Positions 1 through 64,000 of a stretch of 64,000 nt of DNA are shown one piece after another. Origin of the DNA: Auanema rhodensis. Its lineage: Eukaryota > Animalia > Nematoda. The stretch lies in NCBI GenBank assembly GCA_964057225.1, contig OZ059896.1:6138001-6202000 (forward strand), in the 5' to 3' direction. Position numbers and translations under genes: made by a program. Below the pieces are notes generated by a model, which saw nothing but the letters and a program-made list of their open reading frames with translations, ran no database searches and was not told the DNA's origin. Position 1 is the first letter of the stretch. Every line of letters begins with the position of its first letter.

Positions 1-3000
1 ACGTGAAAAATAAAGAAATGCGGTTTTTAAAATTAGATTCCCCATGTCCATATTAGTCTAAAAACAAATTTTTATTGATATTGGTGCATGGTAACCATGA
101 CTTTGAAATTTAAGTGAACTTTAATTTATGCTAATTAAATGTACACTTGATGTGCACTTGATATGTAACTCGCTTCACGTGAAAGATAAAAAGATGCGGT
201 TTTCAAAATTAGATTCCCCATGTCCATATTAGTCTAAAAACAAATTTTTATTGATATTGGTTCATGGTAACCATGACTTTGAAATTTACGTGAACTTTAA
301 TTTATGCTAATTAAATGTACACTTGATGTGCACTTGATATGTAACTCGCTTCACGTGAAAGATAAAGAGATGCGGTTTTTAAAATTGGATTCTCTATGTC
401 CATATTAGTCTAAAAACAATTTTTATTGATATTGGTGCATGGTAACAATGACTTTGAAATTTACGTTCACTTTAATTTATGCTAATTAAATGTACACTTG
501 ATGTGCACTTGATATGTAACTCGCTTCACGTGAAAGATAAAGTGATGCGGTTTTCAAAATTAGATACCCCATGTCCATATTAGTCTAAAAACAAATTTTT
601 ATTCATATTGGTGCATGGTAACCATGACTTTGAAATTTACGTGAACTTTAATTTATGCTAATTAAATGTACACTTGATGTGCACTTGATATGTAACTCGC
701 TTCACGTGAAAGATAAAGTGATGCGGTTTTCAAAATTAGATACCCCATGTCCATATTAGTCTAAAAACAAATTTTTATTCATATTGGTGCATGGTAACCA
801 TGACTTTGAAATTTACGTGAACTTTAATTTATGCTAATTAAATGTACACTTGATGTGCACTTGATATGTAACTCGCTTCACGTGAAAGATAAAGAGATGC
901 GGTTTTCAAAATTAGATACCCCATGTCCATATTAGTCTAAAAACAAATTTTTATTCATATTGGTGCATGGTAACCATGACTTTGAAATTTACGTGAACTT
1001 TAATTTATGCTAATTAAATGTACACTTGATGTGCACTTGGTATGTAACTCGCTTCACGTGAAAGACAAAGAGATGCGGTTTTCAAAATTAGATTCCCCAT
1101 GTCCATATTAGTCTAAAAACGAATTTTTATTGATATTGGTGCATGGTAACCATGACTTTGAAATTTACGTGAACTTTAATTTATGCTAATTAAATATACA
1201 CGTGATGTGCCCTTGGTATGTAACTCGCTTTACGTGAAAGATAAAGAGATGCGGTTTTCAAAATTAGATTCCCCATGTCCATATTAGTCTAAAAACAAAT
1301 TTTTATTGATATTGGTGCATGGTAACCATGACTTTGAAATTTACGTGAACTTTAATTTATGCTAATTAAATGTACACGTGATGTGCACTTGGTATGTAAC
1401 TCGCTTCACGTGAAAAATAAAGAAATGCGGTTTTTAAAATTAAATTCCCCATGTCCATATTAGTCTAAAAACAAATTTTTATTGATATTGGTGCATGGTA
1501 ACCATGACTTTGAAATTTACTTGAACTTTAATTTATGCTAATTAAATGTACACGTGATGTGCACCTGGTATGTAACTCGCTTCACGTGAAAAATAAAGAA
1601 ATGCGGTTTTTAAAATTAAATTCCCCATGTCCATATTAGTCTAAAAACAAATTTTTATTAATATTGGTTCATGGTAACCATGACTTTGAAATTTACGTGA
1701 ACTTTAATTTATGCTAATTAAATGTACACTTGATGTGCACTTGATATGTAACTCGCTTCACGTGAAAGATAAAGAGATGCGGTTTTCAAAATTAGATACC
1801 CCATGTCCATATTAGTCTAAAAACAAATTTTTATTGATATTGGTGCATGGTAACCATGACTTTGAAATTTACGTGAACTTTAATTTATGCTAATTAAATA
1901 TACACGTGATGTGCATTTGGTATGTAACTCGCTTCACGTGAAAGATAAAGAGATGCGGTTTTCAAAATTAGATTCCCCATGTCCATATTAGTCTAAAAAC
2001 AATTTTTATTGATATTGGTGCATGGTAACCATGACTTTGAAATTTACGTGTACTTTAATTTATGCTAATTAAATGTACACGTGATGTGTACTTGGTATGT
2101 AACTCGCTTCACGTGAAAGATAAAGAGATGCGGTTTTCAAAATTGGATTCTCCATGTCCATATTAGTCTAAAAACAAATTTTTATTGATATTGGTGCATG
2201 GTAACCATGACTTTGAAATTTACGTGAACTTTTATTTATGCTAATTAAATGTACACGTGATGTGCACTTGATATGTAACTCGCTTCACGTGAAAGATAAA
2301 GTGATGCGGTTTTCAAAATTAGATACCCCATGTCCATATTAGTCTAAAAACAAATTTTTATTCATATTGGTGCATGGTAACCATGACTTTGAAATTTACG
2401 TGAACTTTAATTTATGCTAATTAAATGTACACTTGATGTGCACTTGATATGTAACTCGCTTCACGTGAAAGATAAAGTGATGCGGTTTTCAAAATTAGAT
2501 ACCCCATGTCCATATTAGTCTAAAAACAAATTTTTATTCATATTGGTGCATGGTAACCATGACTTTGAAATTTACGTGAACTTTAATTTATGCTAATTAA
2601 ATGTACACTTGATGTGCACTTGATATGTAACTCGCTTCACGTGAAAGATAAAGAGATGCGGTTTTCAAAATTAGATACCCCATGTCCATATTAGTCTAAA
2701 AACAAATTTTTATTCATATTGGTGCATGGTAACCATGACTTTGAAATTTACGTGAACTTTAATTTATGCTAATTAAATGTACACTTGATGTGCACTTGGT
2801 ATGTAACTCGCTTCACGTGAAAGACAAAGAGATGCGGTTTTCAAAATTAGATTCCCCATGTCCATATTAGTCTAAAAACGAATTTTTATTGATATTGGTG
2901 CATGGTAACCATGACTTTGAAATTTACGTGAACTTTAATTTATGCTAATTAAATATACACGTGATGTGCCCTTGGTATGTAACTCGCTTTACGTGAAAGA

Positions 3001-6000
3001 TAAAGAGATGCGGTTTTCAAAATTAGATTCCCCATGTCCATATTAGTCTAAAAACAAATTTTTATTGATATTGGTGCATGGTAACCATGACTTTGAAATT
3101 TACGTGAACTTTAATTTATGCTAATTAAATGTACACGTGATGTGCACTTGGTATGTAACTCGCTTCACGTGAAAAATAAAGAAATGCGGTTTTTAAAATT
3201 AAATTCCCCATGTCCATATTAGTCTAAAAACAAATTTTTATTGATATTGGTGCATGGTAACCATGACTTTGAAATTTACTTGAACTTTAATTTATGCTAA
3301 TTAAATGTACACGTGATGTGCACCTGGTATGTAACTCGCTTCACGTGAAAAATAAAGAGATGCGGTTTTCAAAATTAGATACCCCATGTCCATATTAGTC
3401 TAAAAACAAATTTTTATTGATATTGGTGCATGGTAACCATGACTTTGAAATTTACGTGAACTTTAATTTATGCTAATTAAATATACACGTGATGTGCATT
3501 TGGTATGTAACTCGCTTCACGTGAAAGATAAAGAGATGCGGTTTTCAAAATTAGATTCCCCATGTCCATATTAGTCTAAAAACAATTTTTATTGATATTG
3601 GTGCATGGTAACCATGACTTTGAAATTTACGTGTACTTTAATTTATGCTAATTAAATGTACACGTGATGTGTACTTGGTATGTAACTCGCTTCACGTGAA
3701 AGATAAAGAGATGCGGTTTTCAAAATTGGATTCTCCATGTCCATATTAGTCTAAAAACAAATTTTTATTGATATTGGTGCATGGTAACCATGACTTTGAA
3801 ATTTACGTGAACTTTTATTTATGCTAATTAAATGTACACGTGATGTGCACTTGGTATGTAACTCGCTTCCTGTAAAAGATAAAGAGATGCGGTTTTTAAA
3901 CTTAGATTCCCCATGTCCATATTAGTCTAAAAACAAATTTTTATTGATATTGGTGCATGGTAACCATGACTTTGAAATTTACGTGAACTTTAATTTATGC
4001 TAATTAAATATACACGTGATGTGCACTTGGTATGTAACTCGCTTCACGTGGAAAATAAAGAAATGCGGTTTTCAAAATTAGATTCCCCATGTCCATATTA
4101 GTCTAAAAACAAATTTTTATCGATATTGGTGCATGGTAACCATGACTTTGAAATTTACGTCAACTTTAATTTATGCTAATTAAATATACACGTGATGTGC
4201 CCTTGGTATGTAACTCGCTTTACGTGAAAGATAAAGAGATGCGGTTTTCAAAATTAGATTCCCCATGTCCATATTAGTCTAAAAACAAATTTTTATTGAT
4301 ATTGGTGCATGGTAACCATGACTTTGAAATTTACGTCAACTTTAATTTATGCTAATTAAATATACACGTGATGTGCCCTTGGTATGTAACTCGCTTTACG
4401 TGAAAGATAAAGAGATGCGGTTTTCAAAGTTAGATTCCCCATGTCCATATTAGTCTAAAAACAAATTTTTATTAATATTGGTTCATGGTAACCATGACTT
4501 TGAAATTTACGTGAACTTTAATTTATGCTAATTAAATGTACACTTGATGTGCACTTGATATGTAACTCGCTTCACGTGAAAGATAAAGAGATGCGGTTTT
4601 TAAAATTGGATTCTCCATGTCCATATTAGTCTAAAAACAAATTTTTATTAATATTGGTTCATGGTAACCATGACTTTGAAATTTACGTGAACTTTAATTT
4701 ATGCTAATTAAATGTACACTTGATGTGCACTTGATATGTAACTCGCTTCACGTGAAAGATAAAGAGATGCGGTTTTTAAAATTGGATTCTCCATGTCCAT
4801 ATTAGTCTAAAAACAAATTTTTATTAATATTGGTTCATGGTAACCATGACTTTGAAATTTACGTCAACTTTAATTTATGCTAATTAAATATACACGTGAT
4901 GTGCCCTTGGTATGTAACTCGCTTTACGTGAAAGATAAAGAGATGCGGTTTTCAAAGTTAGATTCCCCATGTCCATATTAGTCTAAAAACAAATTTTTAT
5001 TAATATTGGTTCATGGTAACCATGACTTTGAAATTTACGTGAACTTTAATTTATGCTAATTAAATGTACACTTGATGTGCACTTGATATGTAACTCGCTT
5101 CACGTGAAAGATAAAGAGATGCGGTTTTTAAAATTGGATTCTCCATGTCCATATTAGTCTAAAAACAAATTTTTATTGATATTGGTGCATGGTAACCATG
5201 ACTTTGAAATTTACGTGAACTTTAATTTATGCTAATTAAATATACACGTGATGTGCACTTGGTATGTAACTCGCTTCACGTGAAAGATAAAGAGATGCGG
5301 TTTTCAAAATTAGATACCCCATGTCCATATTAGTCTAAAAACAAATTTTTATTGATATTGGTGCATGGTAACCATGACTTTGAAATTTACGTCAACTTTT
5401 ATTTATGCTAATTAAATGTACATGTGATGTGCACCTGGTATGTAACTCGCTTCACGTGAAAAATAAAGAAATGCGGTTTTTAAAATTAGATTCCCCATGT
5501 CCATATTAGTCTAAAAACAAATTTTTATTGATATTGGTGCATGGTAACCATGACTTTGAAATTTAAGTGAACTTTAATTTATGCTAATTAAATGTACACT
5601 TGATGTGCACTTGATATGTAACTCGCTTCACGTGAAAGATAAAAAGATGCGGTTTTCAAAATTAGATTCCCCATGTCCATATTAGTCTAAAAACAAATTT
5701 TTATTGATATTGGTTCATGGTAACCATGACTTTGAAATTTACGTGAACTTTAATTTATGCTAATTAAATGTACACTTGATGTGCACTTGATATGTAACTC
5801 GCTTCACGTGAAAGATAAAGAGATGCGGTTTTTAAAATTGGATTCTCTATGTCCATATTAGTCTAAAAACAATTTTTATTGATATTGGTGCATGGTAACC
5901 ATGACTTTGAAATTTACGTTCACTTTAATTTATGCTAATTAAATGTACACTTGATGTGCACTTGATATGTAACTCGCTTCACGTGAAAGATAAAAAGATG

Positions 6001-9000
6001 CGGTTTTCAAAATTAGATTCCCCATGTCCATATTAGTCTAAAAACAAATTTTTATTGATATTGGTTCATGGTAACCATGACTTTGAAATTTACGTGAACT
6101 TTAATTTATGCTAATTAAATGTACACTTGATGTGCACTTGATATGTAACTCGCTTCACGTGAAAGATAAAGAGATGCGGTTTTTAAAATTGGATTCTCTA
6201 TGTCCATATTAGTCTAAAAACAATTTTTATTGATATTGGTGCATGGTAACCATGACTTTGAAATTTACGTTCACTTTAATTTATGCTAATTAAATGTACA
6301 CTTGATGTGCACTTGATATGTAACTCGCTTCACGTGAAAGATAAAAAGATGCGGTTTTCAAAATTAGATTCCCCATGTCCATATTAGTCTAAAAACAAAT
6401 TTTTATTGATATTGGTTCATGGTAACCATGACTTTGAAATTTACGTGAACTTTAATTTATGCTAATTAAATGTACACTTGATGTGCACTTGATATGTAAC
6501 TCGCTTCACGTGAAAGATAAAGAGATGCGGTTTTTAAAATTGGATTCTCTATGTCCATATTAGTCTAAAAACAAATTTTTATTGATATTGGTGCATGGTA
6601 ACCATGACTTTGAAATTTACGTGAACTTTAATTTATGCTAATTAAATGTACACGTGATGTGCACTTGGTATGTAACTCGCTTCACGTGAAAAATAAAGAA
6701 ATGCGGTTTTTAAAATTAAATTCCCCATGTCCATATTAGTCTAAAAACAAATTTTTATTGATATTGGTGCATGGTAACCATGACTTTGAAATTTACTTGA
6801 ACTTTAATTTATGCTAATTAAATGTACACGTGATGTGCACCTGGTATGTAACTCGCTTCACGTGAAAAATAAAGAAATGCGGTTTTTAAAATTAAATTCC
6901 CCATGTCCATATTAGTCTAAAAACAAATTTTTATTAATATTGGTTCATGGTAACCATGACTTTGAAATTTACGTGAACTTTAATTTATGCTAATTAAATG
7001 TACACTTGATGTGCACTTGATATGTAACTCGCTTCACGTGAAAGATAAAGAGATGCGGTTTTCAAAATTAGATACCCCATGTCCATATTAGTCTAAAAAC
7101 AAATTTTTATTGATATTGGTGCATGGTAACCATGACTTTGAAATTTACGTGAACTTTAATTTATGCTAATTAAATATACACGTGATGTGCATTTGGTATG
7201 TAACTCGCTTCACGTGAAAGATAAAGAGATGCGGTTTTCAAAATTAGATTCCCCATGTCCATATTAGTCTAAAAACAATTTTTATTGATATTGGTGCATG
7301 GTAACCATGACTTTGAAATTTACGTGTACTTTAATTTATGCTAATTAAATGTACACGTGATGTGTACTTGGTATGTAACTCGCTTCACGTGAAAGATAAA
7401 GAGATGCGGTTTTCAAAATTGGATTCTCCATGTCCATATTAGTCTAAAAACAAATTTTTATTGATATTGGTGCATGGTAACCATGACTTTGAAATTTACG
7501 TGAACTTTTATTTATGCTAATTAAATGTACACGTGATGTGCACTTGATATGTAACTCGCTTCACGTGAAAGATAAAGTGATGCGGTTTTCAAAATTAGAT
7601 ACCCCATGTCCATATTAGTCTAAAAACAAATTTTTATTCATATTGGTGCATGGTAACCATGACTTTGAAATTTACGTGAACTTTAATTTATGCTAATTAA
7701 ATGTACACTTGATGTGCACTTGATATGTAACTCGCTTCACGTGAAAGATAAAGTGATGCGGTTTTCAAAATTAGATACCCCATGTCCATATTAGTCTAAA
7801 AACAAATTTTTATTCATATTGGTGCATGGTAACCATGACTTTGAAATTTACGTGAACTTTAATTTATGCTAATTAAATGTACACTTGATGTGCACTTGAT
7901 ATGTAACTCGCTTCACGTGAAAGATAAAGAGATGCGGTTTTCAAAATTAGATACCCCATGTCCATATTAGTCTAAAAACAAATTTTTATTCATATTGGTG
8001 CATGGTAACCATGACTTTGAAATTTACGTGAACTTTAATTTATGCTAATTAAATGTACACTTGATGTGCACTTGGTATGTAACTCGCTTCACGTGAAAGA
8101 CAAAGAGATGCGGTTTTCAAAATTAGATTCCCCATGTCCATATTAGTCTAAAAACGAATTTTTATTGATATTGGTGCATGGTAACCATGACTTTGAAATT
8201 TACGTGAACTTTAATTTATGCTAATTAAATATACACGTGATGTGCCCTTGGTATGTAACTCGCTTTACGTGAAAGATAAAGAGATGCGGTTTTCAAAATT
8301 AGATTCCCCATGTCCATATTAGTCTAAAAACAAATTTTTATTGATATTGGTGCATGGTAACCATGACTTTGAAATTTACGTGAACTTTAATTTATGCTAA
8401 TTAAATGTACACGTGATGTGCACTTGGTATGTAACTCGCTTCACGTGAAAAATAAAGAAATGCGGTTTTTAAAATTAAATTCCCCATGTCCATATTAGTC
8501 TAAAAACAAATTTTTATTGATATTGGTGCATGGTAACCATGACTTTGAAATTTACTTGAACTTTAATTTATGCTAATTAAATGTACACGTGATGTGCACC
8601 TGGTATGTAACTCGCTTCACGTGAAAAATAAAGAGATGCGGTTTTCAAAATTAGATACCCCATGTCCATATTAGTCTAAAAACAAATTTTTATTGATATT
8701 GGTGCATGGTAACCATGACTTTGAAATTTACGTGAACTTTAATTTATGCTAATTAAATATACACGTGATGTGCATTTGGTATGTAACTCGCTTCACGTGA
8801 AAGATAAAGAGATGCGGTTTTCAAAATTAGATTCCCCATGTCCATATTAGTCTAAAAACAATTTTTATTGATATTGGTGCATGGTAACCATGACTTTGAA
8901 ATTTACGTGTACTTTAATTTATGCTAATTAAATGTACACGTGATGTGTACTTGGTATGTAACTCGCTTCACGTGAAAGATAAAGAGATGCGGTTTTCAAA

Positions 9001-12000
9001 ATTGGATTCTCCATGTCCATATTAGTCTAAAAACAAATTTTTATTGATATTGGTGCATGGTAACCATGACTTTGAAATTTACGTGAACTTTTATTTATGC
9101 TAATTAAATGTACACGTGATGTGCACTTGGTATGTAACTCGCTTCCTGTAAAAGATAAAGAGATGCGGTTTTTAAACTTAGATTCCCCATGTCCATATTA
9201 GTCTAAAAACAAATTTTTATTGATATTGGTGCATGGTAACCATGACTTTGAAATTTACGTGAACTTTAATTTATGCTAATTAAATATACACGTGATGTGC
9301 ACTTGGTATGTAACTCGCTTCACGTGGAAAATAAAGAAATGCGGTTTTCAAAATTAGATTCCCCATGTCCATATTAGTCTAAAAACAAATTTTTATCGAT
9401 ATTGGTGCATGGTAACCATGACTTTGAAATTTACGTCAACTTTAATTTATGCTAATTAAATATACACGTGATGTGCCCTTGGTATGTAACTCGCTTTACG
9501 TGAAAGATAAAGAGATGCGGTTTTCAAAATTAGATTCCCCATGTCCATATTAGTCTAAAAACAAATTTTTATTGATATTGGTGCATGGTAACCATGACTT
9601 TGAAATTTACGTCAACTTTAATTTATGCTAATTAAATATACACGTGATGTGCCCTTGGTATGTAACTCGCTTTACGTGAAAGATAAAGAGATGCGGTTTT
9701 CAAAGTTAGATTCCCCATGTCCATATTAGTCTAAAAACAAATTTTTATTAATATTGGTTCATGGTAACCATGACTTTGAAATTTACGTGAACTTTAATTT
9801 ATGCTAATTAAATGTACACTTGATGTGCACTTGATATGTAACTCGCTTCACGTGAAAGATAAAGAGATGCGGTTTTTAAAATTGGATTCTCCATGTCCAT
9901 ATTAGTCTAAAAACAAATTTTTATTAATATTGGTTCATGGTAACCATGACTTTGAAATTTACGTGAACTTTAATTTATGCTAATTAAATGTACACTTGAT
10001 GTGCACTTGATATGTAACTCGCTTCACGTGAAAGATAAAGAGATGCGGTTTTTAAAATTGGATTCTCCATGTCCATATTAGTCTAAAAACAAATTTTTAT
10101 TAATATTGGTTCATGGTAACCATGACTTTGAAATTTACTTGAACTTTAATTTATGCTAATTAAATGTACACGTGATGTGCACCTGGTATGTAACTCGCTT
10201 CACGTGAAAAATAAAGAGATGCGGTTTTCAAAATTAGATACCCCATGTCCATATTAGTCTAAAAACAAATTTTTATTGATATTGGTGCATGGTAACCATG
10301 ACTTTGAAATTTACGTGAACTTTAATTTATGCTAATTAAATATACACGTGATGTGCATTTGGTATGTAACTCGCTTCACGTGAAAGATAAAGAGATGCGG
10401 TTTTCAAAATTAGATTCCCCATGTCCATATTAGTCTAAAAACAATTTTTATTGATATTGGTGCATGGTAACCATGACTTTGAAATTTACGTGTACTTTAA
10501 TTTATGCTAATTAAATGTACACGTGATGTGTACTTGGTATGTAACTCGCTTCACGTGAAAGATAAAGAGATGCGGTTTTCAAAATTGGATTCTCCATGTC
10601 CATATTAGTCTAAAAACAAATTTTTATTGATATTGGTGCATGGTAACCATGACTTTGAAATTTACGTGAACTTTTATTTATGCTAATTAAATGTACACGT
10701 GATGTGCACTTGGTATGTAACTCGCTTCCTGTAAAAGATAAAGAGATGCGGTTTTTAAACTTAGATTCCCCATGTCCATATTAGTCTAAAAACAAATTTT
10801 TATTGATATTGGTGCATGGTAACCATGACTTTGAAATTTACGTGAACTTTAATTTATGCTAATTAAATATACACGTGATGTGCACTTGGTATGTAACTCG
10901 CTTCACGTGGAAAATAAAGAAATGCGGTTTTCAAAATTAGATTCCCCATGTCCATATTAGTCTAAAAACAAATTTTTATCGATATTGGTGCATGGTAACC
11001 ATGACTTTGAAATTTACGTCAACTTTAATTTATGCTAATTAAATATACACGTGATGTGCCCTTGGTATGTAACTCGCTTTACGTGAAAGATAAAGAGATG
11101 CGGTTTTCAAAATTAGATTCCCCATGTCCATATTAGTCTAAAAACAAATTTTTATTGATATTGGTGCATGGTAACCATGACTTTGAAATTTACGTCAACT
11201 TTAATTTATGCTAATTAAATATACACGTGATGTGCCCTTGGTATGTAACTCGCTTTACGTGAAAGATAAAGAGATGCGGTTTTCAAAGTTAGATTCCCCA
11301 TGTCCATATTAGTCTAAAAACAAATTTTTATTAATATTGGTTCATGGTAACCATGACTTTGAAATTTACGTGAACTTTAATTTATGCTAATTAAATGTAC
11401 ACTTGATGTGCACTTGATATGTAACTCGCTTCACGTGAAAGATAAAGAGATGCGGTTTTTAAAATTGGATTCTCCATGTCCATATTAGTCTAAAAACAAA
11501 TTTTTATTAATATTGGTTCATGGTAACCATGACTTTGAAATTTACGTGAACTTTAATTTATGCTAATTAAATGTACACTTGATGTGCACTTGATATGTAA
11601 CTCGCTTCACGTGAAAGATAAAGAGATGCGGTTTTTAAAATTGGATTCTCCATGTCCATATTAGTCTAAAAACAAATTTTTATTAATATTGGTTCATGGT
11701 AACCATGACTTTGAAATTTACGTCAACTTTAATTTATGCTAATTAAATATACACGTGATGTGCCCTTGGTATGTAACTCGCTTTACGTGAAAGATAAAGA
11801 GATGCGGTTTTCAAAGTTAGATTCCCCATGTCCATATTAGTCTAAAAACAAATTTTTATTAATATTGGTTCATGGTAACCATGACTTTGAAATTTACGTG
11901 AACTTTAATTTATGCTAATTAAATGTACACTTGATGTGCACTTGATATGTAACTCGCTTCACGTGAAAGATAAAGAGATGCGGTTTTTAAAATTGGATTC

Positions 12001-15000
12001 TCCATGTCCATATTAGTCTAAAAACAAATTTTTATTGATATTGGTGCATGGTAACCATGACTTTGAAATTTACGTGAACTTTAATTTATGCTAATTAAAT
12101 ATACACGTGATGTGCACTTGGTATGTAACTCGCTTCACGTGAAAGATAAAGAGATGCGGTTTTCAAAATTAGATACCCCATGTCCATATTAGTCTAAAAA
12201 CAAATTTTTATTGATATTGGTGCATGGTAACCATGACTTTGAAATTTACGTCAACTTTTATTTATGCTAATTAAATGTACATGTGATGTGCACCTGGTAT
12301 GTAACTCGCTTCACGTGAAAAATAAAGAAATGCGGTTTTTAAAATTAGATTCCCCATGTCCATATTAGTCTAAAAACAAATTTTTATTGATATTGGTGCA
12401 TGGTAACCATGACTTTGAAATTTAAGTGAACTTTAATTTATGCTAATTAAATGTACACTTGATGTGCACTTGATATGTAACTCGCTTCACGTGAAAGATA
12501 AAAAGATGCGGTTTTCAAAATTAGATTCCCCATGTCCATATTAGTCTAAAAACAAATTTTTATTGATATTGGTTCATGGTAACCATGACTTTGAAATTTA
12601 CGTGAACTTTAATTTATGCTAATTAAATGTACACTTGATGTGCACTTGATATGTAACTCGCTTCACGTGAAAGATAAAGAGATGCGGTTTTTAAAATTGG
12701 ATTCTCTATGTCCATATTAGTCTAAAAACAATTTTTATTGATATTGGTGCATGGTAACCATGACTTTGAAATTTACGTTCACTTTAATTTATGCTAATTA
12801 AATGTACACTTGATGTGCACTTGATATGTAACTCGCTTCACGTGAAAGATAAAAAGATGCGGTTTTCAAAATTAGATTCCCCATGTCCATATTAGTCTAA
12901 AAACAAATTTTTATTGATATTGGTTCATGGTAACCATGACTTTGAAATTTACGTGAACTTTAATTTATGCTAATTAAATGTACACTTGATGTGCACTTGA
13001 TATGTAACTCGCTTCACGTGAAAGATAAAGAGATGCGGTTTTTAAAATTGGATTCTCTATGTCCATATTAGTCTAAAAACAATTTTTATTGATATTGGTG
13101 CATGGTAACCATGACTTTGAAATTTACGTTCACTTTAATTTATGCTAATTAAATGTACACTTGATGTGCACTTGATATGTAACTCGCTTCACGTGAAAGA
13201 TAAAAAGATGCGGTTTTCAAAATTAGATTCCCCATGTCCATATTAGTCTAAAAACAAATTTTTATTGATATTGGTTCATGGTAACCATGACTTTGAAATT
13301 TACGTGAACTTTAATTTATGCTAATTAAATGTACACTTGATGTGCACTTGATATGTAACTCGCTTCACGTGAAAGATAAAGAGATGCGGTTTTTAAAATT
13401 GGATTCTCTATGTCCATATTAGTCTAAAAACAATTTTTATTGATATTGGTGCATGGTAACCATGACTTTGAAATTTACGTTCACTTTAATTTATGCTAAT
13501 TAAATGTACACTTGATGTGCACTTGATATGTAACTCGCTTCACGTGAAAGATAAAGTGATGCGGTTTTCAAAATTAGATACCCCATGTCCATATTAGTCT
13601 AAAAACAAATTTTTATTAATATTGGTTCATGGTAACCATGACTTTGAAATTTACGTGAACTTTAATTTATGCTAATTAAATGTACACTTGATGTGCACTT
13701 GATATGTAACTCGCTTCACGTGAAAGATAAAAAGATGCGGTTTTCAAAATTAGATTCCCCATGTCCATATTAGTCTAAAAACAAATTTTTATTGATATTG
13801 GTGCATGGTAACCATGACTTTGAAATTTACGTGAACTTTAATTTATGCTAATTAAATGTACACTTGATGTGCACTTGATATGTAACTCGCTTCACGTGAA
13901 AGATAAAGAGATGCGGTTTTCAAAATTAGATACCCCATGTCCATATTAGTCTAAAAACAAATTTTTATTCATATTGGTGCATGGTAACCATGACTTTGAA
14001 ATTTACGTGAACTTTAATTTATGCTAATTAAATGTACACTTGATGTGCACTTGGTATGTAACTCGCTTCACGTGAAAGACAAAGAGATGCGGTTTTCAAA
14101 ATTAGATTCCCCATGTCCATATTAGTCTAAAAACGAATTTTTATTGATATTGGTGCATGGTAACCATGACTTTGAAATTTACGTGAACTTTAATTTATGC
14201 TAATTAAATATACACGTGATGTGCCCTTGGTATGTAACTCGCTTTACGTGAAAGATAAAGAGATGCGGTTTTCAAAATTAGATTCCCCATGTCCATATTA
14301 GTCTAAAAACAAATTTTTATTGATATTGGTGCATGGTAACCATGACTTTGAAATTTACGTGAACTTTAATTTATGCTAATTAAATGTACACGTGATGTGC
14401 ACTTGGTATGTAACTCGCTTCACGTGAAAAATAAAGAAATGCGGTTTTTAAAATAAAATTCCCCATGTCCATATTAGTCTAAAAACAAATTTTTATTGAT
14501 ATTGGTGCATGGTAACCATGACTTTGAAATTTACTTGAACTTTAATTTATGCTAATTAAATGTACACGTGATGTGCACCTGGTATGTAACTCGCTTCACG
14601 TGAAAAATAAAGAAATGCGGTTTTTAAAATTAAATTCCCCATGTCCATATTAGTCTAAAAACAAATTTTTATTAATATTGGTTCATGGTAACCATGACTT
14701 TGAAATTTACGTGAACTTTAATTTATGCTAATTAAATGTACACTTGATGTGCACTTGATATGTAACTCGCTTCACGTGAAAGATAAAGAGATGCGGTTTT
14801 CAAAATTAGATACCCCATGTCCATATTAGTCTAAAAACAAATTTTTATTGATATTGGTGCATGGTAACCATGACTTTGAAATTTACGTGAACTTTAATTT
14901 ATGCTAATTAAATATACACGTGATGTGCATTTGGTATGTAACTCGCTTCACGTGAAAGATAAAGAGATGCGGTTTTCAAAATTAGATTCCCCATGTCCAT

Positions 15001-18000
15001 ATTAGTCTAAAAACAATTTTTATTGATATTGGTGCATGGTAACCATGACTTTGAAATTTACGTGTACTTTAATTTATGCTAATTAAATGTACACGTGATG
15101 TGTACTTGGTATGTAACTCGCTTCACGTGAAAGATAAAGAGATGCGGTTTTCAAAATTGGATTCTCCATGTCCATATTAGTCTAAAAACAAATTTTTATT
15201 GATATTGGTGCATGGTAACCATGACTTTGAAATTTACGTGAACTTTTATTTATGCTAATTAAATGTACACGTGATGTGCACTTGATATGTAACTCGCTTC
15301 ACGTGAAAGATAAAGTGATGCGGTTTTCAAAATTAGATACCCCATGTCCATATTAGTCTAAAAACAAATTTTTATTCATATTGGTGCATGGTAACCATGA
15401 CTTTGAAATTTACGTGAACTTTAATTTATGCTAATTAAATGTACACTTGATGTGCACTTGATATGTAACTCGCTTCACGTGAAAGATAAAGTGATGCGGT
15501 TTTCAAAATTAGATACCCCATGTCCATATTAGTCTAAAAACAAATTTTTATTCATATTGGTGCATGGTAACCATGACTTTGAAATTTACGTGAACTTTAA
15601 TTTATGCTAATTAAATGTACACTTGATGTGCACTTGATATGTAACTCGCTTCACGTGAAAGATAAAGAGATGCGGTTTTCAAAATTAGATACCCCATGTC
15701 CATATTAGTCTAAAAACAAATTTTTATTCATATTGGTGCATGGTAACCATGACTTTGAAATTTACGTGAACTTTAATTTATGCTAATTAAATGTACACTT
15801 GATGTGCACTTGGTATGTAACTCGCTTCACGTGAAAGACAAAGAGATGCGGTTTTCAAAATTAGATTCCCCATGTCCATATTAGTCTAAAAACGAATTTT
15901 TATTGATATTGGTGCATGGTAACCATGACTTTGAAATTTACGTCAACTTTAATTTATGCTAATTAAATATACACGTGATGTGCCCTTGGTATGTAACTCG
16001 CTTCACGTGAAAAATAAAGAAATGCGGTTTTTAAAATTAAATTCCCCATGTCCATATTAGTCTAAAAACAAATTTTTATTGATATTGGTGCATGGTAACC
16101 ATGACTTTGAAATTTACTTGAACTTTAATTTATGCTAATTAAATGTACACGTGATGTGCACCTGGTATGTAACTCGCTTCACGTGAAAAATAAAGAGATG
16201 CGGTTTTCAAAATTAGATACCCCATGTCCATATTAGTCTAAAAACAAATTTTTATTGATATTGGTGCATGGTAACCATGACTTTGAAATTTACGTGAACT
16301 TTAATTTATGCTAATTAAATATACACGTGATGTGCATTTGGTATGTAACTCGCTTCACGTGAAAGATAAAGAGATGCGGTTTTCAAAATTAGATTCCCCA
16401 TGTCCATATTAGTCTAAAAACAATTTTTATTGATATTGGTGCATGGTAACCATGACTTTGAAATTTACGTGTACTTTAATTTATGCTAATTAAATGTACA
16501 CGTGATGTGTACTTGGTATGTAACTCGCTTCACGTGAAAGATAAAGAGATGCGGTTTTCAAAATTGGATTCTCCTTGTCCATATTAGTCTAAAAACAAAT
16601 TTTTATTGATATTGGTGCATGGTAACCATGACTTTGAAATTTACGTGAACTTTTATTTATGCTAATTAAATGTACACGTGATGTGCACTTGGTATGTAAC
16701 TCGCTTCCTGTAAAAGATAAAGAGATGCGGTTTTTAAACTTAGATTCCCCATGTCCATATTAGTCTAAAAACAAATTTTTATTGATATTGGTGCATGGTA
16801 ACCATGACTTTGAAATTTACGTGAACTTTAATTTATGCTAATTAAATATACACGTGATGTGCACTTGGTATGTAACTCGCTTCACGTGGAAAATAAAGAA
16901 ATGCGGTTTTCAAAATTAGATTCCCCATGTCCATATTAGTCTAAAAACAAATTTTTATTGATATTGGTGCATGGTAACCATGACTTTGAAATTTACGTCA
17001 ACTTTAATTTATGCTAATTAAATATACACGTGATGTGCCCTTGGTATGTAACTCGCTTTACGTGAAAGATAAAGAGATGCGGTTTTCAAAATTAGATTCC
17101 CCATGTCCATATTAGTCTAAAAACAAATTTTTATTGATATTGGTGCATGGTAACCATGACTTTGAAATTTACGTCAACTTTAATTTATGCTAATTAAATA
17201 TACACGTGATGTGCCCTTGGTATGTAACTCGCTTTACGTGAAAGATAAAGAGATGCGGTTTTCAAAGTTAGATTCCCCATGTCCATATTAGTCTAAAAAC
17301 AAATTTTTATTATTATTGGTTCATGGTAACCATGACTTTGAAATTTACGTGAACTTTAATTTATGCTAATTAAATGTACACTTGATGTGCACTTGATATG
17401 TAACTCGCTTCACGTGAAAGATAAAGAGATGCGGTTTTTAAAATTGGATTCTCCATGTCCATATTAGTCTAAAAACAAATTTTTATTAATATTGGTTCAT
17501 GGTAACCATGACTTTGAAATTTACGTGAACTTTAATTTATGCTAATTAAATGTACACTTGATGTGCACTTGATATGTAACTCGCTTCACGTGAAAGATAA
17601 AGAGATGCGGTTTTTAAAATTGGATTCTCCATGTCCATATTAGTCTAAAAACAAATTTTTATTAATATTGGTTCATGGTAACCATGACTTTGAAATTTAC
17701 GTCAACTTTAATTTATGCTAATTAAATATACACGTGATGTGCCCTTGGTATGTAACTCGCTTTACGTGAAAGATAAAGAGATGCGGTTTTCAAAGTTAGA
17801 TTCCCCATGTCCATATTAGTCTAAAAACAAATTTTTATTAATATTGGTTCATGGTAACCATGACTTTGAAATTTACGTGAACTTTAATTTATGCTAATTA
17901 AATGTACACTTGATGTGCACTTGATATGTAACTCGCTTCACGTGAAAGATAAAGAGATGCGGTTTTTAAAATTGGATTCTCCATGTCCATATTAGTCTAA

Positions 18001-21000
18001 AAACAAATTTTTATTGATATTGGTGCATGGTAACCATGACTTTGAAATTTACGTGAACTTTAATTTATGCTAATTAAATATACACGTGATGTGCACTTGG
18101 TATGTAACTCGCTTCACGTGAAAGATAAAGAGATGCGGTTTTCAAAATTAGATACCCCATGTCCATATTAGTCTAAAAACAAATTTTTATTGATATTGGT
18201 GCATGGTAACCATGACTTTGAAATTTACGTCAACTTTTATTTATGCTAATTAAATGTACATGTGATGTGCACCTGGTATGTAACTCGCTTCACGTGAAAA
18301 ATAAAGAAATGCGGTTTTTAAAATTAGATTCCCCATGTCCATATTAGTCTAAAAACAAATTTTTATTGATATTGGTGCATGGTAACCATGACTTTGAAAT
18401 TTAAGTGAACTTTAATTTATGCTAATTAAATGTACACTTGATGTGCACTTGATATGTAACTCGCTTCACGTGAAAGATAAAAAGATGCGGTTTTCAAAAT
18501 TAGATTCCCCATGTCCATATTAGTCTAAAAACAAATTTTTATTGATATTGGTTCATGGTAACCATGACTTTGAAATTTACGTGAACTTTAATTTATGCTA
18601 ATTAAATGTACACTTGATGTGCACTTGATATGTAACTCGCTTCACGTGAAAGATAAAGAGATGCGGTTTTTAAAATTGGATTCTCTATGTCCATATTAGT
18701 CTAAAAACAATTTTTATTGATATTGGTGCATGGTAACCATGACTTTGAAATTTACGTTCACTTTAATTTATGCTAATTAAATGTACACTTGATGTGCACT
18801 TGATATGTAACTCGCTTCACGTGAAAGATAAAGTGATGCGGTTTTCAAAATTAGATACCCCATGTCCATATTAGTCTAAAAACAAATTTTTATTAATATT
18901 GGTTCATGGTAACCATGACTTTGAAATTTACGTGAACTTTAATTTATGCTAATTAAATGTACACTTGATGTGCACTTGATATGTAACTCGCTTCACGTGA
19001 AAGATAAAAAGATGCGGTTTTCAAAATTAGATTCCCCATGTCCATATTAGTCTAAAAACAAATTTTTATTGATATTGGTGCATGGTAACCATGACTTTGA
19101 AATTTACGTGAACTTTAATTTATGCTAATTAAATGTACACTTGATGTGCACTTGATATGTAACTCGCTTCACGTGAAAGATAAAGAGATGCGGTTTTCAA
19201 AATTAGATACCCCATGTCCATATTAGTCTAAAAACAAATTTTTATTCATATTGGTGCATGGTAACCATGACTTTGAAATTTACGTGAACTTTAATTTATG
19301 CTAATTAAATGTACACTTGATGTGCACTTGGTATGTAACTCGCTTCACGTGAAAGACAAAGAGATGCGGTTTTCAAAATTAGATTCCCCATGTCCATATT
19401 AGTCTAAAAACGAATTTTTATTGATATTGGTGCATGGTAACCATGACTTTGAAATTTACGTGAACTTTAATTTATGCTAATTAAATATACACGTGATGTG
19501 CCCTTGGTATGTAACTCGCTTTACGTGAAAGATAAAGAGATGCGGTTTTCAAAATTAGATTCCCCATGTCCATATTAGTCTAAAAACAAATTTGTATTGA
19601 TATTGGTGCATGGTAACTATGACTTTGAAATTTACGTGAACTTTAATTTATGCTAATTAAATGTACACGTGATGTGCACTTGGTATGTAACTCGCTTCAC
19701 GTGAAAAATAAAGAAATGCGGTTTTTAAAATTAAATTCCCCATGTCCATATTAGTCTAAAAACAAATTTTTATTGATATTGGTGCATGGTAACCATGACT
19801 TTGAAATTTACGTGAACTTTAATTTATGCTAATTAAATGTACACGTGATGTGCACCTGGTATGTAACTCGCTTCACGTGAAAAATAAAGAAATGCGGTTT
19901 TAAAAATTAAATTCCCCATGTCCATATTAGTCTAAAAACAAATTTTTATTAATATTGGTTCATGGTAACCATGACTTTGAAATTTACGTGAACTTTAATT
20001 TATGCTAATTAAATGTACACTTGATGTGCACTTGATATGTAACTCGCTTCACGTGAAAGATAAAGAGATGCGGTTTTCAAAATTAGATACCCCATGTCCA
20101 TATTAGTCTAAAAACAAATTTTTATTGATATTGGTGCATGGTAACCATGACTTTGAAATTTACGTGAACTTTAATTTATGCTAATTAAATATACACGTGA
20201 TGTGCACTTGGTATGTAACTCGCTTCACGTGAAAGATAAAGAGATGCGGTTTTCAAAATTAGATTCCCCATGTCCATATTAGTCTAAAAACAATTTTTAT
20301 TGATATTGGTGCATGGTAACCATGACTTTGAAATTTACGTGTACTTTAATTTATGCTAATTAAATGTACACGTGATGTGTACTTGGTATGTAACTCGCTT
20401 CACGTGAAAGATAAAGAGATGCGGTTTTCAAAATTGGATTCTCCATGTCCATATTAGTCTAAAAACAAATTTTTATTGATATTGGTGCATGGTAACCATG
20501 ACTTTGAAATTTACGTGAACTTTTATTTATGCTAATTAAATGTACACGTGATGTGCACTTGGTATGTAACTCGCTTCACGTGAAAGACAAAGAGATGCGG
20601 TTTTCAAAATTAGATTCCCCATGTCCATATTAGTCTAAAAACAAATTTTTATTGATATTGGTGCATGGTAACCATGACTTTGAAATTTACGTCAACTTTA
20701 ATTTATGCTAATTAAATATACACGTGATGTGCCCTTGGTATGTAACTCGCTTTACGTGAAAGATAAAGAGATGCGGTTTTCAAAATTAGATTCCCCATGT
20801 CCATATTAGTCTAAAAACAAATTTTTATTGATATTGGTGCATGGTAACCATGACTTTGAAATTTACGTGAACTTTAATTTATGCTAATTAAATATACACG
20901 TGATGTGCCCTTGGTATGTAACTCGCTTTACGTGAAAGATAAAGAGATGCGGTTTTCAAAGTTAGATTCCCCATGTCCATATTAGTCTAAAAACAAATTT

Positions 21001-24000
21001 TTATTAATATTGGTTCATGGTAACCATGACTTTGAAATTTACGTGAACTTTAATTTATGCTAATTAAATGTACACTTGATGTGCACTTGATATGTAACTC
21101 GCTTCACGTGAAAGATAAAGAGATGCGGTTTTTAAAATTGGATTCTCCATGTCCATATTAGTCTAAAAACAAATTTTTATTGATATTGGTGCATGGTAAC
21201 CATGACTTTGAAATTTACGTGAACTTTAATTTATGCTAATTAAATATACACGTGATGTGCACTTGGTATGTAACTCGCTTCACGTGAAAGATAAAGAGAT
21301 GCGGTTTTCAAAATTAGATACCCCATGTCCATATTAGTCTAAAAACAAATTTTTATTGATATTGGTGCATGGTAACCCTGACTTTGAAATTTACGTCAAC
21401 TTTTTTTTATGCTAATTAAATGTACACGTGATGTGTACTTGGTATGTAACTCGCTTCACGTGAAAGATAAAGAGATGCGGTTTTCAAAATTGGATTCTCC
21501 ATGTCCATATTAGTCTAAAAACAAATTTTTATTGATATTGGTGCATGGTAACCATGACTTTGAAATTTACGTGAACTTTAATTTATGCTAATTAAATGTA
21601 CACTTGATGTGCACTTGGTATGTAACTCGCTTCACGTGAAAGACAAAGAGATGCGGTTTTCAAAATTAGATTCCCCATGTCCATATTAGTCTAAAAACAA
21701 ATTTTTATTGATATTGGTGCATGGTAACCATGACTTTGAAATTTACGTCAACTTTAATTTATGCTAATTAAATATACACGTGATGTGCCCTTGGTATGTA
21801 ACTCGCTTTACGTGAAAGATAAAGAGATGCGGTTTTCAAAATTAGATTCCCCATGTCCATATGAGTCTAAAAACAAATTTTTATTGATATTGGTGCATGG
21901 TAACCATGACTTTGAAATTTACGTGAACTTTAATTTATGCTAATTAAATATACACGTGATGTGCCCTTGGTATGTAACTCGCTTTACGTGAAAGATAAAG
22001 AGATGCGGTTTTCAAAGTTAGATTCCCCATGTCCATATTAGTCTAAAAACAAATTTTTATTAATATTGGTTCATGGTAACCATGACTTTGAAATTTACGT
22101 GAACTTTAATTTATGCTAATTAAATATACACGTGATGTGCCCTTGGTATGTAACTCGCTTTACGTGAAAGATAAAGAGATGCGGTTTTCAAAGTTAGATT
22201 CCCCATGTCCATATTAGTCTAAAAACAAATTTTTATTGATATTGGTGCATGGTAACCATGACTTTGAAATTTACGTGAACTTTAATTTATGCTAATTAAA
22301 TATACACGTGATGTGCACTTGGTATGTAACTCGCTTCACGTGAAAGATAAAGAGATGCGGTTTTCAAAATTAGATACCCCATGTCCATATTAGTCTAAAA
22401 ACAAATTTTTATTGATATTGGTGCATGGTAACCATGACTTTGAAATTTACGTCAACTTTTATTTATGCTAATTAAATGTACACGTGATGTGTACTTGGTA
22501 TGTAACTCGCTTCACGTGAAAGATAAAGAGATGCGGTTTTCAAAATTGGATTCTCCATGTCCATATTAGTCTAAAAACAAATTTTTATTGATATTGATGC
22601 ATGGTAACCATGACTTTGAAATTTACGTGAACTTTAATTTATGCTAATTAAATATACACGTGATGTGCACTTGGTATGTAACTCGCTTCACGTGAAAGAT
22701 AAAGAGATGCGGTTTTCAAAATTAGATTCCCCATGTCCATATTAGTCTAAAAACAATTTTTATTGATATTGGTGCATGGTAACCATGACTTTGAAATTTA
22801 CGTGTACTTTAATTTATGCTAATTAAATGTACACGTGATGTGTACTTGGTATGTAACTCGCTTCACGTGAAAGATAAAGAGATGCGGTTTTCAAAATTGG
22901 ATTCTCCATGTCCATATTAGTCTAAAAACAAATTTTTATTGATATTGGTGCATGGTAACCATGACTTTGAAATTTACGTGAACTTTTATTTATGCTAATT
23001 AAATGTACACGTGATGTGCACTTGGTATGTAACTCGCTTCCTGTAAAAGATAAAGAGATGCGGTTTTTAAACTTAGATTCCCCATGTCCATATTAGTCTA
23101 AAAACAAATTTTTATTGATATTGGTGCATGGTAACCATGACTTTGAAATTTACGTGAACTTTAATTTATGCTAATTAAATATACACGTGATGTGCACTTG
23201 GTATGTAACTCGCTTCACGTGGAAAATAAAGAAATTCGGTTTTCAAAATTAAATTCCCCATGTCCATATTAGTCTAAAAACAAAATTTTATTGATATTGG
23301 TGCATGGTAACCATGACTTTGAAATTTAAGTGAACTTTAATTTATGCTAATTAAATGTACACTTGATGTGCACTTGGTATGTAACTCGCTTCACGTGAAA
23401 GACAAAGAGATGCGGTTTTCAAAATTAGATTCCCCATGTCCATATTAGTCTAAAAACAAATTTTTATTGATATTGGTGCATGGTAACCATGACTTTGAAA
23501 TTTACGTGAACTTTAATTTATGCTAATTAAATATACACGTGATGTGCACTTGGTATGTAACTCGCTTCACGTGGAAAATAAAGAAATGCGGTTTTCAAAA
23601 TTAAATTCCCCATGTCCATATTAGTCTAAAAACAAATTTTTATTGATATTGGTGCATGGTAACCATGACTTTGAAATTTACGTGAACTTTAATTTATGCT
23701 AATTAAATGTACACTTGATGTGCACTTGGTATGTAACTCGCTTCACGTGAAAGACAAAGAGATGCGGTTTTCAAAATTAGATTCCCCATGTCCATATTAG
23801 TCTAAAAACAAATTTTTATTGATATTGGTGCATGGTAACCATGACTTTGAAATTTACGTTCACTTTAATTTATGCTAATTAAATGTACACTTGATGTGCA
23901 CTTGATATGTAACTCGCTTCACGTGAAAGATAAAGAGATGCGGTTTTCAAAATTAGATACCCCATGTCCATATTAGTCTAAAAACAAATTTTTATTGATA

Positions 24001-27000
24001 TTGGTGCATGGTAACCATGACTTTGAAATTTACGTGAACTTTAATTTATGCTAATTAAATGTACACTTGATGTGCACTTGATATGTAACTCGCTTCACGT
24101 GAAAGATAAAGAGATGCGGTTTTTAAAATTGGATTCTCTATGTCCATATTAGTCTAAAAACAATTTTCATTGATATTGGTGCATGGTAACCATGACTTTG
24201 AAATTTACGTTCACTTTAATTTATGCTAATTAAATGTACACTTGATGTGCACTTGATATGTAACTCGCTTCACGTGAAAGATAAAGAGATGCGGTTTTCA
24301 AAATTAGATACCCCATGTCCATATTAGTCTAAAAACAAATTTTTATTCATATTGGTGCATGGTAACCATGACTTTGAAATTTACGTGAACTTTAATTTAT
24401 GCTAATTAAATGTACACTTGATGTGCACTTGATATGTAACTCGCTTCACGTGAAAGATAAAGAGATGCGGTTTTCAAAATTAGATACCCCATGTCCATAT
24501 TAGTCTAAAAACAAATTTTTATTCATATTGGTGCATGGTAACCATGACTTTGAAATTTACGTGAACTTTAATTTATGCTAATTAAATGTACACTTGATGT
24601 GCACTTGGTATGTAACTCGCTTCACGTGAAAGACAAAAAGATGCGGTTTTCAAAATTAGATTCCCCATGTCAATATTAGTCTAAAAACGAATTTTTATTG
24701 ATATTGGTGCATGGTAACCATGACTTTGAAATTTACGTGAACTTTAATTTATGCTAATTAAATATACACGTGATGTGCCCTTGGTATGTAACTCGCTTTA
24801 CGTGAAAGATAAAGAGATGCGGTTTTCGAAATTAGATACCCCATGTCCATATTAGTCTAAAAACAAATTTTTATTCATATTGGTGCATGGTAACCATGAC
24901 TTTGAAATTTACGTGAACTTTAATTTATGCTAATTAAATGTACACTTGATGTGCACTTGATATGTAACTCGCTTCACGTGAAAGATAAAGAGATGCGGTT
25001 TTCAAAATTAGATACCCCATGTCCATATTAGTCTAAAAACAAATTTTTATTCATATTGGTGCATGGTAACCATGACTTTGAAATTTACGTGAACTTTAAT
25101 TTATGCTAATTAAATGTACACTTGATGTGCACTTGATATGTAACTCGCTTCACGTGAAAGATAAAGAGATGCGGTTTTCAAAATTAGATACCCCATGTCC
25201 ATATTAGTCTAAAAACAAATTTTTATTCATATTGGTGCATGGTAACCATGACTTTGAAATTTACGTGAACTTTAATTTATGCTAATTAAATGTACACTTG
25301 ATGTGCACTTGGTATGTAACTCGCTTCACGTGAAAGACAAAAAGATGCGGTTTTCAAAATTAGATTCCCCATGTCAATATTAGTCTAAAAACGAATTTTT
25401 ATTGATATTGGTGCATGGTAACCATGACTTTGAAATTTACGTGAACTTTAATTTATGCTAATTAAATATACACGTGATGTGCCCTTGGTATGTAACTCGC
25501 TTTACGTGAAAGATAAAGAGATGCGGTTTTCGAAATTAGATTCCCCATGTCCATATTAGTCTAAAAACAAATTTTTATTGATATTGGTGCATGGTAACCA
25601 TGACTTTGAAATTTACGTGAACTTTAATTTATGCTAATTAAATGTACACGTGATGTGCACCTGGTATGTAACTCGCTTCACGTGAAAGATAAAGAGATGC
25701 GGTATTCAAAATTAGATTCCCCATGTCCATATTAGTCTAAAAACAAATTTTTATTGATATTGGTGCATGGTAACCATGACTTTGAAATTTACGTGAACTT
25801 TAATTTATGCTAATTAAATGTACACTTGATGTGCACTTGGTATGTAACTCGCTTCACGTGAAAGACAAAGAGATGCGGTATTCAAAATTAGATTCCCCAT
25901 GTCCATATTAGTCTAAAAACAAATTTTTATTGATATTGGTGCATGGTAACCCTGACTTTGAAATTTACGTCAACTTTTTTTTATGCTAATTAAATGTACA
26001 CGTGATGTGTACTTGGTATGTAACTCGCTTCACGTGAAAGACAAAGAGATGCGGTTTTCAAAATTAAATTCCCCATGTCCATATTAGTCTAAAAACAAAT
26101 TTTTATTAATATTGGTTCATGGTAACCATGACTTTGAAATTTACGTGAACTTTAATTTATGCTAATTAAATGTACACTTGATGTGCACTTGATATGTAAC
26201 TCGCTTCACGTGAAAGACAAAGAGATGCGGTTTTCAAAATTAGATTCCCCATGTCAATATTAGTCTAAAAACGAATTTTTATTGATATTGGTGCATGGTA
26301 ACAATGACTTTGAAATTTACGTTCACTTTAATTTATGCTAATTAAATGTACACTTGATGTGCACTTGATATGTAACTCGCTTCACGTGAAAGATAAAAAG
26401 ATGCGGTTTTCAAAATTAGATTCCCCATGTCCATATTAGTCTAAAAACAAATTTTTATTGATATTGGTGCATGGTAACCATGACTTTGAAATTTACGTGA
26501 ACTTTAATTTATGCTAATTAAATGTACACTTGATGTGCACTTGGTATGTAACTCGCTTCACGTGAAAGACAAAGAGATGCGGTTTTCAAAATTAAATTCC
26601 CCATGTCCATATTAGTCTAAAAACAAATTTTTATTAATATTGGTTCATGGTAACCATGACTTTGAAATTTACGTGAACTTTAATTTATGCTAATTAAATG
26701 TACACTTGATGTGCACTTGGTATGTAACTCGCTTCACGTGAAAGACAAAGAGATGCGGTTTTCAAAATTAAATTCCCCATGTCCATATTAGTCTAAAAAC
26801 AAATTTTTATTAATATTGGTTCATGGTAACCATGACTTTGAAATTTACGTGAACTTTAATTTATGCTAATTAAATGTACACTTGATGTGCACTTGATATG
26901 TAACTCGCTTCACGTGAAAGATAAAGAGATGCGGTTTTCGAAATTAGATTCCCCATGTCCATATTAGTCTAAAAACAAATTTGTATTGATATTGGTGCAT

Positions 27001-30000
27001 GGTAACCATGACTTTGAAATTTACGTGAACTTTAATTTATGCTAATTAAATGTACACGTGATGTGCACCTGGTATGTAACTCGCTTCACGTGAAAGATAA
27101 AGAGATGCGGTATTCAAAATTGGATTCTCCATGTCCATATTAGTCTAAAAACAAATTTTTATTGATATTGGTGCATGGTAACCATGACTTTGAAATTTAC
27201 GTGAACTTTAATTTATGCTAATTAAATGTACACTTGATGTGCACTTGATATGTAACTCGCTTCACGTGAAAGACAAAGAGATGCGGTTTTCAAAATTAGA
27301 TTCCCCATGTCAATATTAGTCTAAAAACGAATTTTTATTGATATTGGTGCATGGTAACCATGACTTTGAAATTTACGTGAACTTTAATTTATGCTAATTA
27401 AATGTACACTTGATGTGCACTTGATATGTAACTCGCTTCACGTGAAAGATAAAAAGATGCGGTTTTCAAAATTAGATTCCCCATGTCCATATTAGTCTAA
27501 AAACAAATTTTTATTGATATTGGTGCATGGTAACCATGACTTTGAAATTTACGTGAACTTTAATTTATGCTAATTAAATGTACACTTGATGTGCACTTGG
27601 TATGTAACTCGCTTCACGTGAAAGATAAAAAGATGCGGTTTTCAAAATTAGATTCCCCATGTCCATATTAGTCTAAAAACAAATTTTTATTGATATTGGT
27701 GCATGGTAACCATGACTTTGAAATTTACGTGAACTTTAATTTATGCTAATTAAATGTACACTTGATGTGCACTTGATATGTAACTCGCTTCACGTGAAAG
27801 ATAAAAAGATGCGGTTTTCAAAATTAGATTCCCCATGTCCATATTAGTCTAAAAACAAATTTTTATTGATATTGGTGCATGGTAACCATGACTTTGAAAT
27901 TTACGTGAACTTTAATTTATGCTAATTAAATGTACACTTGATGTGCACTTGATATGTAACTCGCTTCACGTGAAAGATAAAAAGATGCGGTTTTCAAAAT
28001 TAGATTCCCCATGTCCATATTAGTCTAAAAACAAATAATTTTTATTGATATTGGTGCATGGTAACCATGACTTTGAAATTTACGTGAACTTTAATTTATG
28101 CTAATTAAATATACACGTGATGTGCACTTGATATGTAACTCGCTTTACGTGAAAGATAAAGAGATGCGGTTTTCAAAATTAGATTCCCCATGTCCATATT
28201 AGTCTAAAAACAAATTTTTATTGATATTGGTTCATGGTAACCATGACTTTGAAATTTACGTGAACTTTAATTTATGCTAATTAAATGTACACTTGATGTG
28301 CACTTGATATGTAACTCGCTTCACGTGAAAGACAAAGAGATGCGGTTTTCAAAATTAGATTCCCCATGTCCATATTAGTCTAAAAACAAATTTTTATTGA
28401 TATTGGTTCATGGTAACCATGACTTTGAAATTTACGTGAACTTTAATTTATGCTAATTAAATGTACACTTGATGTGCACTTGATATGTAACTCGCTTCAC
28501 GTGAAAGATAAAAAGATGCGGTTTACAAAATTAGATTCCCCATGTCCATATTAGTCTAAAAACAAATTTTTATTGATATTGGTTCATGGTAACCATGACT
28601 TTGAAATTTACGTGAACTTTAATTTATGCTAATTAAATGTACACTTGATGTGCACTTGATATGTAACTCGCTTCACGTGAAAGACAAAGAGATGCGGTTT
28701 TCAAAATTAGATTCCCCATGTCCATATTAGTCTAAAAACAAATTTTTATTGATATTGGTTCATGGTAACCATGACTTTGAAATTTACGTGAACTTTAATT
28801 TATGCTAATTAAATGTACACTTGATGTGCACTTGATATGTAACTCGCTTTACGTGAAAGATAAAGAGATGCGGTTTTCAAAATTAGATTCCCCATGTCCA
28901 TATTAGTCTAAAAACAAATTTTTATTGATATTGGTTCATGGTAACCATGACTTTGAAATTTACGTGAACTTTAATTTATGCTAATTAAATGTACACTTGA
29001 TGTGCACTTGATATGTAACTCGCTTCACGTGAAAGATAAAAAGATGCGGTTTACAAAATTAGATTCCCCATGTCCATATTAGTCTAAAAACAAATTTTTA
29101 TTGATATTGGTGCATGGTAACCATGACTTTGAAATTTACGTGAACTTTAATTTATGCTAATTAAATGTACACTTGATGTGCACTTGATATGTAACTCGCT
29201 TCACGTGAAAGACAAAGAGATGCGGTTTTCAAAATTAGATTCCCCATGTCAATATTAGTCTAAAAACGAATTTTTATTGATATTGGTGCATGGTAACCAT
29301 GACTTTGAAATTTACGTGAACTTTAATTTATGCTAATTAAATATACACGTGATGTGCACTTGATATGTAACTCGCTTTACGTGAAAGATAAAGAGATGCG
29401 GTTTTCAAAATTAGATTCCCCATGTCCATATTAGTCTAAAAACAAATTTTTATTGATATTGGTTCATGGTAACCATGACTTTGAAATTTACGTGAACTTT
29501 AATTTATGCTAATTAAATGTACACTTGATGTGCACTTGATATGTAACTCGCTTCACGTGAAAGATAAAAAGATGCGGTTTACAAAATTAGATTCCCCATG
29601 TCCATATTAGTCTAAAAACAAATTTTTATTGATATTGGTGCATGGTAACCATGACTTTGAAATTTACGTGAACTTTAATTTATGCTAATTAAATGTACAC
29701 TTGATGTGCACTTGATATGTAACTCGCTTCACGTGAAAGACAAAGAGATGCGGTTTTCAAAATTAGATTCCCCATGTCAATATTAGTCTAAAAACGAATT
29801 TTTATTGATATTGGTGCATGGTAACCATGACTTTGAAATTTACGTGAACTTTAATTTATGCTAATTAAATGTACACTTGATGTGCACTTGATATGTAACT
29901 CGCTTCACGTGAAAGATAAAAAGATGCGGTTTTCAAAATTAGATTCCCCATGTCCATATTAGTCTAAAAACAAATTTTTATTGATATTGGTGCATGGTAA

Positions 30001-33000
30001 CCATGACTTTGAAATTTACGTGAACTTTAATTTATGCTAATTAAATGTACACTTGATGTGCACTTGGTATGTAACTCGCTTCACGTGAAAGATAAAAAGA
30101 TGCGGTTTTCAAAATTAGATTCCCCATGTCCATATTAGTCTAAAAACAAATTTTTATTGATATTGGTTCATGGTAACCATGACTTTGAAATTTACGTGAA
30201 CTTTAATTTATGCTAATTAAATGTACACTTGATGTGCACTTGATATGTAACTCGCTTCACGTGAAAGATAAAAAGAAGCGGTTTACAAAATTAGATTCCC
30301 CATGTCCATATTAGTCTAAAAACAAATTTTTATTGATATTGGTGCATGGTAACCATGACTTTGAAATTTACGTGAACTTTAATTTATGCTAATTAAATGT
30401 ACACTTGATGTGCACTTGATATGTAACTCGCTTCACGTGAAAGATAAAGAGATGCGGTTTTCAAAATTAGATTCCCCATGTCCATATTAGTCTAAAAACA
30501 AATTTTTATTGATATTGGTTCATGGTAACCATGACTTTGAAATTTACGTGAACTTTAATTTATGCTAATTAAATGTACACTTGATGTGCACTTGATATGT
30601 AACTCGCTTCACGTGAAAGATAAAAAGATGCGGTTTTCAAAATTAGATTCCCCATGTCCATATTAGTCTAAAAACAAATAATTTTTATTGATATTGGTGC
30701 ATGGTAACCATGACTTTGAAATTTACGTGAACTTTAATTTATGCTAATTAAATATACACGTGATGTGCACTTGATATGTAACTCGCTTTACGTGAAAGAT
30801 AAAGAGATGCGGTTTTCAAAATTAGATTCCCCATGTCCATATTAGTCTAAAAACAAATTTTTATTGATATTGGTGCATGGTAACCATGACTTTGAAATTT
30901 ACGTGAACTTTAATTTATGCTAATTAAATATACACGTGATGTGCACTTGATATGTAACTCGCTTCACGTGAAAGATAAAGAGATGCGGTTTTCAAAATTA
31001 GATTCCCCATGTCCATATTAGTCTAAAAACAAATTTTTATTGATATTGGTTCATGGTAACCATGACTTTGAAATTTACGTGAACTTTAATTTATGCTAAT
31101 TAAATGTACACTTGATGTGCACTTGATATGTAACTCGCTTCACGTGAAAGATAAAAATATGCGGTTTTCAAAATTAGATTCCCCATGTCCATATTAGTCT
31201 AAAAACGAATTTTTATTGATATTGGTGCATGGTAACCATGACTTTGAAATTTACGTGAACTTTAATTTATGCTAATTAAATGTACACTTGATGTGCACTT
31301 GATATGTAACTCGCTTCACGTGAAAGATAAAAAGATGCGGTTTTCAAAATTAGATTCCCCATGTCCATATTAGTCTAAAAACAAATTTTTATTGATATTG
31401 GTGCATGGTAACCATGACTTTGAAATTTACGTGAACTTTAATTTATGCTAATTAAATGTACACTTGATGTGCACTTGGTATGTAACTCGCTTCACGTGAA
31501 AGATAAAAAGATGCGGTTTTCAAAATTAGATTCCCCATGTCCATATTAGTCTAAAAACAAATTTTTATTGATATTGGTTCATGGTAACCATGACTTTGAA
31601 ATTTACGTGAACTTTAATTTATGCTAATTAAATGTACACTTGATGTGCACTTGATATGTAACTCGCTTCACGTGAAAGATAAAAAGATGCGGTTTACAAA
31701 ATTAGATTCCCCATGTCCATATTAGTCTAAAAACAAATTTTTATTGATATTGGTGCATGGTAACCATGACTTTGAAATTTACGTGAACTTTAATTTATGC
31801 TAATTAAATGTACACTTGATGTGCACTTGATATGTAACTCGCTTCACGTGAAAGATAAAGAGATGCGGTTTTCAAAATTAGATTCCCCATGTCCATATTA
31901 GTCTAAAAACAAATTTTTATTGATATTGGTTCATGGTAACCATGACTTTGAAATTTACGTGAACTTTAATTTATGCTAATTAAATGTACACTTGATGTGC
32001 ACTTGATATGTAACTCGCTTCACGTGAAAGATAAAAAGATGCGGTTTTCAAAATTAGATTCCCCATGTCCATATTAGTCTAAAAACATATAATTTTTATT
32101 GATATTGGTGCATGGTAACCATGACTTTGAAATTTACGTGAACTTTAATTTATGCTAATTAAATATACACGTGATGTGCACTTGATATGTAACTCGCTTT
32201 ACGTGAAAGATAAAGAGATGCGGTTTTCAAAATTAGATTCCCCATGTCCATATTAGTCTAAAAACAAATTTTTATTGATATTGGTGCATGGTAACCATGA
32301 CTTTGAAATTTACGTGAACTTTAATTTATGCTAATTAAATATACACGTGATGTGCACTTGATATGTAACTCGCTTCACGTGAAAGATAAAGAGATGCGGT
32401 TTTCAAAATTAGATTCCCCATGTCCATATTAGTCTAAAAACAAATTTTTATTGATATTGGTTCATGGTAACCATGACTTTGAAATTTACGTGAACTTTAA
32501 TTTATGCTAATTAAATGTACACTTGATGTGCACTTGATATGTAACTCGCTTCACGTGAAAGATAAAAAGATGCGGTTTACAAAATTAGATTCCCCATGTC
32601 CATATTAGTCTAAAAACAAATTTTTATTGATATTGGTGCATGGTAACCATGACTTTGAAATTTACGTGAACTTTAATTTATGCTAATTAAATGTACACTT
32701 GATGTGCACTTGATATGTAACTCGCTTCACGTGAAAGATAAAGAGATGCGGTTTTCAAAATTAGATTCCCCATGTCCATATTAGTCTAAAAACAAATTTT
32801 TATTGATATTGGTGCATGGTAACCATGACTTTGAAATTTACGTGAACTTTAATTTATGCTAATTAAATATACACGTGATGTGCACTTGATATGTAACTCG
32901 CTTCACGTGAAAGATAAAGAGATGCGGTTTTCAAAATTAGATTCCCCATGTCCATATTAGTCTAAAAACAAATTTTTATTGATATTGGTTCATGGTAACC

Positions 33001-36000
33001 ATGACTTTGAAATTTACGTGAACTTTAATTTATGCTAATTAAATGTACACTTGATGTGCACTTGATATGTAACTCGCTTCACGTGAAAGATAAAAAGATG
33101 CGGTTTACAAAATTAGATTCCCCATGTCCATATTAGTCTAAAAACAAATTTTTATTGATATTGGTGCATGGTAACCATGACTTTGAAATTTACGTGAACT
33201 TTAATTTATGCTAATTAAATGTACACTTGATGTGCACTTGATATGTAACTCGCTTCACGTGAAAGATAAAGAGATGCGGTTTTCAAAATTAGATTCCCCA
33301 TGTCCATATTAGTCTAAAAACAAATTTTTATTGATATTGGTGCATGGTAACCATGACTTTGAAATTTACGTGAACTTTAATTTATGCTAATTAAATATAC
33401 ACGTGATGTGCACTTGATATGTAACTCGCTTCACGTGAAAGATAAAGAGATGCGGTTTTCAAAATTAGATTCCCCATGTCCATATTAGTCTAAAAACAAA
33501 TTTTTATTGATATTGGTTCATGGTAACCATGACTTTGAAATTTACGTGAACTTTAATTTATGCTAATTAAATGTACACTTGATGTGCACTTGATATGTAA
33601 CTCGCTTCACGTGAAAGATAAAAAGATGCGGTTTACAAAATTAGATTCCCCATGTCCATATTAGTCTAAAAACAAATTTTTATTGATATTGGTGCATGGT
33701 AACCATGACTTTGAAATTTACGTGAACTTTAATTTATGCTAATTAAATGTACACTTGATGTGCACTTGATATGTAACTCGCTTCACGTGAAAGATAAAGA
33801 GATGCGGTTTTCAAAATTAGATTCCCCATGTCCATATTAGTCTAAAAACAAATTTTTATTGATATTGGTTCATGGTAACCATGACTTTGAAATTTACGTG
33901 AACTTTAATTTATGCTAATTAAATGTACACTTGATGTGCACTTGATATGTAACTCGCTTCACGTGAAAGATAAAGAGATGCGGTTTTCAAAATTAGATTC
34001 CCCATGTCCATATTAGTCTAAAAACAAATTTTTATTGATATTGGTTCTAGGTAACCATGACTTTGAAATTTACGTGAACTTTAATTTATGCTAATTAAAT
34101 GTACACTTGATGTGCACTTGATATGTAGCTCGCTTCACGTGAAAGATAAAAAGATGCGGTTTTCAAAATTAGATTCCCCATGTCCATATTAGTCTAAAAA
34201 CAAATTTTTATTGATATTGGTGCATGGTAACCATGACTTTGAAATTTACGTGAACTTTAATTTATGCTAATTAAATATACACGTGATGTGCCCTTGGTAT
34301 GTAACTCGCTTTACGTGAAAGATAAAGAGATGCGGTTTTCAAAATTAGATTCCCCATGTCCATATTAGTCTAAAAACAAATTTTTATTGATATTGGTGCA
34401 TGGTAACCATGACTTTGAAATTTACGTGAACTTTAATTTATGCTAATTAAATATACACGTGATGTGCACTTGATATGTAACTCGCTTCACGTGAAAGATA
34501 AAGAGATGCGGTTTTCAAAATTAGATTCCCCATGTCCATATTAGTCTAAAAACAAATTTTTATTGATATTGGTTCATGGTAACCATGACTTTGAAATTTA
34601 CGTGAACTTTAATTTATGCTAATTAAATGTACACTTGATGTGCACTTGATATGTAACTCGCTTCACGTGAAAGATAAAAAGATGCGGTTTTCAAAATTAG
34701 ATTCCCCATGTCCATATTAGTCTAAAAACAAATTTTTATTCATATTGGTGCTTGGTAACCATGACTTTGAAATTTACGTGAACTTTAATTTATGCTAATT
34801 AAATGTACACTTGATGTGCCCTTGGTATGTAACTCGCTTTACGTAAAAGATAAAGAGATGCGGTTTTCAAAATTAGATTCCCCATGTCCATATTAGTCTA
34901 AAAACAAATTTTTATTGATATTGGTGCATGGTAACCATGACTTTGAAATTTACGTGAACTTTAATTTATGCTAATTAAATGTACATGTGATGTGCACCTG
35001 GTATGTAACTCGCTTCACGTGAAAGATAAAGAGATGCGGTTTTCAAAATTAGATACCCCATGTCCATATTAGTCTAAAAACAAATTTTTATTGATATTGG
35101 TGCATGGTAACCATGACTTTGAAATTTACGTGAACTTTAATTTATGCTAATTAAATATACACGTGATGTGCACTTGGTATGTAACTCGCTTCACGTGAAA
35201 GATAAAGAGATGCGGTTTTCAAAATTAGATACCCCATGTCCATATTAGTCTAAAAACAAATTTTTATTGATATTGGTGCATGGTAACCATGACTTTGAAA
35301 TTTACGTGAACTTTAATTTATGCTAATTAAATGTACATGTGATGTGCACCTGGTATGTAACTCGCTTCACGTGAAAAATAAAGAAATGCGGTTTTTAAAA
35401 TTAAATTCCCCATGTCCATATTAGTCTAAAAACAAATTTTTATTAATATTAGTTCATGGTAACCATGACTTTGAAATTTACGTGAACTTTAATTTATGCT
35501 AATTAAATATACACGTGATGTGCACTTGATATGTAACTCGCATCACGTGAAAGATAAAGAGATGCGGTTTTCAAAATTAGATACCCCATGTCCATATTAG
35601 TCTAAAAACAAATTTTTATTGATATTGGTGCATGGTAACCATGACTTTGAAATTTACGTGAACTTTAATTTATGCTAATTAAATGTACACGTGATGTGCA
35701 CTTGGTATGTAACTCGCTTCACGTGAAAGATAAAGAGATGCGGTTTTCAAAATTAGATTCCCCATGTCCAAATTAGTCTTTAAACAAATTTTTATTGATA
35801 TTGGTGCATGGTAACCATGACTTTGAAATTTACGTGTACTTTAATTTATGCTAATTAAATGTACACGTGATGTGCACTTGGCATGTAACTCGCTTCACGT
35901 GAAAGATAAAGAGATGCGGTTTTCAAAATTAGATTCCCCATGTCCATATTAGTCTAAAAACAAATGTTTATTGATATTGGTGCATGGTAACCATGACTTT

Positions 36001-39000
36001 GAAATTTACGTGAACTTTAATTTATGCTAATTAAATGTACACGTGATGTGCACTTGGTATGTAACTCGCTTCACGTGAAAGATAAAGAGATGCGGTTTTC
36101 AAAATTAGATTCCCCATGTCCATATTAGTCTAAAAACAATTTTTATTGATATTGGTGCATGGTAACCATGACTTTGAAATTTACGTGTACTTTAATTTAT
36201 GCTAATTAAATGTACACGTGATGTGCACTTGGTATGTAACTCGCTTCACGTGAAAGATAAAGAGATGCGGTTTTCAAAATTGGATTCTCCATGTCCATAT
36301 TAGTCTAAAAACAAATGTTTATTGATATTGGTGCATGGTAACCATGACTTTGAAATTTACGTGAACTTTTATTTATGCTAATTAAATGTACACGTGATGT
36401 GCACTTGGTATGTAACTCACTTCCTGTAAAAGATAAAGAGATGCGGTTTTCAAAATTAGATTCCCAATGTCCATATTAGTCTAAAAACAAATTTTTATTG
36501 ATATTGGTGCATGGTAACCATGACTTTGAAATTTACGTGAACTTTAATTTATGCTAATTAAATATACACGTGATGTGCACTTGGTATGTAACTCGCTTCA
36601 CGTGGAAAATAAAGAAATGCGGTTTTTAAAATTAAATTCCCCATGTCCATATTAGTCTAAAAACAAAATTTTATTGATATTGGTGCATGGTAACCATGAC
36701 TTTGAAATTTACATGAACTTTAATTTATGCTAATTAAATGTACACGTGATGTGCACTTGGCATGTAACTCGCTTCACGTGAAAGATAAAGAGATGCGGTT
36801 TTCACAATTAGATTCCCCATGTCCATATTAGTCTAAAAACAAATTTTTATTGATATTGGTGCATGGTAACCATGACTTTGAAATTTACATGAACTTTAAT
36901 TTATGCTAATTAAATGTACACTTGATGTGCACTTGGTATGTAACTCGCTTCACGTGGAAAATAAAGAGATGCGGTTTTCAAAATTAGATTCCCCATGTCC
37001 ATATTAGTCTAAAAACGAATTTTTATTGATATTGGTGCATGGTAACCATGACTTTGAAATTTACATGAACTTTAATTTATGCTAATTAAATGTACATGTG
37101 ATGTGCACCTGGTATGTAACTCGCTTCACGTGAAAGAAAAAAAGATGCGGTTTTCAAAATTAGATTCCCCATGTCCATATTAGTCTAAAAACGAATTTTT
37201 ATTGATATTGGTGCATGGTAACCATGACTTTGAAATTTACGTGAACTTTAATTTATGCTAATTAAATGTACACTTGATGTGCACTTGGTATGTAACTCGC
37301 TTCACGTGGAAAATAAAGAGATGCGGTTTTCAAAATTAGATTCCCCATGTCCATATTAGTCTAAAAACGAATTTTTATTGATATTGGTGCATGGTAACCA
37401 TGACTTTGAAATTTACATGAACTTTAATTTATGCTAATTAAATGTACATGTGATGTGCACCTGGTATGTAACTCGCTTCACGTGAAAGAAAAAAAGATGC
37501 GGTTTTCAAAATTAGATTCCCCATGTCCATATTAGTCTAAAAACGAATTTTTATTGATATTGGTGCATGGTAACCATGACTTTGAAATTTACGTGAACTT
37601 TAATTTATGCTAATTAAATGTACACTTGATGTGCACTTGGTATGTAACTCGCTTCACGTGGAAAATAAAGAGATGCGGTTTTCAAAATTAGATTCCCCAT
37701 GTCCATATTAGTCTAAAAACGAATTTTTATTGATATTGGTGCATGGTAACCATGACTTTGAAATTTACATGAACTTTAATTTATGCTAATTAAATGTACA
37801 CTTGATGTGCACTTGGTATGTAACTCGCTTCACGTGAAAGACAAAGAGATGCGGTTTTCAAAATTAGATTCCCCATGTCCATATTAGTCTAAAAACGAAT
37901 TTTTATTGATATTGGTGCATGGTAACCATGACTTTGAAATTTACATGAACTTTAATTTATGCTAATTAAATGTACACTTGATGTGCACTTGGTATGTAAC
38001 TCGCTTCACGTGAAAGAAAAAAAGATGCGGTTTTCAAAATTAGATTCCCCATGTCCATATTAGTCTAAAAACAAAATTTTATTGATATTGGTGCATGGTA
38101 ACCATGAGTTTGAAATTTACATGAACTTTAATTTATGCTAATTAAATGTACATGTGATGTGCACCTGGTATGTAACTCGCTTCACGTGAAAGAAAAAAAG
38201 ATGCGGTTTTCAAAATTAGATTCCCCATGTCCATATTAGTCTAAAAACAAAATTTTATTGATATTGGTGCATGGTAACCATGACTTTGAAATTTACATGA
38301 ACTTTAATTTATGCTAATTAAATGTACACTTGATGTGCACTTGGTATGTAACTCGCTTCACGTGGAAAATAAAGAGATGCGGTTTTCAAAATTAGATTCC
38401 CCATGTCCATATTAGTCTAAAAACGAATTTTTATTGATATTGGTGCATGGTAACCATGACTTTGAAATTTACATGAACTTTAATTTATGCTAATTAAATG
38501 TACACTTGATGTGCACTTGGTATGTAACTCGCTTCACGTGAAAGACAAAGAGATGCGGTTTTCAAAATTAGATTCCCCATGTCCATATTAGTCTAAAAAC
38601 GAATTTTTATTGATATTGGTGCATGGTAACCATGACTTTGAAATTTACGTGAACTTTAATTTATGCTAATTAAATGTACATGTGATGTGCACCTGGTATG
38701 TAACTCGCTTCACGTGAAAGAAAAAAAGATGCGGTTTTCAAAATTAGATTCCCCATGTCCATATTAGTCTAAAAACAAAATTTTATTGATATTGGTGCAT
38801 GGTAACCATGACTTTGAAATTTACGTGAACTTTAATTTATGCTAATTAAATGTACACATGATGTGCACTTGGTATGTAACTCGCTTCACGTGGAAAATAA
38901 AGAAATGCGGTTTTCAAAATTAGATTCCCCATGTCCATATTAGTCTAAAAACGAATTTTTATTGATATTGGTGCATGGTAACCATGACTTTGAAATTTAC

Positions 39001-42000
39001 GTGCACTTTAATTTATGCTAATTAAATATACACGTGATGTGCATTTGGTATGTAACTCGCTTCACGTGGAAAATATAGAGATGCGGTTTTCAAAATTAGA
39101 TTCCCCATGTCCATATTAGTCTAAAAACAAATTTTTATTGATATTGGTGCATGGTAACCATGACTTTGAAATTTACATGAACTTTAATTTATGCTAATTA
39201 AATGTACACGTGATGTGCACTTGGCATGTAACTCGCTTCACGTGAAAGATAAAGAGATGCGGTTTTCAAAATTAGATTCCCCATGTCCATATCAGTCTAA
39301 AAACGAATTTTTATTGATATTGGTGCATGGTAACCATGACTTTGAAATTTACGTGAACTTTAATTTATGCTGATTAAGTGTACACATGATGTGCACTTGG
39401 TATGTAACTCGCTTCACGTGAAAGATAAAGAGATGCGGTTTTTAAAATTAAATTCCCCATGTCCATATTAGTCTAAAAACAAATTTTTATTAATATTGGT
39501 TCATGGTAACCATGACTTTGAAATTTACGTGCACTTTAATTTATGCTAATTAAATATACACGTGATGTGCATTTGGTATGTAACTCGCTTCACGTGGAAA
39601 ATATAGAGATGCGGTTTTCAAAATTAGATTCCCCATGTCCATATTAGTCTAAAAACAAATTTTTATTGATATTGGTGCATGGTAACCATGACTTTGAAAT
39701 TTACATGAACTTTAATTTATGCTAATTAAATGTACACGTGATGTGCACTTGGCATGTAACTCGCTTCACGTGAAAGATAAAGAGATGCGGTTTTCAAAAT
39801 TAGATTCCCCATGTCCATATCAGTCTAAAAACGAATTTTTATTGATATTGGTGCATGGTAACCATGACTTTGAAATTTACGTGAACTTTAATTTATGCTG
39901 ATTAAGTGTACACATGATGTGCACTTGGTATGTAACTCGCTTCACGTGAAAGATAAAGAGATGCGGTTTTTAAAATTAAATTCCCCATGTCCATATTAGT
40001 CTAAAAACAAATTTTTATTAATATTGGTTCATGGTAACCATGACTTTGAAATTTACGTGAACTTTAATTTATGCTAATTAAATGTACACTTGATGTGCAC
40101 TTGATATGTAACTCGCTTCACGTGAAAGATAAAGAGATGCGGTTTTCAAAATTAGATACCCCATGTCCATATTAGTCTAAAAACAAATTTTTATTGATAT
40201 TGGTGCATGGTAACCATGACTTTGAAATTTACGTCAACTTTTATTTATGCTAATTAAATGTACACGTGATGTGCACTTGGTATGTAACTCGCTTCACGTG
40301 AAAGATAAAGAGATGCGGTATTCAAAATTAGATCCCCCATGTCCATATTAGTCTAAAAACAAATTTTTATTGATATTGGTGCATGGTAACCATGACTTTG
40401 AAATTTACGTGAACTTTAATTTATGCTAATCAAATATACACGTGATGTGCACTTGGTGTGTAACTCACTTCACGTGAAAGATAAAGAGATGCGGTTTTCC
40501 AAATTAGATTCCCCATGTCCATATTAGTCTAAAAACAAAATTTTATTGATATTGGTGCATGGTAACCATGACTTTGAAATTTACGTGAACTTTAATTTAT
40601 GCTAATTAAATGTACACGTGATGTGCACTTGGTATGTAACTCGCTTCCTGTAGAAGATAAAGAGATGCGGTTTTTAAACTTAGATTCCCCATTTCCATAT
40701 TAGTCTAAAAACAAAATTTTATTGATATTGGTGCATGGTAACCATGACTTTGAAATTTACGTGAACTTTAATTTATGCTAATTAAATGTACACTTGATGT
40801 GCACTTGGTATGTAACTCGCTTCACGTGAAAGACAAAGAGATGCGGTTTTCAAAATTAGATTCCCCATGTCCATATTAGTCTAAAAAAAATTTTTATTGA
40901 TATTGGTGCATGGTAACCATGACTTTGAAATATACGTCAACTTTAATTTATGCTAATTAAATATACACGTGATGTGCCCTTGGTATGTAACTCGCTTCAC
41001 GTGAAAGATAAAGAGATGCGGTTTTCAAAATTAGATACCCCATGTCCATATTAGTCTAAAAACAAATTTTTATTTATATTGGTGCATGGTAACCATGACT
41101 TTGAAATTTACGTCAACTTTTATTTATGCTAATTAAATATATACGTGATGTGCACTTGGTGTGTAACTCACTTCACGTGAAAGATAAAGAGATGCGGTTT
41201 TCCAAATTAGATTCCCCATGTCCATATTAGTCTAAAAACAAAATTTTATTGATATTGGTGCATGGTAACCATGACTTTGAAATTTACGTGAACTTTAATT
41301 TATGCTAATTAAATGTACACGTGATGTGCACTTGGTATGTAACTCGCTTCCTGTAAAAGATAAAGAGATGCGGTTTTTAAACTTAGATTCCCCATTTCCA
41401 TATTAGTCTAAAAACAAAATTTTATTGATATTGGTGCATGGTAACCATGACTTTGAAATTTACGTGAACTTTAATTTATGCTAATCAAATATACACGTGA
41501 TGTGCACTTGGTGTGTAACTCACTTCACGTGAAAGATAAAGAGATGCGGTTTTCCAAATTAGATTCCCCATGTCCATATTAGTCTAAAAACAAAATTTTA
41601 TTGATATTGGTGCATGGTAACCATGACTTTGAAATTTACGTGAACTTTAATTTATGCTAATTAAATGTACACGTGATGTGCACTTGGTATGTAACTCGCT
41701 TCCTGTAAAAGATAAAGAGATGCGGTTTTTAAACTTAGATTCCCCATTTCCATATTAGTCTAAAAACAAAATTTTATTGATATTGGTGCATGGTAACCAT
41801 GACTTTGAAATTTACGTGAACTTTAATTTATGCTAATTAAATGTACACTTGATGTGCACTTGGTATGTAACTCGCTTCACGTGAAAGACAAAGAGATGCG
41901 GTTTTCAAAATTAGATTCCCCATGTCCATATTAGTCTAAAAAGAATTTTTATTGATATTGGTGCATGGTAACCATGACTTTGAAATATACGTCAACTTTA

Positions 42001-45000
42001 ATTTATGCTAATTAAATATACACGTGATGTGCCCTTGGTATGTAACTCGCTTCACGTGAAAGATAAAGAGATGCGGTTTTCAAAATTAGATACCCCATGT
42101 CCATATTAGTCTAAAAACAAATTTTTATTTATATTGGTGCATGGTAACCATGACTTTGAAATTTACGTCAACTTTTATTTATGCTAATTAAATATATACG
42201 TGATGTGCACTTGGTATTAACTCGCTTCACGTGGAAAATAAAGAAATGCGGTTTTTAAAATTAAATTCCCCATGTCCATATTAGTCTAAAAACGAATTTT
42301 AATTCATATTGGTGCATGGTAACCATGACTTTGAAATTTACGTGAACTTTAATTTATGCTAATTAAATATACACGTGATGTGCACTTGGTATGTAACTCG
42401 CTTCACGTGAAAGACAAAGAGATGCGGTTTTCAAAATTAGATTCCCCATGTCCATATTAGTCTAAAAACAAATTTTTATTGATATTGGTGCATGGTAACC
42501 ATGACTTTGAAATTTACGTCAACTTTAATTTATGCTAATTAAATATACACGTGATGTGCCCTTGGTATGTAACTCGCTTTACGTGAAAGATAAAGAGATG
42601 CGGTTTTCAAAATTAGATTCCCCATGTCCATATTAGTCTAAAAACAAATTTTTATTGATATTGGTGCATGGTAACCATGACTTTGAAATTTACGTGAACT
42701 TTAATTTATGCTAATTGAATGTACATGTGATGTGCACCTGGTATGTAACTAGCTTCACGTGAAAGAAAAAAAGATGCGGTTTTCAAAATTAGATTCCCCA
42801 TGTCCATATTAGTCTAAAAACAAATTTTTATTAATATTGGTTCATGGTAACCATGACTTTGAAATTTACGTGAACTTTAATTTATGCTAATTAAATGTAC
42901 ACTTGATGTGCACTTGATATGTAACTCGCTTCACGTGAAAGATAAAGAGATGCGGTTTTTAAAATTGGATTCTCCATGTCCATATTAGTCTAAAAACAAT
43001 TTTTATTGATATTGGTGCATGGTAACCATGACTTTGAAATTTACGTGAACTTTAATTTATGCTAATTAAATATACACTTGATGTGCACCTGGTATGTAAC
43101 TCGCTTCACGTGAAAGAAAAAAAGATGCGGTTTTCAAAATTAGATTCCCCATGTCCATATTAGTCTAAAAACAAATTTTTATTTATATTGGTGCATGGTA
43201 ACCATGACTTTGAAATTTACGTCAACTTTTATTTATGCTAATTAAATATACACGTGATGTGCACTTGGTATTAACTCGCTTCACGTGAAAGAAAAAAAGA
43301 TGCGGTTTTCAAAATTAGATTCCCCATGTCCATATTAGTCTAAAAACAAATTTTTATTTATATTGGTGCATGGTAACCATGACTTTGAAATTTACGTCAA
43401 CTTTTATTTATGCTAATTAAATATACACGTGATGTGCACTTGGTATTAACTCGCTTCACGTGGAAAATAAAGAAATGCGGTTTTTAAAATTAAATTCCCC
43501 ATGTCCATATTAGTCTAAAAACAAATTTTAATTCATATTGGTGCATGGTAACCATGACTTTGAAATTTACGTGAACTTTAATTTATGCTAATTAAATATA
43601 CACGTGATGTGCACTTGGTATGTAACTCGCTTCACGTGAAAGACAAAGAGATGCGGTTTTCAAAATTAGATTCCCCATGTCCATATTAGTCTAAAAACGA
43701 ATTTTTATTGATATTGGTGCATGGTAACCATGACTTTGAAATTTACGTCAACTTTTATTTATGCTAATTAAATATACACGTGATGTGCCCTTGGTATGTA
43801 ACTCGCTTCACGTGGAAAATAAAGAAATGCGGTTTTTAAAATTAAATTCCCCATGTCCATATTAGTCTAAAAACAAATTTTAATTCATATTGGTGCATGG
43901 TAACCATGACTTTGAAATTTACGTGAACTTTAATTTATGCTAATTAAATATACACGTGATGTGCACTTGGTATGTAACTCGCTTCACGTGAAAGATAAAA
44001 AGATGCGGTTTTCAAAATTAGATTCCCCATGTCCATATTAGTCTAAAAACGAATTTTTATTGATATTGGTGCATGGTAACCATGACTTTGAAATTTACGT
44101 CAACTTTAATTTATGCTAATTAAATATACACGTGATGTGCCCTTGGTATGTAACTCGCTTTACGTGAAAGATAAAGAGATGCGGTTTTCAAAATTAGATT
44201 CCCCATGTCCATATTAGTCTAAAAACAAATTTTTATTGATATTGGTGCATGGTAACCATGACTTTGAAATTTACGTGAACTTTAATTTATGCTAATTGAA
44301 TGTACATGTGATGTGCACCTGGTATGTAACTCGCTTCACGTGAAAGAAAAAAAGATGCGGTTTTCAAAATTAGATTCCCCATGTCCATATTAGTCTAAAA
44401 ACAAATTTTTATTAATATTGGTTCATGGTAACCATGACTTTGAAATTTACGTGAACTTTAATTTATGCTAATTGAATGTACATGTGATGTGCACTTGGTA
44501 TGTAACTCGCTTCACGTGAAAGACAAAGAGATGAGGTTTTCAAAATTAGATTCCCCATGTCCATATTAGTCTAAAAACGAATTTTTATTGATATTGGTGC
44601 ATGGTAACCATGACTTTGAAATTTACGTCAACTTTTATTTATGCTAATTAAATATACACGTGATGTGCCCTTGGTATGTAACTCGCTTCACGTGGAAAAT
44701 AAAGAAATGCGGTTTTTAAAATTAGATTCCCCATGTCCATATTAGTCTAAAAACAAATTTTAATTCATATTGGTGCATGGTAACCATGACTTTGAAATTT
44801 ACGTCAACTTTAATTTATGCTAATTAAATATACACGTGATGTGCCCTTGGTATGTAACTCGCTTTACGTGAAAGATAAAGAGATGCGGTTTTCAAAATTA
44901 GATTCCCCATGTCCATATTAGTCTAAAAACAAATTTTTATTGATATTGGTGCATGGTAACCATGACTTTGAAATTTACGTGAACTTTAATTTATGCTAAT

Positions 45001-48000
45001 TGAATGTACATGTGATGTGCACCTGGTATGTAACTCGCTTCACGTGAAAGAAAAAAAGATGCGGTTTTCAAAATTAGATTCCCCATGTCCATATTAGTCT
45101 AAAAACAAATTTTTATTAATATTGGTTCATGGTAACCATGACTTTGAAATTTACGTGAACTTTAATTTATGCTAATTAAATGTACACTTGATGTGCACTT
45201 GATATGTAACTCGCTTCACGTGAAAGATAAAGAGATGCGGTTTTTAAAATTGGATTCTCCATGTCCATATTAGTCTAAAAACAAATTTTTATTGATATTG
45301 GTGCATGGTAACCATGACTTTGAAATTTACGTGAACTTTAATTTATGCTAATTAAATATACACGTGATGTGCACTTGGTATGTAACTCGCTTCACGTGGA
45401 AAATAAAGAAATGCGGTTTTTAAAATTAAATTCCCCATGTCCATATTAGTCTAAAAACAAATTTTAATTCATATTGGTGCATGGTAACCATGACTTTGAA
45501 ATTTACGTGAACTTTAATTTATGCTAATTAAATATACACGTGATGTGCACTTGGTATGTAACTCGCTTCACGTGAAAGATAAAAAGATGCGGTTTTCAAA
45601 ATTAGATTCCCCATGTCCATATTAGTCTAAAAACGAATTTTTATTGATATTGGTGCATGGTAACCATGACTTTGAAATTTACGTCAACTTTAATTTATGC
45701 TAATTAAATATACACGTGATGTGCCCTTGGTATGTAACTCGCTTTACGTGAAAGATAAAGAGATGCGGTTTTCAAAATTAGATTCCCCATGTCCATATTA
45801 GTCTAAAAACAAATTTTTATTGATATTGGTGCATGGTAACCATGACTTTGAAATTTACGTGAACTTTAATTTATGCTAATTGAATGTACATGTGATGTGC
45901 ACCTGGTATGTAACTCGCTTCACGTGAAAGAAAAAAAGATGCGGTTTTCAAAATTAGATTCCCCATGTCCATATTAGTCTAAAAACAAATTTTTATTAAT
46001 ATTGGTTCATGGTAACCATGACTTTGAAATTTACGTGAACTTTAATTTATGCTAATTAAATGTACACTTGATGTGCACTTGATATGTAACTCGCTTCACG
46101 TGAAAGATAAAGAGATGCGGTTTTTAAAATTGGATTCTCCATGTCCATATTAGTCTAAAAACAAATTTTTATTGATATTGGTGCATGGTAACCATGACTT
46201 TGAAATTTACGTGAACTTTAATTTATGCTAATTAAATATACACGTGATGTGCACTTGGTATGTAACTCGCTTCACGTGAAAGATAAAGAGATGCGGTTTC
46301 CAAAATTAGATTCCCCATGTCCATATTAGTCTAAAAACAATTTTTATTGATATTGGTGCATGGTAACCATGACTTTGAAATTTACGTGTACTTTAATTTA
46401 TGCTAATTAAATGTACACGTGATGTGCACTTGGTATGTAACTCGCTTCACGTGAAAGATAAAGAGATGCGGTTTCCAAAATTAGATTCCCCATGTCCATA
46501 TTAGTCTAAAAACAAATTTTATTGATATTGGTGCATGGTAACCATGACTTTGAAATTTACGTGTACTTTAATTTATGCTAATTAAATGTACACGTGATGT
46601 GCACTTGGTATGTAACTCGCTTCACGTGAAAGATAAAGAGATGCGGTTTTCAAAATTAGATTCCCCATGTCCATATTAGTCTAAAAACAAATTTTTATTG
46701 ATATTGGTTCATGGTAATCATGACTTTGAAATTTACTTGAACTTTAATTTATTCTAATTAAATGTACACGTGATGTGCACTTGGTATGTAACTCGCTTCA
46801 CGTGAAAGATAAAGAGATGCGGTTTCCAAAATTAGATTCCCCATGTCCATATTAGTCTAAAAACAATTTTTATTGATATTGGTGCATGGTAACCATGACT
46901 TTGAAATTTACGTGAACTTTAATTTATGCTAATTAAATGTACACTTGATGTGCACTTGATATGTAACTCGCTTCACGTGAAAGATAAAGAGATGCGGTTT
47001 TTAAAATTGGATTCTCCATGTCCATATTAGTCTAAAAACAAATTTTTATTGATATTGGTTCATGGTAATCATGACTTTGAAATTTACTTGAACTTTAATT
47101 TATTCTAATTAAATGTACACGTGATGTGCACTTGGTATGTAACTCGCTTCACGTGAAAGATAAAGAGATGCGGTTTCCAAAATTAGATTCCCCATGTCCA
47201 TATTAGTCTAAAAACAATTTTTATTGATATTGGTGCATGGTAACCATGACTTTGAAATTTACGTGTACTTTAATTTATGCTAATTAAATGTACACGTGAT
47301 GTGCACTTGGTATGTAACTCGCTTCACGTGAAAGATAAAGAGATGCGGTTTCCAAAATTAGATTCCCCATGTCCATATTAGTCTAAAAACAAATTTTATT
47401 GATATTGGTGCATGGTAACCATGACTTTGAAATTTACATGAACTTTAATTTATGCTAATTAAATGTACACGTGATGTGCACTTGGTATGTAACTCGCTTC
47501 ACGTGAAAGATAAAGAGATGCGGTTTTCAAAATTAGATTCACCATGTCCATATTAGTCTAAAAACAAATTTTTATTGATATTGGTTAATGGTAACCATGA
47601 CTTTGAAATTTACGTGAACTTTAATTTATTCTAATTAAATGTACACGTGATGTGCACTTGGTATGTGACTCGCTTCACGTGAAAGATAAAGAGATGCGGT
47701 TTGCAAAATTAGATTCCCCATGTCCATATTAGTCTAAAAACAAATTTTTATTGATATTGGTTAATGGTAACCATGACTTTGAAATTTACGTGAACTTTAA
47801 TTTATGCTAAATAAATGTACACGTGATGTGCACCTGGAATGTAACTCGCTTCACGTGAAAGATAAAGAGATGCGGTTTTCAAAATTAGATTCCCCATGTC
47901 CATATTAGTCTAAAAACAAATTTTTATTGATATTGGTTCATGCTAACCATGACTTTGAAATTTACGTGAACTTTAATTTATGCTAATTGAATGTACACGT

Positions 48001-51000
48001 GATGTGCACTTGGTATGTAACTCGCTTCACGTGAAAGATAAAGAGATGCGGTTTTCGAAATTAGATTCCCCATGTCCATATTAGTCTAAAAACAAATTTT
48101 TATTGATATTGGTGCATGGTAACCATGACTTTGAAATTTACGTGAACTTTAATTTATGCTAATTAAATGTACACGTGATGTGCACTTGGTATGTAACTCG
48201 CTTCACGTGAAAGATAAAGAGATGCGGTTTTCAAAATTAGATTCCCCATGTCCATATTAGTCTAAAAACAAATTTTTATTGATATTGGTTCATGGTAACC
48301 ATGACTTTGAAATTTACGTGAACTTTAATTTATGCTAATTAAATGTACACGTGATGTGCACTTGGTATGTAACTCGCTTCACGTGAAAGATAAAGAGATG
48401 CGGTTTTCAAAATTAGATTCCCCATGTCCATATTAGTCTAAAAACAAATTGTTATTGATATTGGTGCATGGTAACCATGACTTTGAAATTTACGTGAACT
48501 TTAATTTATGCTAATTAAATGTACACGTGATGTGCACTTGGTATGTAACTCGCTTCACGTGAAAGATAAAGAGATGCGGTTTTCAAAATTAGATTCCCCA
48601 TGTCCATATTAGTCTAAAAACAAATTTTTATTGATATTGGTTCATGGTAATCATGACTTTGAAATTTACTTGAACTTTAATTTATTCTAATTAAATGTAC
48701 ACGTGATGTGCACTTGGTATGTAACTCGCTTCACGTGAAAGATAAAGAGATGCGGTTTTGAAAATTAGATTCCCCATGTCCATATTAGTCTAAAAACAAA
48801 ATTTTATTGATATTGGTGCATGGTAACCATGAGTTTGAAATTTACGTGAACTTTAATTTATGCTAATTAAATGTACACGTGATGTGCACTTGGTATGTAA
48901 CTCGCTTCACGTGAAAGATAAAGAGATGCGGTTTTCAAAATTAGATACCCCATGTCCATATTAGTCTAAAAACAAATTTTTATTAATATTGGTTCATGGT
49001 AACCATGACTTTGAAATTTACGTGAACTTTAATTTATGCTAATTAAATGTACACTTGATGTGCACTTGATATGTAACTCGCTTCACGTGAAAGATAAAGA
49101 GATGCGGTTTTTAAAATTGGATTCTCCATGTCCATATTAGTCTAAAAACAAATTTTTATTGATATTGGTTCATGGTAATCATGACTTTGAAATTTACTTG
49201 AACTTTAATTTATTCTAATTAAATGTACACGTGATGTGCACTTGGTATGTAACTCGCTTCACGTGAAAGATAAAGAGATGCGGTTTCCAAAATTAGATTC
49301 CCCATGTCCATATTAGTCTAAAAACAATTTTTATTGATATTGGTGCATGGTAACCATGACTTTGAAATTTACGTGTACTTTAATTTATGCTAATTAAATG
49401 TACACGTGATGTGCACTTGGTATGTAACTCGCTTCACGTGAAAGATAAAGAGATGCGGTTTCCAAAATTAGATTCCCCATGTCCATATTAGTCTAAAAAC
49501 AAATTTTATTGATATTGGTGCATGGTAACCATGACTTTGAAATTTACGTGAACTTTAATTTATGCTAATTAAATATACACGTGATGTGCACTTGATATGT
49601 AACTCGCTTCACGTGAAAGATAAAGAGATGCGGTTTTCAAAATTAGATACCCCATGTCCATATTAGTCTAAAAACAAATTTTTATTGATATTGGTGCATG
49701 GTAACCATGACTTTGAAATTTACATGAACTTTAATTTATGCTAATTAAATGTACACTTGATGTGCACTTGATATGTAACTCGCTTCACGTGAAAGATAAA
49801 AAGATGCGGTTTTCAAAATTAGATTCCCCATGTCCATATTAGTCTAAAAACAAATTTTTATTGATATTGGTGCATGGTAACCATGACTTTGAAATTTACG
49901 TCAACTTTTATTTATGCTAATTAAATGTACACGTGATGTGCTCTTGGTATGTAACTCGCTTCACGTGAAAGATAAAGAGATGCGGTTTTCAAAATTAGAT
50001 TCCCCATGTCCATATTAGTCTAAAAACGAATTTTTATTGATATTGGTGCATGGTAACCATGACTTTGAAATTTACGTCAACTTTTATTTATGCTAATTAA
50101 ATGTACACGTGATGTGCTCTTGGTATGTAACTCGCTTCACGTGAAAGATAAAGAGATGCGGTTTTCAAAATTAGATTCCCCATGTCCATATTAGTCTAAA
50201 AACAAATTTTTATTCATATTGGTGCATGGTAACCATGACTTTGAAATTTACGTTCACTTTAATTTATGCTAATTAAATGTACACTTGATGTGCACTTGAT
50301 ATGTAACTCGCTTCACGTGAAAGATAAAGAGATGCGGTTTTCAAAATTAGATTCCCCATGTCCATATTAGTCTAAAAACAAATTTTTATTGATATTGGTG
50401 CATGGTAACCATGACTTTGAAATTTACGTGAACTTTAATTTATGCTAATTAAATATACACGTGATGTGCACTTGGTATGTAACTCGCTTCACGTGAAAGA
50501 TAAAGAGATGCGGTTTTCAAAATTAGATTCCCCATGTCCATATTAGTCTAAAAACAAATTTTTATTGATATTGGTGCATGGTAACCATGACTTTGAAATT
50601 TACGTGAACTTTTATTTATGCTAATTAAATGTACACGTGATGTGCACTTGGTATGTAACTCGCTTCCTGTAAAAGATAAAGAGATGCGGTTTTTAAACTT
50701 AGATTCCCCATTTCCATATTAGTCTAAAAACAAATTTTTATTGATATTGGTGCATGGTAACCATGACTTTGAAATTTACGTGAACTTTAATTTATGCTAA
50801 TTAAATGTACACGTGATGTGCTCTTGGTATGTAACTCGCTTCACGTGAAAGATAAAGAGATGTGGTTTTCAAAAATAGATTCCCCATGTCCATATTAGTC
50901 TAAAAATGAATTTTTATTGATATTGGTGCATGGTAACCATGACTTTGAAATTTACGTGCACTTTAATTTATGCTAATTAAATATACACGTGATGTGCATT

Positions 51001-52678
51001 TGGTATGTAACTCGCTTCACGTGGAAAATAAAGAGATGCGGTTTTCAAAATTAGATTCCCCATGTCCATATTAGTCTAAAAACAAATTTTTATTGATATT
51101 GGTTCATGGTAACCATGACTTTGAAATTTACGTGAACTTTAATTTATGCTAATTAAATGTACACTTGATGTGCACTTGATATGTAACTCGCTTCACGTGA
51201 AAGATAAAGAGATGCGGTTCTTAAAATTGGATTCTCCATGTCCATATTAGTCTAAAAACAAATTTTTATTGATATTGGTGCATGGTAACCATGACTTTGA
51301 AATTTACGTGAACTTTAATTTATGCTAATTAAATGTACACTTGATGTGCACTTGGTATGTAACTCGCTTCACGTGAAAGACAAAGAGATGCGGTTTTCAA
51401 AATTAGATTCCCCATGTCCATAATAGTCTAAAAACAAATTTTTATTGATATTGGTGCATGGTAACCATGACTTTGAAATTTACGTTCACTTTAATTTATG
51501 CTAATTAAATATACACGTGATGTGCACTTGGTATGTAACTCGCTTCACGTGGAAAATAAAGAGATGCGGTTTTCAAAATTAGATTCCCCATGTCCATATT
51601 AGTCTAAAAACAAATTTTTATTGATATTGGTGCATGGTAACCATGACTTTGAAATTTACGTGAACTTTAATTTATGCTAATTAAATATACACGTGATGTG
51701 CACTTGGTATGTAACTCGCTTCACGTGAAAAATAAAGAAATGCGGTTTTTAAAATTAAATTCCCCATGTCCATATTAGTCTAAAAACAAATTTTTATTCA
51801 TATTGGTGCATGGTAACCATGACTTTGAAATTTACGTGAACTTTAATTTATGCTAATTAAATGTACACGTGATGTGCACCTGGTATGTAACTCGCTTCAC
51901 GTGAAAGATAAAAAGATGCGGTTTTCTAAATTAGATTCCCCATGTCCATATTAGTCTAAAAACAAATTTTTATTGATATTGGTTCATGGTAACCATGACT
52001 TTGAAATTTACGTGAACTTTAATTTATGCTAATTAAATGTACACGTGATGTGCACCTGGTATGTAACTCGCTTCACGTGAAAGATAAAAAGATGCGGTTT
52101 TCTAAATTAGATTCCCCATGTCCATATTAGTCTAAAAACAAATTTTTATTGATATTGGTTCATGGTAACCATGACTTTGAAATTTACGTGAACTTTAATT
52201 TATGCTAATTAAATGTACACGTGATGTGCACTTGGTATGTAACTCGCTTCACGTGAAAGATAAAGAGATGCGGTTTCCAAAATTAGATACCCCATGTCCA
52301 TATTAGTCTAAAAACAAATTTTTATTGATATTGGTGCATGGTAACCATGACTTTGAAATTTACGTGAACTTTAATTTATGCTAATTAAATGTACACGTGA
52401 TGTGCACTTGGTATGTAACTCGCTTCACGTGAAAGATAAAGAGATGCGGTTTCCAAAATTAGATACCCCATGTCCATATTAGTCTAAAAACAAATTTTTA
52501 TTGATATTGGTGCATGGTAACCATGACTTTGAAATTTACGTGAACTTTAATTTATGCTAATTAAATGTACACGTGATGTGCACTTGGTGAGTAACTCGCT
52601 TCACGTGAAAGATAAAGAGATGCGGTTTTCAAAATTAGATTCTGCATGTCCATATTAGTCTACAAACATGGTTTTATT
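1..52678. repeat. Tandem satellite DNA array, 176-bp monomer, ~299 copies, all same orientation; continues beyond the left edge of the window
   Basis: Monomer recurs every 176 bp (ACGTGAAA at 1, 177, 353...). Consensus ~ACGTGAAAGATAAAGAGATGCGGTTTTCAAAATTAGATTCCCCATGTCCATATTAGTCTAAAAACAAATTTTTATTGATATTGGTGCATGGTAACCATGACTTTGAAATTTACGTGAACTTTAATTTATGCTAATTAAATGTACACGTGATGTGCACTTGGTATGTAACTCGCTTC. Copies differ by a few substitutions and occasional 1-3 bp indels. The last, partial and more diverged copy ends at ~52678. Confidence 0.99.
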
Positions 52679-52700
52679 ATTATTTTTTATTTTATATATA

Positions 52701-52902
52701 TTATTTATTATCAGATATCTCTGCTGCTAAATCTGATCTGGAAGAAAAGATTAAATAATATTTAGTTTTCATCGCAAAAAGCTCACTTAGCGAGAAAGAC
52801 TCCTATGGGGACCGGGGTTCCCCCAGTTCTTGGACTACAGTCTAAGGACCATGAAGTTCCAAAATTTAATATAATATACAATAGTTTAAACCATGAAGCC
52901 AT
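52701..52902 (-). pseudogene. Truncated inverted copy of the gbb-2 5' end (exon 1 52787-52902, intron 52738-52786, partial exon 2 52737-52709); would encode a 50-aa peptide
   Basis: Mirror of 54140-54333. Spliced translation [52 protein letters not shown] and TAA (52709-52701) are read across the junction into the AT-rich linker. Confidence 0.85.
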
Positions 52903-54333
52903 GGCCTGCAACAAAACCTATATACAACAGTACATATATTTAAATTATATCCATAGAAATTTACACAGCAATTGTGTCAATCGGGAAGTGATGATTGTAC
53001 CTTTTCAAATTAATTATTTCTCAAAATAGAGTGAAATTCATTGAATATATGCAGTGGTGAAGTAAGGCAGCGCAGAAACAAAATCGATACGAAGCAGAGC
53101 AAGACACTTTATTGTGCCAGTTGTCCTCGACAGCGAGGCGGAGCTGTTTATCGTTGATTCTTCGGATGAATACGATATAATATTATTCATTAAAATTGAC
53201 ATCTACATTCAACAAACAATCACATTTTAGCATAAGGAATATCCCTAGTTGTGTAAAGATTTGCATGCATTGTTCAGGTTTTAACTTTTAACTATTATTG
53301 TTTAGGCTTAGCCTTTGCAGTATTCTACAAGTTCCACTGAGTTCACAATCTGAACTTTTTTGAAAAACTTTACTGTTTCAACGAGACAAATCGAATGGCT
53401 AATGTTAGTTAAAGTTCTTTTTGTTGAGATTTTTTGGAACTATTTATATTAGGTGTGCTCAAAAGTTTCTGGCCATCCGCACAAACATTTGAATAAAAAT
53501 ATTAAAATTAAAAAAAGCCATAAACCAAATTCAAAAATATATATAATAAGTAGATTTAATATTTTTAATATAAAAGTATTAAGTACCATTTATAGTATGA
53601 AAATAGAAAGATATATTTAAATTATATTATTAACTAACATTAGCCATTCGATTTGTCTCGTTGAAACAGTAAAGTTTTTCAAAAAAGTTCAGATTGTGAA
53701 CTCAGTGGAACTTGTAGAATACTGCAAAGGCTAAGCCTAAACAATAATAGTTAAAAGTTAAAACCTGAACAATGCATGCAAATCTTTACACAACTAGGGA
53801 TATTCCTTATGCTAAAATGTGATTGTTTGTTGAATGTAGATGTCAATTTTAATGAATAATATTATATCGTATTCATCCGAAGAATCAACGATAAACAGCT
53901 CCGCCTCGCTGTCGAGGACAACTGGCACAATAAAGTGTCTTGCTCTGCTTCGTATCGATTTTGTTTCTGCGCTGCCTTACTTCACCACTGCATATATTCA
54001 ATGAATTTCACTCTATTTTGAGAAATAATTAATTTGAAAAGGTACAATCATCACTTCCCGATTGACACAATTGCTGTGTAAATTTCTATGGATATAATTT
54101 AAATATATGTACTGTTGTATATAGGTTTTGTTGCAGGCCATGGCTTCATGGTTTAAACTATTGTATATTATATTAAATTTTGGAACTTCATGGTCCTTAG
54201 ACTGTAGTCCAAGAACTGGGGGAACCCCGGTCCCCATAGGAGTCTTTCTCGCTAAGTGAGCTTTTTGCGATGAAAACTAAATATTATTTAATCTTTTCTT
54301 CCAGATCAGATTTAGCAGCAGAGATATCTGATA
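52709..54333. repeat. Long inverted repeat (palindrome): arms 52709-53412 and 53630-54333 (704 bp each), 217-bp spacer 53413-53629
   Basis: Position p pairs with 107042-p at both arm ends; the mirrored 74-aa ORFs 52805-53029(+) and 54013-54237(-) obey the same sum. I found no mismatch when comparing the arms by eye. Confidence 0.97.
54127..54136 (+). promoter_or_regulatory. Candidate splice acceptor (possibly SL trans-splice site) just upstream of the gbb-2 start codon
   Basis: TTTGTTGCAG|GCCATG: a pyrimidine-rich AG ending 3 nt before the ATG at 54140, the usual arrangement for nematode trans-spliced genes. A mirror copy lies at 52906-52915 on the minus strand. Confidence 0.45.
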
Positions 54334-57300
54334 TTGAGCTACCCATGAGAACAGCTTTGCATTATATTCATAACCACTCGTGCATTTTGAACGGTTTTAA
54401 ATTGGAACCAATTTCTAAAGACACCGGGGTATGTTATCCTTGAATAGTTGATTTAAACCAAAACTTGATAATTCATTCTTTGACTGAGAAAATCAAAATT
54501 TTGCATTTGTGCGAACTTTACATTTTATTTAATTCAAGTGTGCTACATCGTTGGGAATGAGAGCGTTGTTTGAGTTGATTGCTGCTCGTCCACGTCCAGT
54601 TGCTATATTCGGTGGAATGTGCACAGAGGTTTCCAGCATTTCAAAACTTAAAAATCAATATTACTTTGTTACCAGGTCAATGAACCAGTCGCTATGGCAT
54701 TAAAGTATTGGCAAATTGTTCAGCTTAGTTATGCCGAAACACATCCTAAGTTTGCAAGCGCTGATTCCCAAGAGGTTTTTTATCTAGTCAACGAATCTTA
54801 TAAATACGCATTTGTATTATAGCTATACCCTACATTCTTTCGTATCATTCCTGGAGATAGAAATCTTAATAATGCTAAATGTCACCTAATAAACTTTTTT
54901 AAATGGAAAAAAGTTGGAACAATAAAGCAAAGTGACGAACCACGACACGCTTTGGTTATTATTTTGCAGTTTTTACTGTGTTTATCACTGTTTTTTAGCC
55001 TCATGAAACCTTGACAACAAAGTTAGAGCACGGTTACGGTATTCGTGTCGCATATACAGCTGGTATAACTTTGCGAGAACAAGAAAATATTGGGTTAGAG
55101 CTTGATAATTTGAAGGTAATAATGCATCATGAATTTAATTTTTAATTTTTGGTTATTAGGCTAAGGATGTACGTATAATTATAATGGATGTAGAGGAAAA
55201 AATGGTTACTTTAGTATTTTGTGAGGCATTCAGAAGGCATATGTATGGTGACTACTACGTTTGGATAATTCCCGGATATCATGCGAATATGTTTGTTATA
55301 CTCGCTTTCTGTAAAATTAGTTGTTCTACTAAGACAAGAATTTCAGATGGCAGCGTAGTAAAGGAAGCAACTGTAGCCGGGATGAACTAGAATTAGTATT
55401 TCGGAATCATTTTGCCCTTCAGCATGCTTTGTCAAGGAATGATGTGAACACAGAGATTGTTGGCGGCAAGGTTTGCATAGTTTTTCTTTAAATTGATCAA
55501 TTCTCCTATCTTTATTTGTTGCAAACACTGCTATTTTCTATATGATATCAGAAAGCCGGAGACATCTGGGACGAGTTGGCTGTGTCTTCCTCTTTATTAC
55601 GAGGATATGTATACGATGGTTTATGGGCTTTGTCAATTGCTTTAAGCCAGGCACTTGGTCGAGATGCTTCGTTTTCGCACGCAAAGCTATTAAATGCTAT
55701 ATATAATACTTCTTTTGAAGGCGTAACAGTACATTGCAATTTTTATAAATTTATATAATTAAAAACTATTTTTAGGGCCGTATACAATTTGAGAACAACG
55801 AGCGGTTGGGTCTTGTTGATATTATGCAATGGAGATCAAATGAATATATTTATGTAGGCCGATACGATGGAGCAGGGAATACTTTTACTATGGATAAATC
55901 TAAAATTAGTAATTTTTTTTTTTGTGTACTTTTAAATGCGAATTTAGAATGGAAGCCACCTCTGGACTCTACTATCATTGAGATTCGCAGTGAATATATT
56001 ACTTATTCTTTGTTCTCTGCAATGTCATTCGCTTCTCTAATTGGTATAGGTTTAGCAATACTATTTTTATTTCTAAACGTGAAATATCGGAATCATAGGT
56101 TGGTTTTTGCTCTCGACTCATCCCTACTTTTTCGTTCTTTTAGATTTATCAAAATGTCATCACCAAATCTAAATAATATAATTATTTTCGGATCCATTTT
56201 CACATTCGCGTCAGTTATACTTCTAGGTCTTGACACTCGTGTTTTGTCTTCAGATGAATTTGTGAAAATGTGCTACGTAAGTATAAATAACTGTTATTTA
56301 ATGAATGTTCTAAAACTTTGTTTAAGGCTAAAACTTGGACATTATCCTTAGGGTTTACTTTAGCTTTCGGAGCGATGTTTTCGAAAACGTGGAGGGTTCA
56401 TTCGATTTTTACTAATATTCGTATGGATAGAAAAGCTATAAAAGTCATTCATTACATATTTCTTTCCTCCTTAATTGTTATTCAGGATTCTAAACTATTT
56501 ATGATTTTGGGTTTTCTTCTGATGGTTGATATAATAGTTCTCTCTGCTTGGGCAATTTTTTCACCTTTTCACATTACTGCCACAGAACTGCCTAAAATAG
56601 TATATACTCGTGTTACAGTATATATTCTTATTAACTCCAACTATTTTAGCAAATGGACTATAATGTTATTGTGCCTATGGTTGAAAGGTGTCAATCAGAG
56701 TACTCCATGATTTTTCAAGCAACTCTTTATGTATCCAAGGGAGTTTTAATGGTAAATAAACCATAAACTTGAAAAAATAATTATACATATATTCTAGGTT
56801 TTGGGTTGCTTTTTGGCTTGGGAAACGCGACATGTGAATGTACCTGCTTTGAACGATAGTAAATACATTGGAATGAGTGTTTATGGAGTAGTAGTAACCA
56901 GTATTCTAGGATTAAGTATCAGCGTAATACTTCAGGTTTATTTTTTTTCAGTAAATACAACATTTTATATATCAGGAGAGGGTTAACGAGGCTTTTGCTC
57001 TCACCTCGTTTTTTATAATTTTTTCTACAACTGTAACCTTATGTCTGGTGTTTGTTCCGAAGGTATATACCATTTAATTTTATTTTTACACGAAAAAAAT
57101 AACAACTAGGTTGTGGAATTAATTCGTAATCCACAAGGAAGCGAACCTCGGGGTTACCGACGTGGTATGATGAAATCTGTCGTTGCAAAGTCCGCACCAT
57201 GTAATCAAATTGTATCGAATATTACAAAGTTAAAATTAATGACATATCACATACTTTATACATTCTTTTTTAGGAACATCCGAGAAGCAGATAAAGATTT

Positions 57301-58650
57301 GTTAGCAAAAGTCGAAACTGAAAATCAACTAAGAAGGCGCTATTTACATCAGGTTAAAGTTTTCTCATTCTTTTCATGTGTTCTTCAATTTTTTAGAAAA
57401 GTAGTCAGCTTTGGGATTTATTAGCTCATTTGCGAGAGCTAGGAGATACTCAATTTCTTCAACAAGGTATAACTGAAATATGGTTCCAAGTTTTTTATAT
57501 TTTAAGTTTATATTATGAGATGGTGAAGCTCTTATTTAATAATATGTTGATACAAAAAAAACATAGTATATTATATTATATTATATTATATACTAATACA
57601 GATAAATAAGAGTATATAGTAATAACAATACATGCGAAGATTTTGAACTTCTTTTCCTGAAACGATATAATGGAGCATCATAATTACAATAGTCATAGGA
57701 GCAACAGCAAAATTCGCTTTCTAAAACGTTATCTATCTGATCCGTATGTGCTCTTTGTTTCAGAAATAGTTCCTAAAATATTAATTTAATTATCTAATAC
57801 TTTATGACTGAATGCCTGAATGTCAGGTTTCAGATCATAAAGTGACAGACACTTTTCATGCATTCCTTTGTTGATACATTCACTTTCAAAAGCACAAAAC
57901 CGATCCACATTCTCTTCGAGTATGCCTGATTTGTTAACTGTGTAATATTCGAAATAGCATTTCTAAAAATATGAAATAAAAAATGCTTCACTCATATTGA
58001 GTACAGTAATACTTATATTCATAAAAAAAAGACTTAAACATTTTGAAAACAGTTACAATCATAAAATTACCATATTTGGCGCTTGACATAGTGTGCTATA
58101 TTCGGCATGAATATCTTGAGTATCATAGCATTCCAAAGAGATTGAAATAGGAATAAAAAGGAGGAGTGCAATTATTTGTTTCATTTTTCGGTGGTTTTCA
58201 ATCCTTGTTTTAGAATGGTGCTATATAAGCAGCAGCTGGAATACTGAAACAGAAAGTGATCGACTTCTGGGACAGCATAGGTGAGAGAATGGCACACCTC
58301 CATTGCTTTAATAAGTTTTATATTACATTGACTATCTCATTTTGTTTGCTAAGCAGAGCATAATGAAAACGAATTAATTCATGAGATTAATGCTAACGAC
58401 TTTTTGTTTCAGTAGTGTGGACGATTCTTCAGGATTATCAAATCGTGAGTTGTTTGAAACAGTTAATTTAAATAATGAAAAGTTTTTTTTGGTAATTCTG
58501 TATTAATTCAAACACAATCATTAATTCCCAAACACTATGTTTGTGGTTATCTTATTATTTAACTTTTATAATAACTTTAAAGAATTTTTAGCAACACAAC
58601 AAGAAGGATGGCCTTGGGTTGATCCTGACGAGCCAAGTACTATGCTTTAA
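54140..58650 (+). CDS. gbb-2: GABA-B receptor subunit 2 (class C GPCR), 23 exons, ~836 aa
   Basis: Phase-compatible GT-AG exons: 54140-54255, 54305-54428, 54539-54628, 54676-54774, 54823-54954, 54999-55115, 55160-55290, 55347-55470, 55552-55728, 55776-55908, 55948-56098, 56144-56276, 56327-56443, 56486-56599, 56650-56751, 56798-56935, 56976-57062, 57110-57228, 57274-57352, 57397-57466, 58214-58280, 58413-58444, 58592-58650 (2511 nt). Has a signal peptide and a Venus-flytrap domain ([61 protein letters not shown]). GABA-B 7TM motifs: [65 protein letters not shown]. Followed by a coiled coil and ...[14 protein letters not shown]. The subunit-2 call rests on my recollection of C. elegans GBB-2. 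Confidence 0.92.
57567..57591. repeat. (TATAT)n microsatellite, ~5 units, just past the nested gene's stop codon
   Basis: TATATTATATTATATTATATTATAT read directly. Confidence 0.8.
57593..58184 (-). CDS. Nested antisense gene: three-finger-fold protein (Ly6/uPAR / activin-receptor-ectodomain-like), secreted or GPI-anchored, 146 aa, 3 exons
   Basis: Exons 58184-58071, 57962-57816, 57772-57593, all phase 0; the second intron is 43 nt GC-AG. Translation: [146 protein letters not shown]. Signal peptide, LxCY start, 10 Cys, CCCxxDxCN motif, hydrophobic C-terminal tail. Confidence 0.85.
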
Positions 58651-59388
58651 TTATTGAACAGATCACTGACTATTTGATTAATCTATAGCATTCCTAAAAC
58701 ATTAACAGAAGAAGAAATTTCTTATAAAAATATCTTCTATAACTTGATTCTTCCAAAGTTTTCTTTTACACATTTAAAGAAATAGAGAAGTCCTGGATGT
58801 CCAACTGTTTTCCAAACAAATTGATGAATCATAAGACAAGGGCTCATCCTTGATAATATTCTATACCATTATGTGTGGAATTAAGTTTTTCATATTTCAG
58901 CACTTTGTCTAAAATCTCCTATTGACTCATGATTCAGCGTTCCACTTATAATGCATGACATCCATTATGTATATTTATATTTCCTTAATATTTTTACACA
59001 CACTTGATACTATTTTTTGGCTCTTGTTGTCGTCATTATTTGCCAATGTACGGTTGAAACTAATTTAATTGTCTACTACTTCATAACTGTAGAATAAAGT
59101 TCAATTCATATATGAAAAAGCAATGTTTAATTAGTAGTGTCAAAATTTGTATGGCTTATGCAATAATAAAATTTGTATACGTATAAATGTATTAATAGAC
59201 TCAATATATTATATAAGCGAAATAACAAGAAGATGAAATAATTTAATTGATTTCCATATTTCATGCGGAAATTAATTCCCATAATTGCATCATTGATTCG
59301 TTATCCTATGTAAATATTGCTCTGTATATTTAAAATATTGAACACATCCGTAGATATTAATTCATATTACGATAAATAATATTTATAT

Positions 59389-59863
59389 CTATTCAAAGAT
59401 CATTCTTTGCAACTGAATGAAAGAAAATATTGTAAAAACAAAAAAGACAAGAATAAAATAAATGTCTCGAAACAATTGTATATAATTGCCAGACACATTA
59501 ACAGGAAAAATTATATATACTCTCGTCATTAATTCACTCGCAAAAGTTATCTATGCATGTGATACTTCAGTTTAGTGTTCGATTATGGTGCATGAAGAAT
59601 GTTCGTATCTATTAAAATGAAATATTTAACAAAACTCATCAAAAATTGTTTTTTAAATATATAATGTATGTATATAAGTGAATAATGCAAGATCATGTCA
59701 TTATGGATAGTATGCAAAAAATGGGCACTCGTGATGAAATTAGCAATTCCAATCTTATGCAATGGTGGATATTTGGTCATTGATAGCTATCTGTAATTAA
59801 TGTGGTCTGCTTATTTATGAATTCAGCTAACAACTATTCCAAATAATTTCTTAATGCCGAATC

Positions 59864-59897
<34 letters not shown>

Positions 59898-60359
59898 GAT
59901 TCGTTATAATATGTTATAGTAATTGCTAGTTTAAATATATTACCTTATTATATAATTGAAAAATATCAGATATCATAGTTACGACGAATGATGGTACAAA
60001 TAAAAAACTGGAATGAAGACACAAAAATAAAACATCTATTTAAATTACTACAAACTTTACTACAAATCAAAACTTCGAATTAGCAATATTAGGTATGATA
60101 CATCAGCAACTAAAGCATACAGTGAAGCTACAGAAGAAAAAAAGCAGCTCATCAGAAATAATTTTTTAGATCTATTTTGGCAGTATGTATTCCGAATAAT
60201 GATCAATATCAAAAGTATATACAATACGGTTATACTATGTATTGGTAAATATATCAAAACATCGAGCAGGTAAAAATTAGTAATTCGTATTTTGTTTTTG
60301 AAATCATGATTAACTGAGAAGTTATCATACAAGATATCGTAATAATTCAGCTCTTGCAT
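59389..60359 (-). CDS. Possible multi-exon hydrophobic (serpentine-receptor-like) gene or pseudogene; incomplete model
   Basis: The 99-aa ORF 60359-60060 has two TM-like stretches. It can be spliced (GT at 60063, TTCCAG ending 60008, 56-nt intron) in frame to FFLFVPSFVVTMISDIFQLYNK, which ends at a good AAG|GTAAAT donor (59944). Further hydrophobic frames lie at ~59786-59635 and ~59550-59389, but I could not build a full stop-free model. AT-rich DNA mimics hydrophobicity. Confidence 0.3.
59858..59903. repeat. Perfect 46-bp palindrome: (AT)15 flanked by CGAATCAG / CTGATTCG
   Basis: CGAATCAG-(AT)15-CTGATTCG is self-complementary at every position (p pairs with 119761-p). Confidence 0.9.
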
Positions 60360-60937
60360 TCTTAGTAAGTGAAAATGGAAAATTTTCTTTCAATTATTAA
60401 ACAATTTACTATAAAAGAATAAAAAAAATGAAGATTGCTTCATATTTAATTATTGGCTTCTAACTAGAACTTCAGCGGTGGCATGTGATGTCCATACACA
60501 TGCATAACGTTTAACATTTTCAAAATTAACATTTACACAACATTTACAACAAAATCAACATTTTCAAAATTAGGGTACACTGCATGAAACTGAGATGCTC
60601 AATTTTTTATATAGATGAAAGACTACATTCTTGGACATTACGAAGATGACGAATAGAATTTATAACTTCCAGCTTCTAATTTTCTTACAAGCGAAATTTT
60701 ATGATTAGGTTATTACATTTTATGGGGTAATAACAATGAGCCATTCAAGAACCATGCAGATAAGTGCTTTCTAACTTTTGCGACATATTATTATATTGAT
60801 TACTCCAAATAAATTCAAAAACTTATTTAGTTTATTTTTTGGCATTATTGTTAGAAAATCATTAGAGGCCATGTTACTGCATATTCTAAAATAGATAAAA
60901 TCTACGTATACTATGTTCAAACCTAGGTGACACAAAG

Positions 60938-61433
60938 ATGAATATTCAAGCAGTTTTAAGCTCATTTGTTCTTGCTATAGGCGCTGTTATGATTTGCGTA
61001 ACTTCTCGAACGTAAGTCAGACGATCATACAATGCTCCGTTCACGATAATGTACACACTAGTATATTAGATATACGTATCAAATTAATCAATTAAAATAA
61101 CATGTATTGTTTTAGCTTTGACATTATAGCATTGATGATGATGGTGAACTAACCGGGACTTCAGGCAAAGCAGTTAAAATTATTGGTATTATTATGACAT
61201 GTATAGGCGGATGTGGATATTTATTTACCATATATGAAGTTGTAAGTTACATTCAATATAGTCATTCAGATATGTTTTTATTGAAGATAAAGCGAGGTCA
61301 TCGGAAACTGGCCAAAGGAGAACTCAGGAAACTTGAGAAACAGGCTAGTATTAGAATCCTCACACGAAATTTAAATTCAAATTTCAAACAACGCTTGCAG
61401 GTTATACAACGAAGAGAAACTATTAAGTCATGA
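60938..61433 (+). CDS. Putative small two-TM membrane protein (~90 aa), unknown family; N-terminus may extend upstream
   Basis: Exons 60938-61011 (donor GTAAGT), 61130-61238, 61287-61343, 61401-61433 give MNIQAVLSSFVLAIGAVMICVTSRTIDDDGELTGTSGKAVKIIGIIMTCIGGCGYLFTIYEIKRGHRKLAKGELRKLEKQVIQRRETIKS*. The last two introns (48 nt GT-AG, 57 nt GC-AG) are in frame and explain the ORF-track ORF 61194-61433. A competing acceptor at 61115 would truncate the protein. Confidence 0.5.
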
Positions 61434-61626
61434 TTTTAATCACTCGTCAGTTGCTCTGTTATGTGATTTATTGTGAAAGTTTATGATAATTTATTTTGTA
61501 AATTGTAACTTCATGAAAGTTTGGTACCTTATCGCCTACTTTGTGTGAAATCGTGTGGGCTAGTTCAAAACACAAAAATGTTGTTTATCGATTTTTGAAA
61601 TTTTTATCTATTTCTTTACTCTTCCT

Positions 61627-61711
61627 TCCTGTGTTTAGAGTTCTTTCTTGTATTTAGTGTTCCATCTTGTATTTAGTGTTTTTTCTTGTATTTAGTGTTT
61701 TTTCTTGTATT
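61627..61711. repeat. 19-bp minisatellite (TCTTGTATTTAGTGTTTTT), ~4.5 copies
   Basis: Units start at 61627, 61646, 61665, 61684 and 61703. Confidence 0.9.
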
Positions 61712-61850
61712 ACACTTAAACTACCATCTTTCCAGTTTTACGCCTTATAAACTAAATACAATTCGAATTATCTTTCTAGCTATAAATTATTTTATAATAT
61801 TCTCATAATACAAATTTTTTATTCATCATTTGGTGTTTTTTTCGGGACGC

Positions 61851-63768
61851 ATGGGTTTGTTCAAATATTTCTGTATTACCTCAATTGCTGCCATTGCAAT
61901 ATACTTTCATGTCACTACCGATGTACTGGATCCCACGATCTATGTAAGATATATTCTTGAAACAACATCTGTTTTTATTTAATAGATGACTTTCAGAGTA
62001 AAGAAGACAAATGGTATGGCACAGGCAGTAAACGAGAAGATGATGAAATTATACAGCCTTTCAAAGTGTCCGTTCCTCAAAATGTTTTAGAGGTTAGTTG
62101 AAATTTTACACAATCTATAGTTTTATTCATTTCAGGATTTGAAGCAGCGTTTAATATCGTCAAGAATTTCACATGATCAATTAGAGGATGCTAATGATTT
62201 TACTTATGGTTTCAATTCGAAGTATCTGGTTTCACTCAAGGTATCTGATATTCTATTTTTACTTATTACAATATATATATATATATATATATAATATAGG
62301 ATTACTGGATCACGGGATATGATTGGAGGAAATATGAAAAAATCTTAAATTCATTCAATCAATTTAAAACCGAAGTTGAAGGATTACAAGTTTATAAAAT
62401 ATCTTATATTCGCACATGTGATTATAAATAAATGCAGATACACTTCATTCATGAGAAAACAACGAACGAAAGCGCTAGAAACTATAAAGCTATCGTTCCC
62501 ATCTTAATGGTTCATGGGTGGCCCGGGAACGTTTTTGAATTCTATAAGGTCATTCCTCTTTTAATTGATCCAAAGAAGCACGGATTGTCATCAGACGTTG
62601 GTTATACTTTAGCAAATTGATTAATACCTTCATTTATCTTATTTACATTGAAGATTGCTTTTGAAGTCGTGATTCCTTCAATACCGGGCTATGGCTGGTC
62701 TGATTCTCCAAAAAAAAGAGGTTTTATCTAAAGTTTATTGTCGTATGTTCAATGTTTATATACAGGATTTTCTCAAGTGGAATGTGCGAGACTGTTTCAT
62801 AAATTAATGAAAAGATTAAAAATCGATAAATATTATTTACAAGGAGGTGACTGGGGCTCCGTAGTTACGAGTTCCATAGCTAGAATTTATCCAGAAAGGT
62901 TTGATTTATGAAAACATTATTTTCTAAAAATAGTTAATTTTTTCAAAATTTAGTATTTATGCTCTTCATTTGAATATGGTGTCTGTATTCCCAGGAACAA
63001 CATTTTTATCTACTGCATATGATATCTTAGCTACATTTTTCCCTAGATTGATGCTTACATCTTCAAAACTTCAGCACAATACGTTTACAAAATTAGGAGA
63101 AATAATGTCTGAAGCAGGATATATGTATATTCAGGCCACCAAGCCAGATACAGTGGGTCAGTTTATCCTTTACTATTTTTTTATAGAACGATATTTTTCT
63201 CACCCAGTTACTTTCAATTTGAAATATCTAAGTCATAATAAATTTTAGGAACAGCTTTAAACGACTCTCCCATTGGCCTTGCTGCTTATATCCTTGAGAA
63301 ATTTTCTACATGGACCAATAAGGAAAATATAAATTTGCCTGATGGGGGCTTAGCAAAGTATGTTTTATATAGTATTTACATCTATTATTTTTGCTTTAGA
63401 AAATTTTCGAAAGATGAGCTTTTAACTATGATCATGATTTACTGGTCAAATGGCAATATTGTGAATTCTCAAAGATTTTATAAAGAATGCATACAAGATG
63501 ATCGTATTCCAAAATTATCAAAGTTTTTTTTTTTCTGTTTTTGTTTTAACTCTTAATTTGCAGAGTTTACCTCAAGGTACCAACTGGACATTCCTCTGGT
63601 TTGAATGAACTTTTTGATAGAACACCTGTTGAGCTTTCAAGAATGTTCATGAACGTGACTTTTTACAATGAGATTCCTGATATGGGCCACTTTGCTTGTT
63701 TTGAAAAACCAATGGAGATGGCTAAAGATATACTAGCCTTTGTAAATATTATTCATTCTCATTTGTAA
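61851..63768 (+). CDS. Microsomal epoxide hydrolase (EPHX1/JHEH family alpha/beta hydrolase), ~11 exons, complete
   Basis: N-terminal anchor MGLFKYFCITSIAAIAIYFH; EHN-type region (KWYGTG, IQPFKVSVP..LEDLKQRL, FTYGFNSKYL, YW...YDWRKYE, QFKTEVEGLQIHFIH). Catalytic motifs: HGWPG oxyanion motif, PSIPGYGWS, QGGDWG nucleophile Asp, GYMYIQATKPDT, LNDSPIGLAAYILEKFSTWT, SQRFYKE Tyr, NEL acid, GHFACFE His. TAA ends at 63768. Confidence 0.95.
62271..62292. repeat. (AT)11 microsatellite in an epoxide hydrolase intron
   Basis: Read directly. Confidence 0.85.
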
Positions 63769-63782
63769 ATTTTAATTATAGT

Positions 63783-63788
63783 AATAAA
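63783..63788 (+). terminator. Polyadenylation signal AATAAA of the epoxide hydrolase gene
   Basis: AATAAA 14 nt after the stop codon, followed by T-rich sequence. Confidence 0.55.
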
Positions 63789-64000
63789 AAACTTTTCGTC
63801 TTTGTTCTAAATATACTGTTAGAATTAAAATCCTAAGTAAATGATACTTTCTCACAAGAGAAACTGAAAGCCAGCCAGACACTGGTTCAGTTAATACCAT
63901 TTACATAATCTGATATTTCGAATGAACTGTCAATAATATTTAGAACAATGGAACGAAGTGCTTTCATTACAATCTTTGTTGGCATATAAACGTATTTATG

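Follow-up and report, generated by a model that had tools for sequence, protein, structure and literature searches.

A probable young inverted duplication at a predicted DNA-elimination boundary of Auanema rhodense chromosome 3

A palindrome between a satellite array and a receptor gene

The analysed window, 64,000 nt of Auanema rhodense contig OZ059896.1 (C4; positions 6,138,001–6,202,000) with no N gaps, is occupied for most of its length by a 176-bp satellite array (1–52668, + strand, ~299 monomers identified with TRF) that is predicted to be germline-restricted. The array belongs to a ~6.19-Mb terminal tandem-repeat block of C4, and on the large contigs this satellite clusters towards the ends. 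In-register comparison of the last monomers identifies ~40 nt of AT-rich, non-satellite filler (52669–52708), which separates the satellite from the left arm of a 1.6-kb palindrome. A k-mer search of the non-satellite part of the window (52709–64000) found no template of 12 nt or longer for this filler, and searches of the filler, spacer and inner flank for satellite remnants returned none, with alignment scores at shuffle or chance level.

An inverted-repeat search of the window places the palindrome arms at 52709–53412 and 53630–54333, each 704 nt long and 100% complementary to the other, with a single-copy spacer of 217 nt (53413–53629) at the centre; an independent exact-run scan gave identical arm limits. 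The right arm (+ strand) is formed by 510 bp of upstream sequence, exon 1, intron 1 and the first 29 nt of exon 2 of a GABA-B2-like receptor gene, into which it runs in frame, and exon 2 continues beyond the arm end at 54333. Since it is the right arm that leads on into the gene, we take that arm to be the original and the left arm to be the copy. The left arm (− strand, predicted to be germline-only) mirrors the right with coordinates given by 107042 minus x: the reverse complement of exon 2 nucleotides 1–29 lies at 52709–52737, that of intron 1 at 52738–52786, that of exon 1 at 52787–52902 (mirrored ATG at 52900–52902) and the mirrored 510-bp upstream region at 52903–53412. This mirror gene start is truncated and would encode ~50 residues before a stop. 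Our results agree with the initial annotation in describing an inverted duplication of the 5′ end of the receptor gene with an exactly reverse-complementary left arm and a reading frame that is seamless across the arm boundary; its frame reading also holds, save for one slip in the peptide (HYIHNH, not HIIHNH).

Searching the whole 180.9-Mb assembly with the arm yields exactly two copies, as the initial annotation had expected, both in this palindrome; the arm is therefore not a dispersed element. No tRNA genes or Rfam families were found in the arms or nearby (52–58 kb scanned). The spacer contains the truncated end of a mariner-like MITE (53445–53560, + strand), from a family with at least 36 dispersed relatives whose terminal inverted repeat reads TA followed by TTAGGTGTGCGCAAAAGTTTCTGGCC, the spacer copy having CTC for CGC. 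Both arms terminate inwardly in TTAA. This tetranucleotide had been offered as compatible with a fold-back or template-switch origin, and it is indeed present at both ends, but mutually complementary bases close off every inverted repeat; TTAA would inform on microhomology and on the origin of the structure only alongside the ancestral allele.

The receptor gene itself reads as a class C GPCR. From open reading frames and splice sites, exon 1 is predicted at 54140–54255 (+ strand, 116 nt, ATG at 54140), encoding a signal-peptide-like N terminus that ends ..VPIGVFLAK, followed by a 49-nt GT...AG intron (54256–54304, + strand), exon 2 (54305–54428, + strand; the arm ends 29 nt into it) and, with the frame continuing, exon 3 from 54539 (+ strand). 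Together with the ligand-binding and seven-transmembrane (7TM) exons that come next, exons 2 and 3 make up the rest of the gene on the + strand (54305–57470, the 3′ limit being approximate). Three exon ORFs, searched singly, match Pfam 7tm_3 with E-values from 6e-14 to 5e-8, and one matches ANF_receptor weakly (E 0.0011; 18.5 bits, under the Pfam cut-off of 25.4 bits). The best solved-structure matches of the exons are to GABA-B receptor subunit 2; one 7TM exon, compared as a single exon, matches subunit 2 chains at E 6e-17 versus 1e-10 for subunit 1 chains. Exon 2 alone gave no match to solved structures.

Putative break motifs in both arms and the predicted elimination boundary

In the body cells of A. 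rhodense 61% of the germline DNA is lost, the chromosomes being cut at a palindromic 29-nt motif termed SFE, for 'Sequence For Elimination' (bioRxiv 10.64898/2026.08.27.747507). The same study, based on a 180.9-Mb PacBio HiFi and Hi-C assembly of strain APS4, describes 28 internal break sites, all at repeat-to-gene transitions and each overlapping an SFE, at whose centre the telomere is added, and reports that the autosomal terminal tandem-repeat blocks are eliminated. It further notes a second high-scoring motif no more than 1.1 kb away on the eliminated side for chromosomes 1, 2 and 3, as well as eight eliminated SFEs at which reads carry telomere sequence. In the related Oscheius tipulae the centre of the SFE is a conserved GGC-N3-GCC from which telomere addition is primed, and an SFE placed on the retained side of the native SFE is cut, with loss of the intervening DNA (bioRxiv 10.1101/2022.08.19.504554; PMC13060919).

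Both arms of the present palindrome carry AGGCT-N-AGCCT, which contains the GGC-N3-GCC centre seen in the O. tipulae SFE. The SFE-like 29-mer of the left arm spans 53295–53323 (centre 53309, C4:6,191,309; core AGGCTTAGCCT at 53304–53314) and that of the right arm spans 53719–53747 (centre 53733, C4:6,191,733; core AGGCTAAGCCT at 53728–53738). The core and its mirror are the sole core matches in the window. The two motifs are identical and lie 424 bp apart, the left one on the satellite side and the right one centred 407 bp upstream of the receptor ATG. Both 29-mers score 30.4 bits when compared with a position weight matrix derived from 10 other sites. This lies within the 20–39 bits that the matrix sites themselves reach in leave-one-out scoring, and the next best match in the 64-kb window scores −0.1. 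This matrix is partly circular, since nine of its 10 sites were found with a pattern derived from the present locus and only C6:16.50 Mb is independently anchored. All matrix sites sit at satellite edges, within a few hundred bases.

The independent anchor is exact. A break published as 'chromosome 5 around position 16,502,174' coincides with the centre of GTTTAGTTCAGGCT-C-AGCCAAAACAGAAA in C6 (C6:16,502,174/5), from which it follows that the assembly used here is the published one and that the motif core is AGGCT-N-AGCC. C6 is thereby chromosome 5; C4 corresponds to chromosome 3 by size rank, and C7 to chromosome 6 by its mre-11 gene.

With a strong SFE match in each arm, terminal satellite to the left (1–52668) and genes to the right (from 54140), the window most likely represents the left terminal elimination boundary of chromosome 3. 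The position of this boundary, C4:6.19 Mb, is in line with the 5–7 Mb terminal blocks of other autosomes. If the retained-side rule of O. tipulae is valid here, the body-cell chromosome is predicted to start at 53733, ~407 bp upstream of the ATG, and the left arm, the spacer and the satellite would be germline-only. The left-arm motif would then be a second SFE inside eliminated DNA, acting as an alternative, eliminated-side break signal. The ~730 bp of upstream DNA that the initial annotation had allowed the receptor gene is, on this prediction, cut down to ~407 bp before a new telomere. Specific expectations follow: telomere addition at C4:6,191,733, a minor addition site at C4:6,191,309, loss of the 424-bp fragment between the two cuts, and a neuronal receptor gene whose start lies ~0.4 kb from a somatic telomere.

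Twin-motif palindromes at other boundaries

Among 13 boundaries examined (C6:16.502 Mb in a 600-nt context only), eight have a local duplicate of the SFE, inverted in six, the present site included, and direct in two (C1:5.566 Mb and C8:5.50 Mb, where the duplication takes in the SFE). The five other inverted cases are each a palindrome with an SFE-like motif per arm, and arm identity ranges from ~93% to 100%. At C4:18.367 Mb the arms are exact over 1726 nt around a 66-nt spacer, with motifs 1069 bp apart. At C1:18.004 Mb, 460 nt align at 96.5% identity with 3 gaps (spacer 157 nt), and at C3:4.999 Mb the arms align as two blocks of 98.5% and 92.8% identity (spacer 109 nt). A short pair at C3:19.211 Mb has its motifs 96 bp apart. 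The remaining five boundaries have a single SFE (C5:5.339, C5:17.155, C6:10.673 and C6:16.502 Mb, and C12). We found no inverted repeats of 80 nt or longer in 47 kb of non-boundary DNA.

The fifth of these structures lies on chromosome 6 at C7:4.740 Mb, where MRE-11 has been reported to have an eliminated copy beside the somatic paralog (bioRxiv 10.64898/2026.08.27.747507). Like the chromosome 3 palindrome, it straddles an elimination boundary with an SFE-like motif per arm and a short spacer (~112 nt). It differs in being much larger and in having copied whole genes, with mre-11 copies ~2.2 kb from the centre on each side; its arms show 1 mismatch in the 1194 nt fetched and checked, and its motifs score lower, at 21 bits.

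At all palindromes the copy is found towards the eliminated DNA, beside satellite, which the inverted copy adjoins at the left boundary of C4, the right boundary of C1 and the left boundary of C3. The monomer phase at the satellite junction differs between the present site and the right boundary of C1, which indicates that the duplication events were independent. Palindrome centres fall 48–534 nt outside the SFE, equal to the usual width of unique flank between SFE and satellite at undoubled boundaries, and the spacers at C1:18.004 and C7:4.740 Mb hold pieces of a 351-bp satellite. A 47-nt motif common to these two spacers and to C6:10.67 Mb was considered as a second boundary signal and set aside, as it is part of that 351-bp satellite.

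Fold-back duplication and alternative SFEs are both already known. What is new here is that neighbouring SFEs are the arms of palindromes, and repeatedly so: six of the 13 boundaries examined show it. The alternative SFEs of rhabditine nematodes resemble the present motifs in being 29-nt degenerate palindromes with a GGC-N3-GCC centre at a repeat–gene junction, with the second copy a few hundred base pairs into eliminated DNA (bioRxiv 10.64898/2026.08.27.747507; 10.1101/2022.08.19.504554; PMC13060919). They differ in that the second copy described here is one arm of a perfect palindrome that duplicates retained DNA and the start of a gene. The alternative sites of O. tipulae have been described only as looking 'recently duplicated' (PMC13060919; bioRxiv 10.1101/2022.08.19.504554), and the main text of the A. 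rhodense study makes no mention of inverted duplication, fold-back or hairpin (bioRxiv 10.64898/2026.08.27.747507). Our comparison suggests that the 'neighbouring SFEs' tabulated in that study are mostly palindrome arms.

Origin of the palindrome

Our preferred reading, to which we assign a probability of roughly three in four, is that the palindrome is a real and young inverted duplication, formed by fold-back or template-switch repair and straddling the left terminal boundary of programmed DNA elimination on chromosome 3. The ancestral order would have been satellite, ~320 nt of unique eliminated flank (what are now the spacer and the innermost 103 nt of the arm), SFE, 407 bp and the GABA-B2-like gene. 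A break or a stalled replication fork at the satellite edge may have triggered repair by fold-back priming or by a two-step template switch, in which 704 nt would have been copied backwards, starting 103 nt beyond the SFE on its outer side, crossing the motif and the promoter region and stopping 29 nt inside exon 2. The resulting end would then have been joined back onto the satellite by way of the AT-rich filler, ~40 nt long. A satellite-edge lesion fits both the positions of the palindrome centres and the satellite pieces in the C1:18.004 and C7:4.740 Mb spacers. The repair pathway is not readable from the product alone; fold-back or template switching, which the initial annotation had also raised, is the best origin for an inverted copy with a single-copy spacer.

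In the pre-somatic cells of the early embryo, both SFEs would be cut and healed with telomeres, and the left arm, spacer and satellite would be discarded from body cells. The left-arm copy would cost nothing, because it sits in DNA that the body never keeps, and the structure may be tolerated for the reason that it straddles the elimination boundary and doubles the break motif; the left-arm SFE may even act as a back-up break site. Assuming a C. elegans-like mutation rate (our assumption), zero differences in 2 × 704 nt allow an age of up to ~0.8 million generations, so 'young' is meant in a relative sense only.

An adaptive variant of this history, compatible with a fold-back origin, is that selection has preserved the duplication because a second break site acts as a fail-safe. 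Alternative SFEs in the eliminated DNA of O. tipulae are cut alongside the canonical one and are used when the canonical SFE is mutated (bioRxiv 10.1101/2022.08.19.504554; PMC13060919), and the local SFE duplicates at eight of the 13 boundaries are what such selection might leave. Five boundaries nevertheless manage with a single SFE (one of them seen in its 600-nt context), and weak selection in eliminated DNA accounts for tolerance of the copy without any benefit, which leaves selective maintenance conceivable but rather doubtful.

The palindrome might instead be old, with arm-to-arm gene conversion erasing differences, as it does in sex-chromosome palindromes. The absence of any difference over 704 nt here and over 1726 nt at C4:18.367 Mb is what conversion predicts, and the presence of palindromes at several boundaries could mean long persistence. 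The arms at C1:18.004 and C3:4.999 Mb have diverged, however, and contain indels, so conversion does not keep arms identical indefinitely; nor is it needed at the present site, given the up to ~0.8 million generations that identical arms allow. We regard upkeep by conversion as unlikely.

Less probable again is that the elimination machinery itself set off the fold-back, through an SFE-type cut in the germline that escaped telomere healing. This would account for palindrome centres that stay within 48–534 nt of the SFE even where the arms reach ~1.8 kb and ~9 kb, and it has a parallel in Tetrahymena, where a programmed break beside short inverted repeats gives rise to a large palindrome (PMC5182062). 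The centres do not lie at the SFE, however, and across five palindromes no spacer edge carries a half-SFE (best score no higher than 6.7 bits, where true half-sites reach 13–22 bits and the background at best 5.3 bits), so an origin in a machinery cut is unsupported. The 351-bp satellite in the C1:18.004 and C7:4.740 Mb spacers fits a break at the satellite edge instead.

A chimeric fold-back read, built into the assembly where coverage steps from germline to somatic level, would mean that there is no true left arm. Arms that are 100% identical over 704 nt are just what such an artefact would give, and the site is one at which coverage would shift ~eightfold, from 29x to 236x (bioRxiv 10.64898/2026.08.27.747507). 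Against this, the DNA was unamplified, sheared to 15 kb, sequenced as PacBio HiFi and assembled with hifiasm, which excludes the amplification (MDA) chimera that the initial annotation had entertained. The 217-nt spacer is no adapter but ordinary genomic sequence that includes a MITE fragment, and the left arm has a specific, gap-free junction with the satellite. Structures of the same design elsewhere have diverged (96.5%, 93–98%, and 1 mismatch in 1194 nt) and so cannot be read artefacts; second motifs near breaks on chromosomes 1–3 also appear in the published analysis (bioRxiv 10.64898/2026.08.27.747507). Recurrence at other boundaries with diverged arms argues for a real and recurrent process, and we consider an assembly chimera at this site very unlikely. 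Of negligible probability is a MITE or foldback transposon with 704-nt terminal inverted repeats, a reading invited by the long inverted arms around a short middle, by the MITE fragment in the spacer and by the earlier label 'MITE-like', which we reject since the genome holds two arm copies only, the outer flanks (..TTATT on the left, TTGAG.. on the right) are not a target-site duplication, the MITE end is confined to the spacer, and the arms consist of the promoter, exon 1 and intron of a host gene into which one of them continues.

An inverted duplication by fold-back or template switching, as we prefer, supplies a base-resolved example of a programmed break site gaining a spare copy, and a route by which pieces of ordinary genes may enter germline-only DNA, which bears on how elimination boundaries evolve. 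More tentatively, and with the odds against it, the elimination boundaries of A. rhodense could be hot spots that fold-back duplication has repeatedly rebuilt, making back-up SFEs and germline-restricted gene copies in a process favoured or triggered by the boundary itself. If so, one process would have yielded both the copy of the GABA-B2 promoter and exon 1 and the mre-11 copy on chromosome 6, and its cause would be either fragility of satellite edges or breakage machinery that is leaky in the germline.

Fold-back inverted duplications described by Hermetz et al. 2014 (PMC3907307) share with the present palindrome a short single-copy spacer between an inverted and a direct copy, the inverted copy being fused at its distal end to other DNA. 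They span kilobases to megabases, in contrast to 0.7 kb here, where the retained side has lost no DNA and the copy falls within sequence that the soma is predicted to discard. The Tetrahymena rDNA palindrome (Yasuda and Yao 1991; Butler et al. 1995, as cited in PMC5182062) likewise ties programmed breakage to a palindrome around a short non-palindromic spacer. The Tetrahymena palindrome is somatic, programmed in every development and centred beside the break, whereas the A. rhodense structure is a heritable feature of the germline whose centre lies 212 nt from each motif.

Duplicated break motifs at other boundaries

At the opposite terminal boundary of the window's own chromosome lies a perfect palindrome (L058, G000:C4:18365500-18369500), whose exact 1726-nt arms (169-1894 and 1961-3686) enclose a spacer of 66 nt. 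Both arms carry a motif resembling the SFE, the 29-nt palindromic break motif of programmed DNA elimination, with the core AGGCTAGGCC and a score of 22.9 bits. Past the right arm is a minus-strand stretch that resembles coding sequence and is possibly of transposable element origin.

Two further boundaries have doubled the SFE through direct (tandem), not inverted, duplications: G000:C1:5564117-5567803 (L046/L047) and G000:C8:5499211-5502804 (L052/L053). The duplicated unit measures 660 bp with 100% identity at one of them; at the other, units of 567 and 485 bp are 96-99% identical. Just within the right boundary of C5, mutually reverse-complementary 19-mers at G000:C5:16963798 and C5:17020029, 56 kb apart, may mark a larger inverted duplication.

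Six identical SFE-like motifs recur with a period of 3495 bp across G000:C8:14217199-14234700. This array matches an X-chromosome cluster with a 3.5-kb period described previously (bioRxiv 10.64898/2026.08.27.747507), for which the count is given as 5, against 6 here.

Repeats in spacers and satellites

A mariner-like MITE family has left one of its ends in the window spacer (53445-53560). The family has TA flanks and a terminal inverted repeat in which TA directly precedes TTAGGTGTGCGCAAAAGTTTCTGGCC; these repeats resemble those of mariner. At least 36 relatives, 75-90% identical, occur on contigs C1 and C3-C8, and full copies span ~250-750 bp between inverted repeats.

A motif of ~47 nt, containing GTGCATTCGATGCG and GAGCTGCGTCGATC, is common to the spacers of two other palindromes, at C1:18.004 Mb (C1:18002154+, 1773-1929) and C7:4.740 Mb (L063, 1195-1306), and to the C6:10.67 Mb boundary (L045, 895-1076); it belongs to a 351-bp terminal satellite with >3000 candidate copies. 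In the 176-bp satellite of the window (1-52668), three boxes of the form ACGTGA/CACGTG occur in every monomer, which also includes a palindrome of 13 nt, CATGGTAACCATG.

A putative second gene in the window

Downstream of the GABA-B2-like receptor, exon-like ORFs at 62432-63768 belong to a putative second gene. Read by eye, they contain an HGWPG motif reminiscent of epoxide hydrolases.

Follow-up and report, generated by a model that had tools for sequence, protein, structure and literature searches.

An antisense DUF7773 gene, putatively encoding a three-finger surface protein, in an intron of a GABA-B2-like receptor gene of Auanema rhodensis

The stretch of Auanema rhodensis DNA analyzed here (the window; 64,000 nucleotides, GCA_964057225.1 OZ059896.1:6138001-6202000) contains a three-exon gene on the minus strand that sits inside a 747-nt intron of a plus-strand GABA-B2-like gene. 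In our judgment this is, with high probability, a real protein-coding gene, the ortholog of Caenorhabditis elegans A3FPJ6 in the Pfam family DUF7773, and its product is a probable three-finger protein and putative GPI-anchored accessory protein of the cell surface. The product would be made as a precursor of 146 amino acids with a cleavable signal peptide, and its mature part would consist of a domain of about 100 residues with ten cysteines and a conserved N-glycosylation sequon, followed by small residues and a hydrophobic tail that could act as a GPI-attachment signal. The domain is predicted to adopt a three-finger fold with a helical insert ahead of a CCC-x4-CN knot. By analogy with GPI-anchored proteins that have a single LU domain, the protein would most likely work as an accessory protein at the cell surface, binding a membrane or secreted partner through its finger loops.

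Structure and transcription of the nested gene

Minus-strand positions 57593-58184 hold three open segments that translate, when joined, as one uninterrupted frame of 146 amino acids, with both junctions in phase 0. An earlier note on this DNA had described an antisense three-exon gene nested in the GABA-B2 gene, and its coordinates and translation were reproduced here, with additional support from the match to Pfam DUF7773. The whole nested coding region lies within the host intron. The features of the two genes are as follows.

58184-58071, minus strand: exon 1 of the nested gene, 38 codons with the ATG at 58184-58182; signal peptide, LECYD (Cys1) and Cys2, last residues ...PNM (translation)
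57963-58070, minus strand: intron 1, 108 nt, GT..AG, phase 0 (RNA contig joint, run X1)
57962-57816, minus strand: exon 2, 49 codons; Cys3 to Cys6, CY.EYY, the N-K-S-G sequon and DRFC, last residues ...DIQ
57773-57815, minus strand: putative intron 2, 43 nt, GC..AG, phase 0 (by comparison)
57772-57593, minus strand: exon 3, 59 codons plus TAG (57595-57593); helical linker, a 12-residue segment with Cys7 to Cys10, RFRKR, the SSKSS small-residue stretch and a 12-residue hydrophobic tail (translation, Pfam)
57397-57466, plus strand: host exon with the end of the coiled coil (spliced contigs; same exon end in C. elegans, C. bovis and Diploscapter)
57467-58213, plus strand: host intron, 747 nt, GT..AG (joint 57466/58214 in four of four runs)
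58214-58280, plus strand: host exon, the next after the 747-nt intron (spliced contigs and reconstruction)

RNA evidence came from Logan contigs of the four public runs in which this stretch is represented, all of them from one study. The run contigs skip every host intron at GT..AG and are therefore derived from RNA, though the run labels are only a guess. The first junction proposed for the nested gene, 57962/58071, was seen in a contig from run X1 at a depth of 4.7; the contig skips 108 nt with CT..AC at the plus-strand borders, equivalent to GT..AG for an intron of the minus strand. This joint forms the 3' boundary of exon 1, and exon 1 of the C. elegans gene stops at the identical place (...PNM/gt, the slash marking the exon-intron border). 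Intron 1 is thus spliced, in run X1 only and side by side with an unspliced path of about equal depth (4.8); the other three runs contain the unspliced path alone.

The second proposed junction, 57816/57772, was absent from the RNA contigs of the four runs, and one contig is continuous and unspliced from 57437 to 57963. Because Logan contigs discard rarer variants and minority paths, the missing joint is absence of evidence only. The donor at 57816/57815, moreover, is the rare GC, a point that had been overlooked when the junction was first proposed. GC-AG introns are functional in nematodes. We infer that intron 2 is removed, on several grounds of comparison. The borders in C. elegans (...AAA ATG CAG/gtatttgg ... 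ttttccag/AGT CTC TTC, that is, ...MQ/gt...ag/SLF) and in the window (ATT CAG/gcattc ... ttttag/GAA CTA TTT) match in codon position and phase, and the family alignment is free of gaps over the junction (...[IVM][QR]-x-[LTF]F...). The sole in-frame GT alternative, a donor at 57800, was rejected: it would leave an intron of 28 nt and add five residues, AFSHK, that are lacking in every homolog, and the position of the GC donor, not that of 57800, is where C. elegans has its intron.

Retention of intron 2 would end the reading frame after exon 2 and yield a truncated product of 96 residues (38 + 58), and one could read the locus as a decaying or non-functional copy of this kind, or its minus-strand RNA as noise. 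Such a reading fits the recovery of 57773-57815 in unspliced form only, the GC donor, the shallow coverage and the long branch that the window copy forms in the tree of the family. However, the frame of exon 3 stays open for 59 codons and has all of the residues that define the family (S-x-F-CCC-x4-CN and the tail) in the correct phase. GC-AG introns do work in nematodes, and as Logan contigs drop rarer variants, a joint that is missing from them is not evidence against splicing. We regard decay as extremely improbable, and a functional gene that splices both introns as the better reading.

The ends of the gene lie close to the exons of its host. With the nested ATG only 29 nt from the start of the host exon at 58214, either the mRNA is trans-spliced or the gene has its 5' UTR or promoter partly within that exon. 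One candidate for a trans-splice acceptor is the minus-strand TTTCAG at 58249-58244. At the other end, 127 nt separate the stop codon from the upstream host exon; the counterpart in C. elegans is about 100 nt.

The gene had been described as hidden, and this held up. A profile search of a public protein collection, in which the window's own exons were rows of the query alignment, did not return the window protein at comparable length, and the protein is accordingly missing from that collection. The model given above now supplies this missing gene for the A. rhodensis genome. Its tiny exons and one GC-AG intron show why annotation based on open reading frames, or on GT donors only, passes over such genes.

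Membership in DUF7773 and the C. elegans ortholog

When the window protein was scanned exon by exon, exon 2 matched the Pfam profile PF24982 (DUF7773) at 44.9 bits (E 1.6e-11, profile positions 24-70), above the gathering cut-off of 26 bits, and exon 3 matched it at 24.0 bits (E 5e-5, profile positions 74-103), collinear with exon 2. Collinear matches of this strength on two exons are far beyond chance. The invariant residues of the family (ten Cys, CY.EYY, DRFC and S-x-F-CCC-x4-CN) are all present in the window protein.

A phmmer search of 1.84e9 representatives with exon 2 recovered eight small nematode homologs with 39 to 46% identity and no other protein of this type. One more match, over 16 residues, was to a protein of 1,922 residues. 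The profile search returned 18 family members, all from nematodes and about one per species, among them members from Caenorhabditis spp., Diploscapter, Oesophagostomum, Angiostrongylus, Heligmosomoides, Necator, Dictyocaulus, Nippostrongylus, Ascaris and Enterobius; a Steinernema member was found via the search with exon 2. Judged by these searches, DUF7773 is a nematode-restricted Pfam family of single-copy genes.

Both intron positions and both phases are identical between the window gene and the C. elegans gene that encodes NP_001122834.1 (UniProt A3FPJ6), a protein of 173 amino acids recorded as a "DUF7773 domain-containing protein" and automatically named "Protein sleepless" in UniRef. 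Shared intron positions and shared genomic context within a single-copy family identify the nested gene as the ortholog of A3FPJ6. The two belong to the same Pfam family and have in common the ten-Cys pattern, the signal peptide, the LECYD start, the N-x-S-G sequon and the hydrophobic tail, and both genes have two phase-0 introns at the same positions and run antisense within a GABA-B2 intron that follows an exon ending ...GDTxFLQQ (gbb-2, on chromosome IV, in C. elegans). They differ in other respects. Identity is about 35% over the whole protein and 45% over exon 2. In C. elegans there is one further intron, the tail is extended by about 20 residues and the gene covers 4.8 kb, as against 0.6 kb for the window gene; the donor of intron 2 is GT there but GC in the window. 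In a maximum-likelihood tree the window row formed a long branch of unresolved placement, and the tree was uninformative.

The identity of the gene as the ortholog of an annotated C. elegans DUF7773 gene had escaped the earlier note. A literature search for DUF7773, A3FPJ6 or a gene nested in gbb-2 found no paper on this gene. What is new is this copy; the DUF7773 family and the annotated, unstudied C. elegans gene were already known. A 2026 survey put the number of LU-domain proteins at about 43 for each nematode genome (PMC13719153), so that one more is unsurprising.

All of the protein features that had been listed for the gene (signal peptide, LECY, six spaced Cys, NKS, RFRKR and a tail of 12 residues) were found in its translation. 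An N-terminal hydrophobic leader is followed by LECYD, six spaced Cys, a further 10-residue segment and the NKS sequon, and the C-terminal part carries RFRKR and then the hydrophobic end of 12 residues; the 146-aa model contains ten Cys in total. These features are unequally conserved. At an overall identity of 29 to 40%, the family has kept ten of ten Cys, CY.EYY, the N-x-S-G sequon, DRFC, S-x-F-CCC-x4-CN and the small-residue stretch with its hydrophobic tail, in agreement with the expectation of purifying selection on the Cys pattern. Cys3 to Cys6 are present in 16 to 17 of the 17 alignment rows and Cys7 to Cys10 in all rows with a correct exon 3, and the only exceptions to the conserved features are gene models that visibly miss an exon. 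The RFRKR stretch, which had been proposed as a dibasic site for release of a soluble form, is not conserved in the family alignment, and we do not retain that proposal.

By eye, the window protein ends in the SSKSS stretch and 12 hydrophobic residues, and its homologs end in S/T/G-rich stretches followed by 12 to 17 hydrophobic residues. We read the small-residue stretch and tail as a putative GPI-attachment signal, and the product may accordingly be GPI anchored. At 12 residues, the hydrophobic tail of the window protein is short.

The host gene and nesting across nematodes

The host is a plus-strand class C GPCR (7tm_3), and its transmembrane exon is closest to structures of GABA-B subunit 2 (E 8e-17), ahead of those of subunit 1. 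Its reconstructed C-terminus includes a 34-residue segment before the 747-nt intron and a segment after it that starts with EWCY and closes with a final run of 12 residues. Five host introns upstream of the 747-nt intron measure 40 to 47 nt, and the next two downstream measure 132 and 147 nt. The claim that the nested gene occupies the only long host intron needs a correction: the 747-nt intron is confirmed by its joint in every run, but it is not the only one longer than 60 nt.

In C. elegans, the DUF7773 gene runs antisense, with the gbb-2 exon that ends in ...GDTRFLQQ (about L001:14941) on one side and the final gbb-2 exon (L001:8466-8428) on the other, and C. bovis (L009) and Diploscapter pachys (L005) show the same antisense nesting. 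In all four nematodes (A. rhodensis, C. elegans, C. bovis and Diploscapter) the gene is thus nested in the orthologous intron, a conserved arrangement that predates the split of A. rhodensis from Caenorhabditis and Diploscapter. The annotations of C. bovis and Diploscapter stop the receptor gene early, and that of Diploscapter lists the last receptor exon as a gene of its own, of 94 aa; we flag both gbb-2 annotations as truncated. The arrangement is possibly shared by Enterobius, where the gene lies antisense, 2.3 kb 3' of the receptor transmembrane exons; neither motif searches nor tblastn found the coiled-coil or terminal exons of the host there, on a contig that ends too soon to judge nesting.

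The strongylids present a different picture. In the chromosome-level assembly of Necator, the gene is flanked by a retroelement on one side and a DUF7774 gene on the other, and its neighbourhood has no class C GPCR; in Dictyocaulus a DUF7774 gene is likewise found downstream of it. Searches for the coiled-coil and terminal host exons, by motif and tblastn in Oesophagostomum, Dictyocaulus, A. costaricensis and Necator and by tblastn and a reduced motif set in H. polygyrus, found none of them. In Oesophagostomum, Dictyocaulus, A. costaricensis and H. polygyrus, the gene has no detectable host exon closer than 10 kb. The nesting is therefore conserved in Caenorhabditis and Diploscapter but absent in Necator, which means that it is not obligatory. 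The missing nesting in Necator, together with the lack of a host exon near the four other strongylid genes, argues against reading function from nesting alone.

These observations bear on the idea that the protein is a dedicated GABA-B modulator, in which nesting would preserve co-regulation with GBB-2 and the protein would act on the receptor in cis, by analogy with Lynx1 on nAChRs. Antisense nesting in the orthologous intron of four species, and the antisense position of the Enterobius gene next to receptor transmembrane exons, are what one would expect under it. The Necator gene and the four other strongylid loci speak against it, and nested pairs are expected to persist without any function, since breakpoints between them destroy the host gene; the contig depths, for their part, are incapable of showing co-expression. 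We consider a dedicated modulator very unlikely. Similarly little credence is due to the broader proposal that the ancient nesting, in the intron that parts the GBB-2 coiled coil from the C-terminal tail, is kept by functional coupling, be it antisense transcription that tunes the use of gbb-2 3' exons or a role of the protein as an auxiliary subunit of GABA-B. That one large clade has parted the two genes of this ancient pair argues for inertia over obligatory coupling, a breakpoint within a gene being costly. Present evidence points to long-standing synteny that is not easily broken, and not to functional coupling.

Fold prediction and the two three-finger branches

Fold models were made from the C. 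elegans ortholog A3FPJ6, standing in for the window protein. The model of the whole protein had a pLDDT of 70, with a core of 84 to 92, and the AF2 model of the mature domain, built with a 19-row alignment, had a pLDDT of 80 (77 to 80 over five models) and consisted of a long beta-hairpin, short helices and a final strand. In an exhaustive VIA search with the domain model, the best 7 of 48,161 PDB chains were all LU or three-finger domains with Z from 3.8 to 5.1: TEX101 (5.1), CD177 (4.8 and 4.4), GPIHBP1 (4.5), LYPD6B (3.9), the TbetaRII ectodomain (3.8) and Lynx2 (3.8). These top matches align 67 to 79 of 101 residues, and unrelated folds begin at Z 3.7. With the whole-protein and domain models taken together, the best 7 to 8 of the 48,161 chains were all LU domains (Z 3.4 to 5.1).

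Foldseek searches of the PDB with both models gave nothing at E 1e-3 or better (best E 0.1); in the weak rows, ribosomal protein LX was interspersed with the recurring GPIHBP1, BMPRII, ActRIIA/B, uPAR and a long neurotoxin. A shape search of the ESM Atlas led to uPAR/Ly6 clusters at TM 0.49 to 0.54, and the language-model neighbours were uniformly UPAR, Ly6, LYPD6B and QVR proteins, at 0.87 to 0.90. No single test was significant, and jointly they make a three-finger fold, that of Ly6, uPAR and the TGF-beta receptor ectodomains, likely on weak support. By this prediction DUF7773, with its roughly one copy per nematode species, would be linked to the three-finger superfamily.

Profile matches beyond DUF7773 stayed below their thresholds. 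Activin_recp (PF01064) matched exon 3 at 17.4 bits (E 0.009, profile positions 55-78/79), under its gathering cut-off of 20.9 bits. It was the most frequent sub-threshold Pfam match in the family, appearing at E <= 1 in 10 of 19 members with none reaching 20.9 bits, and the others were CD59, UPAR_LY6 and ET. The window exons gave no Pfam match to UPAR_LY6 (PF00021) or QVR (PF17064); among the 19 members, UPAR_LY6 matched one (E 0.05), and QVR appeared solely as a language-model neighbour. Sequence searches of the PDB with exon 2, exon 3, the Ascaris member and both family profiles gave nothing significant, exon 3 finding weak CD59 and BMPRII matches; the likeness in these searches comprised the CCC knot of BMPRII/ActRIIB and the tail of CD59 alone. 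The Cys scaffold had been labelled Ly6/activin-receptor-like, and both the sub-threshold profiles and the LU domains among the best structural matches agree with this. We consider it a fair label for the nested protein.

The single-LU GPI proteins of the Ly6/uPAR group (Lynx1/2, LYPD6/6B, CD59, GPIHBP1 and Drosophila Quiver/Sleepless) are of the same size as the window protein, and they share with it a signal peptide, a terminal CN and, by prediction, an LU domain and a C-terminal GPI-type signal; they are also the best structural and language-model neighbours of the family. The family departs from them in having CCC instead of CC, no C-x2-C in loop 1 and a long helical insert ahead of the final strand. 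The ectodomains of BMPRII and ActRIIA/B, like the window domain, have ten Cys and end in F-CCC-x4-CN, and the weak likeness to Activin_recp covers the last third of the domain. In the Ascaris member, RFCCCSTDLCN is identical to human BMPRII over 11 residues (the ActRIIB counterpart is FCCCEGNFCN). The suggestion that the protein has the layout of type II receptor ectodomains is therefore correct for the CCC-x4-CN motif common to BMPRII and ActRIIB, but the likeness to type II TGF-beta receptors is confined to the region of that motif, and the window protein, in contrast to those receptors, is without a transmembrane helix and without a kinase.

Such a protein could be a kinase-less, GPI-tethered decoy or co-receptor of the BMPRII/ActRII type that sequesters or presents TGF-beta/BMP ligands of the DBL-1/DAF-7 type. 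The type II knot with its Ascaris identity and the frequency of Activin_recp among the weak Pfam matches (best E 0.009) would be explained in this way, and TbetaRII, BMPRII, ActRII and ALK ectodomains are among the weak fold matches; several orthologs are, in addition, named "Activin_recp domain-containing" in UniProt. However, the sequence likeness stops at a motif of 11 to 14 residues, no match passes a curated or significance threshold, and it is GPI-anchored Ly6/uPAR proteins, rather than receptors, that rank nearest in structure and in the language model. Between Cys6 and Cys7, moreover, lie about 31 residues with a helix that are missing from the receptor ectodomains. We hold a TGF-beta decoy to be unlikely, and an accessory protein of the Ly6 type to be the better reading. 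The conserved nesting, the GC-AG intron and a BMPRII-type knot on a Ly6-type architecture add modestly to the interest of the gene, and the knot, identical to that of a BMP type II receptor, makes A3FPJ6 a concrete, testable candidate for C. elegans geneticists.

Ends of the GABA-B2-like receptor gene and protein

As publicly annotated in Diploscapter pachys and C. bovis, the gbb-2 ortholog stops just short of the nested DUF7773 gene, and in Diploscapter pachys the real last gbb-2 exon is annotated as its own 94-aa gene. The GABA-B2-like receptor terminates in W-[VI]-D-P-D-E-P-S-T-[MK]-L*, which is strongly conserved in A. rhodensis, C. elegans, C. bovis, and Diploscapter, and its final three residues resemble a class I PDZ-binding motif.

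Early-ending gbb-2 annotations
L005:5853-6815 and L005:10835-18331, Diploscapter pachys locus
L009:13507-23493, C. bovis locus

Conserved GABA-B2-like C-terminus
58592-58651, plus strand, window
L001:8428-8466, C. elegans locus
L005:5856-5888, Diploscapter
L009:6677-6718, C. bovis

A large inverted repeat (52805-54237) lies immediately 5' of the receptor gene, with identical ORFs of 74 aa and 54 aa whose copies are on opposing strands.

ORF pairs in the inverted repeat
52805-53029 (plus) and 54013-54237 (minus), 74 aa
53038-53202 (minus) and 53840-54004 (plus), 54 aa

DUF7773 genes and their surroundings

Immediately past the nested gene's stop codon is an AT-rich, (TATAA)n-like simple repeat (57552-57600), which the read search passed over as repetitive. 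The Enterobius DUF7773 model (P0009, L002:2812-3147) runs on into intron sequence and does not include the exon carrying CCC-x4-CN; a weak tblastn match (E about 1) suggests that the actual exon 3 is at L002:4464-4553. A DUF7774 gene lies downstream of the DUF7773 gene, on the same strand, in both Necator and Dictyocaulus; this order is a conserved strongylid neighbourhood in place of gbb-2 nesting.

DUF7773-DUF7774 neighbourhoods
L007:14196-19842, same strand, Necator locus
L004:24715-26678, same strand, Dictyocaulus locus
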